Below, in pieces: positions 1 to 64,000 of a stretch of DNA of 64,000 nt (position 1 is its first letter; every line of letters begins with the position of its first letter). The notes under the pieces were generated by a model, which had not been told where the DNA came from, did not search any database, and saw only the letters and a program-made list of their open reading frames with translations. The stretch spans positions 8,804,001 to 8,868,000 of the forward strand of contig NC_047079.1 of the NCBI RefSeq assembly GCF_902459465.1, read 5' to 3'. The position numbers and the translations under genes are program-made. This stretch comes from Asterias rubens (taxonomy: Eukaryota).

Positions 1-246
1 AATTACAATCACTACTACCAGAGGATGATTTTATAGACAATCATTGTATGAGTTTCTCCTACATGGGCAACCTTGACTTATAAATATTAATAATAGCGGC
101 TTCTTAGTGAGCATATCCATCTCGCAGTGACACTCAAACACTTTATTCTACAGTATTTTCCTGTACATTGACGTCTTTGTATCCATATCTGTATCCATAG
201 CCTTGCAATACCATTCAATTAGTTTTTAAAACAAGTTTATGTATAT

Positions 247-262
247 AGCGCCCTCTACTGGT
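247..262 (-). promoter_or_regulatory. CTCF-like motif
   Basis: Reverse complement ACCAGTAGAGGGCGCT vs CTCF core CCASYAGRKGGCRS. Confidence 0.55.
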
Positions 263-374
263 AAAGTAAAGCAAGGATTGTTTTATCGGTATAAACCACA
301 AGGGAAACTGAGTGGGTAAATATTACCCAGTCAGTTTCCTTTGTTGTGGTTTATATTGATATCTGAAACAAAAA

Positions 375-454
375 CTTGCATCCCCTCGTTACCAAGTAAG
401 TTTTTATGCCAACAATTATTTTGAGTAATTACAAATAGTGTCCACTGCCCCTTA
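375..454. mobile_element. Kolobok-type non-autonomous element, terminal fragment
   Basis: Ends gtgtccactgccccttaa; shares ttaccaagtaagtttttatgc with the full copies. Confidence 0.7.
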
Positions 455-493
455 AATCAGGCTAAGCCTCGACCACAAAAACAAATAATTTAC

Positions 494-766
494 CATCGTT
501 ACTGTCCTCCTTGGATGAGTAATGAATCCGATCGCTCTGCCGGTTGATCTCAAGGGCCAGCATGAATCGCACCGGTCCCCCGTGGGTGTGATACGCCACC
601 ATGGCTGGGCCGTTTACCAGGGGAACTCCCTCTAGCCGAGGCAACGGGAAGTTGACTAATATGCCAAGGTTGGTGCCGACCCACAGGGAGCCGTAGCACG
701 CCAGCAGGTTAGTCACATGGACGGAGTGAATGTTGTGGAAGATCGCTTGAGATTTGACGCCCAGGC
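494..766 (-). CDS. ARHGEF10: ARHGEF10-like exon (beta-propeller, ...[23 protein letters not shown]...SND)
   Basis: Donor G|gtaaat at 494. Acceptor uncertain: aag at 766 or 745, both phase 1. Confidence 0.85.
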
Positions 767-3700
767 CTTCCAGGATGAAAAACAAACCACACACACATGA
801 TGTATTAATCAGAAGGAAATGTTGAGTTTTGAACACAAGGAGTACATTTTGGCGACCCCAACCAAGCCCAACCGAGTCAACAAGTTGGTTACCAATTGGT
901 CTGAACAGCCTCGTCCGCGATTTAACTGAACACGCGAAAACGCTCAACCAATGACCAAAGCTCAAACATGTTTCTCGTTGGGGTCGCCAAAACGCAGTCA
1001 AGTAGAGAGAGTACAAAAAAAGACATTAACTTTTTGCTAATCTATGGATTTTCTTGTAGTGAGGCAAATATGGTTAATCTTAACACATGAGTAGATGCTT
1101 ACTTAATGGTGACTGTTGAAAATGGCTGAATATGTTTGAGGGCCGAAGCGCCACTCCCTTTTGCTGTCACCCTCACATATCCTAGTGTAACCCCTACCCC
1201 ACTTCCAGCCCCTCACCCTTCCCCCTACCCCACCCTTCCCCTACCCCACCCTCACCCTTCCGGCTTCCCAACCTACCTGCAACCATCCTCCCGATGGGGC
1301 TAGCCAAGCTGATATCCTGTAGGTGTTCGAACGTCTCCGTGTGGAATAATCTGATAATATCCAACGTCTGGAAGGAAACCCACACCCCCACGCCAGCCAC
1401 CACCATACTCTGGACACTCTGAGTCGAGTCCTGATGAACCTCGAACTCCCTCTAAAGGAGGAAACAAGAATTTCAGGTGTCAATCACTTTTAAAACTCTT
1501 TCCTTTTGCAGGCAGAAACCTGACCTGTACCCATATTCATGCTTAAAAGCTGAAAACATTGCTTAAGAATAGTCTGCTTACACTGAAAACATTGCTTAAG
1601 AATGCTGCTAAGTGGAAATGAGCAGAATACCAGTCACAATTTGTACATGTGACAGGCTAGTTTTGCTGGTATAATTATTCTGGTAAGCATAACTTTGTTA
1701 TGCTTAGCTACTGTTTGTACTTAACAGTACGGAAAAAGGACATAACAAGGGAAAGTACCGAGTATACAGTGCATTACACACATCAGTGTATGGGTAAAAC
1801 ACAAATCCTAGATGCAAACTTATTGAGGGAGGGGGAGGGGGAATGGGGAGGGGGAGGGGGAATGGGGAGGGGGTTCCCTTCCTACCTGTCTGAATTCACT
1901 CTCTGTGTCGACGACGTGTATCTGATTTCCACATCCACACCACATGTTCTGCTTGACTGGAAGGAGGGACGTGACTGGATTCGAACCCAACTCTGATATG
2001 CGCGGCTCTTTCACCTTCCACTCCCCCTCTGAATGAGAAAAGTTTGACAAAAATTGTTTGAATCTTTACAGACAAAAAGATTTTCCTTAAATGATGTAAA
2101 GATTTAATATATCCTAAAAGGGTGGCCGATTTCACAAGGCCACATTTGTATAACAAGAGGACAAAGATTTGGAATCACAGAATAAACAATAACCCCAGAA
2201 AAATGGAAATTACGAGCATGAGTTCCAGTAACTTCTGTCCCTCTTTGTATGGGAGAAAGCGGAAGTGTAGCATGGTAGATGCATGCCTGTGCACACTACA
2301 CAATGGAATGTGTGGGTGAATATACAAGTCGGCCATTTTGTAGTGTTAGTTTACAACGTATAAGAAAAACAGTCAAGGCATTTTTGTGCGGATCAGTATA
2401 TTCTACTTTTAAAACATCTTTCTAACCATATGCATTGCATAACAAACAGTTACAAACGGTTTTCAAAGACAAACTATCCCAATCCAAGGCAACGTGTACC
2501 TTTAAAAGGAACTGACTATATTATTATTATTAAAAGAAAGAGCCATCAAATTTTCAAATGAGCAGCTTCGTATTCACCTTCTGTCCGGACATAGATGAGG
2601 ACTGTGCCATCTTTCTGAGCCAGAAACATCCGATTGTTGAGATATTTCATGGATGTGACGGCTTTGGGAACTTTGAAGCTGACGAGACACTGCGTTTTGT
2701 CCATCTGATTTGCTTCATAAATGCTGATCCTAAAAAGAGATTCAACCAGAAAAAAGAGATTAAAAGGTTTTGATATCTTTTGTAGATCAAGTTTATGGCC
2801 GTGACATGAGTTCCAACTCATTGCGAATGAAGATGTATGTAATGTAATTCACCTATAGAAGTTTCAGCTTCCATTAGTCGTCAAGATTTTGAGAGAAAAA
2901 GTGAAAAAGCAGAGTGTCAAGGCCAAGAGACAAACCCACACTCCACTGATCTGAAAGTTTGAAACTGGTGCTTTACATCCGTACCACAACCTCACCACTT
3001 GAATATAAAAGGACTCTATAAGCAATGATATTGGGTCCCAGACAGACTCACCTCCCACTCTCCGTGCCGAGCCACACCGTTGTCTTCAAGAAACAAAACT
3101 CGCTCCGCCTGACGCTGTCCTTGAAACTCTTACCCGAGGTTCCATTCACCCCGAGCAATCTCCTGATCCCTGGCACACACTCAGAGCACAGTATCCTCAA
3201 CTCCCCGAGCTCGAACGTCTCCAGTATCTTTGGGGATGGAGGTTGGAAGCCCACGATGCTGACGTAAGATTTCTTGTTGTCGGAGCTGACGACCCACAGA
3301 CAGTTTTTGGCCGCCTCGCTCTCAATCGTTCGTTTCCGCCTACTTCTGGAGAAGGAGGGCTCTAATGGGCAGAGTGTGGCACACTGCACCTGTCGGGGAG
3401 ATCAACAAGAGATATTGATAGAGGGCGCTGTGACATGAAAATGGTCCCAGGCTCCAGTTTGAAAATCTTATAACAATAATAATCGTTTTTATATTGGGCT
3501 TTTCACACCCAAAAGTTGTGTCTATTGTTTGGTTCCAGGAGGGGAGCCATGGTTGTGGACTGAACAACAATCGACCAAAATAGTATTCATAATAATAGAG
3601 CGTTTCTATATAGCGTTTTTTCACGCCCGAGGGGTGTCTCAAAGCGCTTCCTATACTATTACCCCTGGTCACTGGGCCTTAAATCATTTCTTTAACCATC

Positions 3701-6700
3701 TCAGCTCTCTGGGGAGTATATGGCCTGTGCGCAATATATGCGCTACTCGGCTAAACAAATCACAAGAACTATCTCTGCCCTCACAGGTACCCATTTACCC
3801 CTGGGTGGAGAGAAGCAATTATAGTGAAGTGTCTTGCTCAGGGACACAAGTGTCACGACCGGGATTCGAACCCACACTCTGCTGAACAGAAGCATCAGAG
3901 CTTGAGTTTCGGTGCTCTTATCCACTCAGCCACGACACCCTAATAGGAACAGCTTGAAGCTGGTCCAGTACACCCAGTTGCTCACCTGGTTTTAAGACAC
4001 CAGGTGAGATACCAGGAGAACTTTTTTACCATGGAAGAAAATATCTCACGCCTTACCTTTGCTGAATGCCTGGTAGTGAATACTGGTAAGGCTGTCATGA
4101 GAAGTGGCACGCCATAATTCATCTCAGAGTGGGCGCTATCACTTTCCTCCGGAGCGTACCAACCCGGGTTGTTGTGAGGTTCTGTTAACAAATAAACGAA
4201 CAAACATTTGCTACAACATTGCTAAAATAATTGTTCTCTCCTGAGACGAATATTATTTTGGTGACATTGTTTTACACATATCTCAAAGACTACAGCACCT
4301 CAGCAGGTAATATTTTAAGGGCGGAAGCTTTCTACCATCACTATCTTCAAACCTTGTAAGTTGAATGCAAATCTGTGGACTTTGTGTTTTGTGTCATACA
4401 AAAAGTACCCACAGTTCTTTAAAGTTTAAATCAATGTGAACAAGCTGTTGACTTACTCAAGGCAAGTTTGGCTGTTTCCAATGCCGTTATCCAGTCCAGT
4501 TTGGTCTTAGAGCTGACAGCATCAAACACTAACGTTACACGTTTCTCCCTATTCAGTTAGGATAAATTGATAACGATTTGGTTACTATCTGACCAAGAAA
4601 CATCAATACAAACAATGTGCGGAAAAAGTGAAATTTGCTAAAGATAACATCGACCCCAACTCCAGGCATAGGCTTAGCAGCAAACCAAAATGCCAACTTA
4701 AAAGTGATGAAGTGATTGCTCAAGGGCACGAGTGTCATGACCAGGATTTGATCCCACACTCTGCTGCTGACAATCTCAGAGCTTGGGTCCAGTGAACTAG
4801 ACCACTCGGCCAAGACAGGCCATTGGAAATTGAGTGCATCATAAATACTGAATTAGCCCTTAGAGCCCATTCTTTAAAAACAATTAAAGCAAAACATAGG
4901 ACATACATTGCAACAGCTGGTAGTGAGAGCTGTATTTTACTGACATCAGCTTGTCTGATATCCTGACTCTTCTTATTTATAAGCTTCTGGATGATGTCAG
5001 ACCAGTCTTCAACGTCATCCTTAGTCAGCATGCCATACGACCCCTGAATCAGAATTAATTAAATTAATGATAAGTTGATCAGCTCGCTTCACAATTAACC
5101 CTTTGGTGCACAGATAAAGTTTGAAAAAGCAAAAAATGAGCATGTTCAACCGTTGTTTTCGCAAATTTTTTAATAGCACCCCCTGTTGAACATCACACCA
5201 AAGGAAAGCTCAACACTCTCTCTAAATAATCGAATGAGGGTGTTATATTTGGGGGTTGTAGTTTTTAAGTTAAGACTGTTTATAAAAAGTCCAATTTGAT
5301 GGGTTTTGGGTGGTCGCTAGCGACTGCCTTGTGTACCAAAGGGTTAAACATTCCTTTCCTGTCACTTGCGCAGGACTATTTCAACTTGTAGCTGAGTGTG
5401 ATGTGGTAACCAAGGATACCTCATAAGCGAACTTCATCACTGTAGCTCGCAATCCTAAGGAAACCTGAAACCTGTAAACAAAGGTACTTGCTACCTGCTA
5501 CCCCTTCTGGTAAAGAAAAAAAAACACGCAAGGACTGGATGCGTCCAAGTCCCAATAGACCGTATTGAATACGATATCACAGTTCAAATATCTGCCCTAC
5601 AACATGGCGCCTGTGTGCGTGTGCGTGCCTGGTCGTAGAAATCAAACCGAGAAAGCTGCATGTTGCGTGCTTCTTTGATGTAAGCGTTTAGACGCGCATA
5701 CAGTTTGCCCTACAAGATGGTTTACGACTTTTACAGCAACAAAGGGGTTATTCAATACAGTCTATACAACTGTTTGTGTACCAACCTTAAGTGTTGTAAG
5801 CAGAGCACCAATCTGTTTGACCACTGCCATGTCATGCATTAGGTCGTTGCGTTCCTGGTACATCTGACGAGCAGACCCTGCATAGGTATAATCTGAAGGA
5901 ATAAAAGAAGACCAACAAAAAACTCATCACAAAGAATCAGAATTTTACCAAATTGGGAACTATTAATTTTTGATATTTAGGAAAAAAAAGAAGAACAAAA
6001 AACTCATCACAAAGAGTCAGAGTTTTACCAAATTGGGAACTAAATATTTTTTATATTCAGGTGTACTTTTTTTAATAGTTCGTATGACATGTCTATTTTT
6101 AACAATTGTAATGACTCTGTAATTTGACCTTCGGGTCACGAAGATTGTCAATTTTAATCAAATTCAAATTCAAATTCAGGATTGCTGGGTGTGGCCAGTA
6201 CCAAATGAGATAATCTACTGCAAAAAAATGACGTCAATGAAAACACCCTGAAAGCTTTTCTCACCGCGTTCTTCGGCCTGCTGCGTTGTGATCGTCAGCT
6301 TCCCAGGTTCTTGGGAAACCTCTACTTCTGCCCCTGAATCCCCCGATGGCTCAATAATCTCCACTTCACCGAGTGGTACGCTCCATCTGTGCTTACACCT
6401 CGGCATATCAGAACCAGGTGAGAGACCTGGGGAAGAGGTTCTGTAAGGGACAAACCATTTTAAAAAGGGGGGTGTTAATGAACTCTTAATCTTCCAAGTA
6501 ACTTTTTTGGATTGCCTGTTCATCAATAAAAAATAAAAAAATAGAGCTTGAGCTCAGATCACTTGATCACTCGGCAGCGACAACAACACAGGATGGGTTT
6601 ACTCACTTTGATAAAACAGTTGTACAAACAAGAAGATCGTTCAGCATGAAGAGGCGCCTCTCTTTGCATTTTATCGACTCTCCTTGGCTGTCGTAGGTCT

Positions 6701-9700
6701 AGTCAAAACAAAACAAGGAGCACAAATTACTAGGTCTATTATTAAACCATTTATGATTCCACATCATGTGGAACTCTCTTCAGAAAGTCATTTGATTTTA
6801 TAGACCGTCCAAGCCAATGATTTTGCCCAAGCAATGGTGACGCAGGCCACCGGCAGCATACAGCACTTGCGCGTGCGGGCTTAAATGGAATGGTCTATAG
6901 GATTTGGTATTGTAGGCCCAAAATACTAGCTTACTGTTAGGTCTTTCATGTCAATCTGATCAAATTCACAGATGCTAAGAACATGCATGCAATGTACAAA
7001 AGCAACCTTTTCAGTTTTCAAAACAATGTTAAATAGTGTGATAGAGGCTTAATGGGAGTTAGGTTTGTTAATAGAGGGGTAGGGGCAAAAGGGAGAGAGA
7101 GAGTTAGTTTTTAATCTCCAGTTATCAGGGCCATATTCTGTACACCATGCCAAACCACAATCACTCTCGTTCAAACCATGCTCTACTACTTGTTTACTCG
7201 TGCATAAATTATGCAACTGAATTAGGAAGAACAAAAAACGGAAAACAAAAGACAATCTTAATGTGCAGATTACTCATTCATGTGTTTGAGAGGCGGAGAA
7301 AAGAGGTGAGGTGAGGGAAACTAATTTCACCTATAAAAACTTGTTGAAGTCTATGATTATTTATTTACAATGCATTTAATTAATAACATGCTCAGATCAT
7401 AGAAAACAATCACTCAAATCATTCGTAGCTGACGACAACTACGACAATATTTTCATCTCATTATCATACTTGAATAAATAGTATCTTATATCAAGGCATT
7501 CCATCCATGCCGATATCTTAAAATTTGTATGCAAAAGAGTTGTATCTGATGACCTATGTTCTTTTCCTTGTTGCACAGTGCTACAGGCTTTAAATACAGG
7601 CATTATCATTGACATCACCTGACCACAAAGGTGACAGACGCTCACACGGTGTTCAAAGCTGTAAACAGGTAAAGGAGGATTACATTACAACCATGCCTGG
7701 TGAAAGATTTAGGGTCAGGGTTAGAAGAGAAAGGGTGAGTGTAGCCTGCTCCTTGCTAGCTTGAGACACTGGGTATGAGCTCTCAAAACTCCAGGGCCCA
7801 ATATTTCCATTGGCTCGTCTCATGACAAGATCAACATCTGAAACCAAGGTGCTCCAGAGTCATTCCAAATGGCTGCAACAGTCAATCTTTCAGCTTTTGG
7901 CCTGCCAGTCGCTCCTAACTGTTTCAGACGTCAAGCTTTTCATGTACTTAATTCAGAATTTGGTTCTGCGTGACTCTGGAGCGCCTGTCTGAAACAAGTG
8001 TTAGCCAGCCAGCCACATTGACCAATATTGTGACTGAGGAGCACAGCCAGAGATTGAAAGTGTTTGCTTGTTCCAGAGGGAGGAAAACCGCAGAGTCTGG
8101 AGAGAAAAAAACCTTGTGGAAAGGAAAGAACCACTGACACATCTACTCACTTATAGTCTGAGTCGGGAATGGAACCAGGGCAACATTGGTGAGAGGCAAG
8201 TGCTTTATGCACAAGCCAACCATGCCAAGATATTATTTATAGTAACATACACCACAAAGTAATGCTACGATCACATCATGAATAACAACATCAAATGGAT
8301 CAACAAGAAAAACATATGGTAAAGACACAGGGAGTGTTACTCTTAAAACATCGATACCGCCAAGTTTTTAGGGTTTAGTTTACAATCACCTCACGACAAT
8401 CTATAGTGGGGGGAGGGGGATCGGAGCATGCATACATATTTAGGTCAATGATTCTCCACTTGCAGAAAAGGAAAAAAAAAAATTTGGGGAACACAGAACT
8501 CTGTATCTGACTGATGAAGTTTCACTTCATTTTTTTTCAATTTTCGCCAATCTACAACGTTTGTAAGCTGGAACATCAGTGTCTTGCACCAAAACATGTT
8601 ACAGTCACAGAGCTGCCAATATTTGCATCTTGCAATCGGGGAGTTTTTGTACAATGATCAGGAAGATATTTATAACTATATTCAACATCATAGGTGGAAA
8701 ACTTCCACATTCAGGGAGGTTTTTTTAAACTAATAAAGGCCTCAATGATAGTGAATCTCTATCAAATGCATATAAAAACTACTTTTGTTCTTGTCTGATG
8801 AATCTACAATTTCAACTCTGCCATGGAGTGCACATGATAAAATACTTGTGGTTTTAAATTTGCATATACATATGGTGATTTATTTTGGCATGATGGGTGA
8901 TTTTTGTCCATGTGTATTCTGCCTACTCTCTATTAGCGTGGGTAAAATCACTGACCCTACAATGTGAAAATCTGGACTACGGGAGAGCCATTGAGTTTTG
9001 AGTCTTTGAGTTCTAAGTTTTTTATTAAGCTACCTCTACAATACAATATTAGTGAACATTTTAACAATGAAGGATAACAACAGAGCCATTGTTCCCTTCA
9101 CAAAGTTTACTGAAAACTCAACAACTCAGTTCAATAGTTCCATCAACTCAAAACTCAATGAGTTAACTCAAAACTCAATGACTCAGTTTTACAGTTCAAC
9201 ACTAGACATCTGCCAGTACTCACTTCACTCTATGATAAAAACGTCATTGGCCGAAGGGATGAGAAAAAGTAGTCAAAGGTCAAATCATTAAATGAAAATG
9301 TCAAACTTTAGCTATATATAGATTTATGTATATTATACCCCCCCCCCCCAAAAAAAAAAAAAAAAAAAAAAAAAAAAGTGATGTTTTGATTAATGGTTAC
9401 CAATGAAAAAAAAAAAGTGTAAATAAATTAAACCACCATTGGAAAGACCATTTGAAAAGTGGAGACCACACCGGCTCTTTTCAGAGCCAACAATCCCTCC
9501 AAAGGGATGTACACGGTTGTACCAGCACGTAATACTATTTATTGATGGTTTCTGTCTATTTATCCACACCATGCAAAGCTTTGAACAATACTTTTATAAC
9601 GGAAAGATGTCTTTTGAAAAAGTAAAGTAATGACTATTATAAGCCTTGATACTTCATGTTTTCTTGTACTTTTTTTTATTTGAGAAAGTGTCTTCACCTC

Positions 9701-12700
9701 CTTGAAAATGTAGAAATGAGTGAAATAACTTACAGTTTGAAGCATATCATCTTGTCTGATCAGCCATCGGCTTCTGTCATGTTTGAACTGTTTAAAAATG
9801 GAAAAAAACATGGCATTATCGTAACAAAGTTGTGACTCAAAACATCAAGGGAGGGGGGGGGGGGTGTAATACTTTGACACATACATTAATTGATAAAGAT
9901 TGATAAGTGATGGCGCTGTCCAATTTTAGAGACACTCCAAGACTAGTTGACTTGAGAATCATAAATTTTTAAACTATTGTTACACGTTTTAAGGATGTGA
10001 TTGATGTCAAGAGTATTATATTCATATTTTGTCATATTGCCTTTTTTTAGGGTAAATATTATGTGACCAGGAACAATCTGATAATAGTCATTAACCAGTC
10101 TTTATAAAGTGCATTGAACACTGAAGGCGCATCTCAAAGCGCTTCACATTATTACCCCCTGGTCACTAGGCCTTAAATCATTCCTTAAATCATCTCACTC
10201 CCTGGGGAGTATACAGCCTTGTGCAACAAATATGCACTACTCGGCTAAATCAATCACAAGAACCATCTCAGCTCTCACAGGTACCCATAACCCCTGGGTG
10301 GAGAGAAGCATGAAGTGTCTTGCTCAGGGACACAAGTGTCGCGACAGCTGAACCCACACTCTGCTGAACAGAATCACAAGAGCGTGAGTTCGGTGCTCTT
10401 GTCCGCTCGGCCACGACACCCTACAAGATGGGAACACGGCACAAGTCTGCTGCCACCTAGCGTTCTAAAGTCTCTCACAGAGGCGAAACAACTCAAAGAG
10501 TGAATTTCAATAGTTGCCCAGGATTAAAAACTAACCTTGCTGGAGAATTTGACATTGAGGCATTTCATGAGTTGCTTGACGGCGTATCGTTGCTCACTCT
10601 GCCGTTTCCTTTCATTCAAGACGCTAGCTAGCGTCTCTAGTTTGGTCAGTGCCAGCTGTAGAGGCATGCGGTCTGCATGGCCTAGAGGAGTTCGCTTTAA
10701 AAGATCCTGGAGAAGGAGTCAAGAGAAAAAAGGCTATCAGGTTAATTCTCATTTAAAGGTTTTGGTACCTTTTGTAGATCATGTTTTTGGCCATGACATG
10801 AATCCATACTCACTGTGCACAAAGATGTATGTAATATAATTTACCTGTAAAAGTTTCAGCTTTCATTCGTCGTCAAGTTTTTTAGCAAAAAAACAAAAAT
10901 CACAGAGCAATGTTTTCAGGAGAGTCACGTTAATCCGTTGTCTCACTGAGCCAAAAACTATTTTTGTGAATTTGTTAACTAATTTCTCAAAAACTATGAT
11001 GTGGGCATTCTGGGATCTTTGTCAATAGAGGGCAGTATATAAAGTCCCCATAGAAAATGAAACAGGGATCCCGCCTGAATAAAGAAATCCCGGTTAAATT
11101 CAGGGATATTAGTGTTATTACATGGCAGCAATGCAAACATTACAATAGACATTTTTACAGGGGATGGGGGTGCTGGAGGCAAATAATTTGTTTTGATACA
11201 GGTAGATCATTCATGGAGAAGACAGAATACAATTTTCGGGGAGAGGGTTGGAGGGGGAGTAGATAAGTCATTCCTGGACAAGACAGAAAACAATATTACG
11301 GGAGGGGGTGGCGGGGGGGGGGGGGGTAATAGATAAGTCGTTTCTGGAGAAGACAGAAAACCATATAACGGGAGGGGGTGGGGGGGAGTAGATGGGTCAT
11401 ACCTGGAGAAGACAGATGAATTGAGGGAAGCGTTGAATAGGTTTCAGCATGAGTGCATAGAGACTCAGACGATCAATGCTACTGACTTGCCGTGTCTAAT
11501 GAGATCAAGAACAAAAACAGTTATTAGAAGGAGTGGTGATTAGTATAGGGCAGTAGTATGGCCAGTACAGCCATGGTCGTAATAAAAATAAAAATAACAA
11601 GTTTTTGTATATAGACGATGTGACCTATGTTTATATTCAAACCGCCCTCTGATGACAAAACACTGTACACGTCATGTTTCGCCGGGCAAAAAGGTGCGTA
11701 GTCATGGTAAGATTGCGAGTACTTTCTAGCTGGCTGCCAAAACACAAAGGTTTTGCTAGGCGGTATGCGCGCGAATCATGTTATGGTTTTTGAGTGACAT
11801 CAGAGGTCACATCGTCTATAGTGCTTTTCACTCCTGAAGGGCGTCTCAAGGCACTTCCAACATTGTTACCCCTGGTCACTGGGCCTTCATTCATTCCTAA
11901 AACCATCTCAGCTCCCTGGTGGGGAGTACGCAGCCTGTGCAACATTAATATGCACTACTCGGCTAAAGCAATCACAAGAACCATATCTGCCCTCACAGGT
12001 ACCCATTTACCCCTGGGTGGAGAGAAGCAATTATAGTTAAGTGACACAAGTGACACAAGTGTAACAACTGAGATTCAAACCCACGCTCTGCTAAAGAGTG
12101 ACAGGGTACCGGTCATGAAAGCTCACCTCGATGAAGTTCCTGAACGCTGGCCTCTGATTGGCTGCTCTCTTGGCCACCTCCATTGCATTGGTGAAGTTGT
12201 TAACGTAGGCACTGTACACGTCTAATACCATCGCTTTAGAAAACTGAAAGGAGACAGTGGGATCAACTTAACTTAACTTAACTTTAATGCATTTATAAAG
12301 CGCTGTAACACTGTTTCAAAGTGCTGTTTCAATGTAGAAGTTAAGATTGACGATGTCGTCGCTACTGTGATTCAAATTCTTTTTTTTTTTAAACTTTTTT
12401 TTAATATTATTATTATTATTTTATTTTTTTTATTTTTATGGAAGTAGCCAGACACACAAGGCCCGAAGGCCACTTCAAGGTGTGGGCTACAATTATTTTT
12501 TCCAGAGGCCGTTGCCACCTACTCCTAGGGCTGAAACAGGGTTACCCCCTTCAGCATCCATATGAATGTGGGCTTGGGTATCATCAATCAGAAGCATGGC
12601 TAGTTGAGTAGAAAGCAATACCTCTCAAATTTTACGTAGGAAGTGTCACGACTAAACTTTTGTTTGCATAAGTATTTCTACTGTACTTTGTGGAAATGGC

Positions 12701-15700
12701 CGAAATGATCGATACTAAAATATTAATAATAATAACACTATGGAAACAAATTAATTTGATGGATAAGTATTCTGTTACCGATGCAACAAAGACATCTCCA
12801 ATCTGATCTGATGAGTCCCAGTTCTTGACTCGGCTGGATAGAGCGATCTGGAACATGAGATGACACTGGTAGATGCCTCGTACTCGGTAGAAGATCATTC
12901 GAACCTTCTCCTTCTCAAGTAGCGGTGGGTTACTGTCCAACAGAGGTTTCTCATAGGCCTACGGCGGGAAAATAAAATCTTAAAGGCAAAGTATACCTCA
13001 AAAGCACTGGACACTATTGGTATAAACTTACTTGGTAACAAGCAATGGAGAGCTGTTGATAGTATAAAACATTGTGAGAAACGGCTCTCTCTGAAGTAAC
13101 GTAGTTTTTGGAAAAAGTGGTAATTTTTCATATCATTAATTTCTGGTAGTGAAACCAAGGATGTCTCAATAATGAACTTAATCACTGTAGCTTGCAAGCC
13201 TCAGGAAACCTGGAAAGGGTGCTTACTATTTATACAAAGAAATACAAGGGTTAATCCCTACTCTTCAATGAAAGTGTTGTGGGTTCTTATACGGGCACTA
13301 TCGATACTACAGTTTAGTATCCTTTTTTTATCATATATACAAAAAGAGCCTGAAAAATCTAGCAATGATCACCAGCTTTCACAACCAGCAAAAAAAAGGG
13401 CTTCCAAGAATAACATCTTTTTTTATAAATTGTTGGGGAGAAAAGGTTAAACCAACCTGGATAAGTCTCTGAAGGGAGAGCATGTATGATCGTTCGCTGT
13501 CGATGATCGATTGGACAACGTGCCTCCGCACCACCTCCTCCGTCGTCAATCCCTTGGGTTGGGGAGGCAAGGCGGGTGGCGGGTGCTTGACCTGCGACAA
13601 CTTTACATCGATGTAGTGGATATCGTCTTTGTCTGCGAAATGATCAGCGAGAATAGCAGGGATGAGAATTTTTGAAATTCTTCCCAAAAACTAAGCCTTC
13701 GACCCAGTTTCACAGAGCTGCTATTTGAACAAAAAGAACTAAGCACAAAAAAATTATGAGCAATGAGCAAATTCCTTCCCAAAAATAAGCCACTTGCTAA
13801 GCACATTATTGCCTTGTATCGCTTAGCAGGATCAGGTGACCAGCAAAAATTACATTAACTTTGCACTGTTGTGGCTCGTGCCCCACTCAATTTTTGCTAA
13901 GCAAACAAAATTGTCAAGCAGTATTTTCTACGTACAGGCTTCATGAAATTTGGCACTGGTTTCGCTGTCACTGTTACTCACATCACATGTACGTTTGTCA
14001 CGTTCTTAAGACAATTTCTACTGTACATTCGAATGTGAAAGAAACAGGAGTTTTTTTTCTTAACTGTTTTACAAAGATCCTGAGAAAGTCTGTGCCCACT
14101 CAACATTCCCCAGTGGGGTTGTGATAAGTGGTCGTCTGCAAATGTTGTCAGTAATGACTGATGACGGAATGCAAAGGTGGCATTCAAACTGAGTTAAGTT
14201 TGCCAGCACTATTAGTACCCATGGGGTTCTGATGGATGTGGGTCTTTTTTTCTTTAAAGACACTGGACACTAGTGGTAATTACTCAAAATAATTGTTAGC
14301 ATAAAAACTTACTTGGTAACAAGCAATGGAGAGCTATTAATACTATAAACATTGGGAGAAACGGCTCCCTCTGAAGTGACATATTTCATGAGAAAGAGGT
14401 AATTTCTCACTCAAATATTAAAAGGCTTTAAAGCATTTTCAAGCATCTGCTGAAATTACACAAATTTGTGCAACTATGGGTGTTTTTTCTTTCATTATTC
14501 TATTGCAACTTCGATGACCAATTGGGTTCAAATTTTCTCAGGTTTGTTATCTTATAATGCATATGTTGGGATACACCAAATGAGAATACTGGCCTTTGAC
14601 AATTACCAAAATGTCCAGTGCCTTTAAAGGAAGGCAGTTGTAAGCGTTTACTGGCTCAATGCAAACACTTTTTTCGAAAACACAGTCGGTTGAGAATAAA
14701 ACCAATACTGCTCCGGTGAAATTGATTACAGTCAGTCCTCTACTGTTGGTTTAGGGCCACACCAATAGACAGTTGATGGTGTTTTTAGAGTACAGGTAGG
14801 CCATGTCCAAATTAGTGGCTACAGCTACGGCTACAGCTACGGCTAAAGCTAGGTTTCTGGGTCATTTCCTACTAACCCATAAAACATGCTTGACAGAACC
14901 ACAGAATTCCCAGCTTCTGCAAGCCGCCGATTCTTTGCTTATAGTAGGCAGATGAAATTGGGCCCAGATAACAAATATCGACGATGCAGAATTCCTGAAG
15001 CAACCCTGACGCCTTACCTTCATCCATATCCTCCTTCTCCTCTTCTTTAGGTCCTGCGTTTCGTCCGAACAGGAAGTTTCTGACTTTGTCCAGATTGCTT
15101 CTCCCCTTGTACTCTTTCAGCTAGACACAAAGAATAATAATTGCATATAATTATGTAAGGATACTTGATTTGCTCAGGTTATTTCAATTAGAAGCAGGTG
15201 TTTATGATGCAGGGATGTGATAGGCTGTTGAGAAAAAAAGAAGAACTCTGAGCGCAAAGTGCGAAAGCAAGCAGGCTGGAAAACTTGCAAGCATGAATGC
15301 CAATATTTACATTTATTTTTGGTTTTAAAAGTCCTACTCTGCATTACGATATGGTAATATTATCTCCATTTCTTTCAGCATTTGATCTTTAAAAAAAGCC
15401 ATACCCTCCCTTTAAATTTACTAATGAAAAAATTAAAGGTTTACAAAAAAAACCTAACATAACCTTTTCAAAACCTGCCATGCTGTAGTATCACTTTCCA
15501 ACCCAACCCTACCCAGGTTAAAAATATCCACATTATTCTTACCCTGAACTCATCAGGCTAGAATAAACAATAGGCCAGACAACCTGATCATCCCCCCTAA
15601 GGGATGAGAAGCGAACCCCCCCCCCCCTCCTCCACCCCTCTCTTCCTTTCGCAAATGTCTTACGCTCCGAGAGTTTGGTGATCACTCCCAACACCATCTC

Positions 15701-18700
15701 ATCCCTGGCCTTAAATAAAAATAACTTGTTTAGCGTCCTGCCTTTTTAGAAAAAAAAGGAGCCTTTTAGTTTTGGGTAAATTTTTTCAAAAGGGCTGCAC
15801 AACACAATTTTGAAGAGAACCGGCTGTATTTTTCAAAATTTACTTTCCTTAATACTTGTAGTGTATCCTACATTTTTTCATAAAAAACAGAAACAAAAAG
15901 AAAGAAAGGAGGCAGCCCCTAAAAAGGACTGAGTTGCTAAAAAAGGAAGCGAGACGCTAACCTTTTTTGCCTAACAGTGCCCTTCGTTTCTAGCCGCCAT
16001 GCAGGGATAATGCAAAGAAGTATCTTGCGTCACAAAGTGAATAGCGAATGAGGTACGCAACATGCGTGCATAGTTGACGGGTTTCATTGACACTAATGTG
16101 ATGAGTAGCTACAACATTGCATACGCATGGCTAATGAAAAGAGCCTCCATAAAACCAACAAACCCCGTCACAACGTTTAAATATTCATAATTTGCCCCTT
16201 ATTACTGACATCTGCTTTGCCCGGGGTGTTCGCAACCCCATCTTCCATCACAAACCATCCTGTGTAGGCGTCAGACTTGATACTTGAAGCGATTGCCTCC
16301 ATGCCACATGGTGATTGCCTAGGTGCCCTTGAAATGGTCTACAGTAGAAATTTACAATTTCCTCATACACATATAGGATGCCCTTTACCAAGGAGAAAAG
16401 AAAATGCCTTGGTGTCTTTGCCCTTACAAAAAGTGAAGCATACAGGCCTAAGGCATTGTCTTTTTTGAAAGAGGATATTCAGAGTCAAAACATCGTGAAC
16501 TCAAGAAACAAAAAAGAAAATCTACTCTGCGGCAGTAGAATATCGCAAGACAGTTCTAAAGAACAAACTCTACCTGGTGTTACCGCAAACCAAATATAAA
16601 TAAACAAATAAAAATTACAAAAAATTATATCCTTACCTCTCACATAAAACCAATTGACAAAGAAAAAACAAACTGTAACAGAACACAAACATTCACTGCG
16701 GATCTAAGATGTTTCTTACAACAAAACAATTTTTGGACAAGAAAAACAACCCAAAAAACAAAGGGGATGTATTGAAAGCATATTCGCAGGAAAAAAAATG
16801 GCTGTGTATTTTATTTGTTTGAAACATTTTTTTTTTTTTGCATGCTTCTTGGGAACAAGAACTGCTGAATAAAAATACAATCGTGTACCCCAAAAAAAAT
16901 TAGTTAAAAAAATACACAAACGAAAAACCGCAACCCAAAAGCACAACTGTAGGGAAATGCTGTCAGTCAATAGTTTGGCTCAAGACATTAGTGACCCATA
17001 GTGGATTATTCGCTTTGTTGTTTGTAGTAATTAGTAATCGCGCGCCCTCTGTTGGCAATATTTAGCCAACTTGACCAGAAGGTCTTGAGCCAAGACTATT
17101 ACTAATCCACCTTTTATCATGATTAGTAGAACCACTACTCACCCACTCGAGATAAGACTACAGACAGAGGTGCAGGTTGACAGAAGGGGTGACAAACAGT
17201 GTGACAGGTGGGGTGATAGATGGGTGGTGAAAATGCAGGGAAGGAAAAAAAACACAGGGAGAAAATGTAGAAATGAAAAAGATGTAAGTAAAATATGAGA
17301 CAGATAAATTTATATAATCTGGAACCAGGTTAGTGTCAAAGCTGCCGCCCCCTCCTTCTTGTTCTTAATGCACATATTGTACATTAAATGATACTGTAGG
17401 ACCAGCAAAGTGAGCTTAAAGATTAATATGGGCTTTAAAGATTACCCCTTTTAGAGAACAAAATGCCAATAGCGGCCACAAATGGCTGCAAGATTTGACT
17501 AACATTTGTATAGTGTGTACGTGGGACAAACTTGGAAGTTTGCCCAGACATACCATGTAGGCCAGGCCAGGTCACCCCCCCCCCCCTCCTCTGGGCTATT
17601 ATACTACCCTTGTTCTAAACAGTCTTGGTAACATACAATACATACATTGCCAGTAGAACGAGAGCCAACAAAAGTTACTTCAAAGATTAATATAGAAGCA
17701 TTTAGCCGCAACCCCATCAGGAATTCCCCAAATTAATTGATTATTCACAGGTGTATTGCATTTATCTTTTCTGTTGCGAGTACATGTAGAAGGATCGACT
17801 GCAAAGATTTAAATACAGATGGGGCTTTAATGTCAGCCCTAAGCATTAATAAAGAATTTGCATTTGAAAGCAAGCTGGCTTAGGTATGGTAACATATAAT
17901 GTATGTGGCTTTCAATGCATAAATGTATAATTTACATGTATGTGCACTTTGACGATGCAGGCTTGGGCAGGCTTGATACTTCATAGGCAATGAAGGCGAT
18001 TGCCTCCGTGCCCCCTGGACATTACCTTGGTGCAGTATTCTCCAGTAGAAATTTAAAATGTCCTCATAGGGTGCCATTCACCAAAGAAAAAATGCCTAAG
18101 TTGGTGTTTAGTCCCTTGCCCTTTCAAAAACAAAGCATACAGGCCTGAGTCTATGTTCTTTTGTTTGAAACTATTGTTCAAATCCTATAAATGTTGACAT
18201 CTCCATGAATCAGTTGCAGAGACTGAAGATGGCTCATGTGCAATTTTAGACTTCTTACTTTCATTTGTAAGAATTCTGTTGTCTCTTCACATATATTCCT
18301 TTGAGGTATCCATGCTGTCTATTTTTAGAGCACAAAAGCAAGCAACTGTCATTACAATGTTAAAGGCAATGGACACTATTGGTAATTACTCAAAATAATT
18401 GTAAGCATAAAAACTTATTTGGTAACAAACAACGGAGAGCTGTTGAAAGTATAAAACATTGTGAGAAACGGCCCCCTCTGAAGTAAAGTAGTGTTTGAGA
18501 AAGAGCCAATTTCTTACTCAAATATTAAAAGACTTCAGGCCTGAATCCTTTTATTATGCATCTGACATGCTGAAAGCACACACATTTGTGCAACAAGGGT
18601 GTTTTTTCTTTCATTATTCTCTTAAAATTTGGATGACCAATTTAGCCCAAATGTTTACAGGTTTGTTATTTTATGCATCTATGTTGGGATACACCAAGTG

Positions 18701-21700
18701 AGAGTACTGGTCTTTGACAATTACCAAACGTATCCAGTGCCTTTAAATACCAACTGTACTGGTGAAGGATAGCAACTAAGTGTCCTGATAGACAGAGTCC
18801 CCCAGAAGCACCGCATGAACAATAGAGAGATGACAGCCCAGAGGCCTCAGAGGAAATTACAAAATTACAAGAATCCCCAAATGTTTTGGGTTGACTCTCT
18901 CGGGATTTTGTCGAATAAAACCGATTGTGACATTTGTGACAAATGGCAGCATCAGCGGAAATGAAATTGGCTTTTATAATTTATGACTTATCTTAGAGTT
19001 TCATTAGATTGGAATTATTTTATAGATACGAGGACAAATCGCTTGGTAATTACCTTCTAATTAAGCGTTACAGGACTTTGCTTTGTGCAAGTAATCATGG
19101 AAAATCTCAAAATTTGAGGGGTGGAATAGTATTTTGAAATAATATTGAAGAGACAAAAACAAATTTTTTATTTTGTAAAGATGTTTTCCAAAAGTACTTA
19201 GCAAAGACATTCTATGCCAAATCGAAACACATTTCAGACTTTCTTTAATTTTGCTAAAATTGTTACCCAAGTACAGGTGTTTGGGGGTCATGTGGTTTAA
19301 AGGTTGTCACACTGAGTTTTTTTCACAACTTTTAAGTTCTTTATTTCCAACAAGTTTGGAAACTGTTCGAACAGAATTGCAGGGTAAATATCACAGTTTC
19401 TTTAAATCTGCTAAACATTCAAGTATTTGGGGTCATGTGGTTTAAAGGTCGTTGAACTTTGGACCTTGAGTTTTTTTTTAAACAACTTTGAATTTCTTCA
19501 CACACTGGTTTGGGGTTCAAAGAAACATGATTCATACAGTTAATGTTGCAGATTTGACACTGAATGAACCGATTATAAAAACACTGATGCTGCATATATA
19601 ATGTTTGCTTCCTCTAATTCTGTTTTTCCCCCAAAGCAAACTCTGAAAGACGCAGAAGAGTGGTCATAATAACGACCAACGTGAACAGTGAATGGACTGC
19701 CTGTAACAATAAGAAATTACTAAAAGGTCTTCCTCTTAAACAACCAACGTGAACAGTGAATGGACTGCCTGTAACAATAAGAAATTACTAAAAGGTCTTC
19801 CTCTTAATATTTTTTCTGACGGCTGTAATTTTTGCGTTTGATTGACGAAATCCCGAGGGGGGGGGGGGATGGAGTGTAAGTGCTTTCGAGTCTTGAGAAT
19901 GGACTGGAGTTAATGCTTGTGGATCTTTGGATGCGGCATAAAGATGGCATGATTAATACCTTGGGTACATTTTTCGCTGTCTGAGGGAATTCCAAGTTGG
20001 TTGACGCAGAGTCCTATTGACAATCAAGGAAATAAATAAATACAAACTACTGTACAATGTATGTTTACAAGAATTCATCTCCTCAAATCTGACACCGCCA
20101 ACATAGGGCTAGATAGCTCAGTTGGTAGAGCGCCGGCTCATTAATCTGGAGGTCTTTGGTTCGAATCCCACTCTCTAGTTAGTTCTTAGTTCAACCCCAC
20201 AAATCTGAAGCGAGTACATTTATGTCTAAGCAGGAAGAATAATCCTCAATTGGAATAAAAACCTGAGAAACATTTTTGACAGTAATGCTTCTCACATTCA
20301 ATTTTGTGGGGATAACGACTTATTTATTTATATAACCACGTTTATTGAAAAAAAAATGATTCTCAAAACCGAACGCTTCTGTAGTTTGCATTGCTAATTA
20401 CTTAAAAAATGATTACCGAATACTAAACGCAAACCTCCCCTTTAAGCATTTCTTGAAAATTATAATTTGAAGAAATTACTCTGCTACGAAGCTTCAAGTT
20501 TGTGTTTCTTCTGATTTCCCGATGTAGATTCCCCTATTTCTTTCACTTTCTAAAACAATGCATCCAAGTACGTGTTGATGCGATTTTCTGTGAAAAGAAA
20601 ATCCCCACTGAAAGGGAAAGTCTATATTTTTAGATTGAGTAAATTAATTCCAAGGGTTTCCAATTTCATCGAATCAGTGTTCGATTATGTTTGCTTCAGG
20701 GATTTTGTATCAAGATTATTTTGATTGTGGCAATCAAAACAAACAACATTGAATTGTGGGGTTTTTAAATGTTATTTTCTTGACTTTGGGTTTTACTGGA
20801 TACCAACACCAAACCAAAAACTCCAAGGTAAATGCGGTTTGTTTTACAAAAATACATGAAAGTATGGAAATAAATGTGTATTTGAATCGAATTGAAAGGT
20901 AAATCAATGCCTACCTGGGGCTTTTCCTCTTCCCGTCTGTCCATCCCGTACGATGTTACGAGAGAGCGGTTCCTCGTTGACGACCTGTTGTCGACGTTGG
21001 AGGGTCCCTTAGGGAGTGGTGAGTTGGGCTCGATGCAGAAGCTGTGGACCATCTCGCAGTCGCTCTCGTCAGAGTAGCCCTCCCACTCGTCCGATCCCCA
21101 GCTGGAGTCCGAATCCTCCATGAGAAGTTCCTCATCCTCCTCATTGCAATCCAGGAGATCTTCGTAAAGGAGGTCATCGTCAATGAAGAAGCCTGGGTGG
21201 TGATAAGATAGGAGAACTTTTTGGTTTCAAACATTCTATATGATTAATCTTGATTCCCTTTAAGGGCACAGCAGCCGATTTCACGAAACGCTAGAATTAA
21301 TCCTATGTATCTCGTCCGAGGATGGGTCCAATGCGACCTACATGTAACATCTATGGATACAAAACTTATTAAACTCATCCCAAGTCAAAAAATAAATCCT
21401 TAGTTAGGAATAGGAGACTTTCCAACACTAGGCGGCAGCAGACATACCGGGTAAATTTCCATTGTTTACGTAGTTCTGAACATGCGCATAATTCTGAGAA
21501 CAATGGATTTACCCGGTAAGTCTGCTGCCCTCTATCGTCCCAGAAAGTCTCCCATTATTATTATTATTATCATTATTATAATATTTTTTGTTTTTTGGTG
21601 GGGGGGGGGAGTTGCCAATATCCAATAATTAATAAACAATTAATGTGTCCCTATGATCAATTTCTCAAAAACAAATTCTGTACAGATACTGTCTGTACTT

Positions 21701-24700
21701 GACACAAAGCTTGTACTCGCAGTCTGCATAATCGCGTTAATCTCTTGCCTTGCAGACCAAGACATCCTCTTCACAGATGTCGCCATTGTATGATTATCAC
21801 CATGGTAACACCCGAGTATGTTTGCATTAACTGCCCTTCAAATATCTTTGTAAGCGGCATTTTCATTCATTCTGGGTTTTGTTTTGTGGCTTTGTACTGC
21901 TGCGTCCCTGAGTGAATTGGTAACCTTCACTTCAATAGAATGATATTATTGTGGTCAATAGAATGATATTATTGTGGTCAATAGAATGATATTATTGTGG
22001 CTAAATAAAGAAGAATGCTTTGTGTATTACTGTTAATGAATTGTTCACACTCAATGCTAACTCTGCATTCAGGGTCATGCACTATGCAGTGGACTGGATG
22101 CCTTTTTATTTACTCTCCAGCGTAATGACAATTCGAATAAATGTGACATAAATTCATTTCCTGAAATTCTGTTTTTAAGTCATGCATTGATTGTTCTTGA
22201 ATTTTAGTTTCATAAAAGTTTAAATCTTATTGTACTTGTTTATTTTGTGTGTTTAATTATACTTTAATATTTTTTGTGTAAGATTTTGTTTATGTGCAAA
22301 CTGAGGTATTGATTTTCATGCTGGCATGATGAAAGTGAATTAAATTGAATAAATGTAAATACTCATTAAACTTTCCTACGAGGTATATGGAGCTATGTTT
22401 GAAATCAATACGGTTGTTCTTTTTCTGTAATGGTTAACAAGAAGCTATTCTGCAACTGCATCCAATCATACCAGGTCCAGGCCAGGGCTCAATTTCAAAG
22501 AGCTGCTTTAACATACTTAAAGCAGAAAACAAGCCGAGTGTAGGCCTTGTGTGTTGTGTATAGAAAAACAGTCATGTAGCAAGTTTATCCTTTTAAGGCT
22601 AACACAGTTAGCCCGGCTACACATTGTCTAGTAATGCTATGAGCTACTTAAAACCTTGGTTCTGACAATGGCAGCAAGTGCATTTCAGTTAGCCCGGCTA
22701 CACATTGTCTAGTAATGCTATGAGCTACTTAAAACCTTGGTTCTGACAATGGCAGTAAGTGCATTTCAGATTGTCTTTTCCCCACCCAAATGGGACAAAA
22801 AAGCTGACACAATGAGGCTTGATGTTCATTCATACACAACAAGAGAGAGGGCCTGCCAGAGGAATCATCATCAATGTCTACACTCGCCCGTCAATGTATT
22901 CAGAAGTACAACGGTCTGAAACTCAATATCCAAGTATTATATTATACATTTTTGTAGGTTCAACATTCAATGTCAGCGCAGTACGCTGGCCCTTAATTGT
23001 ATAGATGAGCAACCGGGATTAATGTCCGTGCATTTACACAGCTTCTTCATTTCCTACTCCTAATCAACTATTTTATTCCCAGCAAGCGAGGGGGGTTCAG
23101 CCGGCTTTAATTTCCTGCAACGGAATCTCTCACAATGCCCTACGGATTCATGTTCCGACATTTTTTCCATTTTGTTTTACTATATCAGCCAGACAAAAAT
23201 TGACAAGCAATTTTGTTGCTCTTTTTATCCTTGAGCCTGTCAACAAAGCCTATTAGTGGCTATGGATTGATCGTCATGGGAATGGCATTGAAGCAAAGGG
23301 TGCACACATAGCAACACTCATAGCAACTGCCATAGCCTTAGCCAAAAGCTGCAAATTAGACCACTGCCGTGTCTTGCAATCTCATGAAAATGTGGATACA
23401 AATTATTGAGATAATTCTGAAGAAAAACGAATTGGTAAACTTTCAAAAAAGAATCTCGGTTCTGAAAGAAAGACAATGGCATGACTCGAACCTGCAACCT
23501 CCAGATTAACGTACCACTGCTCTACCAATCAAGCAATGTACCCACAAAAGTAAACATTATGAAACTGTTTTGCATTGCATTTATGTTTTCCCATAGTTTT
23601 CCAACCTTGGTTGACAAAAACTAGGGTTGTGACGATGCAATATTACAAGGTCACAGCCCTACGTAGACCGTATAAGACGGTTTCATTTAGAAAGGTCTAC
23701 ATTACAGTCTCGAATAAAGGGATCAATTGTGGAAGTTTGTACCTGTCATGTCAAAATAAGAATCCCAGCGTGATTGATAATTCATGGGTGAGTACAGCGT
23801 GAAAGGCGGTATAATAGTCCATCCTGACAGGAGGCTGTCAAACTCCATCAGGACACGTTGATTCATGCGTCCAACCGACTGGTCCTGCTGCTCCTCCTGA
23901 GAGGGTGAATTGCCCCACACCAGAGTCCGAGGCGGGCTGCATCCTTTTTGGCACGGATCCCCTCCTGAATCTTGCTCATTGTCACCGTTGGACAGTGTCT
24001 CATATGAATCTGCATACATCATCATCATGGCAAATCCCGCAGGGATCCAGGGAAGTGAAATTTGAATAAATCTCCCATTCAATAATTCATGGAGTCCACT
24101 TGGTGTTAGTTTATAATCAAACAGGAAATAATTGGAGTTGTACTGAAGTCAACGACACAACATCAATGTGAACAATTGAAGCGCCATCCTTGGTCTACGT
24201 TTAAATTAACTTTCAGTCTCTTTATAGTTTTTTAATTTCTATGAGCTGCTCAAAGTTTTTCTTGTTCTAGCGAAAAGTTCTCAAAGCTGCCATTATCCAC
24301 TATTGGAAAACTGAGACCCTAAAAAATCCTAACACAAATTGCATCACAGTGAAGCGTTCATGAGATGAATTGAGAGGATCATTCCATGCAAGAAGTACAA
24401 TCTAACTGCCCTACTTCCTTTTAACCTCCAGGTTGTCAAGACAAGGGGTGGATTTCCTCTTTACGCACATCAACCGAATCCTCTGGGGGCAGCAGATTCC
24501 CAAGACTAGACGCTGATAATTGGCAACGGTCAATGAGAACCTTTAGAGTGAGAATACGAGCTAACGCTGGATCGCCGAATCCTAGGCTTGCTGGGTGATG
24601 AAAAGATCAAGAGAAAGCTTGTCACAGTTGCCCCACACGGCATTGAGTTGGCTGATCCTCTATGCATGGATGTCGTCAGATGTCTTGATTTACGCGCTCC

Positions 24701-27700
24701 AACAAAATGGTGTCTATTCCTGAAGTCTATTCAATGCGACAGCATGAATGTTATTGAGATCTCGCTACAGCGCTCACCAGAACAGTGAAATGGAAATCAG
24801 AAATACATGTAGGACTGCAAGACAGGAGCAAATGGAAGTTGAAACGTCGTTCACCAACTGCTTCTCTGTCATTTGTTACAATGAGCTTTTTTATAGTAGC
24901 TACGTTAAAGATGATGTACACATATCCCGGAGTAGTTCAGGATCCTTTGTCCTCATCTAGGGACTTAATTAACTATTCATGGGCTTAATTAACTCACCAG
25001 TTGTTAATCACAAAAGCTCTGACACTCCACAGTCAGCGTGATCTTCACAGTAACTGCACACGTAGTTTAATCAGACAGATGAGAGATACTGTTGTTATTA
25101 AATACAGATTCTATACTTAACTCCCAATGTTCAAGAGAATTATGTAAAAGTTCAAGACACAGGCCTGTATGCTTAAATTTTAAAAAGAGCAAGGGCACCA
25201 ATTTTCTTCTTGGTTAAAGGGCACCCTATGATGAGGAAATTGTGAATTTCAACTGGAGCAATTCAAGGGCACCAAGACAATGACCATGGGGCATTGAGGC
25301 AATCGCCTACAGTATGAATCCCATCTGAAGCTCTTCTTGGTCTCCTGACGAAGGGCAGGACACAAAAAGTAAAACATTCAGCCGTAGGGAGGAAAAAGCA
25401 ATTTGATCTTTTCCCAACACCACCAACTTCTCCAGATATGTATGTACTTCTGGTACAATTCAGTCACACTACTTCAGGGATAAAATTTGACAAGTGAGAT
25501 TTCCCAAATGGGAAAAACTGCCTAGGGGTCTCGGTTCCTCCTTACACTCTAGTCCCAGAACCTTCAAGACGTTCCTTGAAGACTCTATGCATCACCTATA
25601 AATAAACCTTGCTCCATGCCTAAACACACAAGTTTACACTCAATTTCTTTCTCCATTTGGCGACTGTTTCTTTTCTATTAAAGATAATTTGGAGTCTCGA
25701 TAAGATTTGAAGAAAATCCTGGGAGCGACTAAAATCCTTAGAAATCACCGCGCCTGCTACTTAAGGACTTCCTCCAACTTCCTCCAACTTCCTCCAACTT
25801 CTAGTTGGAGTTGTTTTGAATTGTCCTGCTGGAAGATAATGATGCAGCTGGAGAAGTATGAGTTCAAATCTCCTATGTATTTTCAACAACCAAATCCTTA
25901 GCCTAGATTTCGAGAAAATCCTGAAATCGTGAAAAGTCCTCAGAAATCACTTGTCTGCTACTTATTTTCTTTCATTCCCAAACGTCTAGCGGGATGCAGT
26001 TCGAGTTCGGAAGAAAACGAGGTACAGTAGCTAGAGATCTGTTCCTATTGCTGTACAGTTGTTCCAATCTCACATCAAGAAATCATGTTCTGCCTCCATG
26101 GTTGATGGTTGTGTCCTTCCTCTATGGTTGTACTGATGGACAGTGTGCCTGGTCATGCATCCTTCTAGACCTTCACCCAAGGTGCACATCAAAGCCTAAC
26201 AACAATCATTGATTATGTAATCCAGCCACTACTTGACCAACAACAGGCCTTTGTCTTTCTGCTTCACTGGTCATCAATCCTTTGTATGTAATAAACTTCT
26301 TATTAATGCTGGTCTTGGGAGATTAAGGTGGTAATGACCAAACAAACTGGCTGTTGCTTTTGGAGCTCAATACACCTTGGGTCCCCCCCCCATAAATTGT
26401 GTCTTCATTGTGAATGCTCCCTTAATAAATCCACTACAACACCTGGGGACTGCAGTGAAATTTCCCAGCTAGTCCCCCAGCTAGTGTGGCGTTGACAAAC
26501 ATCTATATTTCTGAACTGCTTCAAGTTTACACTCCATCAAGGAATCTTCAATCAAGTTCCATGCTTCTCCTCATTGAACCCAAGTCTCAACACTCATGGG
26601 GTGACAGGTCTTTTTCTTCAGCCGCGCCACGTATCTGGAACTCTCTACCACTTAATCTTTGATCTTGTGTTTGTACCGCAAAATTCAAGTCTCTTCTCAA
26701 AACTTATCTTATGTCACAGGTTTTCAATGACTAATCTTGTTGTGTCTGTTTTTCTTTGTGCTGTGTTTTGTTTTTGTTTTGTTTTTGGTTTTACTGCGCC
26801 TTGAACACCCAGCAGGGTGGATATGTGCGCATTACAAGTCTTATTATTATTTATTATTATTTATATGTTGACAAACATCTTGGTGTTGACAAGCAAAAAG
26901 CAGGACAGTCCTTTTCAGAACTTATGATTTTCCCAAATTCAGAAAATCTATCTGCAATAGTAGAAGATAAAGCAAGACAAGTTCACAGAAGAAATAATCT
27001 ACCTGGCAAAAAGACTCACACGGTGTTAAACACACACCAAATATATAAATTATTGTGAAAAAAGTTGTAGTGTTCCAAATAATGTAGTTTTTTTAAACAA
27101 ATTATACAGGAAGCTGAAATTTAATGTTTGAGAGGGATGACCAATTTTATTTTGTATACCTTTACTACGTATAGTAAAGGGCACTTCTAACTACACAAAG
27201 GCAACCTCCAAAGCTGGAAAAGTTTCTTTGTTTGACCATGGAGGAAGAAATAGCGCCGTTTACTGAGTTGACCGATCCAAGAAAACCAAGAAGGAAAACA
27301 ACATAATTGTGCACGGGGGACCTTACTAAGAACCGTTATTCACTCGCTTTGTTTACTCGCAGCTGATCCCGACGGATAAGAGAAGGTAACAAAAGTGAAA
27401 AATTTCCCGAAGATTACTCCCTAAAAGCCTTCAAGCTTGAATTCAAGTCAGTAGACGAGGGAACATAGCTTTTGCGTATCCGAGGGGGTCCTTGCGTAAG
27501 ATAACCAGATTACAAGTGTCGAGAGAGATGTAGATTTCAGATTGGCCTATGGCATGCACAGGCTCACTGGGGATTCTCGTTCTGACCTTCAATTTCTATT
27601 AGAATAGGCGGCTATGAAGTGTTTGTTTGAAGAGCTGCATTAGATATTTAGTAGGCTTGGGAGAGAAGCTTGTTATTGATGGTATTTATACGTCTCGAAA

Positions 27701-30700
27701 TAGCCGCACATTACATCAATTCAGTTCTCGCCTTTTTAATTTATGTACATGTTTGATTGTGCAGGGCTTAAAATTAACACTGGAGCGTAAGCTGAGGCCA
27801 GTGACTTTAACATTGGGCCATAACTGGACAAATCTGGCAGTCATTGGGCCAATTTCATAGCGCTGCTTAATGGTGAGCAAATTTGCGTGCTAACTAAAAA
27901 GAAAATTTCTATATATAAGCATAATTCACAGGTTAGGATATGCATGTATTTGTTTGTACTTGTTTATGCCTTTGAAGAAGTTCCGGTATGGATTGAAAGC
28001 TAAGGCCATCTCCCCTTCTCATTATGATATATTAAAAAAAAATTATTGAACGGCATATATACTAATTTATTTAGTTTCATAGTTCATTAATTTTTCACCT
28101 AACTGATTTCATTATTTAATTCTGTAAAGTAAGGAGTTGTAGAATTGTGTTTGAGCTTGCCGGGCTTAATCAAAACTGTTTTTTAATTTAAACAAGAAAA
28201 GTAAAGAACGTTGTATTTGCACTGACTGGGGGAAAAGTTGAGTCGTTAGATGGAGAGGTTTAGGTTAACGGCACAATACCTTAACTTGGAGCAGCGAGCC
28301 AGTTGGTATTTCAAGGGACTCCTTCAAGAAGCTTGAGGGGTGTTCCCCATCCTGGCCGCACCCTAATTGATTTGATCTAGAAATTTGAATGTAATAATGA
28401 CAACTACTCCCACGTCATCGACTGACGTCACCATCTTGCGGGGAACTGTTCCCCTGGAGGTTCGATAGGAAATTAAACAAACATCGCTGACAAATGAAAA
28501 GAAAAACAGCGAAATTGTAGGAGGGGACTGCAAGTGGAATGTGTTTTGCTATCTCATGTCTTCTGTTTCTAGAGTAGTTACCAAACATATACCCTGCCTT
28601 TAAAAACAGTGTCGCCTGTTTTTTACTGTAAAGTACCTCCACTGTGCAAACCCTGACATCATTCTTGATCTTGTTTTCTACTAAACACCTCTTTAAAAGG
28701 TTAAACACCTCTTTAAAAAGTAGGAATCCATCAAAAGCAGGAGAATCCAGAATGCAGAGTTTTCCGAAAGGTTCAGGGTAGTCAGAGTTTACTTGTCTGA
28801 AAATCCTAACACAAGTTCAGCTTAATGGATCGCTCAATCAGCGTTTTGTACCAACCTTGTTCCCCCTCGTCAAAGTGGAGATCCTCGTACGGTCCGCTAT
28901 CATCACCTCCGCACTCCAAGGCATCAAAGTGGGTCACATGATGATTCGGGGACTCGCCAACTCCCTCGATGTTATAGCCTGGGGTAATGTTAGGAATGGG
29001 AAACAGTTAATGACCAGTGTGAGGCAAAGACCCTATGGGTAAAATAACTTGGTCTCTATCTCCCCTCTCCCTTCCCCTATCCCCACCACTGAGCTTAGGC
29101 TACTGGTGAAATTTTAATACTACTCGACAAGTCGGGCCTCAAATAGTTTGTTACTTTGATAATAGTCGCGATTAAAGATGCATTGAAGCAGTGAAGCAGT
29201 ATGCCATATAGGCGAAATTTATAGGAACATTTATGCTGAAAGGATTGAAGGATTGCGTCACTGATACCTGATTGTGTTTTGTCAGTAAGTTGTTGTTGCA
29301 AATAGTAATGAACAACACATTTGGTTCAAGCATGAGGTTGCAACTAATTTGTAGTAGTCGCGGCGGCACGATTAACCAAATACATGTAGTTATATAACGG
29401 TAGACTCAACTAGACTAAGCAATCAATAGTCGCAACTTCAACCACCGTGGCTACAACACTGCTTTTTAAGTAGCGTTACAACAAAACAAAGAGCCACATT
29501 GTAATGCTGTACACAAACACAGACACACACATAACGATGCACAACTATCATCAACGAGTGAGATACTGACAACCGACCCCCCCCCCTCCCCTCCCCTCTT
29601 CCCAGCAAAACATCCCAAACTGTAGCTTCACAATCATGACTTGGCCCCTTTAATCCCACCAGGTCTGGGATTACCCGCGACTCTCTTTTTGACAACCTGT
29701 GACATTAAAAAGCGAATGCAGACGAGCGAAAATAATTACAGGGGCAGCAGGCTTTGGGTAGTGACCCGCAATTTGACAAGTTGGGGACCTACACATGTAC
29801 GTCAGACGACTGAGAGGGCTGCAAAATATTAGAGCTTTGACACCCAAGCCAGACGTACCCCTAGCGTTAAAATCATCCAGCCAGCGACACCTCTTATGCA
29901 AAAGCGGGAAGGTCGCTGTTGCTGAGGAGTAATGTCAACAGGCTAGGAATTAATCCAACCAATATCTGAGAGGTCCCGTAAATTCTGAACGACTGAAAAA
30001 ATGTTTGCTTTGCAAAATGTGAAGTGAAGAGGGAAAAAAAAGTGTCTTTTTTATCGATGGATGTGAATTAAATACACAGCCCTGCCGAAAAACTCATTAA
30101 AAAAAAAATCCACATTATTGGTGATTTCAGTCAATTCTGCAAATAGTTGCAGGTTTTGAAATTCATTTAAAAATTCCTTTGCAGTAATTACAGTCCGTTT
30201 TACAGAAGACAGCGCATCAGAAGGGGAAAAAAACAAGTAACAGAGACAAGTAAGGACATGTTTTACAGAACATAGTTGGTGCGTTCGTTTAGCTTCCCTG
30301 GGTCGACCCCGGTCTGTTCCCGGCTGCGTTTCAATAGCTTTGACGTCATTCCAGGGGCTCACCCAGATCAGCCCCCATGGCCCTGCTTGTGGGGTGGGTC
30401 ACTTGGTGTGACCCAAGGTGCATGATGTCACCAAGAGAGGGCGGGGGTGATCGTTTGATTAGCTCATGGCAGGGGCTCACCTGAGTGAGCACCGAATTTG
30501 TCTGTGCTTAGCAAGTTTTTAAGCTTACAGGCCAAGCATAAATCCCACTTAAAAGTGCCAAGCATACTTTGTTTGCTTTTGGATCCCTCTTCACATCCGT
30601 GACTCAACCTCGATCAGCTCATTCAAGACTCAGTTAAAAACACATCTTTTCAAACAATGTTAAAGCGTTTTCAAACGCCTGTGGAAAGCGCCATACAAAT

Positions 30701-33700
30701 GATATTTATTATTATTATTATTTCACAGCTTAGGTTAGAAAGGAAATGAGACAGTACATTTAATCTAAGCTATTTCTATGAATATGACAGATGTACCCTT
30801 AGAATGAGTTCACATAGAATGTCGTAGAGTTTATACATACAGAGACTGGAGACATGACAGAAGATGGATGTACATGTGACGAAGATGATGAACTCCCCAT
30901 GACGTCTCAGAGAGGTTTTGTAAAACCACAAATACCCTACCTTGATAGATCTCATTGTCATGCCAACCAGCATCTTCCAGATCCTCACCTCCATTTTGGT
31001 TGTGGTATTTATCCCTCCAGTGTGGAGCATCGACCTCGTAGATTGTCGGCTCGGCACTGGAACTCCCATCATGCCTTGGTGTCGGCAACGATGTTTGCTG
31101 AGGTCTGTTCGCTTTGCTGTCACTGGCGAACGATAATAGCGCTCCCGGTGGTTGGTTTGAGAGTTTTTCTATGATCGTTGCAACTTTGACGGACGTGCCT
31201 TTTGTCTCTACGTACTGTGTCGGCATGTCCAGGTTGGTTGGACGATTCTTCTTTGCCTTTGTGTGACCATTAGCTTTGGGTTTGTCTGGAAGCTTTTCAT
31301 CGTCATTGCTGACTGGTCGGAGCACGCCCACACACGCCATGTTGGCTGGAATGACATCGTCGTAAATATCCTCCTCCTTGTCCTCCGACCTATTGTTGGA
31401 ATAGTTTAACTGAGGGCTTTCTACTGGTGGGTTGCCAGGGATGACATCATCATAAATGTCCTCTTCCGTGATTGTTAGTAACTCTGACATATCATGTAGT
31501 CTGTTCTCATCAATATTGCTTTCCGTTTGGTCATTTGTCACCTCAGTGGAGTCAAGGTTTTGCAGTGATTGGCCTCCACTTGGATCGGATATCTGTAAAA
31601 AAGAAAGAAGAAAAAAAACTATAAATAAATAGTAAACCTGCAGGTACAACCGTGTAAATCTCTTATGAGTATGAGTACATACTGTTCGAAACGTCAAGAC
31701 TGAACAATATACTGTTTGTTAGTGCTCCAGAGCACCTCTAAACTTTCAAAGTCACAAAATGATGTGACTTTTATGTGACTCAAGTCCAGCTTTAATACTT
31801 CTCAAAAATCAAATCACATTTAATATCGAGGGAACCTATGAAGACATCGACATCTTCATCCAACAATCTTGTTTAAGACCGTTGATTTGGCAGAACAAAA
31901 ATCAGACTGAAAACCAAAGCCACACACTATCTTCAGTTATCCTATTACGTATGTTAGAATGTATAATGCAGATGATTTGTTTTTGGATCAACAGATCCAA
32001 TGAGTGTCTTATCGCGACGTCAATTCAAATACGCGTAAAGTCTACTGACATTTATACAAGGAATTATCAAATGCGCTATCCATAACCATGGTAACCTATA
32101 AACAGAATCATCTTCGCATCCTCAGAGATCCCTCAAGGAACCTAGTGTACAGAAAACTCAACCCAAAAACCCACTATAACACTTGTTTTTAAAGGCACTG
32201 TACAATATTGGTAGTTACTCAAAATAATTGCTTCAGCATAAAAACTTATTGGTAAAGAGCAAAGGAGAGCTGTTGGTAGTATAAAACATTGTGAGAAACT
32301 GCTCCCTCTCACAAAGTTTTTGAGAAAGACCCAAATACTAAATGCCTTCTTGTGCCACAAGATTGTTTTTTTTTTCTTTAAATATTCTCTTGCAACTTTC
32401 GAAGATCAATTGAGTCCACATTTTAACAGATTTGTTACTTTATAATGCAAATGTTGGGATCACCAAGAGAAAATACTGGTCTTTGACAGTTACCAAAGAC
32501 GTCTGGTGCCTTTAAACTGAAAAAATTGAGTTCTGTGGTCTCAAGTATTTTATGCCAGGAATACCTAGGGAGAACCCCCCCCCCCCCTCTCCTTCTCAGA
32601 GTCTCAAGATTTCAGAAGAAAAAAGAATCAATGATTAACAGAGTACAAATACAGCAGAGAATCATGAAGTCCTCGTTTGTACGGAGCGTACACGCAGTGT
32701 AAGATGAGCTTGCTGAGCTAGGAGTGGGGATTTGCATAGCGAGTGAATTATATTATAGAGAGGTCATGTGTGCGGATGTCATACATGTAGACATCTCCCG
32801 TTTGGCATGTTAACGATTCAATGGATCCCAAACACTGATGATCTAAGAAATTGTACCAAGGATTTGTTGAGATTATTGAATGGGATAACTGGGTATGGGG
32901 AAAAGTTAACTTCACCACTGGACAATGTTATTAAATTTGTAGTGACAAGTAAATGTTGGGCCCTGGATTTTTGCCTGGTAACCAGTTTCTGTCAAGCAAG
33001 ATGTTTTGTGCTTTGCAAGTTTGTTTGTGCTTAGCAATTGTGTTGTGCTACAGGCTTTTAAAATTGGGCCCTGGTCCTGTTAGCTAGTCACTGAAAAAGT
33101 TAGTGGCAAAGCCTGGGGTCTACTGCTAAGCATTCTGTGGTACTTGGGGGGGGGGGGGCAGGGGATGATCATTTCATACTACACCCACAGCTTTGGATAT
33201 TGCCCTGTGCGCGAAAAACACTACCTTGTCCTACTGGTAGAAACATCACTCACTGGAGATTTACAGTTTAATCATGTAGTAATATGCATTTGGTATTCCA
33301 GACTAGATTCAGATACAGCTTCACCCCCCCCCCCCCCCCTCCCCTCCTTCTCCCCTCCTTCTCCCCCAATGGATAAGGTCAATGTTCATGCTCTAATTAA
33401 CTTCCCGGATCGCATGTCGTTTCCTGACCACCGACACCTGTGATCGTGTGATTACATGGATGTGGCACCCCGGTTTCTTAGGTAGCCTCCTCTGCCCCGA
33501 CCGACTTTCCTCCTCCCCTTAAGTTGCCTTGAACTTGAGTGATGGGATGAAGGCTGTTGAGCCAGGGCAATAAGACTGGGAAGGGGGGAGGGAGGGGAAT
33601 AATGAAGTGTAAATGACAGGAGGTTTCATTACTGATGATCGGTATCAGGGGCTCGCGACAAGGGCCCAATTTTGTAGAGCTGAGCTGAGCACAAAAATTT

Positions 33701-36700
33701 GCTTAGCATGAAATTTCTACATGATTTTCAGGATGAGCGAACATCAGCTGATACCAGTAACAAGCAATATATGCAACAAACATAATTTTTTTTGGTAATC
33801 CAGTTTTTATGTAGGAAAAAATGTCATGCTAAGCAAAGTTTTGTGCTTAGCAGCTCTATGAAATTGGGGCCTGTTCCTACCATCTGCCACAGCAGTCTGT
33901 TTTAGATTTAAAAACAAAAGTGTGTAATTTTGCTGTTGTTTCATGCAAAGCTTTTGATTGGCCTTATGTTTCAACTCGGAGGCTATTGTTAAGTGGGATT
34001 CATGGCTGGCAAGCGTGTGAGAGAATTCTTAATGGTGATTAACGTGGACTCTCTGCTGCCTCAGGGAGTTTGTCTTGTTTGTGTGGCATTAAGATCATTT
34101 CACTTAAGCAGGAGTGATACAACATTGAGGCAATGAAGACAACTGCATCCGTGGTCATGGTGATTTCATTTGTGTTCGCTGAAACCTTTTAGTAGAAAGA
34201 TACAAGATAATTTAACTCATTGATGTGGCCCAAAACATGAAGGCAACAGAGAAAATTGCCTCCATGCCTTTGATCAACTCATGCCTGATATCTCATGGGG
34301 GCAACAAAGGCAGTTGCCTCCATGCATGCCCTTGATCAATGCAGAACTGATACTTCATAAAGGCAACAGAGGCGATTGCCCCTATGCCCCTGACCAATGC
34401 AGGCTCAATACTTCTTGATGGCACCCCGCCCGTTGCAGGCCTGTTACTGTATGGAGGCAAAATCAGATGCGATGTGGGTGTCCGTTTGTATCGGAGTATA
34501 ATATCCAGATCCAGATCCAGAGGCAACAGAGACAATTGCCACAATACCCTCCTGGTGCCCTGGTGCCCCTCAAAACCCGACAATTATAATTTCCCTTAGC
34601 CTGTCCTTTACTTACGCAAATTGTTTATGCCCTATGTACAGACATGAACATGTTGCCCATGTTTTTAAGACAAGTTTAAAATGCAGTCAGCAGTACCAGG
34701 TGTTACCTGCAAGTCATAAATATTAGGTGGATCTAATTCTGATAACTCATATCGCATAATTCCCGTCAAACCTCCAAAATGTTCACACATATTGGCGGTA
34801 TTTCATAATCGTTAAGTAATTCCCTGAAGGCAATTCCTGTGAGCGTTTCGTTCGCTTCACTTCAATGCCAATAGGAGACTCCCAGATGCCCTGCGCCGTG
34901 GCGGGAAGTTAATTGTGGACCTTATTTGCACGGCACGCCGTTCTTACTGTGTGTTTCATCACCTGTTCCGGGGGAGTGAAGTTTGGACTTGGAAATTTAA
35001 AAAAAAAAAATTGATTGTGTTTGGAATTTTTTGGGGCCAGTCAATTTGTAAACTTGATTACTAGTATTTGTTGAGATACATAAGAGACTCTGTACCCACT
35101 AAAAGGCATGTCACAGTACCAGTTGAAGTACTACAAATGATCGATTGACAAAAAAAACAATGAATTGATAACTTTTATCACGCCGTACTATTCAAAACAA
35201 AACTGGATACAAACCTGGAGCCGTTATGTTTGCGCAGAATGAATAATCCATACACAATCTGAGAAACATCCCATGCAGAAACATTTCTCAGATTAAATGT
35301 CAGATTGATAGGCTATGTTTTGAATACCTCTTTCAAAAAACACTCCTTTGGAGTGAACTATTTCTGAAAATTGTACAGTATCAACAGCTGTAGTGCTTGT
35401 TAATGTTACCATGTTGTTACCAAGTAAGTTTTTAAATGTATTTCCCCTTCACTGCTTGTGTTACTCTGACATTGATGTTTGTTGTGTTATCATATTAACC
35501 TTTGAGAAAGACTCTGCTAGGGTTGCAACGTCAGACCATTAAACTATTGTTTGCATACAGTTCTACAGTATGTCCTTTTGGTTGGTAAGCTCTTTGCAAC
35601 AGATAATTCTATTTTCTTTTTAGTTCTAAACCAATTACCAAAGGTATACTCTCCCTATTTTATGCTCAATGCCTATTATGCCTCCATTACTGCCCCCTTG
35701 CAGTACATCTAGTCCCATTAAATGTCTGCGACTATCAGGTCTGCTACATTCTAATTTATCCTCCCTGCGGGGCTAATGACTGGCACATTAGCTACCGTTC
35801 TCCAAACACACTATGTCTAGTCTCGTTACATACACACAATCATCCATCACCGGGATTTTTTCTTCTTCTTCCAGTGCCTTTAAAAAGAATGTTATTCCGT
35901 AAACCGCTATTCAAGAAAGCCTGAATGCTTCTTCTGCTGCCGTGAAAGGTTGTATGTCTCGTAAACAACATAAACACCCTTTGCCCTACTGCCGCCTCCC
36001 ACCCATTGCCAAGAATCCCGGGTTCCTTTTATCAGTCTTAAACATCTCGCTCGGACGGGTTTCATCCGTCCAACCACTGAGAGTGATTCTGCTCTGGGAC
36101 AGTTTTGGAAACGAAACTGCAACGGAATCAAACGATTAGGGGGAGGGTAAAATTGAGCGTTTTTGTATAATCAAAGGATCTGGGGCAGAACATTTACTAA
36201 GAATTCTTAAACGTACGAAACTTACAATCAATTTGCCATATTTTTGACGGCGTGAGGGCATACATGTATATGTGGACCAATTTCACGACATGAAGAACAA
36301 GTAAACAAATGAGGAAAAATCATCCATAATTGGAATACTCATATTCTGAGAAACGCTTCATGCAGAAACATTTCTCAGATTTAAATTCTTTGAATCCCTC
36401 TCTCTAAAACTTCATTCCTTTGAAGGGAACTGTTTATGAAAATGACCGTGTGAAGGCCTTTTTTTATACCAATTTCAGGACATGAGAAACAAGCAGTGGT
36501 TGCTATTATTATGTTGATAAATTTTGTCATTGATGCAAGAAAATTACATTTATAAGCAATTAAAACGAGATGAACTGTAATTTGTGATGCAAGACATTCC
36601 TTGATGAGAGTGCCCTCATGTGGTCAAAAATATGGTCAATTAAAAAATGTACAGCACCCTTCATATCTCTTATTGTATATTCAACCTCACTTGTTAATTT

Positions 36701-39632
36701 TCTTTCAAATTGGTTGTGTCTGTTTACAACAACTTCAAATTGAATTTTCACCTACTATTGAGAGGGCAATGCCATTCATTTTGCTTTAAAAAGGGCACTA
36801 CTCTTATTTTATGCATACATGTTGGGATACACCAAGTGTGAACACTGGTCTTTGACACTTACCAAAAGGTGTTCAGTGCCTTTAAGGTTTAAGCTGATAA
36901 ACCACACGTTTTTTTGTAAGATGCAAAATAATCAGCACAGCAGGTCAAACAGATTTCCAATGGATTTGGTCCAAAATAAAAAGTGTTTACCGGCATGACT
37001 AGGCGCGCAAACAGCAAATAAATTATCCGACTATCGGCACACTGAATACTCCCGACTGTTCCCCAAGGTGGGAAATTCATCGTGAGCTTGACTCCAAAAC
37101 GAAGGAGCAAGGCATTATGGGATGTGCGTCTACGACTGACATGGCTTGCAGGGGAAGTCACTTAGGCATGACAGGTGATATTAACGCTGGTATTCTATTG
37201 CGTGGTGTGTCCTAAAAGTTCCTCGGGTGCTGCTCTGTAAGGAGTGTGTGTGTCTCTAAAAATGCGGAAGAAATATCCTTCGTGGGGTGAGAGTGATATC
37301 CCTCCAGCGTGTCTAGCAGAGTGTGCGGGATGATGTGAAAGGAAATTTACTGGATGGGAATTAAAGGTACATTCTCTGTACAGAGCTACTTCATTGAGGA
37401 CATTTAGTAAGGTTCTCGCCAATAGCACAGTGGCAAAAAGAACGATCGAAGGAATAAACAAGTTTCATTGTATGTAACTAGCCGTCTCCTTAAAAATTAG
37501 ACTAGGTTTAAAGCCAACATTTCAGAGTAAATTGATACAGCTGCAAGCAATCGTTTTTAATACAATATTATGTTATGTACTTGGTTCCAATGTTTTGGGG
37601 GAAATTACTTTGCATCATGTATGAGAATATGAGAATTTAAGGAAACCAGCCAAATTACAATGATTTATGACAGGTATTTTGCTCATTTATGCTAAGCAGA
37701 TTGCTTCCAAAGGAATATTCGAGCACTGCTTAAGCAGCTCTATGAAATTAAGCCCTTGGCTCTGGAGTCTAAACCAACAAACCAGACTCATTTTTCTTGT
37801 AAATTTTACAACATTCCGGACAAATTATTTGCCTAATTTTTTTCTTCCAATTCCCCTCTTGCAGACAGTCAATATTTGGACTTAAAAGTCTTCAACAAAG
37901 ACTCGCCCTAAGAACAAACGTGTCAGACGTAGTCTTCAGTTTTCACCAAGAACACCAAACAAAAACATTGTTCTGGTGAGGTGTACGACAAACACACCAA
38001 GGCGAGTTGGGATGCAAGAACTGTGGTCGTTCCCCCACAGTATCCAATACTGCTAATGGGCTTGCGCAATCAATACCCGTATCCCGCACGATACCCGATA
38101 CGCATTTGCCAGATTGATTGCACTGATAATTTCTAAACGGCCAGTGTAGACACTGCACAACGTGCAGAATGTTGTACAAACAAAAAGTGTAAGATGACGA
38201 TACAAAAACATCCAGAAATATTCACACTATAAACACTCAGACTGTCAGAAAACAACCTGAGTGACACAAACATACATGTACTTTATGACCAAGTACAGGT
38301 ACAAGTTACATCTATTCCCATCTGCTTACTGACACAGTGCATGGCTGCTGTATGTAGTGCAGATTTGGTGTTGTAATTTCTGCACAATTTCATCTGCATA
38401 ATAATAACAATAGTGGCTTCTTGTATAGCGCGCATGTCCGTCACAGAGTGTCGATGCTCCTGGTGCTGAACATACAGTTTTCCAAGTTGGACTACATATT
38501 TGAATTACAATGAGGCCCAATCCTTGTCTATTGTATGTTGCTCTAAAGGGGATCTAATTTCATGCCTGTGCTGACCATGAATTCTGCGCTTATCGAACCC
38601 TGTAAGGCACACAGGCCGTATTTAAGTGCAGAATTTTCCGGCAAGTAACAAGTCATGGAAATGAGCTCAGATCATCCTTCGGGAGAACATCCCGAACTGC
38701 ATAATTCTTGAGATTACTAGTGAAGAAACAATGAGAGGGATGGGGGGGGGGGGGGCACCACGCCACATACCCATTGAGAACCAAATGAAATTTGCAAAAC
38801 ATAAACACAACATATGTTTTTCAATACAGTCCAGTCCATGAGCCGGACTCATGCAGTTCAAATTCAATATCGTCGTTTCCAATATCCGCTGAGCGTGGTC
38901 TGCAATAGATACAAACTAATTAGTTTCAGTAACTGAGTTTGCCACGGGGCATAAAAGTCCGACCAAGAATGTTTTTTTCCTCCGCAATCAAGCTTGCTCA
39001 GCCTGGCTTTTACCATTCCAAACACATTTCACGAACGGAGTTTATGTATGGACAAATGTACGTTAGCCATTGTGTAGTCAAAACCAAAGAACACATGATG
39101 TTGCGACTCAGGATTCAGCAGACGTTTTCAAATCACCCCAAATCCTATCAAGATACATGACTACACACCCAAACAACAATTTCTTATAAAAAAATTGGGA
39201 TACACAATTTTACCCAAGTCCAAACATTTGGGTAAAGAGTTGACCAAAGAGTGGAGTATTTTGAAGAATATGGGTAAGGTCTGTAGCTAAAGATGGGTGG
39301 TTAGGGCAGGGTTAGGCTCAGGATAAGGGTTGGGGTTGTATCGGATACACGGTATCCGCTGCTAACACATAGAATTCAAACTGCCTATCGGGCCATCCGG
39401 CTACATGTACATGTACATGTAGGTGCTCGGTGGTCTAGTGGCAAGACATCTGCTCTAATACCAATACAAAGGTCCGGGGTTCGAAACCCAACCGGCCAAG
39501 TGAATCGTCTGTTTTCACAGAACTTGGGAAAGTACTGAGTATTCAGTGCTTTTAAAATATCATTAGTCATCTTACCTTTGAGTTTCTATCGTCACACACA
39601 GAGTCATAAACCGGATCACCCATATCATCCAT
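494..39632 (-). CDS. ARHGEF10: Spliced ARHGEF10/ARHGEF10L-like Rho guanine nucleotide exchange factor (25 candidate coding exons in window, 3' end outside window)
   Basis: Hand-assembled exons with GT-AG sites and compatible phases (4117 nt). DH motifs [36 protein letters not shown]; PH-like [14 protein letters not shown]; C-terminal [22 protein letters not shown]. These match my recollection of vertebrate ARHGEF10/10L. Paralogue assignment not computed. Confidence 0.93.
847..992. mobile_element. MITE-like element with a perfect 16-bp inverted repeat
   Basis: TTTTGGCGACCCCAAC (847-862) / GTTGGGGTCGCCAAAA (977-992). Confidence 0.65.
1277..1451 (-). CDS. ARHGEF10: ARHGEF10-like exon (REFEVHQD...[17 protein letters not shown]...)
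   Basis: tttag| acceptor, G|gtaggt donor, 175 nt, phase 0 to 1. Confidence 0.93.
1886..2028 (-). CDS. ARHGEF10: ARHGEF10-like exon (GEWKVKEP...[10 protein letters not shown]...MWCGCGNQI)
   Basis: cattcag| acceptor, CAG|gtagga donor, 143 nt, phase 1 to 0. Confidence 0.92.
2578..2729 (-). CDS. ARHGEF10: ARHGEF10-like exon (ISIYEANQ...[13 protein letters not shown])
   Basis: tttttag| acceptor, G|gtgaat donor, 152 nt, phase 2 to 1. Confidence 0.92.
3052..3389 (-). CDS. ARHGEF10: ARHGEF10-like exon (VQCATLCP...LWVVSSD...TVWLGTESG)
   Basis: ccgacag| acceptor, AG|gtgagt donor, 338 nt, phase 0 to 2. Confidence 0.92.
3588..3938 (-). mobile_element. tRNA-derived SINE (family A) with L2-like tail
   Basis: B-box GGTTCGAATCCC, GTGTCCCTGAGCAAGACACTT core, AAGCGCTTTGAG...TATTAT tail; near-identical copies at ~10095 and ~11820. 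Confidence 0.85.
4057..4181 (-). CDS. ARHGEF10: ARHGEF10-like exon ([13 protein letters not shown]...RHSAK)
   Basis: ttaacag| acceptor, AAG|gtaagg donor, 125 nt, phase 1 to 0. Confidence 0.9.
4457..4548 (-). CDS. ARHGEF10: ARHGEF10-like exon ([30 protein letters not shown])
   Basis: Not in ORF track. gaatag| acceptor, A|gtaagt donor, 92 nt, phase 2 to 1; W..AL..AKLAL resembles the end of the PH-like domain. Confidence 0.9.
4716..4815 (-). mobile_element. SINE family A head fragment
   Basis: Shares cccacactctgctg and gagctt motifs with the full copies. Confidence 0.6.
4907..5043 (-). CDS. ARHGEF10: ARHGEF10-like exon ([22 protein letters not shown]...IQLSLP)
   Basis: gattcag| acceptor, AT|gtatgt donor, 137 nt, phase 0 to 2. 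Confidence 0.9.
5099..5343. mobile_element. piggyBac-type MITE
   Basis: TTAA|CCCTTTGGTGCACA ... TGTGTACCAAAGGG|TTAA. Confidence 0.8.
5555..5765. mobile_element. MITE, ATAGACC-terminal family
   Basis: ATAGACCGTATTGAATA / TATTCAATACAGTCTAT inverted termini. Confidence 0.75.
5786..5892 (-). CDS. ARHGEF10: ARHGEF10-like exon ([35 protein letters not shown])
   Basis: ccttcag| acceptor, AAG|gttggt donor, 107 nt, phase 1 to 0. Confidence 0.9.
6265..6440 (-). CDS. ARHGEF10: ARHGEF10-like exon (TSSPG...[15 protein letters not shown]...)
   Basis: cttacag| acceptor, G|gtgaga donor, 176 nt, phase 2 to 1. Confidence 0.9.
6607..6698 (-). CDS. ARHGEF10: ARHGEF10-like exon ([30 protein letters not shown])
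   Basis: ttgactag| acceptor, AA|gtgagt donor, 92 nt, phase 0 to 2. Confidence 0.92.
6800..6898. mobile_element. Short MITE, ATAGACC-terminal family
   Basis: ATAGACCGTCC / GGAATGGTCTAT. Confidence 0.55.
8040..8225 (-). mobile_element. Degenerate tRNA-derived SINE (family D)
   Basis: gggaggaaaacc...gagaaaaaacc...cgggaatggaaccaggg...cattggtgagaggcaagtgct pattern typical of a reversed SINE2. Confidence 0.55.
9734..9787 (-). CDS. ARHGEF10: ARHGEF10-like exon ([18 protein letters not shown])
   Basis: tttaaacag| acceptor, ACT|gtaagt donor, 54 nt, phase 0 to 0. Confidence 0.88.
10095..10422 (-). mobile_element. tRNA-derived SINE (family A)
   Basis: Aligns to the copy at 3588-3938. Confidence 0.85.
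10536..10706 (-). CDS. ARHGEF10: ARHGEF10-like exon, DH C-terminus ([27 protein letters not shown]...LNERKR)
   Basis: ttctccag| acceptor, AAG|gttagt donor, 171 nt. Confidence 0.95.
11201..11417. repeat. ~60-65 bp minisatellite overlapping an exon 3' end and its donor
   Basis: Four copies of agat(a)agtcattcctggagaagacaga with G-run spacers. Confidence 0.8.
11403..11495 (-). CDS. ARHGEF10: ARHGEF10-like exon, DH ([31 protein letters not shown])
   Basis: ctcattag| acceptor, CAG|gtatga donor, 93 nt. Confidence 0.95.
11820..12092 (-). mobile_element. tRNA-derived SINE (family A), head-truncated
   Basis: Aligns to the copy at 3588-3938. Confidence 0.8.
12127..12243 (-). CDS. ARHGEF10: ARHGEF10-like exon, DH ([21 protein letters not shown]...FRNFIE)
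   Basis: cctttcag| acceptor, GAG|gtgagc donor, 117 nt. Confidence 0.95.
12779..12958 (-). CDS. ARHGEF10: ARHGEF10-like exon, DH (AYEKPLL...[23 protein letters not shown]...IGDVFVAS)
   Basis: cgccgtag| acceptor, TCG|gtaaca donor, 180 nt. Confidence 0.95.
12980..13130. mobile_element. Kolobok-type element fragment
   Basis: gcactggacactattggt...gagagctgttgatagtataaaacattgtgagaaacggct. Confidence 0.7.
13457..13632 (-). CDS. ARHGEF10: ARHGEF10-like exon, DH start (...[34 protein letters not shown])
   Basis: tttcgcag| acceptor, CAG|gttggt donor, 176 nt, phase 1 to 0. Confidence 0.95.
13701..13958. mobile_element. Degenerate MITE, GGGCCCAATTTCATAGAGCTGCT family
   Basis: Termini resemble the copy at 33662-33871. 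Confidence 0.5.
14258..14623. mobile_element. Full-length Kolobok-type non-autonomous element
   Basis: TTAA|AGACACTGGACAC ... TGTCCAGTGCCT|TTAA; RR..YY termini with TTAA TSD. Confidence 0.85.
15018..15120 (-). CDS. ARHGEF10: ARHGEF10-like exon ([34 protein letters not shown])
   Basis: ctttgtgtctag| acceptor, G|gtaagg donor, 103 nt, phase 0 to 1. Confidence 0.85.
16272..16450. mobile_element. CAGGCCTG-terminal non-autonomous element
   Basis: Family consensus gatacttcacggaggcaac...gaagcatacaggcct; flanks aggcgt/aggcat. Confidence 0.75.
17041..17056 (-). promoter_or_regulatory. CTCF-like motif
   Basis: Reverse complement GCCAACAGAGGGCGCG. Confidence 0.55.
17143..17157 (-). CDS. ARHGEF10: 15-nt microexon (SYLEW)
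   Basis: ~110-nt pyrimidine-rich AG-free tract, ctgtctgtag| acceptor, TGG|gtgagt donor, phase 0 to 0. Confidence 0.72.
17968..18147. mobile_element. CAGGCCTG-terminal element
   Basis: caggcttgatacttc ... aagcatacaggcctg. Confidence 0.75.
18364..18742. mobile_element. Full-length Kolobok-type element
   Basis: TTAA|AGGCAATGGACAC ... TATCCAGTGCCT|TTAA. Confidence 0.85.
19675..19807. repeat. Perfect tandem duplication, 68-bp period
   Basis: accaacgtgaacagtgaatggactgcc...cctcttaa twice. Confidence 0.9.
19960..19980 (-). CDS. ARHGEF10: 21-nt microexon candidate (TAKNVPK)
   Basis: attccctcag| acceptor, AAG|gtatta donor, phase 0 to 0, no stop. Confidence 0.5.
20106..20180 (+). mobile_element. tRNA-derived SINE head or tRNA pseudogene (family B)
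   Basis: A-box TAGCTCAGTTGG and B-box GGTTCGAATCC; T-stem and anticodon arm are broken; related reverse copy at ~23480-23535. Confidence 0.7.
20915..21192 (-). CDS. ARHGEF10: ARHGEF10-like exon ([12 protein letters not shown]...[16 protein letters not shown]...EEKPQ)
   Basis: caccacccag| acceptor, CAG|gtaggc donor, 278 nt, phase 1 to 0. WGSDEWEGY resembles the vertebrate ARHGEF10 GWSSSEFESY motif (from memory). Confidence 0.88.
21409..21556. mobile_element. Palindromic MITE-like element
   Basis: AATAGGAGACTTTC / GAAAGTCTCCCATT termini plus internal arms ggcagcagac-taccgggtaaat-ccattgtt. Confidence 0.7.
21932..22000. repeat. 23-bp tandem repeat x3
   Basis: tcaatagaatgatattattgtgg. Confidence 0.9.
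22605..22769. repeat. 81-bp tandem duplication
   Basis: cagttagcccggctacacattgtc...gtgcatttcag twice, one mismatch. Confidence 0.9.
23743..24009 (-). CDS. ARHGEF10: Candidate phase-1 symmetric exon ([13 protein letters not shown]...SYFDMT) or alternative first exon
   Basis: Open frame of 267 nt between gtatgcag| and G|gtacaa; both sites are modest; in-frame ATG run just upstream. Confidence 0.5.
25170..25315. mobile_element. CAGGCCTG-terminal element, reverse orientation, partial
   Basis: caggcctgtatgctt...gggcaccctatgatgaggaaattgtgaatttc. Confidence 0.65.
26586..26860 (+). mobile_element. L2/CR1-group LINE 3' fragment
   Basis: Encodes [20 protein letters not shown] ... KSLLKTYL; tail ...gtgcgcattacaagtc-(ttat)n. 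Confidence 0.8.
28856..28978 (-). CDS. ARHGEF10: Phase-1 symmetric exon (YNIEGVGES...[16 protein letters not shown])
   Basis: ttcccattcctaacattaccccag| acceptor, G|gttggt donor, 123 nt open, acidic YEDL motif. Confidence 0.75.
30279..30490. mobile_element. Putative MITE half (GGTGCGTTCG..TAGCTTCCCTGGGTCGACCCCG)
   Basis: GC-rich island; family recalled from invertebrate genomes, partner terminus not found. Confidence 0.35.
30585..30722 (+). mobile_element. L2 LINE 3' end
   Basis: [25 protein letters not shown] followed by aaagcg...aaagcgccatacaaat-(att)n. Confidence 0.8.
30941..31592 (-). CDS. ARHGEF10: Large N-terminal exon (ISDPSGG...[10 protein letters not shown] x2...NEIYQ)
   Basis: Within 288-aa ORF; cttttttacag| acceptor, G|gtaggg donor, 652 nt, phase 0 to 1. 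Confidence 0.88.
32193..32511. mobile_element. Kolobok-type element
   Basis: TTAA|AGGCACTG ... CTGGTGCCT|TTAA. Confidence 0.8.
33662..33871. mobile_element. MITE, GGGCCCAATTT family
   Basis: gggcccaattttgtagagctg / cagctctatgaaattggggcc inverted termini. Confidence 0.75.
34230..34600. repeat. Tandem array of sub-units of the CAGGCCTG element
   Basis: ggcaacagaggcgattgcc(t)ccatgcc recurs about 4 times. Confidence 0.6.
39383..39555 (+). mobile_element. tRNA-derived SINE (family C)
   Basis: ctcggtggtctagtgg...ggttcgaaaccc...gggaaagtactgagtattcagtgct; matches the copy at ~48935. Confidence 0.7.
39576..39632 (-). CDS. ARHGEF10: Start-codon exon, coding part ([19 protein letters not shown])
   Basis: gctATGG with an in-frame TGA upstream; AAG|gtaaga donor in phase 0 matches the next acceptor; YDSV motif. 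Confidence 0.75.
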
Positions 39633-39924
39633 AGCTTCACCTCAATCCAAACAGTGGAAGTCCCTGGAAGATGCCTCCACTTCCCCTCCGAGTGTGGTCT
39701 TGTCGAGCCCTGGGCTTACTAACTCCAACAACCATGGAAGACTTCTTGTCAAGCATGAGGGTACTGCTGCAGTTTAAACAGCAACAATTGTCAGGCTCTC
39801 GGCGAGGATGGTAGGGGGGGTAGGGCGACCCCCCAAGGCCTTCTCACCCGGAAGCACCTGAAGACTGTGGCATGTCAGATCCGTCGATTACTCTGGCTTT
39901 TAACAAATGTTAACCTTGTCCAAT
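39633..39924 (-). other. ARHGEF10: 5' UTR part of the start-codon exon
   Basis: Strong acceptor catcatcttattttcag| preceded by CT/CACT repeats. Confidence 0.6.
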
Positions 39925-42028
39925 CTGAAAATAAGATGATGAAGTTGCAAGTGAGTGAGTGAGTGAGTGGGAGACAGACGTAAGAGAGAGAGAGAGAGAG
40001 ATGGGAAAAGATGAGAAAATTACGACGATGTGAGAACGAAGAAAAAACATGTTCAAGGCGCTCCCCACCTGCCGCTGTTGTGGATGACCCTAATGACAAA
40101 GGCCTAAGCCACAATGGGCAGCCAAAATAAGAATGATGACGCGACCGTGAGAGGCAAAACCAATAAGAAAAAATACTCCAAGCATCTTTGAGGAGCAACG
40201 TCATCCCCAGACAGACTGAAGGTTTGCGACTGTTGTGTCAATGTCGTCTTATAATGGCAGCGGAATAAATTGTGTTCCTTCTAAGTAAATAAATCTAATA
40301 AAGTGGGTGTCTTGGTGAATGACGGCGGAGTAAATTGGCGCTTTGTTGTCTGCGGTCATGCAACTTAGCAATGTGAAATAAGAGCATTAAGTGTACGGCT
40401 TTAATTTGAATTTGTGGCGACAAATATTAGTGTTTACAGTTTCACGTTGAGCCGAGAGGAAAGGAGTTGTCATGACATTTATTACCCTGATGTGACTCAG
40501 TGAAGAGGATGACCTTGGTGGAGACAAAGTCACATACTGAGTTACTGTTAGAGGTAAAGTGTTTTATCATAACATTAATAATGAGAAGTTAAAAAGCGTA
40601 CACATCAGGAACAGTGCTCATGTAGCTAGTACAAACAAGAAGATACATTAGGCCTACAATAATTCAAATGAAACTTAAAAGCAAAGAATACCTTTGGTTT
40701 TCACAACCGTTTGCGTGTTTCAATCCTGAATAAATGTAGAGATATGAAAAATATACCAGTGAAAATTTCATTTCAAAAGATGGTAGCATTCTTGGGATTT
40801 CATCGGAAATCTGGAGCAAATCGCAGGATGAATAATCCATGAATATCCAATATGAATAATTTTGATCTCAGATTCAAATTTTTTGGGGGGGATAAAAACC
40901 GATATCTTTTGATATTTCAAATTCACACCAATCTCAATCTAGTAGCAAGAACATCTTACGGCTGTGGATTTTATCTACTCGAACTTAAACAACGAACAAG
41001 TCTAAATGTTTTGGAGAGGTCACACTGACCTAAGCAATCTCAGAGGAATCTACAGAGCGTATAAGTTGTCTTTGAGGAGGTTTAAACCGCAACATGACAG
41101 TAATTGTTCTCGCTGGAGAGCTTGGGGAGAGCTTGGGGAGGGGGGAAGGAGATGAGGCAAGGTGGGGAGGAAAACTCTCATATAAGGCCAAACAAAAAAG
41201 AACATGTTTAGCATCTTGCCTTTTTGAAAAAAGGGAGGAGGTTTTTGTCTTTTTTAAATGGTCGGCTGACACATTCTTAAAGACAACCTGCAAGGCTATT
41301 TTTTTCAATCTATTTTTTGTTTATCTAAGATCGTTAAAATGCATCCCTTTTTTTTTTTATCATAAAAATAAAAAATATTAAAATTAAAAAGGAGGTTGGT
41401 ATCAAAAAAAGGAAACAAGAGGGGATGCTGAACAGGCCAATTTATTTTAAAATATAAGTTTTAAATTTATTTTGTTTCTATTTATATAACAAAACAAAAA
41501 AGAGGAGGTGGCCTCTAAAAAGGGAAGTGGGCGTGGACACTAAACATAACTTTATTTGTTTGGCCTAAGGAAGAAAACGCTCATATAAAGTCAAGCCCTC
41601 ACATCAGCTGGCTATTTGTAAGAAGTAACTGAAGTGTTAAGAGTGACCTTGGCCCTTCAATCGCCGCCTTTGATCAGCCAGCGCTTGGACCCCATGCATC
41701 AGTCGAATATCGGCGATGCAAGCCGACATCCCACTCACCCGTTGCTTGCTTCTTCAGATGACAAATGGTGTATTAATCAAATCCAGTGATCGCGACGGAG
41801 CGTGGAAAACACCAAAACAAGTGTGAACAGAAATAATTTGTGCACAATAAACCATGTAGCAAATAAACGCGAAGCGCAAAAAGCAAAAGGCTGTAGAATT
41901 GATCTGATGAAATTCCATGGATGAGGCGATTCCGCTTTATTTAGAGTGTTATTTGCGTGTTTTCATTTCACTTTTGACATCGGTCTGAACTCAGCTAGGA
42001 TTAGAGCTTCGCGTAAAGTACTGACAAC

Positions 42029-42205
42029 CAGGCCTGATACTTCACGGAGGCAACGAAGGCAATTGCCTCCGTGTCCCACCGTCATTGCCTTGGTGCTTTT
42101 GAAATGCTACAGTAGAAATTTGCAATTTCATCATCAGGGTGCCCTTTATCAAGAAAAAAATGCCTTGGTACCCTTGCCCTTTCAAAAACGAAGCGTACAG
42201 CCCTG
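42029..42205. mobile_element. CAGGCCTG-terminal element with an exact 6-bp flanking duplication
   Basis: gacaac|CAGGCCTG ... CAGCCCTG|gacaac; partial second copy at ~42240-42345. Confidence 0.8.
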
Positions 42206-42914
42206 GACAACAATTATTTTCATTATTAATATTGTCCTTTGATCATTGTCTTGGTGCCTTTTGAAATATGCTCCTCCAGTAAAAGTTTACAATTTCCTCA
42301 TAGGGTGCCCTTTACCAATTACAAAATGCCTTGGTGCCCTTGCCCCGCAAGTACATACTACATGTACATGAATGGTTATAATATACAATGTAAGTTCCTG
42401 CCGCACATGTATACATTGTAGACATCCTAATTGGGAATTCGAACCCGGTTCCACTTGATTGAAGGTTGATCAATACACATGACGCTCAACCATAACACAC
42501 CACCACAATGATGTTGCCAGCTAAATACCTTGCCAGGCGTCCGTGTTATGTGGAAATGCTTCTAATGACATCCTGTATCAATGTTGGGATAGCCTGAAGG
42601 TGTGCGTATTGTCCAGGTGGCGTCTTTGTCTATGCGTGCTCGGTGGCAGGTGGCATTGCGATTGCAATCCATCTCGATTCGGGATGTTTGATCACTCCAG
42701 CAAATTTAGACTGCCTTGGAAGTGTAAGCTACATTGTATTTCTAGTTAAAGAGCATCTTTGTGCAAATGGACCCAGCAGGTGTTGTTATATTGTGGAGTC
42801 CACTCTATATTGGATTTTTAGGCATAATTTTTCAAATGACAGCTCTAACAAATAATGCTTACTTAGCACTTATGTTCATGTACAGTACAGTTGGTCAACA
42901 GCAAAAACATCTTC

Positions 42915-43239
42915 TTAAATGCTATTCACTTGGTGTATCTCAACTAAATGCATAAAATAGTAACCTGTACAAATTTGGACTCAGTTGGCCGTGGAAGTTG
43001 CAAGAATATAGTGGAAGAAAAAACACCCTTGTTGCACAAGTTTTGTGCTTTCAGATGCCTTGAGTTTGAGACCTCAGCTGAGGTCTCTTAAGTTCAGTTC
43101 AAATATTTTAGTAAACTTTGTTACTTCAAAGGGAGCCGTTTCTCACAATGTTTAAACTACATTGTATCAACAGCTCTCCATTGTTCATTACCAAGAAGTT
43201 TATGCTAACGACTATTTTGAGCTAGTGTCTCCTGCCTTT
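42915..43239. mobile_element. Kolobok-type element, reverse orientation, one end eroded
   Basis: cacttggtgtatctcaac ... gtgtctcctgcctttaa. Confidence 0.75.
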
Positions 43240-44311
43240 AAGGTGTACCGTATGGAAATGCTGAAGGGGTATAGCACCTGGGGCTTCAACAACCTCTAGT
43301 CAATCTGAAGATCAATACGGCTAATGTAGACGTGCCTACATGTACAGTTGACAACACGCGCAAACATAATGTACTCAAAGTGCACATATCAGTACACTAA
43401 AATGTACAGTCCATGAATGCGCTATACAGATATTTCACTCTCTCTCGAGAAAGGTTTTTTTTTTGGGACGGGGGACAGTTGGGTGTGGGGGGGGGGGGGT
43501 GGGGGACAGAAGGAAGACAAAAGTGCACTCACACCATTCCTCAGTCTGTAGCTTTTCACAAAATGCATCATGTACAACATGTAAACTCTGAAACCTTATT
43601 GGCATGGGTCACCACGTTTTTTAGAACATGCACACAGGCACGGCACACATGGACGTGACATATGGTTCGTTCCAGGTCCGTATCGACTGGAAGACGTGTG
43701 TCCTCCCACATGGGGCTTTCTTTTAATAAGTTGTAAAAAATGGTGTGCTACTGGGTTAAGACGCCACATTTATCATTTCAGTTGTCAGCCGAATAAGAAG
43801 TCACTTCGCATTTGGACAATAGTCAACATGGTTTCGTACATCCCATGGCAGAATATGCTGCCCCCTGTATGGCATCCTAGTCTTACTACCCAGAAGACAC
43901 TGCACTGAAAAACTCTTCTTTTGGAATGTTCTTCTCTGGCTTTGGCCATATAGTCGTATTTATTATAGGCCTGATAAAAGAAAACAGAATTCATGGACCT
44001 TTTCAGCACTGTACAGTCATTGCTTTCCAACCCGGAAAGTATTGAGTATTTACCTTAACAATCATAGGTGTGAAAAAAGAAAACAAAATTCTCTATTCTT
44101 GATGCATTATTTACAATCAATTAAGCTTCCACAAGTCTTATCCGAGGTATTCAGAAATGTTTGCCCACAAGCTTGACAAGTACATTCTAAACAGCTTACT
44201 ACTACCCGCCCACACATCAGTCACTTCATACACATTACACTGACTACTGTTTAAGCCTTGTCTTGGCCTCGCTCAATTACGAGTACAACCTTCTTGCTCA
44301 TTTACATTTAA

Positions 44312-46045
44312 AGCAATCGCACAACATCGGTAAACAGTATTGTCCAAAGGCCCACACTTCGTGTATCACAACTTATAAAATAACAAACCTGTGAAAATTT
44401 AGGCTCAATCGGTCATCGGAGTCGGGAGAAAAAAAAGGGAAAACCCACCCTTGTTTCCGCATGTTTCGCCGTGTCATGACATGTGTTTAAAAATCTGTTA
44501 ATTGTTTTAATGTTTTCTCAAAAGTAAAGCATATGAAATAATATTTCAAGGGAAGTCTATCACCATTACCTTCTGTTAACTAAACCCTGTAAGTTATTTG
44601 TAAATCTGTGAACTTTAAATTTTTGTTCTGTTCAGAGAGTGTCCAATGGCTTCAAAGGCAGTGGACACTATTGGTAATTGTCAAAGACTAGCCTTCACAA
44701 TTGGTGTATCTCAACATATGCATACAATAACAAACTTGTGAAAATTTGAGCTCAATCGATCATCGAACTTGCGAGATAATAATGAAAGAAAAAATAACCT
44801 TGTCACACGAAATTGTGTGCGTTTAGATAGTTGATTTCGAGACCTCAAGTTCTAAACTCGAGGTCCCGAAATCAAATTCGTGGAAAGTTCCTTCTTTCTC
44901 AAAAACTATGGCACTTCAGAGGGAGCCATTTCTCACAATGTTTTATACCATCAACCTCTCCCCATTACTCGTCACCAAGAAAGGTTTTACGCTAATAATT
45001 ATTTTGAGTAATTACCAATAGTGTACCAATCACCCCCTTTGAACTCTGACTACACTTTCCAGTAATATCCTCGGTCTGGAAGAAATAAGACTTAAGACAG
45101 CGGTCGCTTAGGATCTCATCTGTCTTGATATAGCAACCCTACTACTCGGTACAATCCATCCTCCTTAAAGACACTGGACACTATTGGTGATTGTCAAAGA
45201 CTAGTCTTCTCACTTGGTGTATCTCAACATAGTATGCACAAAATAACAAACCTGTGAAAATTTGGTCTCAACTGGTCGTTGCAGCTGCGAGATAATAATG
45301 GAAGAAAAAATACCCTTGTCGGATAAGTGTGCTTTCAGATTCATTGAATTCGATACCTCAGCTGAGGTCTCGAAGTCATTTCAAATATTTAAGTGAGAAA
45401 TAACTTGTTTCTCAAAAACTATGTTACTTCAGAGGGAGCCATTTCTCACAATGTTGTATTATCAACAGCTCTCCATTGCTCGTTTCCAAGTATGTTTTTC
45501 ATGCTAACAATTATTTTGAGTAACACCAATCGTGTCCAGTACCTTTAAAACCTTGATATAGCAACCGATAATGATGCGTTGTAGGAGACAAGTGCCACTG
45601 TATTCTCAAGCTAGGGATTGAGTTGATGTCTACGCAGCTGGTCTCTGTACTTTTCCATTTTCATTTCAAAGCCAATCTTGAGACAATCTGTTCATTTGAG
45701 GTTTCATAGACTACACTGTATACCTTAAATGAACGATGGTACATGTAGTTTGTCATGTACTGTAATGTTGCGGGTCTGAGTCACAATACTCAAGTGATAC
45801 TTAAGTTTGACTGAAGACTGTCTGACCATTCAATATCCACACTGTGGTTTTGAATAATAAGGTACCTAAAAAATGCCTTGTGCCTGAAGTCTTATAATAT
45901 TTTGAGTGAGAAACTACCTCTCCCTCAAAAACTATGTTACTTCAGTGAAAGCCGTTTCTCACAATGTATCATAATATCAACAGCTCTCCATTGCTTGTTA
46001 CCAAGTAAGCTTTCATGCTAACAATTATTTTAAGCAATTGCAATT
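44312..46045. mobile_element. Cluster of four Kolobok-type elements (44312-44651, 44656-~45040, 45169-45544, ~45860-46045)
   Basis: Repeated TTAA|AG.. termini and a shared internal consensus. Confidence 0.8.
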
Positions 46046-46349
46046 AGTGTCCACTGCTTTTAACATCACGCTAACTGCTAACATCATTTCAATAGCGAGC
46101 TGTGGCTCCAGAACGTCCCCATCAAATCCACACATCACCGCGTAGTACAGACTGTCTGACCCAATTATGCGCTAGCAGTGCTTAAAATATCCTCCAGAGC
46201 GACGACCACAATCCCTTGGAATTGAGTGTCCACGGGTTTAAAATACTCGCCACGAGACGAATAAGAAATGTACCTAGGCACTATTTCATACAGCTGCTGA
46301 GTGGAACACCTTGAGGAACAGAATACTTGAAAGGTGAAGAGAGTGTACT

Positions 46350-46527
46350 ATAGACCATTATCATACTGCCTCCATCTTGGTCATGTTCCTCGTATCCAAT
46401 AACAATAATGAAAGCTAATAATCATTTTGAAATAGGAACCAGACTATTTTGTTCTTCCAGCCTCGGTTTGGTAACATTGATATCAATGGGAGAAATTCAA
46501 GATGGCTGCACCGTGATAAAGGTCTAT
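46350..46527. mobile_element. MITE, ATAGACC-terminal family
   Basis: ATAGACCATTATCA / TGATAAAGGTCTAT; inner ccatcttg/caagatgg. Confidence 0.75.
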
Positions 46528-46859
46528 ACCATCCATGAGCAGTTATTATATAATTTGGTTAATTTTATGACTAGTTAGTGCTTACTCAGCAAAGCTCTGG
46601 ACTAAGTTTTACTGAAAAGGTTTGAATTTTACCTTGTGAACAACATCTACGTATGCTCTAGGAAAATGCAAAATGGGCAAAACCCATGGATGCAATCAAG
46701 TAGGGAATGAAAACACACTACATGTGAAAGGAGGTCACAGAGGCGAAATTGTACAAAGTGGTTAAGGGGCTGATGCTTTGGGTTTTTGAAGGAGCATGGG
46801 CACCACCAAGGTGCTTCTCCTTAGTTAAGGGCACACCTATAGGAAACTATAGGAAAAGG

Positions 46860-46967
46860 GCCACCGATGGGATGACAAGAGCCACCGAGGGGATGACAAG
46901 AGCCACCGAGGGGATGACAAGAGCCACAGAGGGGATGACAAGGGCCACCGAGGGGATGACAAGGGCC
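46860..46967. repeat. 21-bp minisatellite x5 inside a CAGGCCTG-family remnant
   Basis: gccaccgaggggatgacaaga. Confidence 0.9.
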
Positions 46968-47592
46968 ATTGGAGGCAATTGCCTCTGTAACATCCATGAA
47001 GTATCGGGCCAACATGTAATTGGTCACAGGCATGGAGACCTCTCTTGCCTCCTAGAATTCAATCATACCTGTCAAGTGGTGTATATTCTATTTAAAACCC
47101 ATACAAACTTTGAACCGGTACTGACAATTATCATGTACCACATTAGCCAGCAAAGGTACATTAGCTCAGATAAAGCAGCTGATACAATGATAAACCATGG
47201 AATACAATACACAATATAACAATCATCCACATTTCAAGTTCAAAAACAAACACAGTACTTTAGACTGTGCAGCTGCCACTATACTTGAGTATTATGTAGG
47301 AGCATGGCGGTAGTAGGGGTGTGGTACTTAATAAGAGCCCCAAAGATTACTTCACCCTCCTCCCATCCTTAAGTCCCGCCCCTAAAGGCAAGACTGCTAG
47401 TGTTATCCATAGCTACTAGGTCATGAATATTCAGTGACTGAGTAGACAACAAGTTCTTAACCTAGATTTCAAGTGTATACACACTGGAGGATTGGTTTTT
47501 TAAAAGCTATGATGTCATTCACTGAATATTCATGAGGTTGCATGTCAATCAATGGTACCCCACTCCCCTTTCTGGTTCTCCCAAACTAAACC

Positions 47593-47904
47593 CAGGCCTC
47601 TAGAATGTATGCTTCGTTTTTGAAAGGGCAAGGTCACCAAAAGGTATTTTCTGGAAAAGGCACACCCAATGAGGAAATTGCAAATTTCTACTGGAGCATT
47701 TTAAGGACATCTCAAAGGCAATAAGACCAGCCGTCGATTTCACCAAACTCTTCCTAACTTAGAATTAATCTTATAGAATATGGACGCATTAAACCCATCC
47801 TAATTTAGGATGAGTTACTCGTCCTAACTCTAGATAGGATTAATCCTAGCGTTTTATGAAACCGACTGCAGGGGGCATGGAGGCAATGTGAAGTATCAGG
47901 CCTG
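47593..47904. mobile_element. CAGGCCTG element interrupted by a nested MITE (47731-47868)
   Basis: Host termini caggcctc/caggcctg; insert ccgtcgatttcac / atgaaaccgactg flanked by cag/cag. Confidence 0.75.
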
Positions 47905-48309
47905 TAAAACACTCTCTCCAAAAGGCTACAATTAAATCAACAAACGTGAATGACAACAACTATACACAATGTGCGTCCCATTTCCCCACATCTCAAGCTC
48001 TCAAGATTTACACATACCCCAAACAGCCACCCCCCCTATGCCCCCTCAATATTTAATGCTCCATCCCCTACTCAACACCACTTCCTTTACAGACGACCTC
48101 ATGCATATTCAGTGAATGGCATCAGAGCACTGCGTTCGCCGTAATCACAGGTCTTATGTATGTTATTCTCTCAGCCAGGCAGCGTCGATTGGTCGACATG
48201 ATATGATCGGCCGCATTTTCAAGTACCATGGCGCTGGCGCTCACTACCATGGTGACAGCCCTTGCTGGCCCAGGTCCACCCTAGGCTGATAGTCTTGGGA
48301 CAAACATGT

Positions 48310-48662
48310 TAAAAAGGCAAAGTAATTGTCAAATACCAGTATTCTCATCTGGTGTACATCCCAACAGAAAATTTGGACTCAATTGGTGATCGAGTTTGCA
48401 AGAGAATAATGAAAAAAAAAACGTTGTCCTTGTTGCACAAATTTGTGTGCTTTCAGATGCCTTACAAAATATTGGAAGACTTCAGGCCTGAAGCCTTTTA
48501 TTAATTGAGATTAAGTACCTCTTTCTCAAAAACTAGGTTACTTCAGAGACAGCTGTTTCTCTCAATGTTTTATTCTATAATCAGCTCTCCATTGCTTGTT
48601 ACCAAGTCAGTTTTATGCTAATAAATATTTTGAGTAATTACTAATAGTGGCCAGTGCCTTAA
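48310..48662. mobile_element. Kolobok-type element, reverse orientation
   Basis: ...taatagtggccagtgccttaa; internal consensus shared with other copies. Confidence 0.75.
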
Positions 48663-48934
48663 ATTACTACACACAGCTGTATTTATAATGGGAATATGGG
48701 CAGGGTATCAAATCCAGGGATGAATTTGAATTTGGAGCATTGGTTCTAGTCTAGTGCTTTTTTACCCTGGAGGGCAAACATCTTACAGACTCGTCAGAAT
48801 CATTAGTGGCAAAACGTTTCGCCTGCGCAGGAATATAAGGTCATTAGTGCATTTTGGTTTCATAAAATTGTGTTGCATATTTGGAAGCACCTTGTTAATG
48901 GGGTTTATTGATCAAGAGTGGTCTTTAATTTTTG

Positions 48935-49118
48935 GTTTTCACCCATATACACCGATGTGTGTAGCACTGTATACTCAGTACTTTCCCGAGTCCTGTGAAA
49001 AAAATCACAGGCATTTTACTCGGGTGGGATTCGAACCCACGACCTTGCAATTCTAGAGCAGTGTCATACCAACTAGACCACCGAGATTGCCCGGTAGCTA
49101 GAGGCAGTTCGAATCCTA
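48935..49118 (-). mobile_element. tRNA-derived SINE (family C)
   Basis: Minus strand: ctcggtggtctagttgg...gtgggttcgaatcccacccgag...gggaaagtactgagtatacagtgc. Confidence 0.8.
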
Positions 49119-49656
49119 GTCAATCCTTTCAGGTTCATTAGTCCTCAAGTCTTTTATGAAAAAAGGTGAAAATCACTTGTTGAAACGTTTTTTAAAAGGG
49201 GCACCATGTTAAAAACCCACACAGGCATTCACATGCTGCAAAACACATTATGGTTTCAGATACTTATTAAAACCGAAAACAAAAATTGGAAAAACTGTTA
49301 GTATGAAAACTGAAAAGTAGAACACTCTTGTATTTCAGGTTGCACCATATTTATTTAGTTATAATAAATAGGGTAGATGGCCTTAGCTTTCAATCCAAAC
49401 CGGACCTTCTTCAGAGGCATTTATTTAGTTATAATATAAAGCAAGATAAATACAGAATAGTTATTTTTTGTAATATGAATGGTTTTGCTTGATTATAAGG
49501 AAAAAATTATGCATCCCTTTTAGGACGATTTGCGTTACAGTGCGCCCTTTAAAGTTAGCGCTGGAGAGGCCATTTGCAAAGTTTGCCATGGGAAAACTGA
49601 CAAGGTTTTTAGTCATCTCACAGCGCCTGCCACATGACACTGGGTTACAACAAAAA

Positions 49657-49965
49657 TTGGCACAAAACAAAACCATGAAAACCTAATCAGCAGATTGCAC
49701 ACTTTGAATTTCAGTTTCTTTAAACACAACAGAAATTGCTCAAACAGCAGTTGTTGTAAAGGACAAATGTTCCATCAGCAAATTTTTTATCGGGAGAACG
49801 ACCATAAGTCATGTAAGTTGGACATAAAAGAGTTTGGCACAATTAAAACAAAACCATGAAAACCTAATCAGCACATTGCACACTTTAATTTCAGTTTCTT
49901 TGTACACGACAGAAATTGCTCAAACAGCAGTTGTTGTAACGGACAAAATGTTCCATCAGCAAATT
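49657..49965. repeat. ~130-bp direct duplication, ~176-bp period
   Basis: aaaacaaaaccatgaaaacctaatcagca...atgttccatcagcaaattt twice. Confidence 0.85.
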
Positions 49966-51240
49966 TGCTGTCTCAATTTGGGAACAAGACCATATGGAAA
50001 GTAGTTCAAAGGAAACAAAATCTTGATCTACGGATCATTATGCTTTTACTGTCCCTTGCCCATTTCGGGTAAAATTTGTCTTGTATTTTGTTTTGGCAAA
50101 TAATAATAACAATAAATAATAATTAAAAAAAAGATAAAAGAACGTATGCAACACAGAGCTCAAAATGTGTGATAGAAATGTGCTGGTTGGTTTATCAGAT
50201 TATATGGATTGCTTTATAGAATTCTGGTCCAAAAAACACTCTGAGCAGAAATCCCTGGGGTCTTGTCGATTTTCCCAGTGAGGACACTTTCTTGAAAACG
50301 GAACGAGCTACCCTGGCAAACTCATTTATAAACGGCAACAAATTTTACAATTATGTAAAACAAAAATTTCTGAGGCACCATTCATTCAATAACTATTGAC
50401 TTTGTTTCTTTGTGATCATGACTGTGTGTGTGCACAGATCTTGAGCAGATGCGTATTTCCAAAATGCAAATGAGCGAATTAATGAGGCGCCTAGCATCAT
50501 GAATTATTCATGAATGCACCAATGACTCAGCCTCTCCACTTCTTATTCGTTCATGTGTCTGTGTCTTGAGGTAGGGATGGCCATAATAAATAACATGTTA
50601 CTCAAAATAAAAAAGAGTTCACTATTGCATACTGTTTTCTTGGAAGTGTCAATTAATTTCCGTCCTCCACTTTTTCATTTTTTTTCAATAAACACATTAT
50701 GTAAACAAATCTGTGTAAATGCAATAAAATTGCTGGTCAGGATTTACTGAAATGTATTTTAAACACACCAATTTTATTTTAGTTTATAACAAAATAATGG
50801 TTCAAAAAAACCAAAGGTATACATTCCCCAATTTCCATCTGCCTTTGGAGTAAATAAAATAAGATTAGTTTAAAATTTAAAAACATCCTGTTTTAAGTCA
50901 AGATCCATTCTTAGACAAAAGTAAATTCCATCAATGTCCCAAATGATCCCAACCACAGCAGCCATGCTCTTAAATAAACAACTCATAACATAATTTTTCT
51001 CTCCAATTACCACAATTTGCTTTCATGACATTTTGACATATTATTATTAGATTAATTATCCAACCAATTATTGCCCACTGCCACGCGAATGTAAGAAACT
51101 CTGATGCAATATCAGCAATTATGAGTTTAGATGGCGCTGCCATTTAGCAATTTGTCATTTGCTGAGAACTCTTCATGCTCATGGACCAACGCAATTAGTC
51201 TGGTACCTGTACTGTACATTGTATCCAATATGTAAGCTAA

Positions 51241-51600
51241 AGGCACTGGACATGTTAGGTAGTTTTCAAAGACCAGTCTTCACACTTGGTGTATCCCATA
51301 ACAAATCTGTGATTATTGGGCTCAATTGGTCATCGAAGTTGGAAGAGAGTAGTGAAAGAAAAAAACAACCTTGCTGCACAAATTTGTGTGTTTTCAGATG
51401 CCCAATAAAAGGCTCCAGGCTTAAAGTATTTTATTATTTTAGTGAAAAAAATACCTCGTTCTCAAAAGCTACATGTAATACTTGAGAGAGAGCCGTTTCT
51501 CACAATGTTTTATACTATGAACAGCTCTCCAATGCTCGTTCCCAAGTAAGTTTTTATACTTACAATTTGTTGAGCAATTACCAATAGCGTCCAGTGCCTT
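51241..51600. mobile_element. Kolobok-type element, reverse orientation
   Basis: ctaa|aggcactggaca ... gcgtccagtgcct|ttaa. Confidence 0.8.
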
Positions 51601-54600
51601 TAAGAAACTGTAATGAGCACAATTTACAAAAACTTGTTTTCACAAGTACATAGTACCATGTATGTAGTTTGACAGCTGCTGGGGTGTTTTGGTAAGCCGG
51701 GTAGTCATAGTCTCCTACAAGGTTCTGTAAATCAATGGAAACCAACTTCAGTCCTGAAGCTGCCCGCAACGAAATAAAAACCAAATGCGGCGGATCAAAT
51801 ATGAAACCCCTAAAAGGTTTTTAATGGAAGCTAAACATATCTCTGGGCCAGAGGGAGGCAGTACACTAGAGAAACCAGCTCACATTTCAAGGTGTAATAA
51901 CCAAAGGCCCCTCAGGTATTGAGGAACTTTTATTAAATGATAACTCCAAACGTTTTGACGTTAGTGCAAAGTCAAAATCTTCCTCACAAGTTCACACTTT
52001 GTTTAAAAATATCAAACAAAATATCAAAACATCTTCGTTTCTTTTAAGACTTTGATGACCTGCATGCTTTTTAGTATGACCTGAGGGACCATGGGTAAAA
52101 AACTTGTGACTTCACATGTCACATGATCCCGACCCAGAGTCTAGGAAGTTGGATGAATGCCAACATTGGCACTTTCAAATTTACATAAAAGGATCATCCC
52201 TTGTGTCACTTACCGGCCAGACATCTTTTTATGGAACGGGAAATGCAAAACATTTTTTTCCTGATAGTGCCTAAAGCAATATTTACACACACAGTCGCAG
52301 TACATTTGGATCTAATCTCAGAGTCCAGATGTGTTGAAATCAGGAATAAGAGTCATCGTTGACTATAATTTCTAATACCTCGCTCAATATTTTAGAAGGT
52401 ATGATGGTTCCATCTTATGGTCTGTTCAAATGATGTTTGTTTCCACCTGTTGGTAACTTCTGGAGTTCTCAAGGAGCTTTTGGGAACAGTCTCCTCAGTA
52501 GAAAGGTTGATAAAAGGAGCTGGATTCCATTATAATAGAGAAAACAACAGTATTACATGTATGGTTGGGAAAGTTGTTCACCCCAAAGGTTTGAGGTAAC
52601 ACCATTGTATAACACCATTGTGTGTGAATATCTCTTTTTGTGTAGGGTTGGTTCTAACCACTGGTGATTTTCAGAACCAACACTACTCAAAAGGAAATAT
52701 TCACATGGTGTTATTACCGCAAACCTCTCTTAGTCAATTGAATATGTAAGCAATTGGAAAATAAGCAAATGAAAATAAGCAATTGAGAAACACTTCCAGT
52801 GGGAATTCCGCACAGGTGAGGATCAAAATTACCGCTCAAATTGTCATATAAGATCTCATGCATGACAGTCGACAATGTCATCTCGTTTTAAACTTGGGAA
52901 TTTGCACAGTATACACTGACTCTGCATACACCACGGCCGCTGTCGGACAACGTTAATGAGCGCCATTCATATCACAACCGTTTTTGATTGAACGTGCTCA
53001 AAACAAATATCAAGTGGCGCCTGGAGAGCAACGGGAACCCAAAATAAAATACACATTTTAAAACACTCAAGGGTAACGTTACGGGTGTCAGGGAATTCAT
53101 TTTAAAAATAATAAAGTGCCTCCGGGCAGAGTAATCGCCGACAGAGAAAATTTGCATATGACACTTAGACTTGGCTTGTGGAGACTGCAGTGTGTGTGTA
53201 CGTACTTTCGGCTTAAGAGTGAAGGAAGTTTTCTTAAAGGCACTGGGACGGACACCTTTGGTATTTGTCAAAGACCTGTATTCTCACTTGGTGTATCCCA
53301 ACAAAGCACAAAATAATAAACCTGTGAGAGAGCGATTGACTGAGAAACCACTTATTTATAACCAGCTTTTAATTTACAGGCTGTATTTTCATGAATGGAA
53401 ACTAAAAGGGTTACTGACACATCGTCGAGGCTACAACTATACTTAATATTCTGACAATCATAGTACGCCTGAGCTTAATGAAGTTTATAAAAAGAAATTA
53501 CAAAAAAAGTATATATTTTGTTGTTTAATGCTTTCTTTACCCACCAATCAATGAGTTGCACTTAAAACTTAAGTATTTTTAGCAAGCGTGACAGGAAACT
53601 TTCCTGTCTTCATCTTGACACTCTCTGGAGAGATATGCCTGCCTAGCCGTCAAAATACCCCAGGAACATTCCAGAGTACATGTACATGTATAATGCTACG
53701 TCAGATTCTTAAGATGCACGTAAAACAATCGCCCAATGAGTTGTACTGACGTATAAGGGGGGGTTGTAGAACGATCGTGATCTCCTCATTGAAAGATTAA
53801 AATCAATTCCAGCAAAGCTCCGACGAAGAACCACCCAAAAAAGAGTCTTTAATATCAGAAATATCCCTGGGCTTGAAACAGATGAAGGGAATAGTACACA
53901 GTAGTGATCGCGTGCATGCGTCTTCTCCCCTAAGGAAAGGTTCAAGATTGCAGTGCAAAATAATGTGAAACAATTTTCTTGATGTACTCATTAAAATTAA
54001 AATCAAGTTTCATTACACAAGAAATCAATAAAAAGAAAGCTTTCCATTTTACAAAGGAATCAGAAATCAATGTAGGAAGAATTATTATCATGAATGCAGA
54101 TACCAGGAAAATTTAAGTCTCAAAACGTGTTTCAAATTTTCTGACCACGTGGCCCTGGTCTTGATGCCCCTTAGATTTCAAGATTTTGCAATGGAATAAA
54201 AGGAAGCTTTTGGTTTTATCAGTCACATATATTTTGTAAGGTCGATGATTTCATCATTTAAAATCCTTGGACATGTTGGAGCCTATAAAGGTTTAGAGTA
54301 ATTGCTATCTTATAAAAATGTGGAAATAAAAATGGTCCTCTTTTAACCGAACTGAATTATTACTCCACACTGTACCAGCCTAATACTAGCCCAGAGGTTG
54401 GTTACATACTTGCAGTTTACCCCAAATTTTATTTGCAACACATACTGTGTACAAAAGTAATGGTGCGAGATATTAACGCACAGCCTATTTTATAGTATGG
54501 TTTCCGAATGGACAAGTAATGGGGTCAATGTGTCAATTGAGCCTGTTGGAGGACAGACCTTAAGAGGGTTGACCTGTTTTGGTGAGCAAAGTATTTTTGA

Positions 54601-56094
54601 CAAGTAATTAGAGGTAGGGTAAAAGATTGGTTGTTGTAAACGTAATGCTGATTTATTGGCAAGACTTTAAAAGAAAGATGTACACATGTACAATAAAAGT
54701 CACATACAGTTTCAGCAGAAGACACAGGCTGACAGGCCTAGGTACTTGTCGAGAAAACTGCCCAAAAAAATGCTTGATATTTCCTTAAAGTTTATGTATG
54801 TATGAGAGAAATACAAATTTGAAATGGAGGATCTCTGGATTTCAAGGGGCAGCAATTGCAATGCCCACAAGGGCAATTGGCCAATCATCTCCATAAAGTA
54901 TCAGGCGGGCAATACCAAGCTACTGTATATAAAGAGAATGGACAATGAATACATAGCTGAAATTTTGAGCCTTTTTGTGTGTGTGGGTGCCATTTGCGGC
55001 CATTGAGTTAAACTGTATGAGAGAAATAACAATTGATTCGGAGGATTTAGCAATGCTAAGCCCAAGGGGGCAATTTCCTAAATTGCCTCCATGAAGTATG
55101 AGGCAGGCAACACCCCTTTAGAGATAGTGAACATGATTGTAGCTCAAGTTTTGAGTCTTTTTTGTGTGTTCCAGTTTCAGTTATTATTAATCAAGTTTGG
55201 AATACCCACGTAGAGGAAGACCTTGTAGGCTTTGAGATGCAACTCAATACCTCCATGCCAAGACAATTTAGTTAATGGTTCTTGGCATCTTCGTATCAGG
55301 TATGCATTGTGAGAACCAATCAAAGCGCCGCTTTCTGATTGAACATGAGGAACATACGACACTTATCATGAAACGGTGTTGTGTTCCAGAGGAACATCCT
55401 TCCGCCCCACCCCCTCCCTCCCTCCCTCCCTTCCTTACCCAGATAAAAAAGAAAGAGGACCTCCAGAACGGCAGACTAAAGGCACTGAACACGATTGGTA
55501 ATTACTTTTACAATAATTGTTAGCATGAAAACTTACTTGGTAACAAGCAACTCTGTATACAAGATTGTGAGAAACGGCTCCCTCAGAAGTAACTTTTGGA
55601 GTACCAAGGCAAAACAAATCAGCTACAAATGTAGATACATTTTTGTTTGGTCAGAATGACTTAATTTCAGAATGTTACATTCATATTTTGTGCATTGTGG
55701 TAGCATACATTGATATTGGGTCCTTGGGAAAAAAGTAGGTTACATTTTCTTTAGTACGAGGGTGGAGGTATTTTAGGTTAAATATGCCCCAGAAGTGGGC
55801 ACTGAAAGAATATGACAATGTAACTTAAATACATGTATCATGTCAGTGCACAGTGTGTTGCCAGACGTCAACATCATTCAAACAGTCATCAGGTCATGAG
55901 GTTCAGTGTAGAAATAACAACATTGCAGACAATGCTTGTTAATCCTTGTGTGTAAATACACAGCAGTAGTCCAGTCTAAAAGTCATCCGTCTGTAATGTA
56001 ATGCATTACAAAATGCTATACACGTAGCTTCCAACTTGAATTTTGCAATCAGGACGAAATTGTACAACAAAGGGATATTGTAAATCCAACATAC

Positions 56095-56373
56095 TCTGCA
56101 CCGAGGCAACGAGGGCGATTGCCTCCATGCCCCCTGGTCATTACCTTGGTGCCTTTGACATCATGTACAGTCCTACGTGTACGTACAGTGTTCATGTAGG
56201 CGTCGGGCCTGATACTTCACAGGCATTGAAGGCAATTGCCCCCTGGTCATTGCCTTGATGCCCTTAAAATGATCCGGTAGAAACTTAAAATTTCTTCATA
56301 TCATAGGGTGCCCCTTTACCAAAGAGAAGATGCCTTGGTGCCCTTGCCCTTTCAAAATTGAAGCATACACCTG
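56095..56373. mobile_element. CAGGCCTG-family element with a duplicated 5' part
   Basis: ggcaacgagggcgattgcctccatgccccctggtcatt repeated; ends gaagcatacacctg. Confidence 0.7.
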
Positions 56374-57143
56374 TACTGGCCTGTCAGTGTAATAAGGACA
56401 TTTCATAATCAGGGAGATTTTCAAATCTGTTCATCAAAACATGGAAAGATTGATTTATTTTCAGGGCGCTTTCTGCAGAATCAAAAATATTTTGTACAAC
56501 TAGGAAGATATTTAAAACATTCAACATAATAGATTCCCGATTTACTGGAACACAACATACATGTAGCAGCAAGCAAGCAATTAAAATGCCAACACAATTC
56601 ATTAGTTTACAATAGCTTCACAGATTTCCTTGTTCGAACTACAGCAGCAAGTAAATCATTTTCCAATGGCTCTCTATAATTTCTTTAAAGCAGCAGCCTT
56701 GGTTCTTTCATCAAGTCCCTACTGCCGATCGATTTTTCCAACCTCATTACTGGATTGAACACGATGAGCAACGTTCCATTGAATGTTGTTAATTTGTCAT
56801 TTCACCAGATTAGTAGTGATGGCAATCTACGTTTAGGGCCAATCAGCCCTGACTGGGGTTCGTGACGTGAATGCCTGGAATAGATTGATGACAACGCTAT
56901 CAGCGATATCAATAGTTTAAATTATGGTTTAAATTATGGTGTCTAAGGCAAACTGTGCGAGTATGACATCAATTCTTCATGAGGAAACCAAGGTAGAGAA
57001 AGCGGTCAAAGGGAGAAACTAGTTTCAATGGTTTAAATTATAGAAATGATGTGATGTGGGAAACTGTGTGTGTATGAAATTTGCATGCTTATCAAGTATG
57101 AGCCTGATATGCACAGTCAGTGTAAACAGTATGACCCAAAGCC

Positions 57144-57321
57144 AATAGACCGATCCAGTAGGCTCCGCCCACGACGCATGTGTGAGCAAGAACACGTGGG
57201 GCTCTCCAATGCCTTTCTGCACAACTCTGCCACGCGCGCCAAGATACGCGCACGCATGGGACCTTTGTTGCGTTGTGATTGGTCAATACGCAATGGGCGG
57301 AGCTTAATGGATCGGTCTATT
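57144..57321. mobile_element. MITE, AATAGACC-terminal, carrying GC-boxes and CCAAT motifs
   Basis: AATAGACCGATCCA / TGGATCGGTCTATT perfect termini; inner gctccgccca / tgggcggagc. Confidence 0.8.
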
Positions 57322-59290
57322 CCACAATATGATGAATTGTACGAAAGAGGAAGTTGGGTTCTCCTTTTCTCTTTTTTGAAAACAACATCTGAGAATTAGC
57401 ACCCTCGATCTATTTTTTTTTACCCTTGATCTCATATTGCATAAAAACTGCACAAGTAGAGTTCAGAATTATGCATTCAGACAATTTGCACACTCTGCGC
57501 CACAATGGATCGCACATATTTTAAGATAAGAATCAGCAAGCGTAAGAAGCTAACCCGTGGGTTATATATTGACATCTAACGACTCGTCTGTGCCCCGCTG
57601 TAAAGGTCACCTACTGGTTAGACAAAAAACAAATGTAATTTTCTTAAATTTCAGAATCTGTTTGGCCAGCACTGCCAACACACATCTAAGAGCTCTGTAC
57701 GCTCGAGGTGTGGGTTTTGGAAATCTTCTCTCCCGAACGGCTGTTGGGGTGTGTGAACTGACGGGTAAATCAGGAAAGAAAATTATGCTTTGGCGAAGTT
57801 CCAGATGTTGTCGTCCGTGGTAATGTCTTTATATTGCTGGGTCGGGTCTTTTTCATGTACATAGATTTGTAATGACTGTGATCCTTGCCCTGCTGCTTCC
57901 CTGGTTGTGCCGTAAACTTTGGTGTGATCCCTGGTTATGTACAGCCAAAGGTTGAATGGCTCCTGACGGGTAACCCCGTACAACGATGGCACTGATAGCT
58001 CAGATGGTAGAGGGCTAGCCTAGTTATCTGTATGCTTCAATGCTTCATATCTTGTTGTAAGCCATTTTCAAGTTTTCCTTGTTCAACGTTATAATAATCC
58101 TGCCAAATATTTTTGAAATAACACCAGACTGCAGGACTTAAATTAAATGCAGTTATTGGACCAATTTTTAAAATTACTCGACTTTGACCAGTGGTCCCTT
58201 GCATAATGTACTTCAAGCCTTGTTTGTGTATGTCTTCGGTTGACTAAAAACAACATTTCCACAACATTCATATTGCCTATTTCTGGCAAAAGTATGTTTT
58301 TAACAGTAATCTGAATTTCTCTAAAACCCCTCAGTACAAACTCAACCTTTCAGCACTCAACCACTTTACTTCAAATGCGTGTATTTAATCTGATCTACCC
58401 AATTTTACTGGACTGGCCTATGGCGGACAATTTATTACCACAAGAAAGATGTCAGTCCAATGCTGTAGGCATGTAAACGTAAACTGTATCGCACTTAATC
58501 TTCTAGGCCAAAAAGCTTTCTTGATCGAAGTATTGTATTTATTATTATAATACAAATTTTATCTGTTTTTTATTTTATTTTTATTGTAATTTTTATTATC
58601 TCCTGTTGTATTTGATTCAATATTTTGATTTATTAGGCCCCCCCCCTATTATTCATTTTAAGGGGGCGGGGAGGTCCTTACTTTAATGGTGTTGGGAGTT
58701 TGGGGGAGTGGTCAAAGGAGTCCAGCTTATCTGCCTTTCAGCCCATTCACATTAAAACTAAAAAAAACAAGCAGAATGTCTTTAATACCAGCTGTTCCGA
58801 GAATACCGGGACGTCAGAAGAGAAGTCCCTGGCAAGCCCTGCTCTTCACTTTCGCTTGAGGGAACCTTACAATAATGACAAGGATAGTACAGTGCCGGCT
58901 ATGTTGCCAGTTCACTACGTCATACATCTTATGAGATGAGCTTCAAACATTGACAGCACTCCGAGAATAAATTGGTTTAATAGGAAGCCACTACCTTCAA
59001 CTACATGTAGTGTACAATCTACAATTACAGTTAGGCCCCCTACTATACATTACACGTACAGTGTTGTACACCCATACATGCCATAACATTGAATGTCTGC
59101 TTGCTTTTTCTGCATGATGCAGTACGATGTACAGCAGCCGGCCACGCTAATTCACTGTTGAACAACAGCCCTGTTTTAGTTTTATGAATTGTGGATTGTA
59201 TACTTGTGAAAAAGCTGCGGACTTGTGACAAAGCTGCAGACTACGACAATTTAACTGGTCTTGCTGGCTAGTCACTTGACCGTACATGCA

Positions 59291-59458
59291 CAGTCCCGCG
59301 ATGCAAGTTTTTGAAAGGGCACCGAGGCATTTTCTCCTTGAAGGAAACAGTAAATAAGGACATTGTAAATTTCTACTGTAGCATTCACGGGCACCAAGGC
59401 AATGACCATGGGGCATGGAGGCAATTAACTTCATTGCCTCCGTGAAGTATCAGGCCTG
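59291..59458. mobile_element. CAGGCCTG-family element, reverse orientation
   Basis: ...ttgcctccgtgaagtatcaggcctg. Confidence 0.75.
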
Positions 59459-62400
59459 CAAGTTTCAAATCTTACATGACAATGGCTTGATGTACACGTG
59501 TATCATTTCACTTGAGGCCTACCAGTTGTTTTGATTTGGTTTTAAAAATCAATTTGAAGACAAAACACTTACCACTCAAATCTAAGCTACAAATCTTTTA
59601 CCGTCTCAATACAAGAGTAGAGTACTTCGAAAGTGCAACGACTCCTAAGAAAAATATCAACTTCTGACTATGATTGCTCTGGCTGACCTTCAGAGGCTGA
59701 GCAACGATAGTACAGGAACCCTAACAAAAAGTGCAATCACGATGAAAAAAAAACAGCCACAAAATAGTAATTCCAGATGAAGAATAACTGCATAAATATT
59801 AAGACGCCAGTGTCTTCCTCTAAGCATCACCCAGACCAATCAAAATAAAATATACAAGACAAGAATTTAAAAAGAGAAACCTGTAGGATCGTAAGCGCAT
59901 CCTTGGTATCATTGTTTCCCCTCCCAATTAAGAGCCAATTTCAATCAATGAGGGAAAGATGAATATAATATCCTGACTGCCGGACAGCGTGTGCGGTGAA
60001 GTGTCAAGTCGGACGTTGAGGGGCTTCCTAGAGGAAAGGGTTGCCAGCGGGCATTTATATAGGGCCTAACGGCCCGCTGAGGCGTTTTATAAGCATGGGT
60101 CACTTTAACAATCGAATTGGAATCGCAAACAAATAAATGCAATGAACAAAATTTCAATTGAATAAACAGTCTCCCCCATTTACAAAAATATATTTTCAAG
60201 GTAGAAAATGAAGGAAACGTCAGTATTATTTTACATTGAACATGTAGGTCACTCAATTGAAAATGCTTTACAGTTATTCCCCTACTTACTTCATTGACAT
60301 ACATATTTTGTTTTCTTTGTTTGGCTATTTCCGAGAATCATTGATGAAGAAATTTATATCAAAAATCAGGTCAGTTCTACAGTCATCAAAATTTTGATGA
60401 AAAATTCAGAGTGTACCCTGATCAGTTTTTCTATTTATAACACTGATACCTCACCATACAATGCCTCAAATCACACACTGATACAGTCATCATTATCAAT
60501 AAAAACAAGTAATAAAGTGAAGTGTTTGCTAGGCGTATACATTGTTGTGTTTTCATTTTTAGGGGAGTTATTTAATTGAAAAATCATACAAAGTATGGTC
60601 CTGAAGCCGACGTAAGGGGCACACACAACCATTTTATGTGTTGAAGAACAGGATTTAAAGGAATGCCCACTGAGTGACTGCAACACAGAGCTTGTGTTCT
60701 TGTTAGAACAAGACAAATGGCCTAAAGGGCAACCTTAAAAGAAGGACAATTGCGACTGCCAGAACATTTTACAGGGCACCAAGGCAGTGACCAGCAGTGT
60801 AAAAAGGCAATCGCATTCGTTGCCTCGAGCCTGCGTATCCCCTTTAAAGTGCCATCGACTAAATCAATTTTTTTTTAACAGGATGCGTAGTGAGGCCTAC
60901 ATAATTAGTTTAGAATAATGAATTTTGGTGTTCATGGTGTACATGGTGTTAGGTCATTACGATGGTTGAGATTGAACGGTCAATAATTATGTGTCTGAAC
61001 AAAATTAATTTTCAATGCAGTACTGTCAATATAATTTCTGCATATGGCGCAGTTTAGTGACTATTCATGACGAAAGGTTAAAAAAGGGTGAAGTCGGGTC
61101 TGTAAAATGTTGAGTCGGATGATAATTGAGTGGAAAGCATTCGTACGTGCTCTAACCCAGAATTGCAATATCGGCATGACTACCACAACGGCCCTGCAAG
61201 AAGAGCAGTTAATAACTGGGAACATGCAGACGAACCCCCTTTTGTGTTACGCTGAATAGGAGAACTGGTCTAAACAATTGAGTTCAAAGCTTACGTGAGC
61301 AATCGTGATGTATTCCAAGCAAGATATTGATGTGGTTATGTAGAGGATGCCCACTGTAAATGACAATAGGCTATGTGATTGATTTGTGTTAAAGGGAATT
61401 TTGTTTTTGTGGGAAGTATTGCGTTTTTGTGATGCAATGTTACTCAATCAAAGAAGAAAAGATCCTGCCTCGGGACAGCCATGAGATTTAAATCAAATTT
61501 TATAAACAGTTTCCCTGTCTAAATCCTTTCGTAGGGACATAGACTTTTGATAAAATTAATTTTAAGAACCTGTTTTGCTAATGGGATAATCTGGTAGTAG
61601 GTCTTACAGTTTTTCAAGTTATGTGATTGTTGTTGTTGTTGTTGTTTTTGCATTTATTTACTGGTTACACAGATTGTAGCAACTGTATTGTAAACAACTG
61701 GGATGCATCTTTCACCAAAATGGCCCTATTGGGAAACGTTTCACAAAGATGAGCTAAATAATGCAGAGTTAGTCAAACAGGCTGAGACATCAGAACAGTT
61801 CAAAACCTGGTTAAAAACATGTGCTTTCTTCGTACAATACTTTGTTTCCATATACAGTGCATAGGGACCTCGCGATGATGCGCTATCTCTCTTGGGAATT
61901 GGTAGTTACAATAATTAATTATTATCTTTTTAAAACAAACCATAACAAGACCATCCCATAGCCTATAGATAGGCCGCAAAATAACTTTACTTGTTTATAA
62001 ATTAATGATTTTGATACTAAAAAGCCTGTTCATCCCTCCCTGTCATTCTGCCATAAATTCTTAATAAAATATACTTCCTTGACGCATGTAAGTAAGAGGT
62101 TGGAGAAATACAGTATTTTCGCCACAATAATGTTATCCTGGAAAAATATGACAAATATAAACTGTTGTAAATGTAAGAAATCAATTTGGTCATCAACATA
62201 AATGAGTGCTCGTATTGTGAATAAAGACTTAACAAAACAATGGCAAGATAAAATCATTAAAACAAAAAAAGAAACACAATTATTTGATGGGATCACAGCT
62301 ATTGCCAACAAAAAGTACCTACATCAGATAATATTGATTGAAGAAGAGTGTCAACGGTTGTCCGTCAAAATAATCTGGTCAAAATAAATTGTCCAATGTC

Positions 62401-62736
62401 AGCAATTTCATTCATTGAATTGAAATGTTATTGTCACAACTTATTATTAATATAATATTATGATTCCCTAAGAAAGACAAGAGAGCAATTGAAGAAGAAA
62501 AACACTTCCCTTATTTGGTATTCACGTAAAGCCAAAGTCATGTGATACTGATTTATCACGACTAAAAATGATGGTCCAAAATGGTTTGTTGACAAATGGC
62601 ACCCACAATCACACACAGCTCTACACATCACACGTTCTGCTGCCGACTCCCACTGCAAAGTTCACGCGTATTTTTGTCAAACATAAAAACTGAATACTCT
62701 AGTTTTCACGTCGTGATTTTAACCATTTTTACCTAC

Positions 62737-62940
62737 CTTGCACAGATGTTTTTGGCTCAGAATACAGCAGTATCTTCTTCTTCGACTATCAGTTCTTCAG
62801 TTCCGTTGTTTGCTCACTGCACTGGCTCCATATGAAGACTTTGAAGACATATTTTTGTTGCGAATTGCGAAGACCGTAAAGTTAGCACTGCCTGCTAAAT
62901 GTCGTCGTCTGTCACGTCTTGTTGCGCGGGCTGAGTAATA
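62737..62940 (-). other. Probable non-coding first exon / promoter-proximal region (upper boundary approximate)
   Basis: Strong donor AAG|gtaggt, CpG-richer than flanks, only short uORFs; assignment to this gene is inferred. Confidence 0.5.
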
Positions 62941-62943
62941 CTG

Positions 62944-62959
62944 CCCAATAGGGGGCGCC
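62944..62959 (+). promoter_or_regulatory. CTCF-like motif
   Basis: CCCAATAGGGGGCGCC. Confidence 0.55.
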
Positions 62960-63518
62960 CTGTCGAATTTTCACAGCCGGATTTTGAAGAAACGCCCATT
63001 CATCTCAACTTGATTGAAAAGAGTACGGTTCAAAAGTTTGATTTATAATTACTATACTATGATTAACAAAAATAAAAATAAAAGTCTTAGAAAACATAAT
63101 AATAAATACACACAACTTTGAATTTTGTTTTATTGGTTGGTCTTAATTTTTTTGGCATAAAGAATAGCCTGGGCGTCGGTCATGGTCAGCTTGAGAAAAA
63201 TAAATAATGAAAATGTTTTTGTATAAAAAAAAGGAACGATCATGCTGGTCAAATCAATGTTTATTACTCATAGTTGTGACCCTACGTCGTCTATAAAAGT
63301 CCATAGGTAAACGTTTACTTGTGTTCCATTGCTCTCCTTATCACTCAGTTCATCTGGTCCTTGCTCAATTATTGTTAATGTTCAGTGCCCTCCGCTCGAT
63401 CTTCTTTACCAAAAAAATAATCAAGCGCCCTCAACATTTCAGTATTTTTTTCCGATCAGAACTCTACCCCCCCCCCCAGCCTGAACGTCTACCCCCCCCC
63501 CCCCGTGCATATTTAAAT

Positions 63519-63533
63519 GGCGCCCTCTATGGT
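63519..63533 (-). promoter_or_regulatory. CTCF-like motif
   Basis: Reverse complement ACCATAGAGGGCGCC. Confidence 0.5.
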
Positions 63534-64000
63534 ATAAACTCTCGGGGTCGGAGCCCTAGTTTTTTTTTTTTTTTCTTCTTTTTAGCATGACGAGGGGAAA
63601 ATAATCGGTACGATCTGTTTATAAAGAAGGCAATTGCGTAGGCCGAGCGAAAAGGTAATAAACCAGGGCTACAGACAAGAATAATAATAAATTTATACTT
63701 ACAGAGCACACACATTAATTTATGTCGCAAGTGAGATTGAACATGAACATTATAATATAGCAAACGAACTCCCGGCTTTAATAGCTTGATTTGAAGTGGG
63801 AGAATACGCGTAAGTTCATTTCACGTACATTTCGCACATAATGATTAACGTGTGGAAAAACTAATCCGAATAAGAACCTACCTCTACTTTCTTTGAGCAG
63901 CTAAAAACAACAAAATAACAAGGAAGCAATCTGCTGGAACTTCACCTATTATTAAAACCTGCTCATCGGTTTTGACCTTATTTGGGCAGATTTATTCACA

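Follow-up and report, generated by a model that had tools for sequence, protein, structure and literature searches.

Microexons that depend on the eMIC domain have been described in flies and mammals, where they are marked by a UGC motif and a long AG-free zone or pyrimidine tract (PMC8797185; bioRxiv 2024.09.17.613571). A UGC accompanies 74-79% of the microexons that depend on SRRM3/4 but is no strict requirement for them (bioRxiv 2024.09.17.613571), and eMIC programmes have been found to be almost entirely rewired between phyla (PMC8797185). Nerve phenotypes in dogs, humans, and flies have been attributed to the ARHGEF10 gene family in published papers. A literature search for a link between ARHGEF10 and a microexon returned nothing beyond one incidental co-mention, and the ARHGEF10-like gene considered here is not among the known SRRM3/SRRM4 targets.

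Here we describe a 15-nt exon of this gene in a 64-kb stretch of Asterias rubens DNA (64,000 nt, without any N; hereafter the window). It shares several properties with the SRRM3/SRRM4 (Srrm234 eMIC) neural microexons of vertebrates and Drosophila: a length of at most 27 nt, preservation of the frame, a position within a disordered linker that adjoins a signalling domain, a long AG-exclusion zone, a UGC near the 3' splice site, a long pyrimidine tract, a strongly conserved flanking intron, and a strong 5' splice site as in mammals. Unlike those microexons, it is accompanied by few UCUC repeats in Asterias and is constantly included in sea-urchin models. The likeness is one of sequence features.

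Nova-regulated exons, for which Ule and colleagues reportedly drew an RNA map with YCAY clusters in 2006, offer another comparison. The starfish exon resembles them in that YCAY motifs form a dense and conserved cluster directly upstream of it (7 in 100 nt), inside the ~200-nt distance taken as the criterion. Vertebrate Nova-type proteins bound upstream of an exon silence it, and the cluster would predict Nova-dependent skipping rather than inclusion; by its motif, Nova is a candidate. Vertebrate ARHGEF10 itself has N-terminal alternatives in which an optional segment immediately precedes the motif aligned to LKEYKG...LDKVR (P0005/P0008 versus P0007/P0029). Unlike these, the five microexon residues form an insertion found in echinoderms only (alignment A2). 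We rejected homology between the microexon and the vertebrate optional segment, which ends in ...YD.K, as alignment A2 does not place the two together.

The host gene is the A. rubens ARHGEF10-like RhoGEF, with DH, PH, and WD40 domains. In RefSeq isoform X3 (XP_033641961.1, a computed prediction recorded with no regulation, conservation depth, or function), Pfam finds RhoGEF at residues 448-629 (E 1.5e-39), PH_19 at 653-803, and WD40_2 at 913-1410 (E 1.2e-94), which is the order of ARHGEF10, ARHGEF10L, and ARHGEF17: DH, then an atypical PH, then a C-terminal WD40-like propeller. The protein of this isoform contains ...EEKPQ-SYLEW-LKEYKG, and an exon-by-exon mapping places it exactly on the window, its exon 5 being identical to the microexon (17157-17143). 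SYLEW occupies residues 371-375, in a linker 73 residues ahead of the start of the RhoGEF domain at 448, so the preliminary description had rightly placed the exon upstream of the DH domain. It had also presented the exon as hidden and missed by gene predictors, which is incorrect: the exon is in XP_033641961.1 and in the models of eight other echinoderms. Because the public annotation of this genome already holds it, it has no value as a hidden-exon discovery. We found no paper on this microexon.

On the minus strand, the microexon lies between constitutive exon 4 (20915..21192), which ends in phase 0 (...CCC CAG) as placed by model mapping and by contig ends at 20915, and exon 6 (15018..15120; ...DMDE), which maps with a phase 0 start on a full codon (CTG AAA...) and a phase 1 end. 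Exon 7 (13457..13632), which starts with (D) and served as a search query, leads into the DH domain. A second alternative cassette exon of 54 nt (19960..20013, minus strand) replaces the microexon in RefSeq isoforms X1, X2, and X4, and isoform X5 has neither; on the window, X1 maps with the 54-nt exon and X5 without both. In Acanthaster planci the 54-nt exon has a 66-nt counterpart ending ...QTQKTPK. The (K)SYLEW junction suggested earlier, in which the 54-nt exon and the microexon are joined, occurs in no Asterias model and only in isoforms X1, X2, and X4 of Acanthaster.

Read directly on the minus strand, the acceptor side is ...caacctgcacctctgtctgtag, the exon is TCTTATCTCGAGTGG, and the donor side opens with gtgagtag. 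The exon (17143..17157) comprises the codons TCT TAT CTC GAG TGG (SYLEW), as seen in the sequence, in the exact spliced mapping of XP_033641961.1, and in orthologous exons. With its borders tag and gtgagt it has canonical AG/GT ends, and its 15 nt fall within the 3-27 nt of a microexon. Since the flanking exons end and start in phase 0, it runs from phase 0 to phase 0 and reads SYLEW, and it preserves the frame in keeping with the exact mapping of isoform X3. The acceptor, exon, donor, and phase proposed in the preliminary description were thus all borne out by the direct reading, the flanking codons, and the X3 mapping.

The acceptor AG (17159-17158) is preceded by a pyrimidine-rich zone (17158..17320, minus strand) that is AG-free over 159 nt. 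The earlier account had recognized this zone but put its length at ~110 nt; it measures 159-161 nt (17320-17159), making it the second longest among 3,689 AG-to-AG gaps on the minus strand, whereas the gene's other acceptors have AG-free lengths of 18-52 nt and, in one case, 127 nt. Pyrimidines make up 0.75-0.77 of the last 100 nt but only 0.70 of the last 20 nt. A TGC, previously estimated to lie ~16 nt upstream, is found at -17..-15 (17174-17172). By sequence and model mapping, the 5' splice site is GTGAGT at 17137..17142 (minus strand), the sole full GTRAGT consensus among the gene's first 11 donors.

We scanned both strands of the window for an AG followed by 3-27 nt and GTRAGT, with at least 65% pyrimidines upstream. 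The pattern occurs six times, and none but the microexon has an AG-free zone longer than 43 nt; counting both strands, its configuration is unique in 128 kb. A repeat or transposon origin of the pyrimidine tract was rejected, as a 241-nt stretch containing it is single-copy in the 417.6-Mb genome. A 3-nt exon (17145-17143) produced through an internal AG is supported by no gene model. The minimum-energy fold pairs the donor GGGUGAG with an upstream CACCC in four species, and we make no claim of RNA structure because the folding energies are no better than those of shuffled sequences (z = +0.63, -0.56, +0.10, and +0.53).

Annotated gene models carry the insert [ST]Y.[ED]W in A. amurensis, Acanthaster, Patiria, Apostichopus, Amphiura, and three sea urchins, with the variants SYLEW, SYLDW, SYMEW, SYREW, and (Q)[ST]YLEW distributed across four echinoderm classes. 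The Trp is invariant and the Tyr nearly so, and codon changes are mainly third-position ones (Leu CTC/CTA/CTG/CTT, Tyr TAT/TAC). The earlier proposal to look for the same exon with its splice sites in related genomes was rewarded across echinoderms. The orthologous exon was located in the genomes of A. amurensis, A. planci, P. miniata, and S. purpuratus, and genomes from three echinoderm classes retain the splice sites, the reading frame, and the peptide. Our comparison of splice signals took in six genomes (these four, A. rubens, and Antedon), which belong to starfish, a sea urchin, and a crinoid. In the crinoid Antedon mediterranea, the matching intron holds an unannotated candidate, (Q)SPLVEW followed by gtaagt, which is the only GARTGG-GTRAG on its strand of the 42.9-kb locus. 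The Antedon gene model apparently misses this microexon. On our reading, the microexon and its splice sites have been kept since at least the ancestor that starfish and brittle stars share with sea urchins and sea cucumbers, and their conservation probably extends to crinoids. The motif [YF].[EDQ]W was found at this position in no vertebrate, hemichordate, or other non-echinoderm animal among 138 representatives.

Conservation also extends into the intron. A blastn comparison with Acanthaster planci delimits an island consisting of the microexon and ~73 nt of upstream intron (17137..17230, minus strand; 82% identity, 95 nt, E 2e-17), which holds 7 YCAY motifs. Over the 6.2 kb from exon 4 to exon 6, Asterias and Acanthaster share no alignable sequence other than the flanking exons and this island, so that within the 5.8-kb interval between the two exons the island alone is alignable, and the intron next to the microexon is as conserved as coding exons. 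Within the island, alignment A1 shows a 15-nt intronic element, CAACCTGCACCTCTG (17165..17179, minus strand; -22..-8), which holds the UGC at 17174-17172. The element does not vary among A. rubens, A. amurensis, and A. planci, and P. miniata keeps 12 of its nucleotides. The UGC lies at -17 in both Asterias species and S. purpuratus, at -18 in Acanthaster and Patiria, and at -12/-15 in the Antedon candidate. All six genomes have a UGC 10-18 nt before the AG and a GTRAGT donor (GTGAGT or GTAAGT); AG-free zones span 110-272 nt in the orthologues and 82 nt in the crinoid candidate.

The three features to which the preliminary description had pointed, namely the UGC, the long tract free of AG, and the strong donor, are conserved in the six genomes and agree with the published eMIC code (PMC8797185). 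The UGC lies between pyrimidine tract and AG, and the long AG-exclusion zone comes with a putative distal branch point and a long pyrimidine tract. Two other motifs were counted. UCUC/CUCU, which forms the other part of the bipartite eMIC enhancer within ~50 nt upstream of the UGC, occurs once in the last 100 nt in Asterias and five times in Acanthaster. In three starfish alike, the 100 nt before the microexon hold seven YCAY motifs, compared with a background mean of 1.6 per 100 nt; at least seven are reached in 0.55% of background windows, and a composition shuffle gives P = 0.011.

Models of A. rubens exist for both the inclusion form (X3) and the skipping forms (X5 and X1), although these are gene models and not reads. 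Gene models likewise show such pairs in A. amurensis, A. planci, P. miniata, and A. japonicus, and the microexon is absent from a full-length transcript contig belonging to another holothurian. All ten S. purpuratus models and the single models of Lytechinus and Diadema include it, as do 4 of the 5 Apostichopus models. The microexon thus appears to be optional in starfish and sea cucumbers and always included in sea-urchin models, with the caveat that protein alignment can carry gene models from species to species. Inclusion in sea urchins and Apostichopus looks broad rather than neural, and the constant inclusion in sea-urchin models argues against a strict neural switch there.

RNA evidence was drawn from assembled Logan contigs of four RNA-like runs (X2, X3, X4, and X5), aligned to positions 15010-21009 of the window. 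Long spliced contigs of runs X3 and X5 stop exactly at the end of exon 4 (20915), and contigs of runs X3, X4, and X5 end at the exon 6 border (15121/15122); as an assembly graph branches where transcripts do, these stops indicate that the transcripts branch at both points. The downstream-exon contig keeps two shared letters (AG) in runs X3 and X5 and one in run X4, and a microexon branch accounts for the two-letter ends less well than branching among the skipping, 54-nt, and unspliced forms. High-copy intronic repeats dominate the contig tables at 16210-16600, 17810-18800, and 20010-20200.

The RNA data also bear on the view that the exon is not real, an AG and a GT that happen to flank a piece of low-complexity pyrimidine tract having been taken up by the annotation pipeline and spread among species by protein-to-genome alignment. 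No contig contains the 15 nt in spliced form and no junction-spanning contig was recovered, unspliced contigs cover 17065-17242, and the transcript-derived protein fragments across the junction are only open reading frames running from exon 4 into the intron or pieces of the DH domain, none with the pentapeptide and none informative on inclusion. The absence of the microexon from the aligned contigs nevertheless carries no weight, because a 15-nt piece is too short to be placed by contig-based methods. A chance origin is also hard to reconcile with splice sites, frame, and peptide that are kept in three classes with mainly third-position changes, with adjoining intron conserved like coding exons, and with a configuration unique in 128 kb on both strands. 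We therefore regard a chance exon as very improbable, and the microexon as almost certainly real and alternative.

How its inclusion is controlled is a more evenly divided matter. The A. rubens genome appears to encode an eMIC-bearing SRRM gene, to judge from a borderline match to SRRM_C (PF15230), which we take to correspond to the eMIC region. The match, located by scanning RS-rich frames downstream of a cwf21 match, lies in a 76-aa frame (L017:3434-3661; G000:C5:~20943433) at 28 bits against a cut-off of 27 (E 3.4e-6), and it is both borderline, at 1 bit over the cut-off, and partial, covering 29/67 profile positions. It stands 46.7 kb downstream of the cwf21 match on the same strand, with RS-rich frames just upstream of it. 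A six-frame genome search with PF15230 gave no match and is uninformative, as its control genomes were all prokaryotic; a degenerate pattern at the DNA level, meant to capture a C-terminal SRRM motif, gave 0 matches and is unreliable.

We envisage the following mechanism. A 15-nt exon would be beyond definition by the usual cross-exon contacts, and the distant branch point and pyrimidine tract, with 159 nt free of AG, would make for a weak 3' splice site, which the perfect GTGAGT donor might offset in part. Inclusion would then require that an enhancer factor bind the conserved UGC, which lies ~17 nt from the AG, the likeliest candidate being an eMIC-bearing isoform of Srrm234, whose SRRM_C segment the genome putatively encodes. 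Such dependence would make inclusion vary with cell type, probably with enrichment in neurons. In the protein, SYLEW would be added at the start of a short helix-prone motif, YLEWLKEY, in a disordered linker; AlphaFold2 predicts a short helix there within otherwise disordered sequence (helix pLDDT <50). The insert may alter a contact, within the protein or with a partner, by which GEF activity is tuned.

Alternatively, the microexon may be real and conserved without being an SRRM/eMIC neural switch, its inclusion being broad, near-constitutive, or regulated in a different tissue or stage by other factors acting through the island, for example a Nova-type protein that binds the YCAY cluster or a repressor of the PTB type that binds the pyrimidine tract. 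We give this a little less than an even chance. The YCAY enrichment in three starfish points this way, although it is partly due to the C/T/A-rich, G-poor composition of the region, as does the island, which reaches ~55 nt past the UGC element. Presence of the microexon in every sea-urchin model is likewise what broad inclusion would produce. A 3-nt motif that occurs in just 74-79% of SRRM3/4-dependent microexons is, moreover, weak evidence by itself. On the other hand, the near-constant distance of the UGC (-10..-18), in an intron otherwise unalignable between classes, speaks against this alternative, as do the presence of an eMIC-type architecture and of a putative SRRM_C segment in the genome. 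Weighing these points, we consider SRRM/eMIC-dependent and neural-enriched inclusion in starfish to be a tentative proposal, at or only just under an even chance. The explanation as a whole, comprising a conserved ARHGEF10-like cassette microexon, the UGC/eMIC mechanism, and the tuning of the linker, seems to us evenly balanced between right and wrong. A bolder version, in which the microexon is an echinoderm-wide target of an ancestral Srrm234-eMIC neural programme some 500 million years old whose UGC enhancer has stayed equally far from the splice site in starfish, sea urchins, and crinoids, and acts in starfish as a neural switch tuning the RhoGEF linker, is possible but rather unlikely.

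Taken together, what is worth keeping is the combination of a 15-nt exon, a perfect donor, a long AG-free zone, and a UGC ~17 nt upstream, held jointly across echinoderm classes. Given the reported rewiring of eMIC programmes (PMC8797185), this conserved echinoderm candidate provides an easily assayed test of the age of individual eMIC targets. If it were an echinoderm-wide Srrm234-eMIC target, it would be among the first cases in which a microexon and its regulator can be followed through an entire phylum outside the vertebrates, and a counter-example to the near-complete rewiring of eMIC targets. It would also place a switch in a RhoGEF with relatives, in vertebrates and flies, that function in nerves and motor neurons.

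On the minus strand of the window, the stretch caacctgcacctctgtctgtag leads into the 15-nt exon TCTTATCTCGAGTGG (17157-17143), which is followed by gtgagtag. The acceptor AG lies at 17159-17158 and the donor GTGAGT at 17142-17137. Because the upstream exon closes with CCC CAG at 20915 and the next exon opens with CTG AAA at 15120, the intron is in phase 0 and the 15 nt read in frame as SYLEW. The sequence thus confirms the microexon and its splice sites as set out in the preliminary description. The TGC reported shortly upstream of the AG is found at -17 to -15, and the AG-free pyrimidine tract is also present, although it measures 159 to 161 nt (17320-17159) and not the ~110 nt originally given. 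This zone ranks second longest among 3,689 AG-to-AG gaps on the minus strand of the window, with a pyrimidine share of 0.75 to 0.77 over its final 100 nt. We scanned both strands of the window for AG plus 3 to 27 nt plus GTRAGT, with a pyrimidine-rich 20-mer upstream. There were six matches, and the five others all had AG-free zones of ≤43 nt. The microexon stretch occurs only once in the genome (417.6 Mb).

When the 58-residue exon that leads into the DH domain (13630-13457) served as a protein query, the matches were ARHGEF10-like proteins; the top full-length representative, from the sea cucumber Apostichopus japonicus, has ...EEPK-SYMEW-VKMLKD... in the corresponding place. Residues 1 to 673 of A. 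rubens RefSeq isoform X3 (XP_033641961.1) map exactly onto the window by spliced mapping, use 17157-17143 as exon 5, and are identical to the window translation across the junction; the remaining exons match at 98 to 100% by tblastn. The exon had been presented as hidden and as one that gene predictors would miss, but X3 of the same genome already models it. The proposed (K)SYLEW junction is modeled in Acanthaster but in no Asterias model. The X3 protein carries RhoGEF (448-629), PH_19, and WD40_2 domains, and the SYLEW insert occupies residues 371 to 375, with the DH domain starting 73 residues later. Farther N-terminal, exon 2 (30941-31592, minus) encodes two near-identical acidic tyrosine motifs. 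Two ENA-derived fragments (P0155 and P0156) differ in an internal segment within the region encoded by exon 2, which suggests further alternative splicing there.

All RefSeq isoforms, taken from 90% clusters, were compared across the microexon junction. For A. rubens, X3 has the microexon only, X1, X2, and X4 have only a 54-nt cassette exon in the same intron (20013-19960, minus), none has both, and X5 has neither; X1 and X5 likewise map exactly onto the window. Asterias amurensis has the microexon only in X2, an upstream alternative exon only in X1 and X3, both in none, and neither in X4. In Acanthaster planci, the corresponding assignments are X5, X3, X1/X2/X4 (both), and X6 (neither). The microexon alone is present in X1, X2, X4, and X5 of Patiria miniata and in X1, X3, X4, and X5 of A. 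japonicus, with no models carrying the upstream exon or both, and neither exon is present in X3 and X2, respectively. For another holothurian, there is a full-length transcript contig (P0139) in which the microexon is skipped. The 54-nt exon gave no blastn alignment to Acanthaster, being too diverged.

The RNA-like runs consist of assembled contigs only, under coded names, and the contig tables are swamped by high-copy intronic repeats. Long spliced contigs stop exactly at 20915 (two records) and at 15122 or 15121 (three records); assembly graphs break in this fashion where transcripts branch. Assembly used 31-letter words, too long for a 15-nt exon to yield a contig piece of its own, and the lack of a microexon joint in these tables is uninformative. 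Intronic repeats at 18210-18800, 16210-16600, 17810-18200, and 20010-20200 showed enormous summed contig depth (10^5 to 10^6 at 18210-18800) and many internal joints in all four RNA-like runs, and are probably abundant, transcribed interspersed repeats.

Conservation in related species, proposed earlier as a check, was found at the genomic loci of A. amurensis, A. planci, P. miniata, and Strongylocentrotus purpuratus; the crinoid Antedon mediterranea was also compared. Both Asterias species have TCT TAT CTC GAG TGG (SYLEW), and A. planci and P. miniata have TCG TAT CTA GAT TGG (SYLDW). The S. purpuratus exon, CAA ACG TAC CTG GAA TGG (QTYLEW; L006, the S. purpuratus locus, 17160-17177), is 18 nt long, as it includes the Gln that closes the upstream exon in starfish; it lies 16.6 kb past the upstream exon and ~0.7 kb ahead of the next. 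Codon differences fall mainly at third positions, the mark of selection acting on the encoded peptide. Among protein models, that of the brittle star Amphiura has SYREW, and those of Lytechinus and Diadema have SYLEW. The pattern [YF].[EDQ]W occurs at this position in 0 of 138 representatives from other animals, and the alignment places the five residues as an echinoderm-only insertion. The linker in vertebrate ARHGEF10 relatives is likewise a splicing hot-spot: what separates P0005/P0008 from P0007/P0029 is an optional segment of ~30 residues that ends in ...YD.K and does not align with SYLEW. It lies just ahead of the motif aligned with the exon that follows the microexon in starfish.

The single Antedon model (XP_071944892.1) is without the insert, joining ...EETK straight to VKSRR. 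Its 12.6-kb intron contains ...ttgttgctttctacag, then CAG TCG CCT CTT GTA GAA TGG, then gtaagt, reading (Q)SPLVEW (18/21 nt; L005, the Antedon locus, 8885-8905; GCA_964355755.1, OZ206122.1). It has a strong pyrimidine tract, UGC at -12/-15, and the only GARTGG/GTRAG on its strand of the 42.9-kb locus. This is likely an unannotated orthologue of the microexon.

When Asterias was compared with Acanthaster by blastn over the 6.2 kb spanning exons 4 to 6, only three pieces aligned: both flanking exons and 17230-17137, which holds the microexon and ~73 nt upstream (82% identity). The UGC-bearing element CAACCTGCACCTCTG (-22 to -8) is invariant in three starfish. All six genomes examined have a UGC 10 to 18 nt ahead of the AG, an AG-free zone of 82 to 272 nt, and a GTRAGT donor. 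The host gene's ten other mapped acceptors have zones of 18 to 52 nt, with one at 127, and none of its other mapped donors is a full GTRAGT. The 127-nt zone precedes exon 10 (11403-11495, minus), a constitutive-looking DH domain exon. A predicted fold pairing the donor with CACCC recurs but is no stabler than shuffled sequence, and we do not claim it.

Exons reported to be eMIC-dependent share the long AG-exclusion zone, the UGC near the 3' splice site (in 74 to 79% of SRRM3/4 targets), and the long pyrimidine tract seen here; a bipartite UCUC...UGC enhancer has been described for them as well (PMC8797185; bioRxiv 2024.09.17.613571). A. rubens likely encodes a candidate factor. A cwf21 domain lies at C5:20896799-20896870 (C5 being a genome contig), and RS-rich frames begin ~45 kb downstream on the same strand. 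One passes Pfam SRRM_C with a partial, borderline match (28 bits, the cut-off being 27; E 3.4e-6), a segment that had escaped the six-frame genome search with this family. This arrangement fits a Srrm234 gene with an eMIC-type C-terminal part at C5:~20942200-20945000. A second cwf21 match (C14:15058160-15058273) adjoins a long RS-rich frame.

Every cis feature, as well as the presence of an eMIC-type gene, is compatible with a neural microexon program, a reading that is still unproven and faces a counter-hint from sea urchins. The microexon is included in 10 of 10 S. purpuratus models over two annotation releases, the single Lytechinus and Diadema models, and most Apostichopus models; inclusion may be broad in the sea-urchin and sea-cucumber classes. 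A further point against a neural eMIC switch is that Asterias has few UCUC motifs. In each starfish, the conserved island has seven YCAY motifs, where 100 nt of background hold 1.6 on average. A Nova-type or other reader is a live alternative.

AlphaFold2 (residues 350 to 659, 22 aligned relatives) gave a confident DH domain, a disordered linker, and low-confidence short helices on YLEWLKEY and LDKVRNFLF. On this model, the insert would place a Trp that is invariant and a Tyr that is nearly so at the start of a helix-prone motif in a disordered linker. Disordered linkers are common sites of regulated microexons. The title of a 2011 study by Chaya et al. records a region of ARHGEF10 that negatively regulates its exchange activity; this region reportedly lies N-terminal to the DH domain. 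It is possible that SYLEW tunes autoinhibition or a partner contact. Taken together, the microexon is real, alternative, very old within echinoderms, and already annotated.
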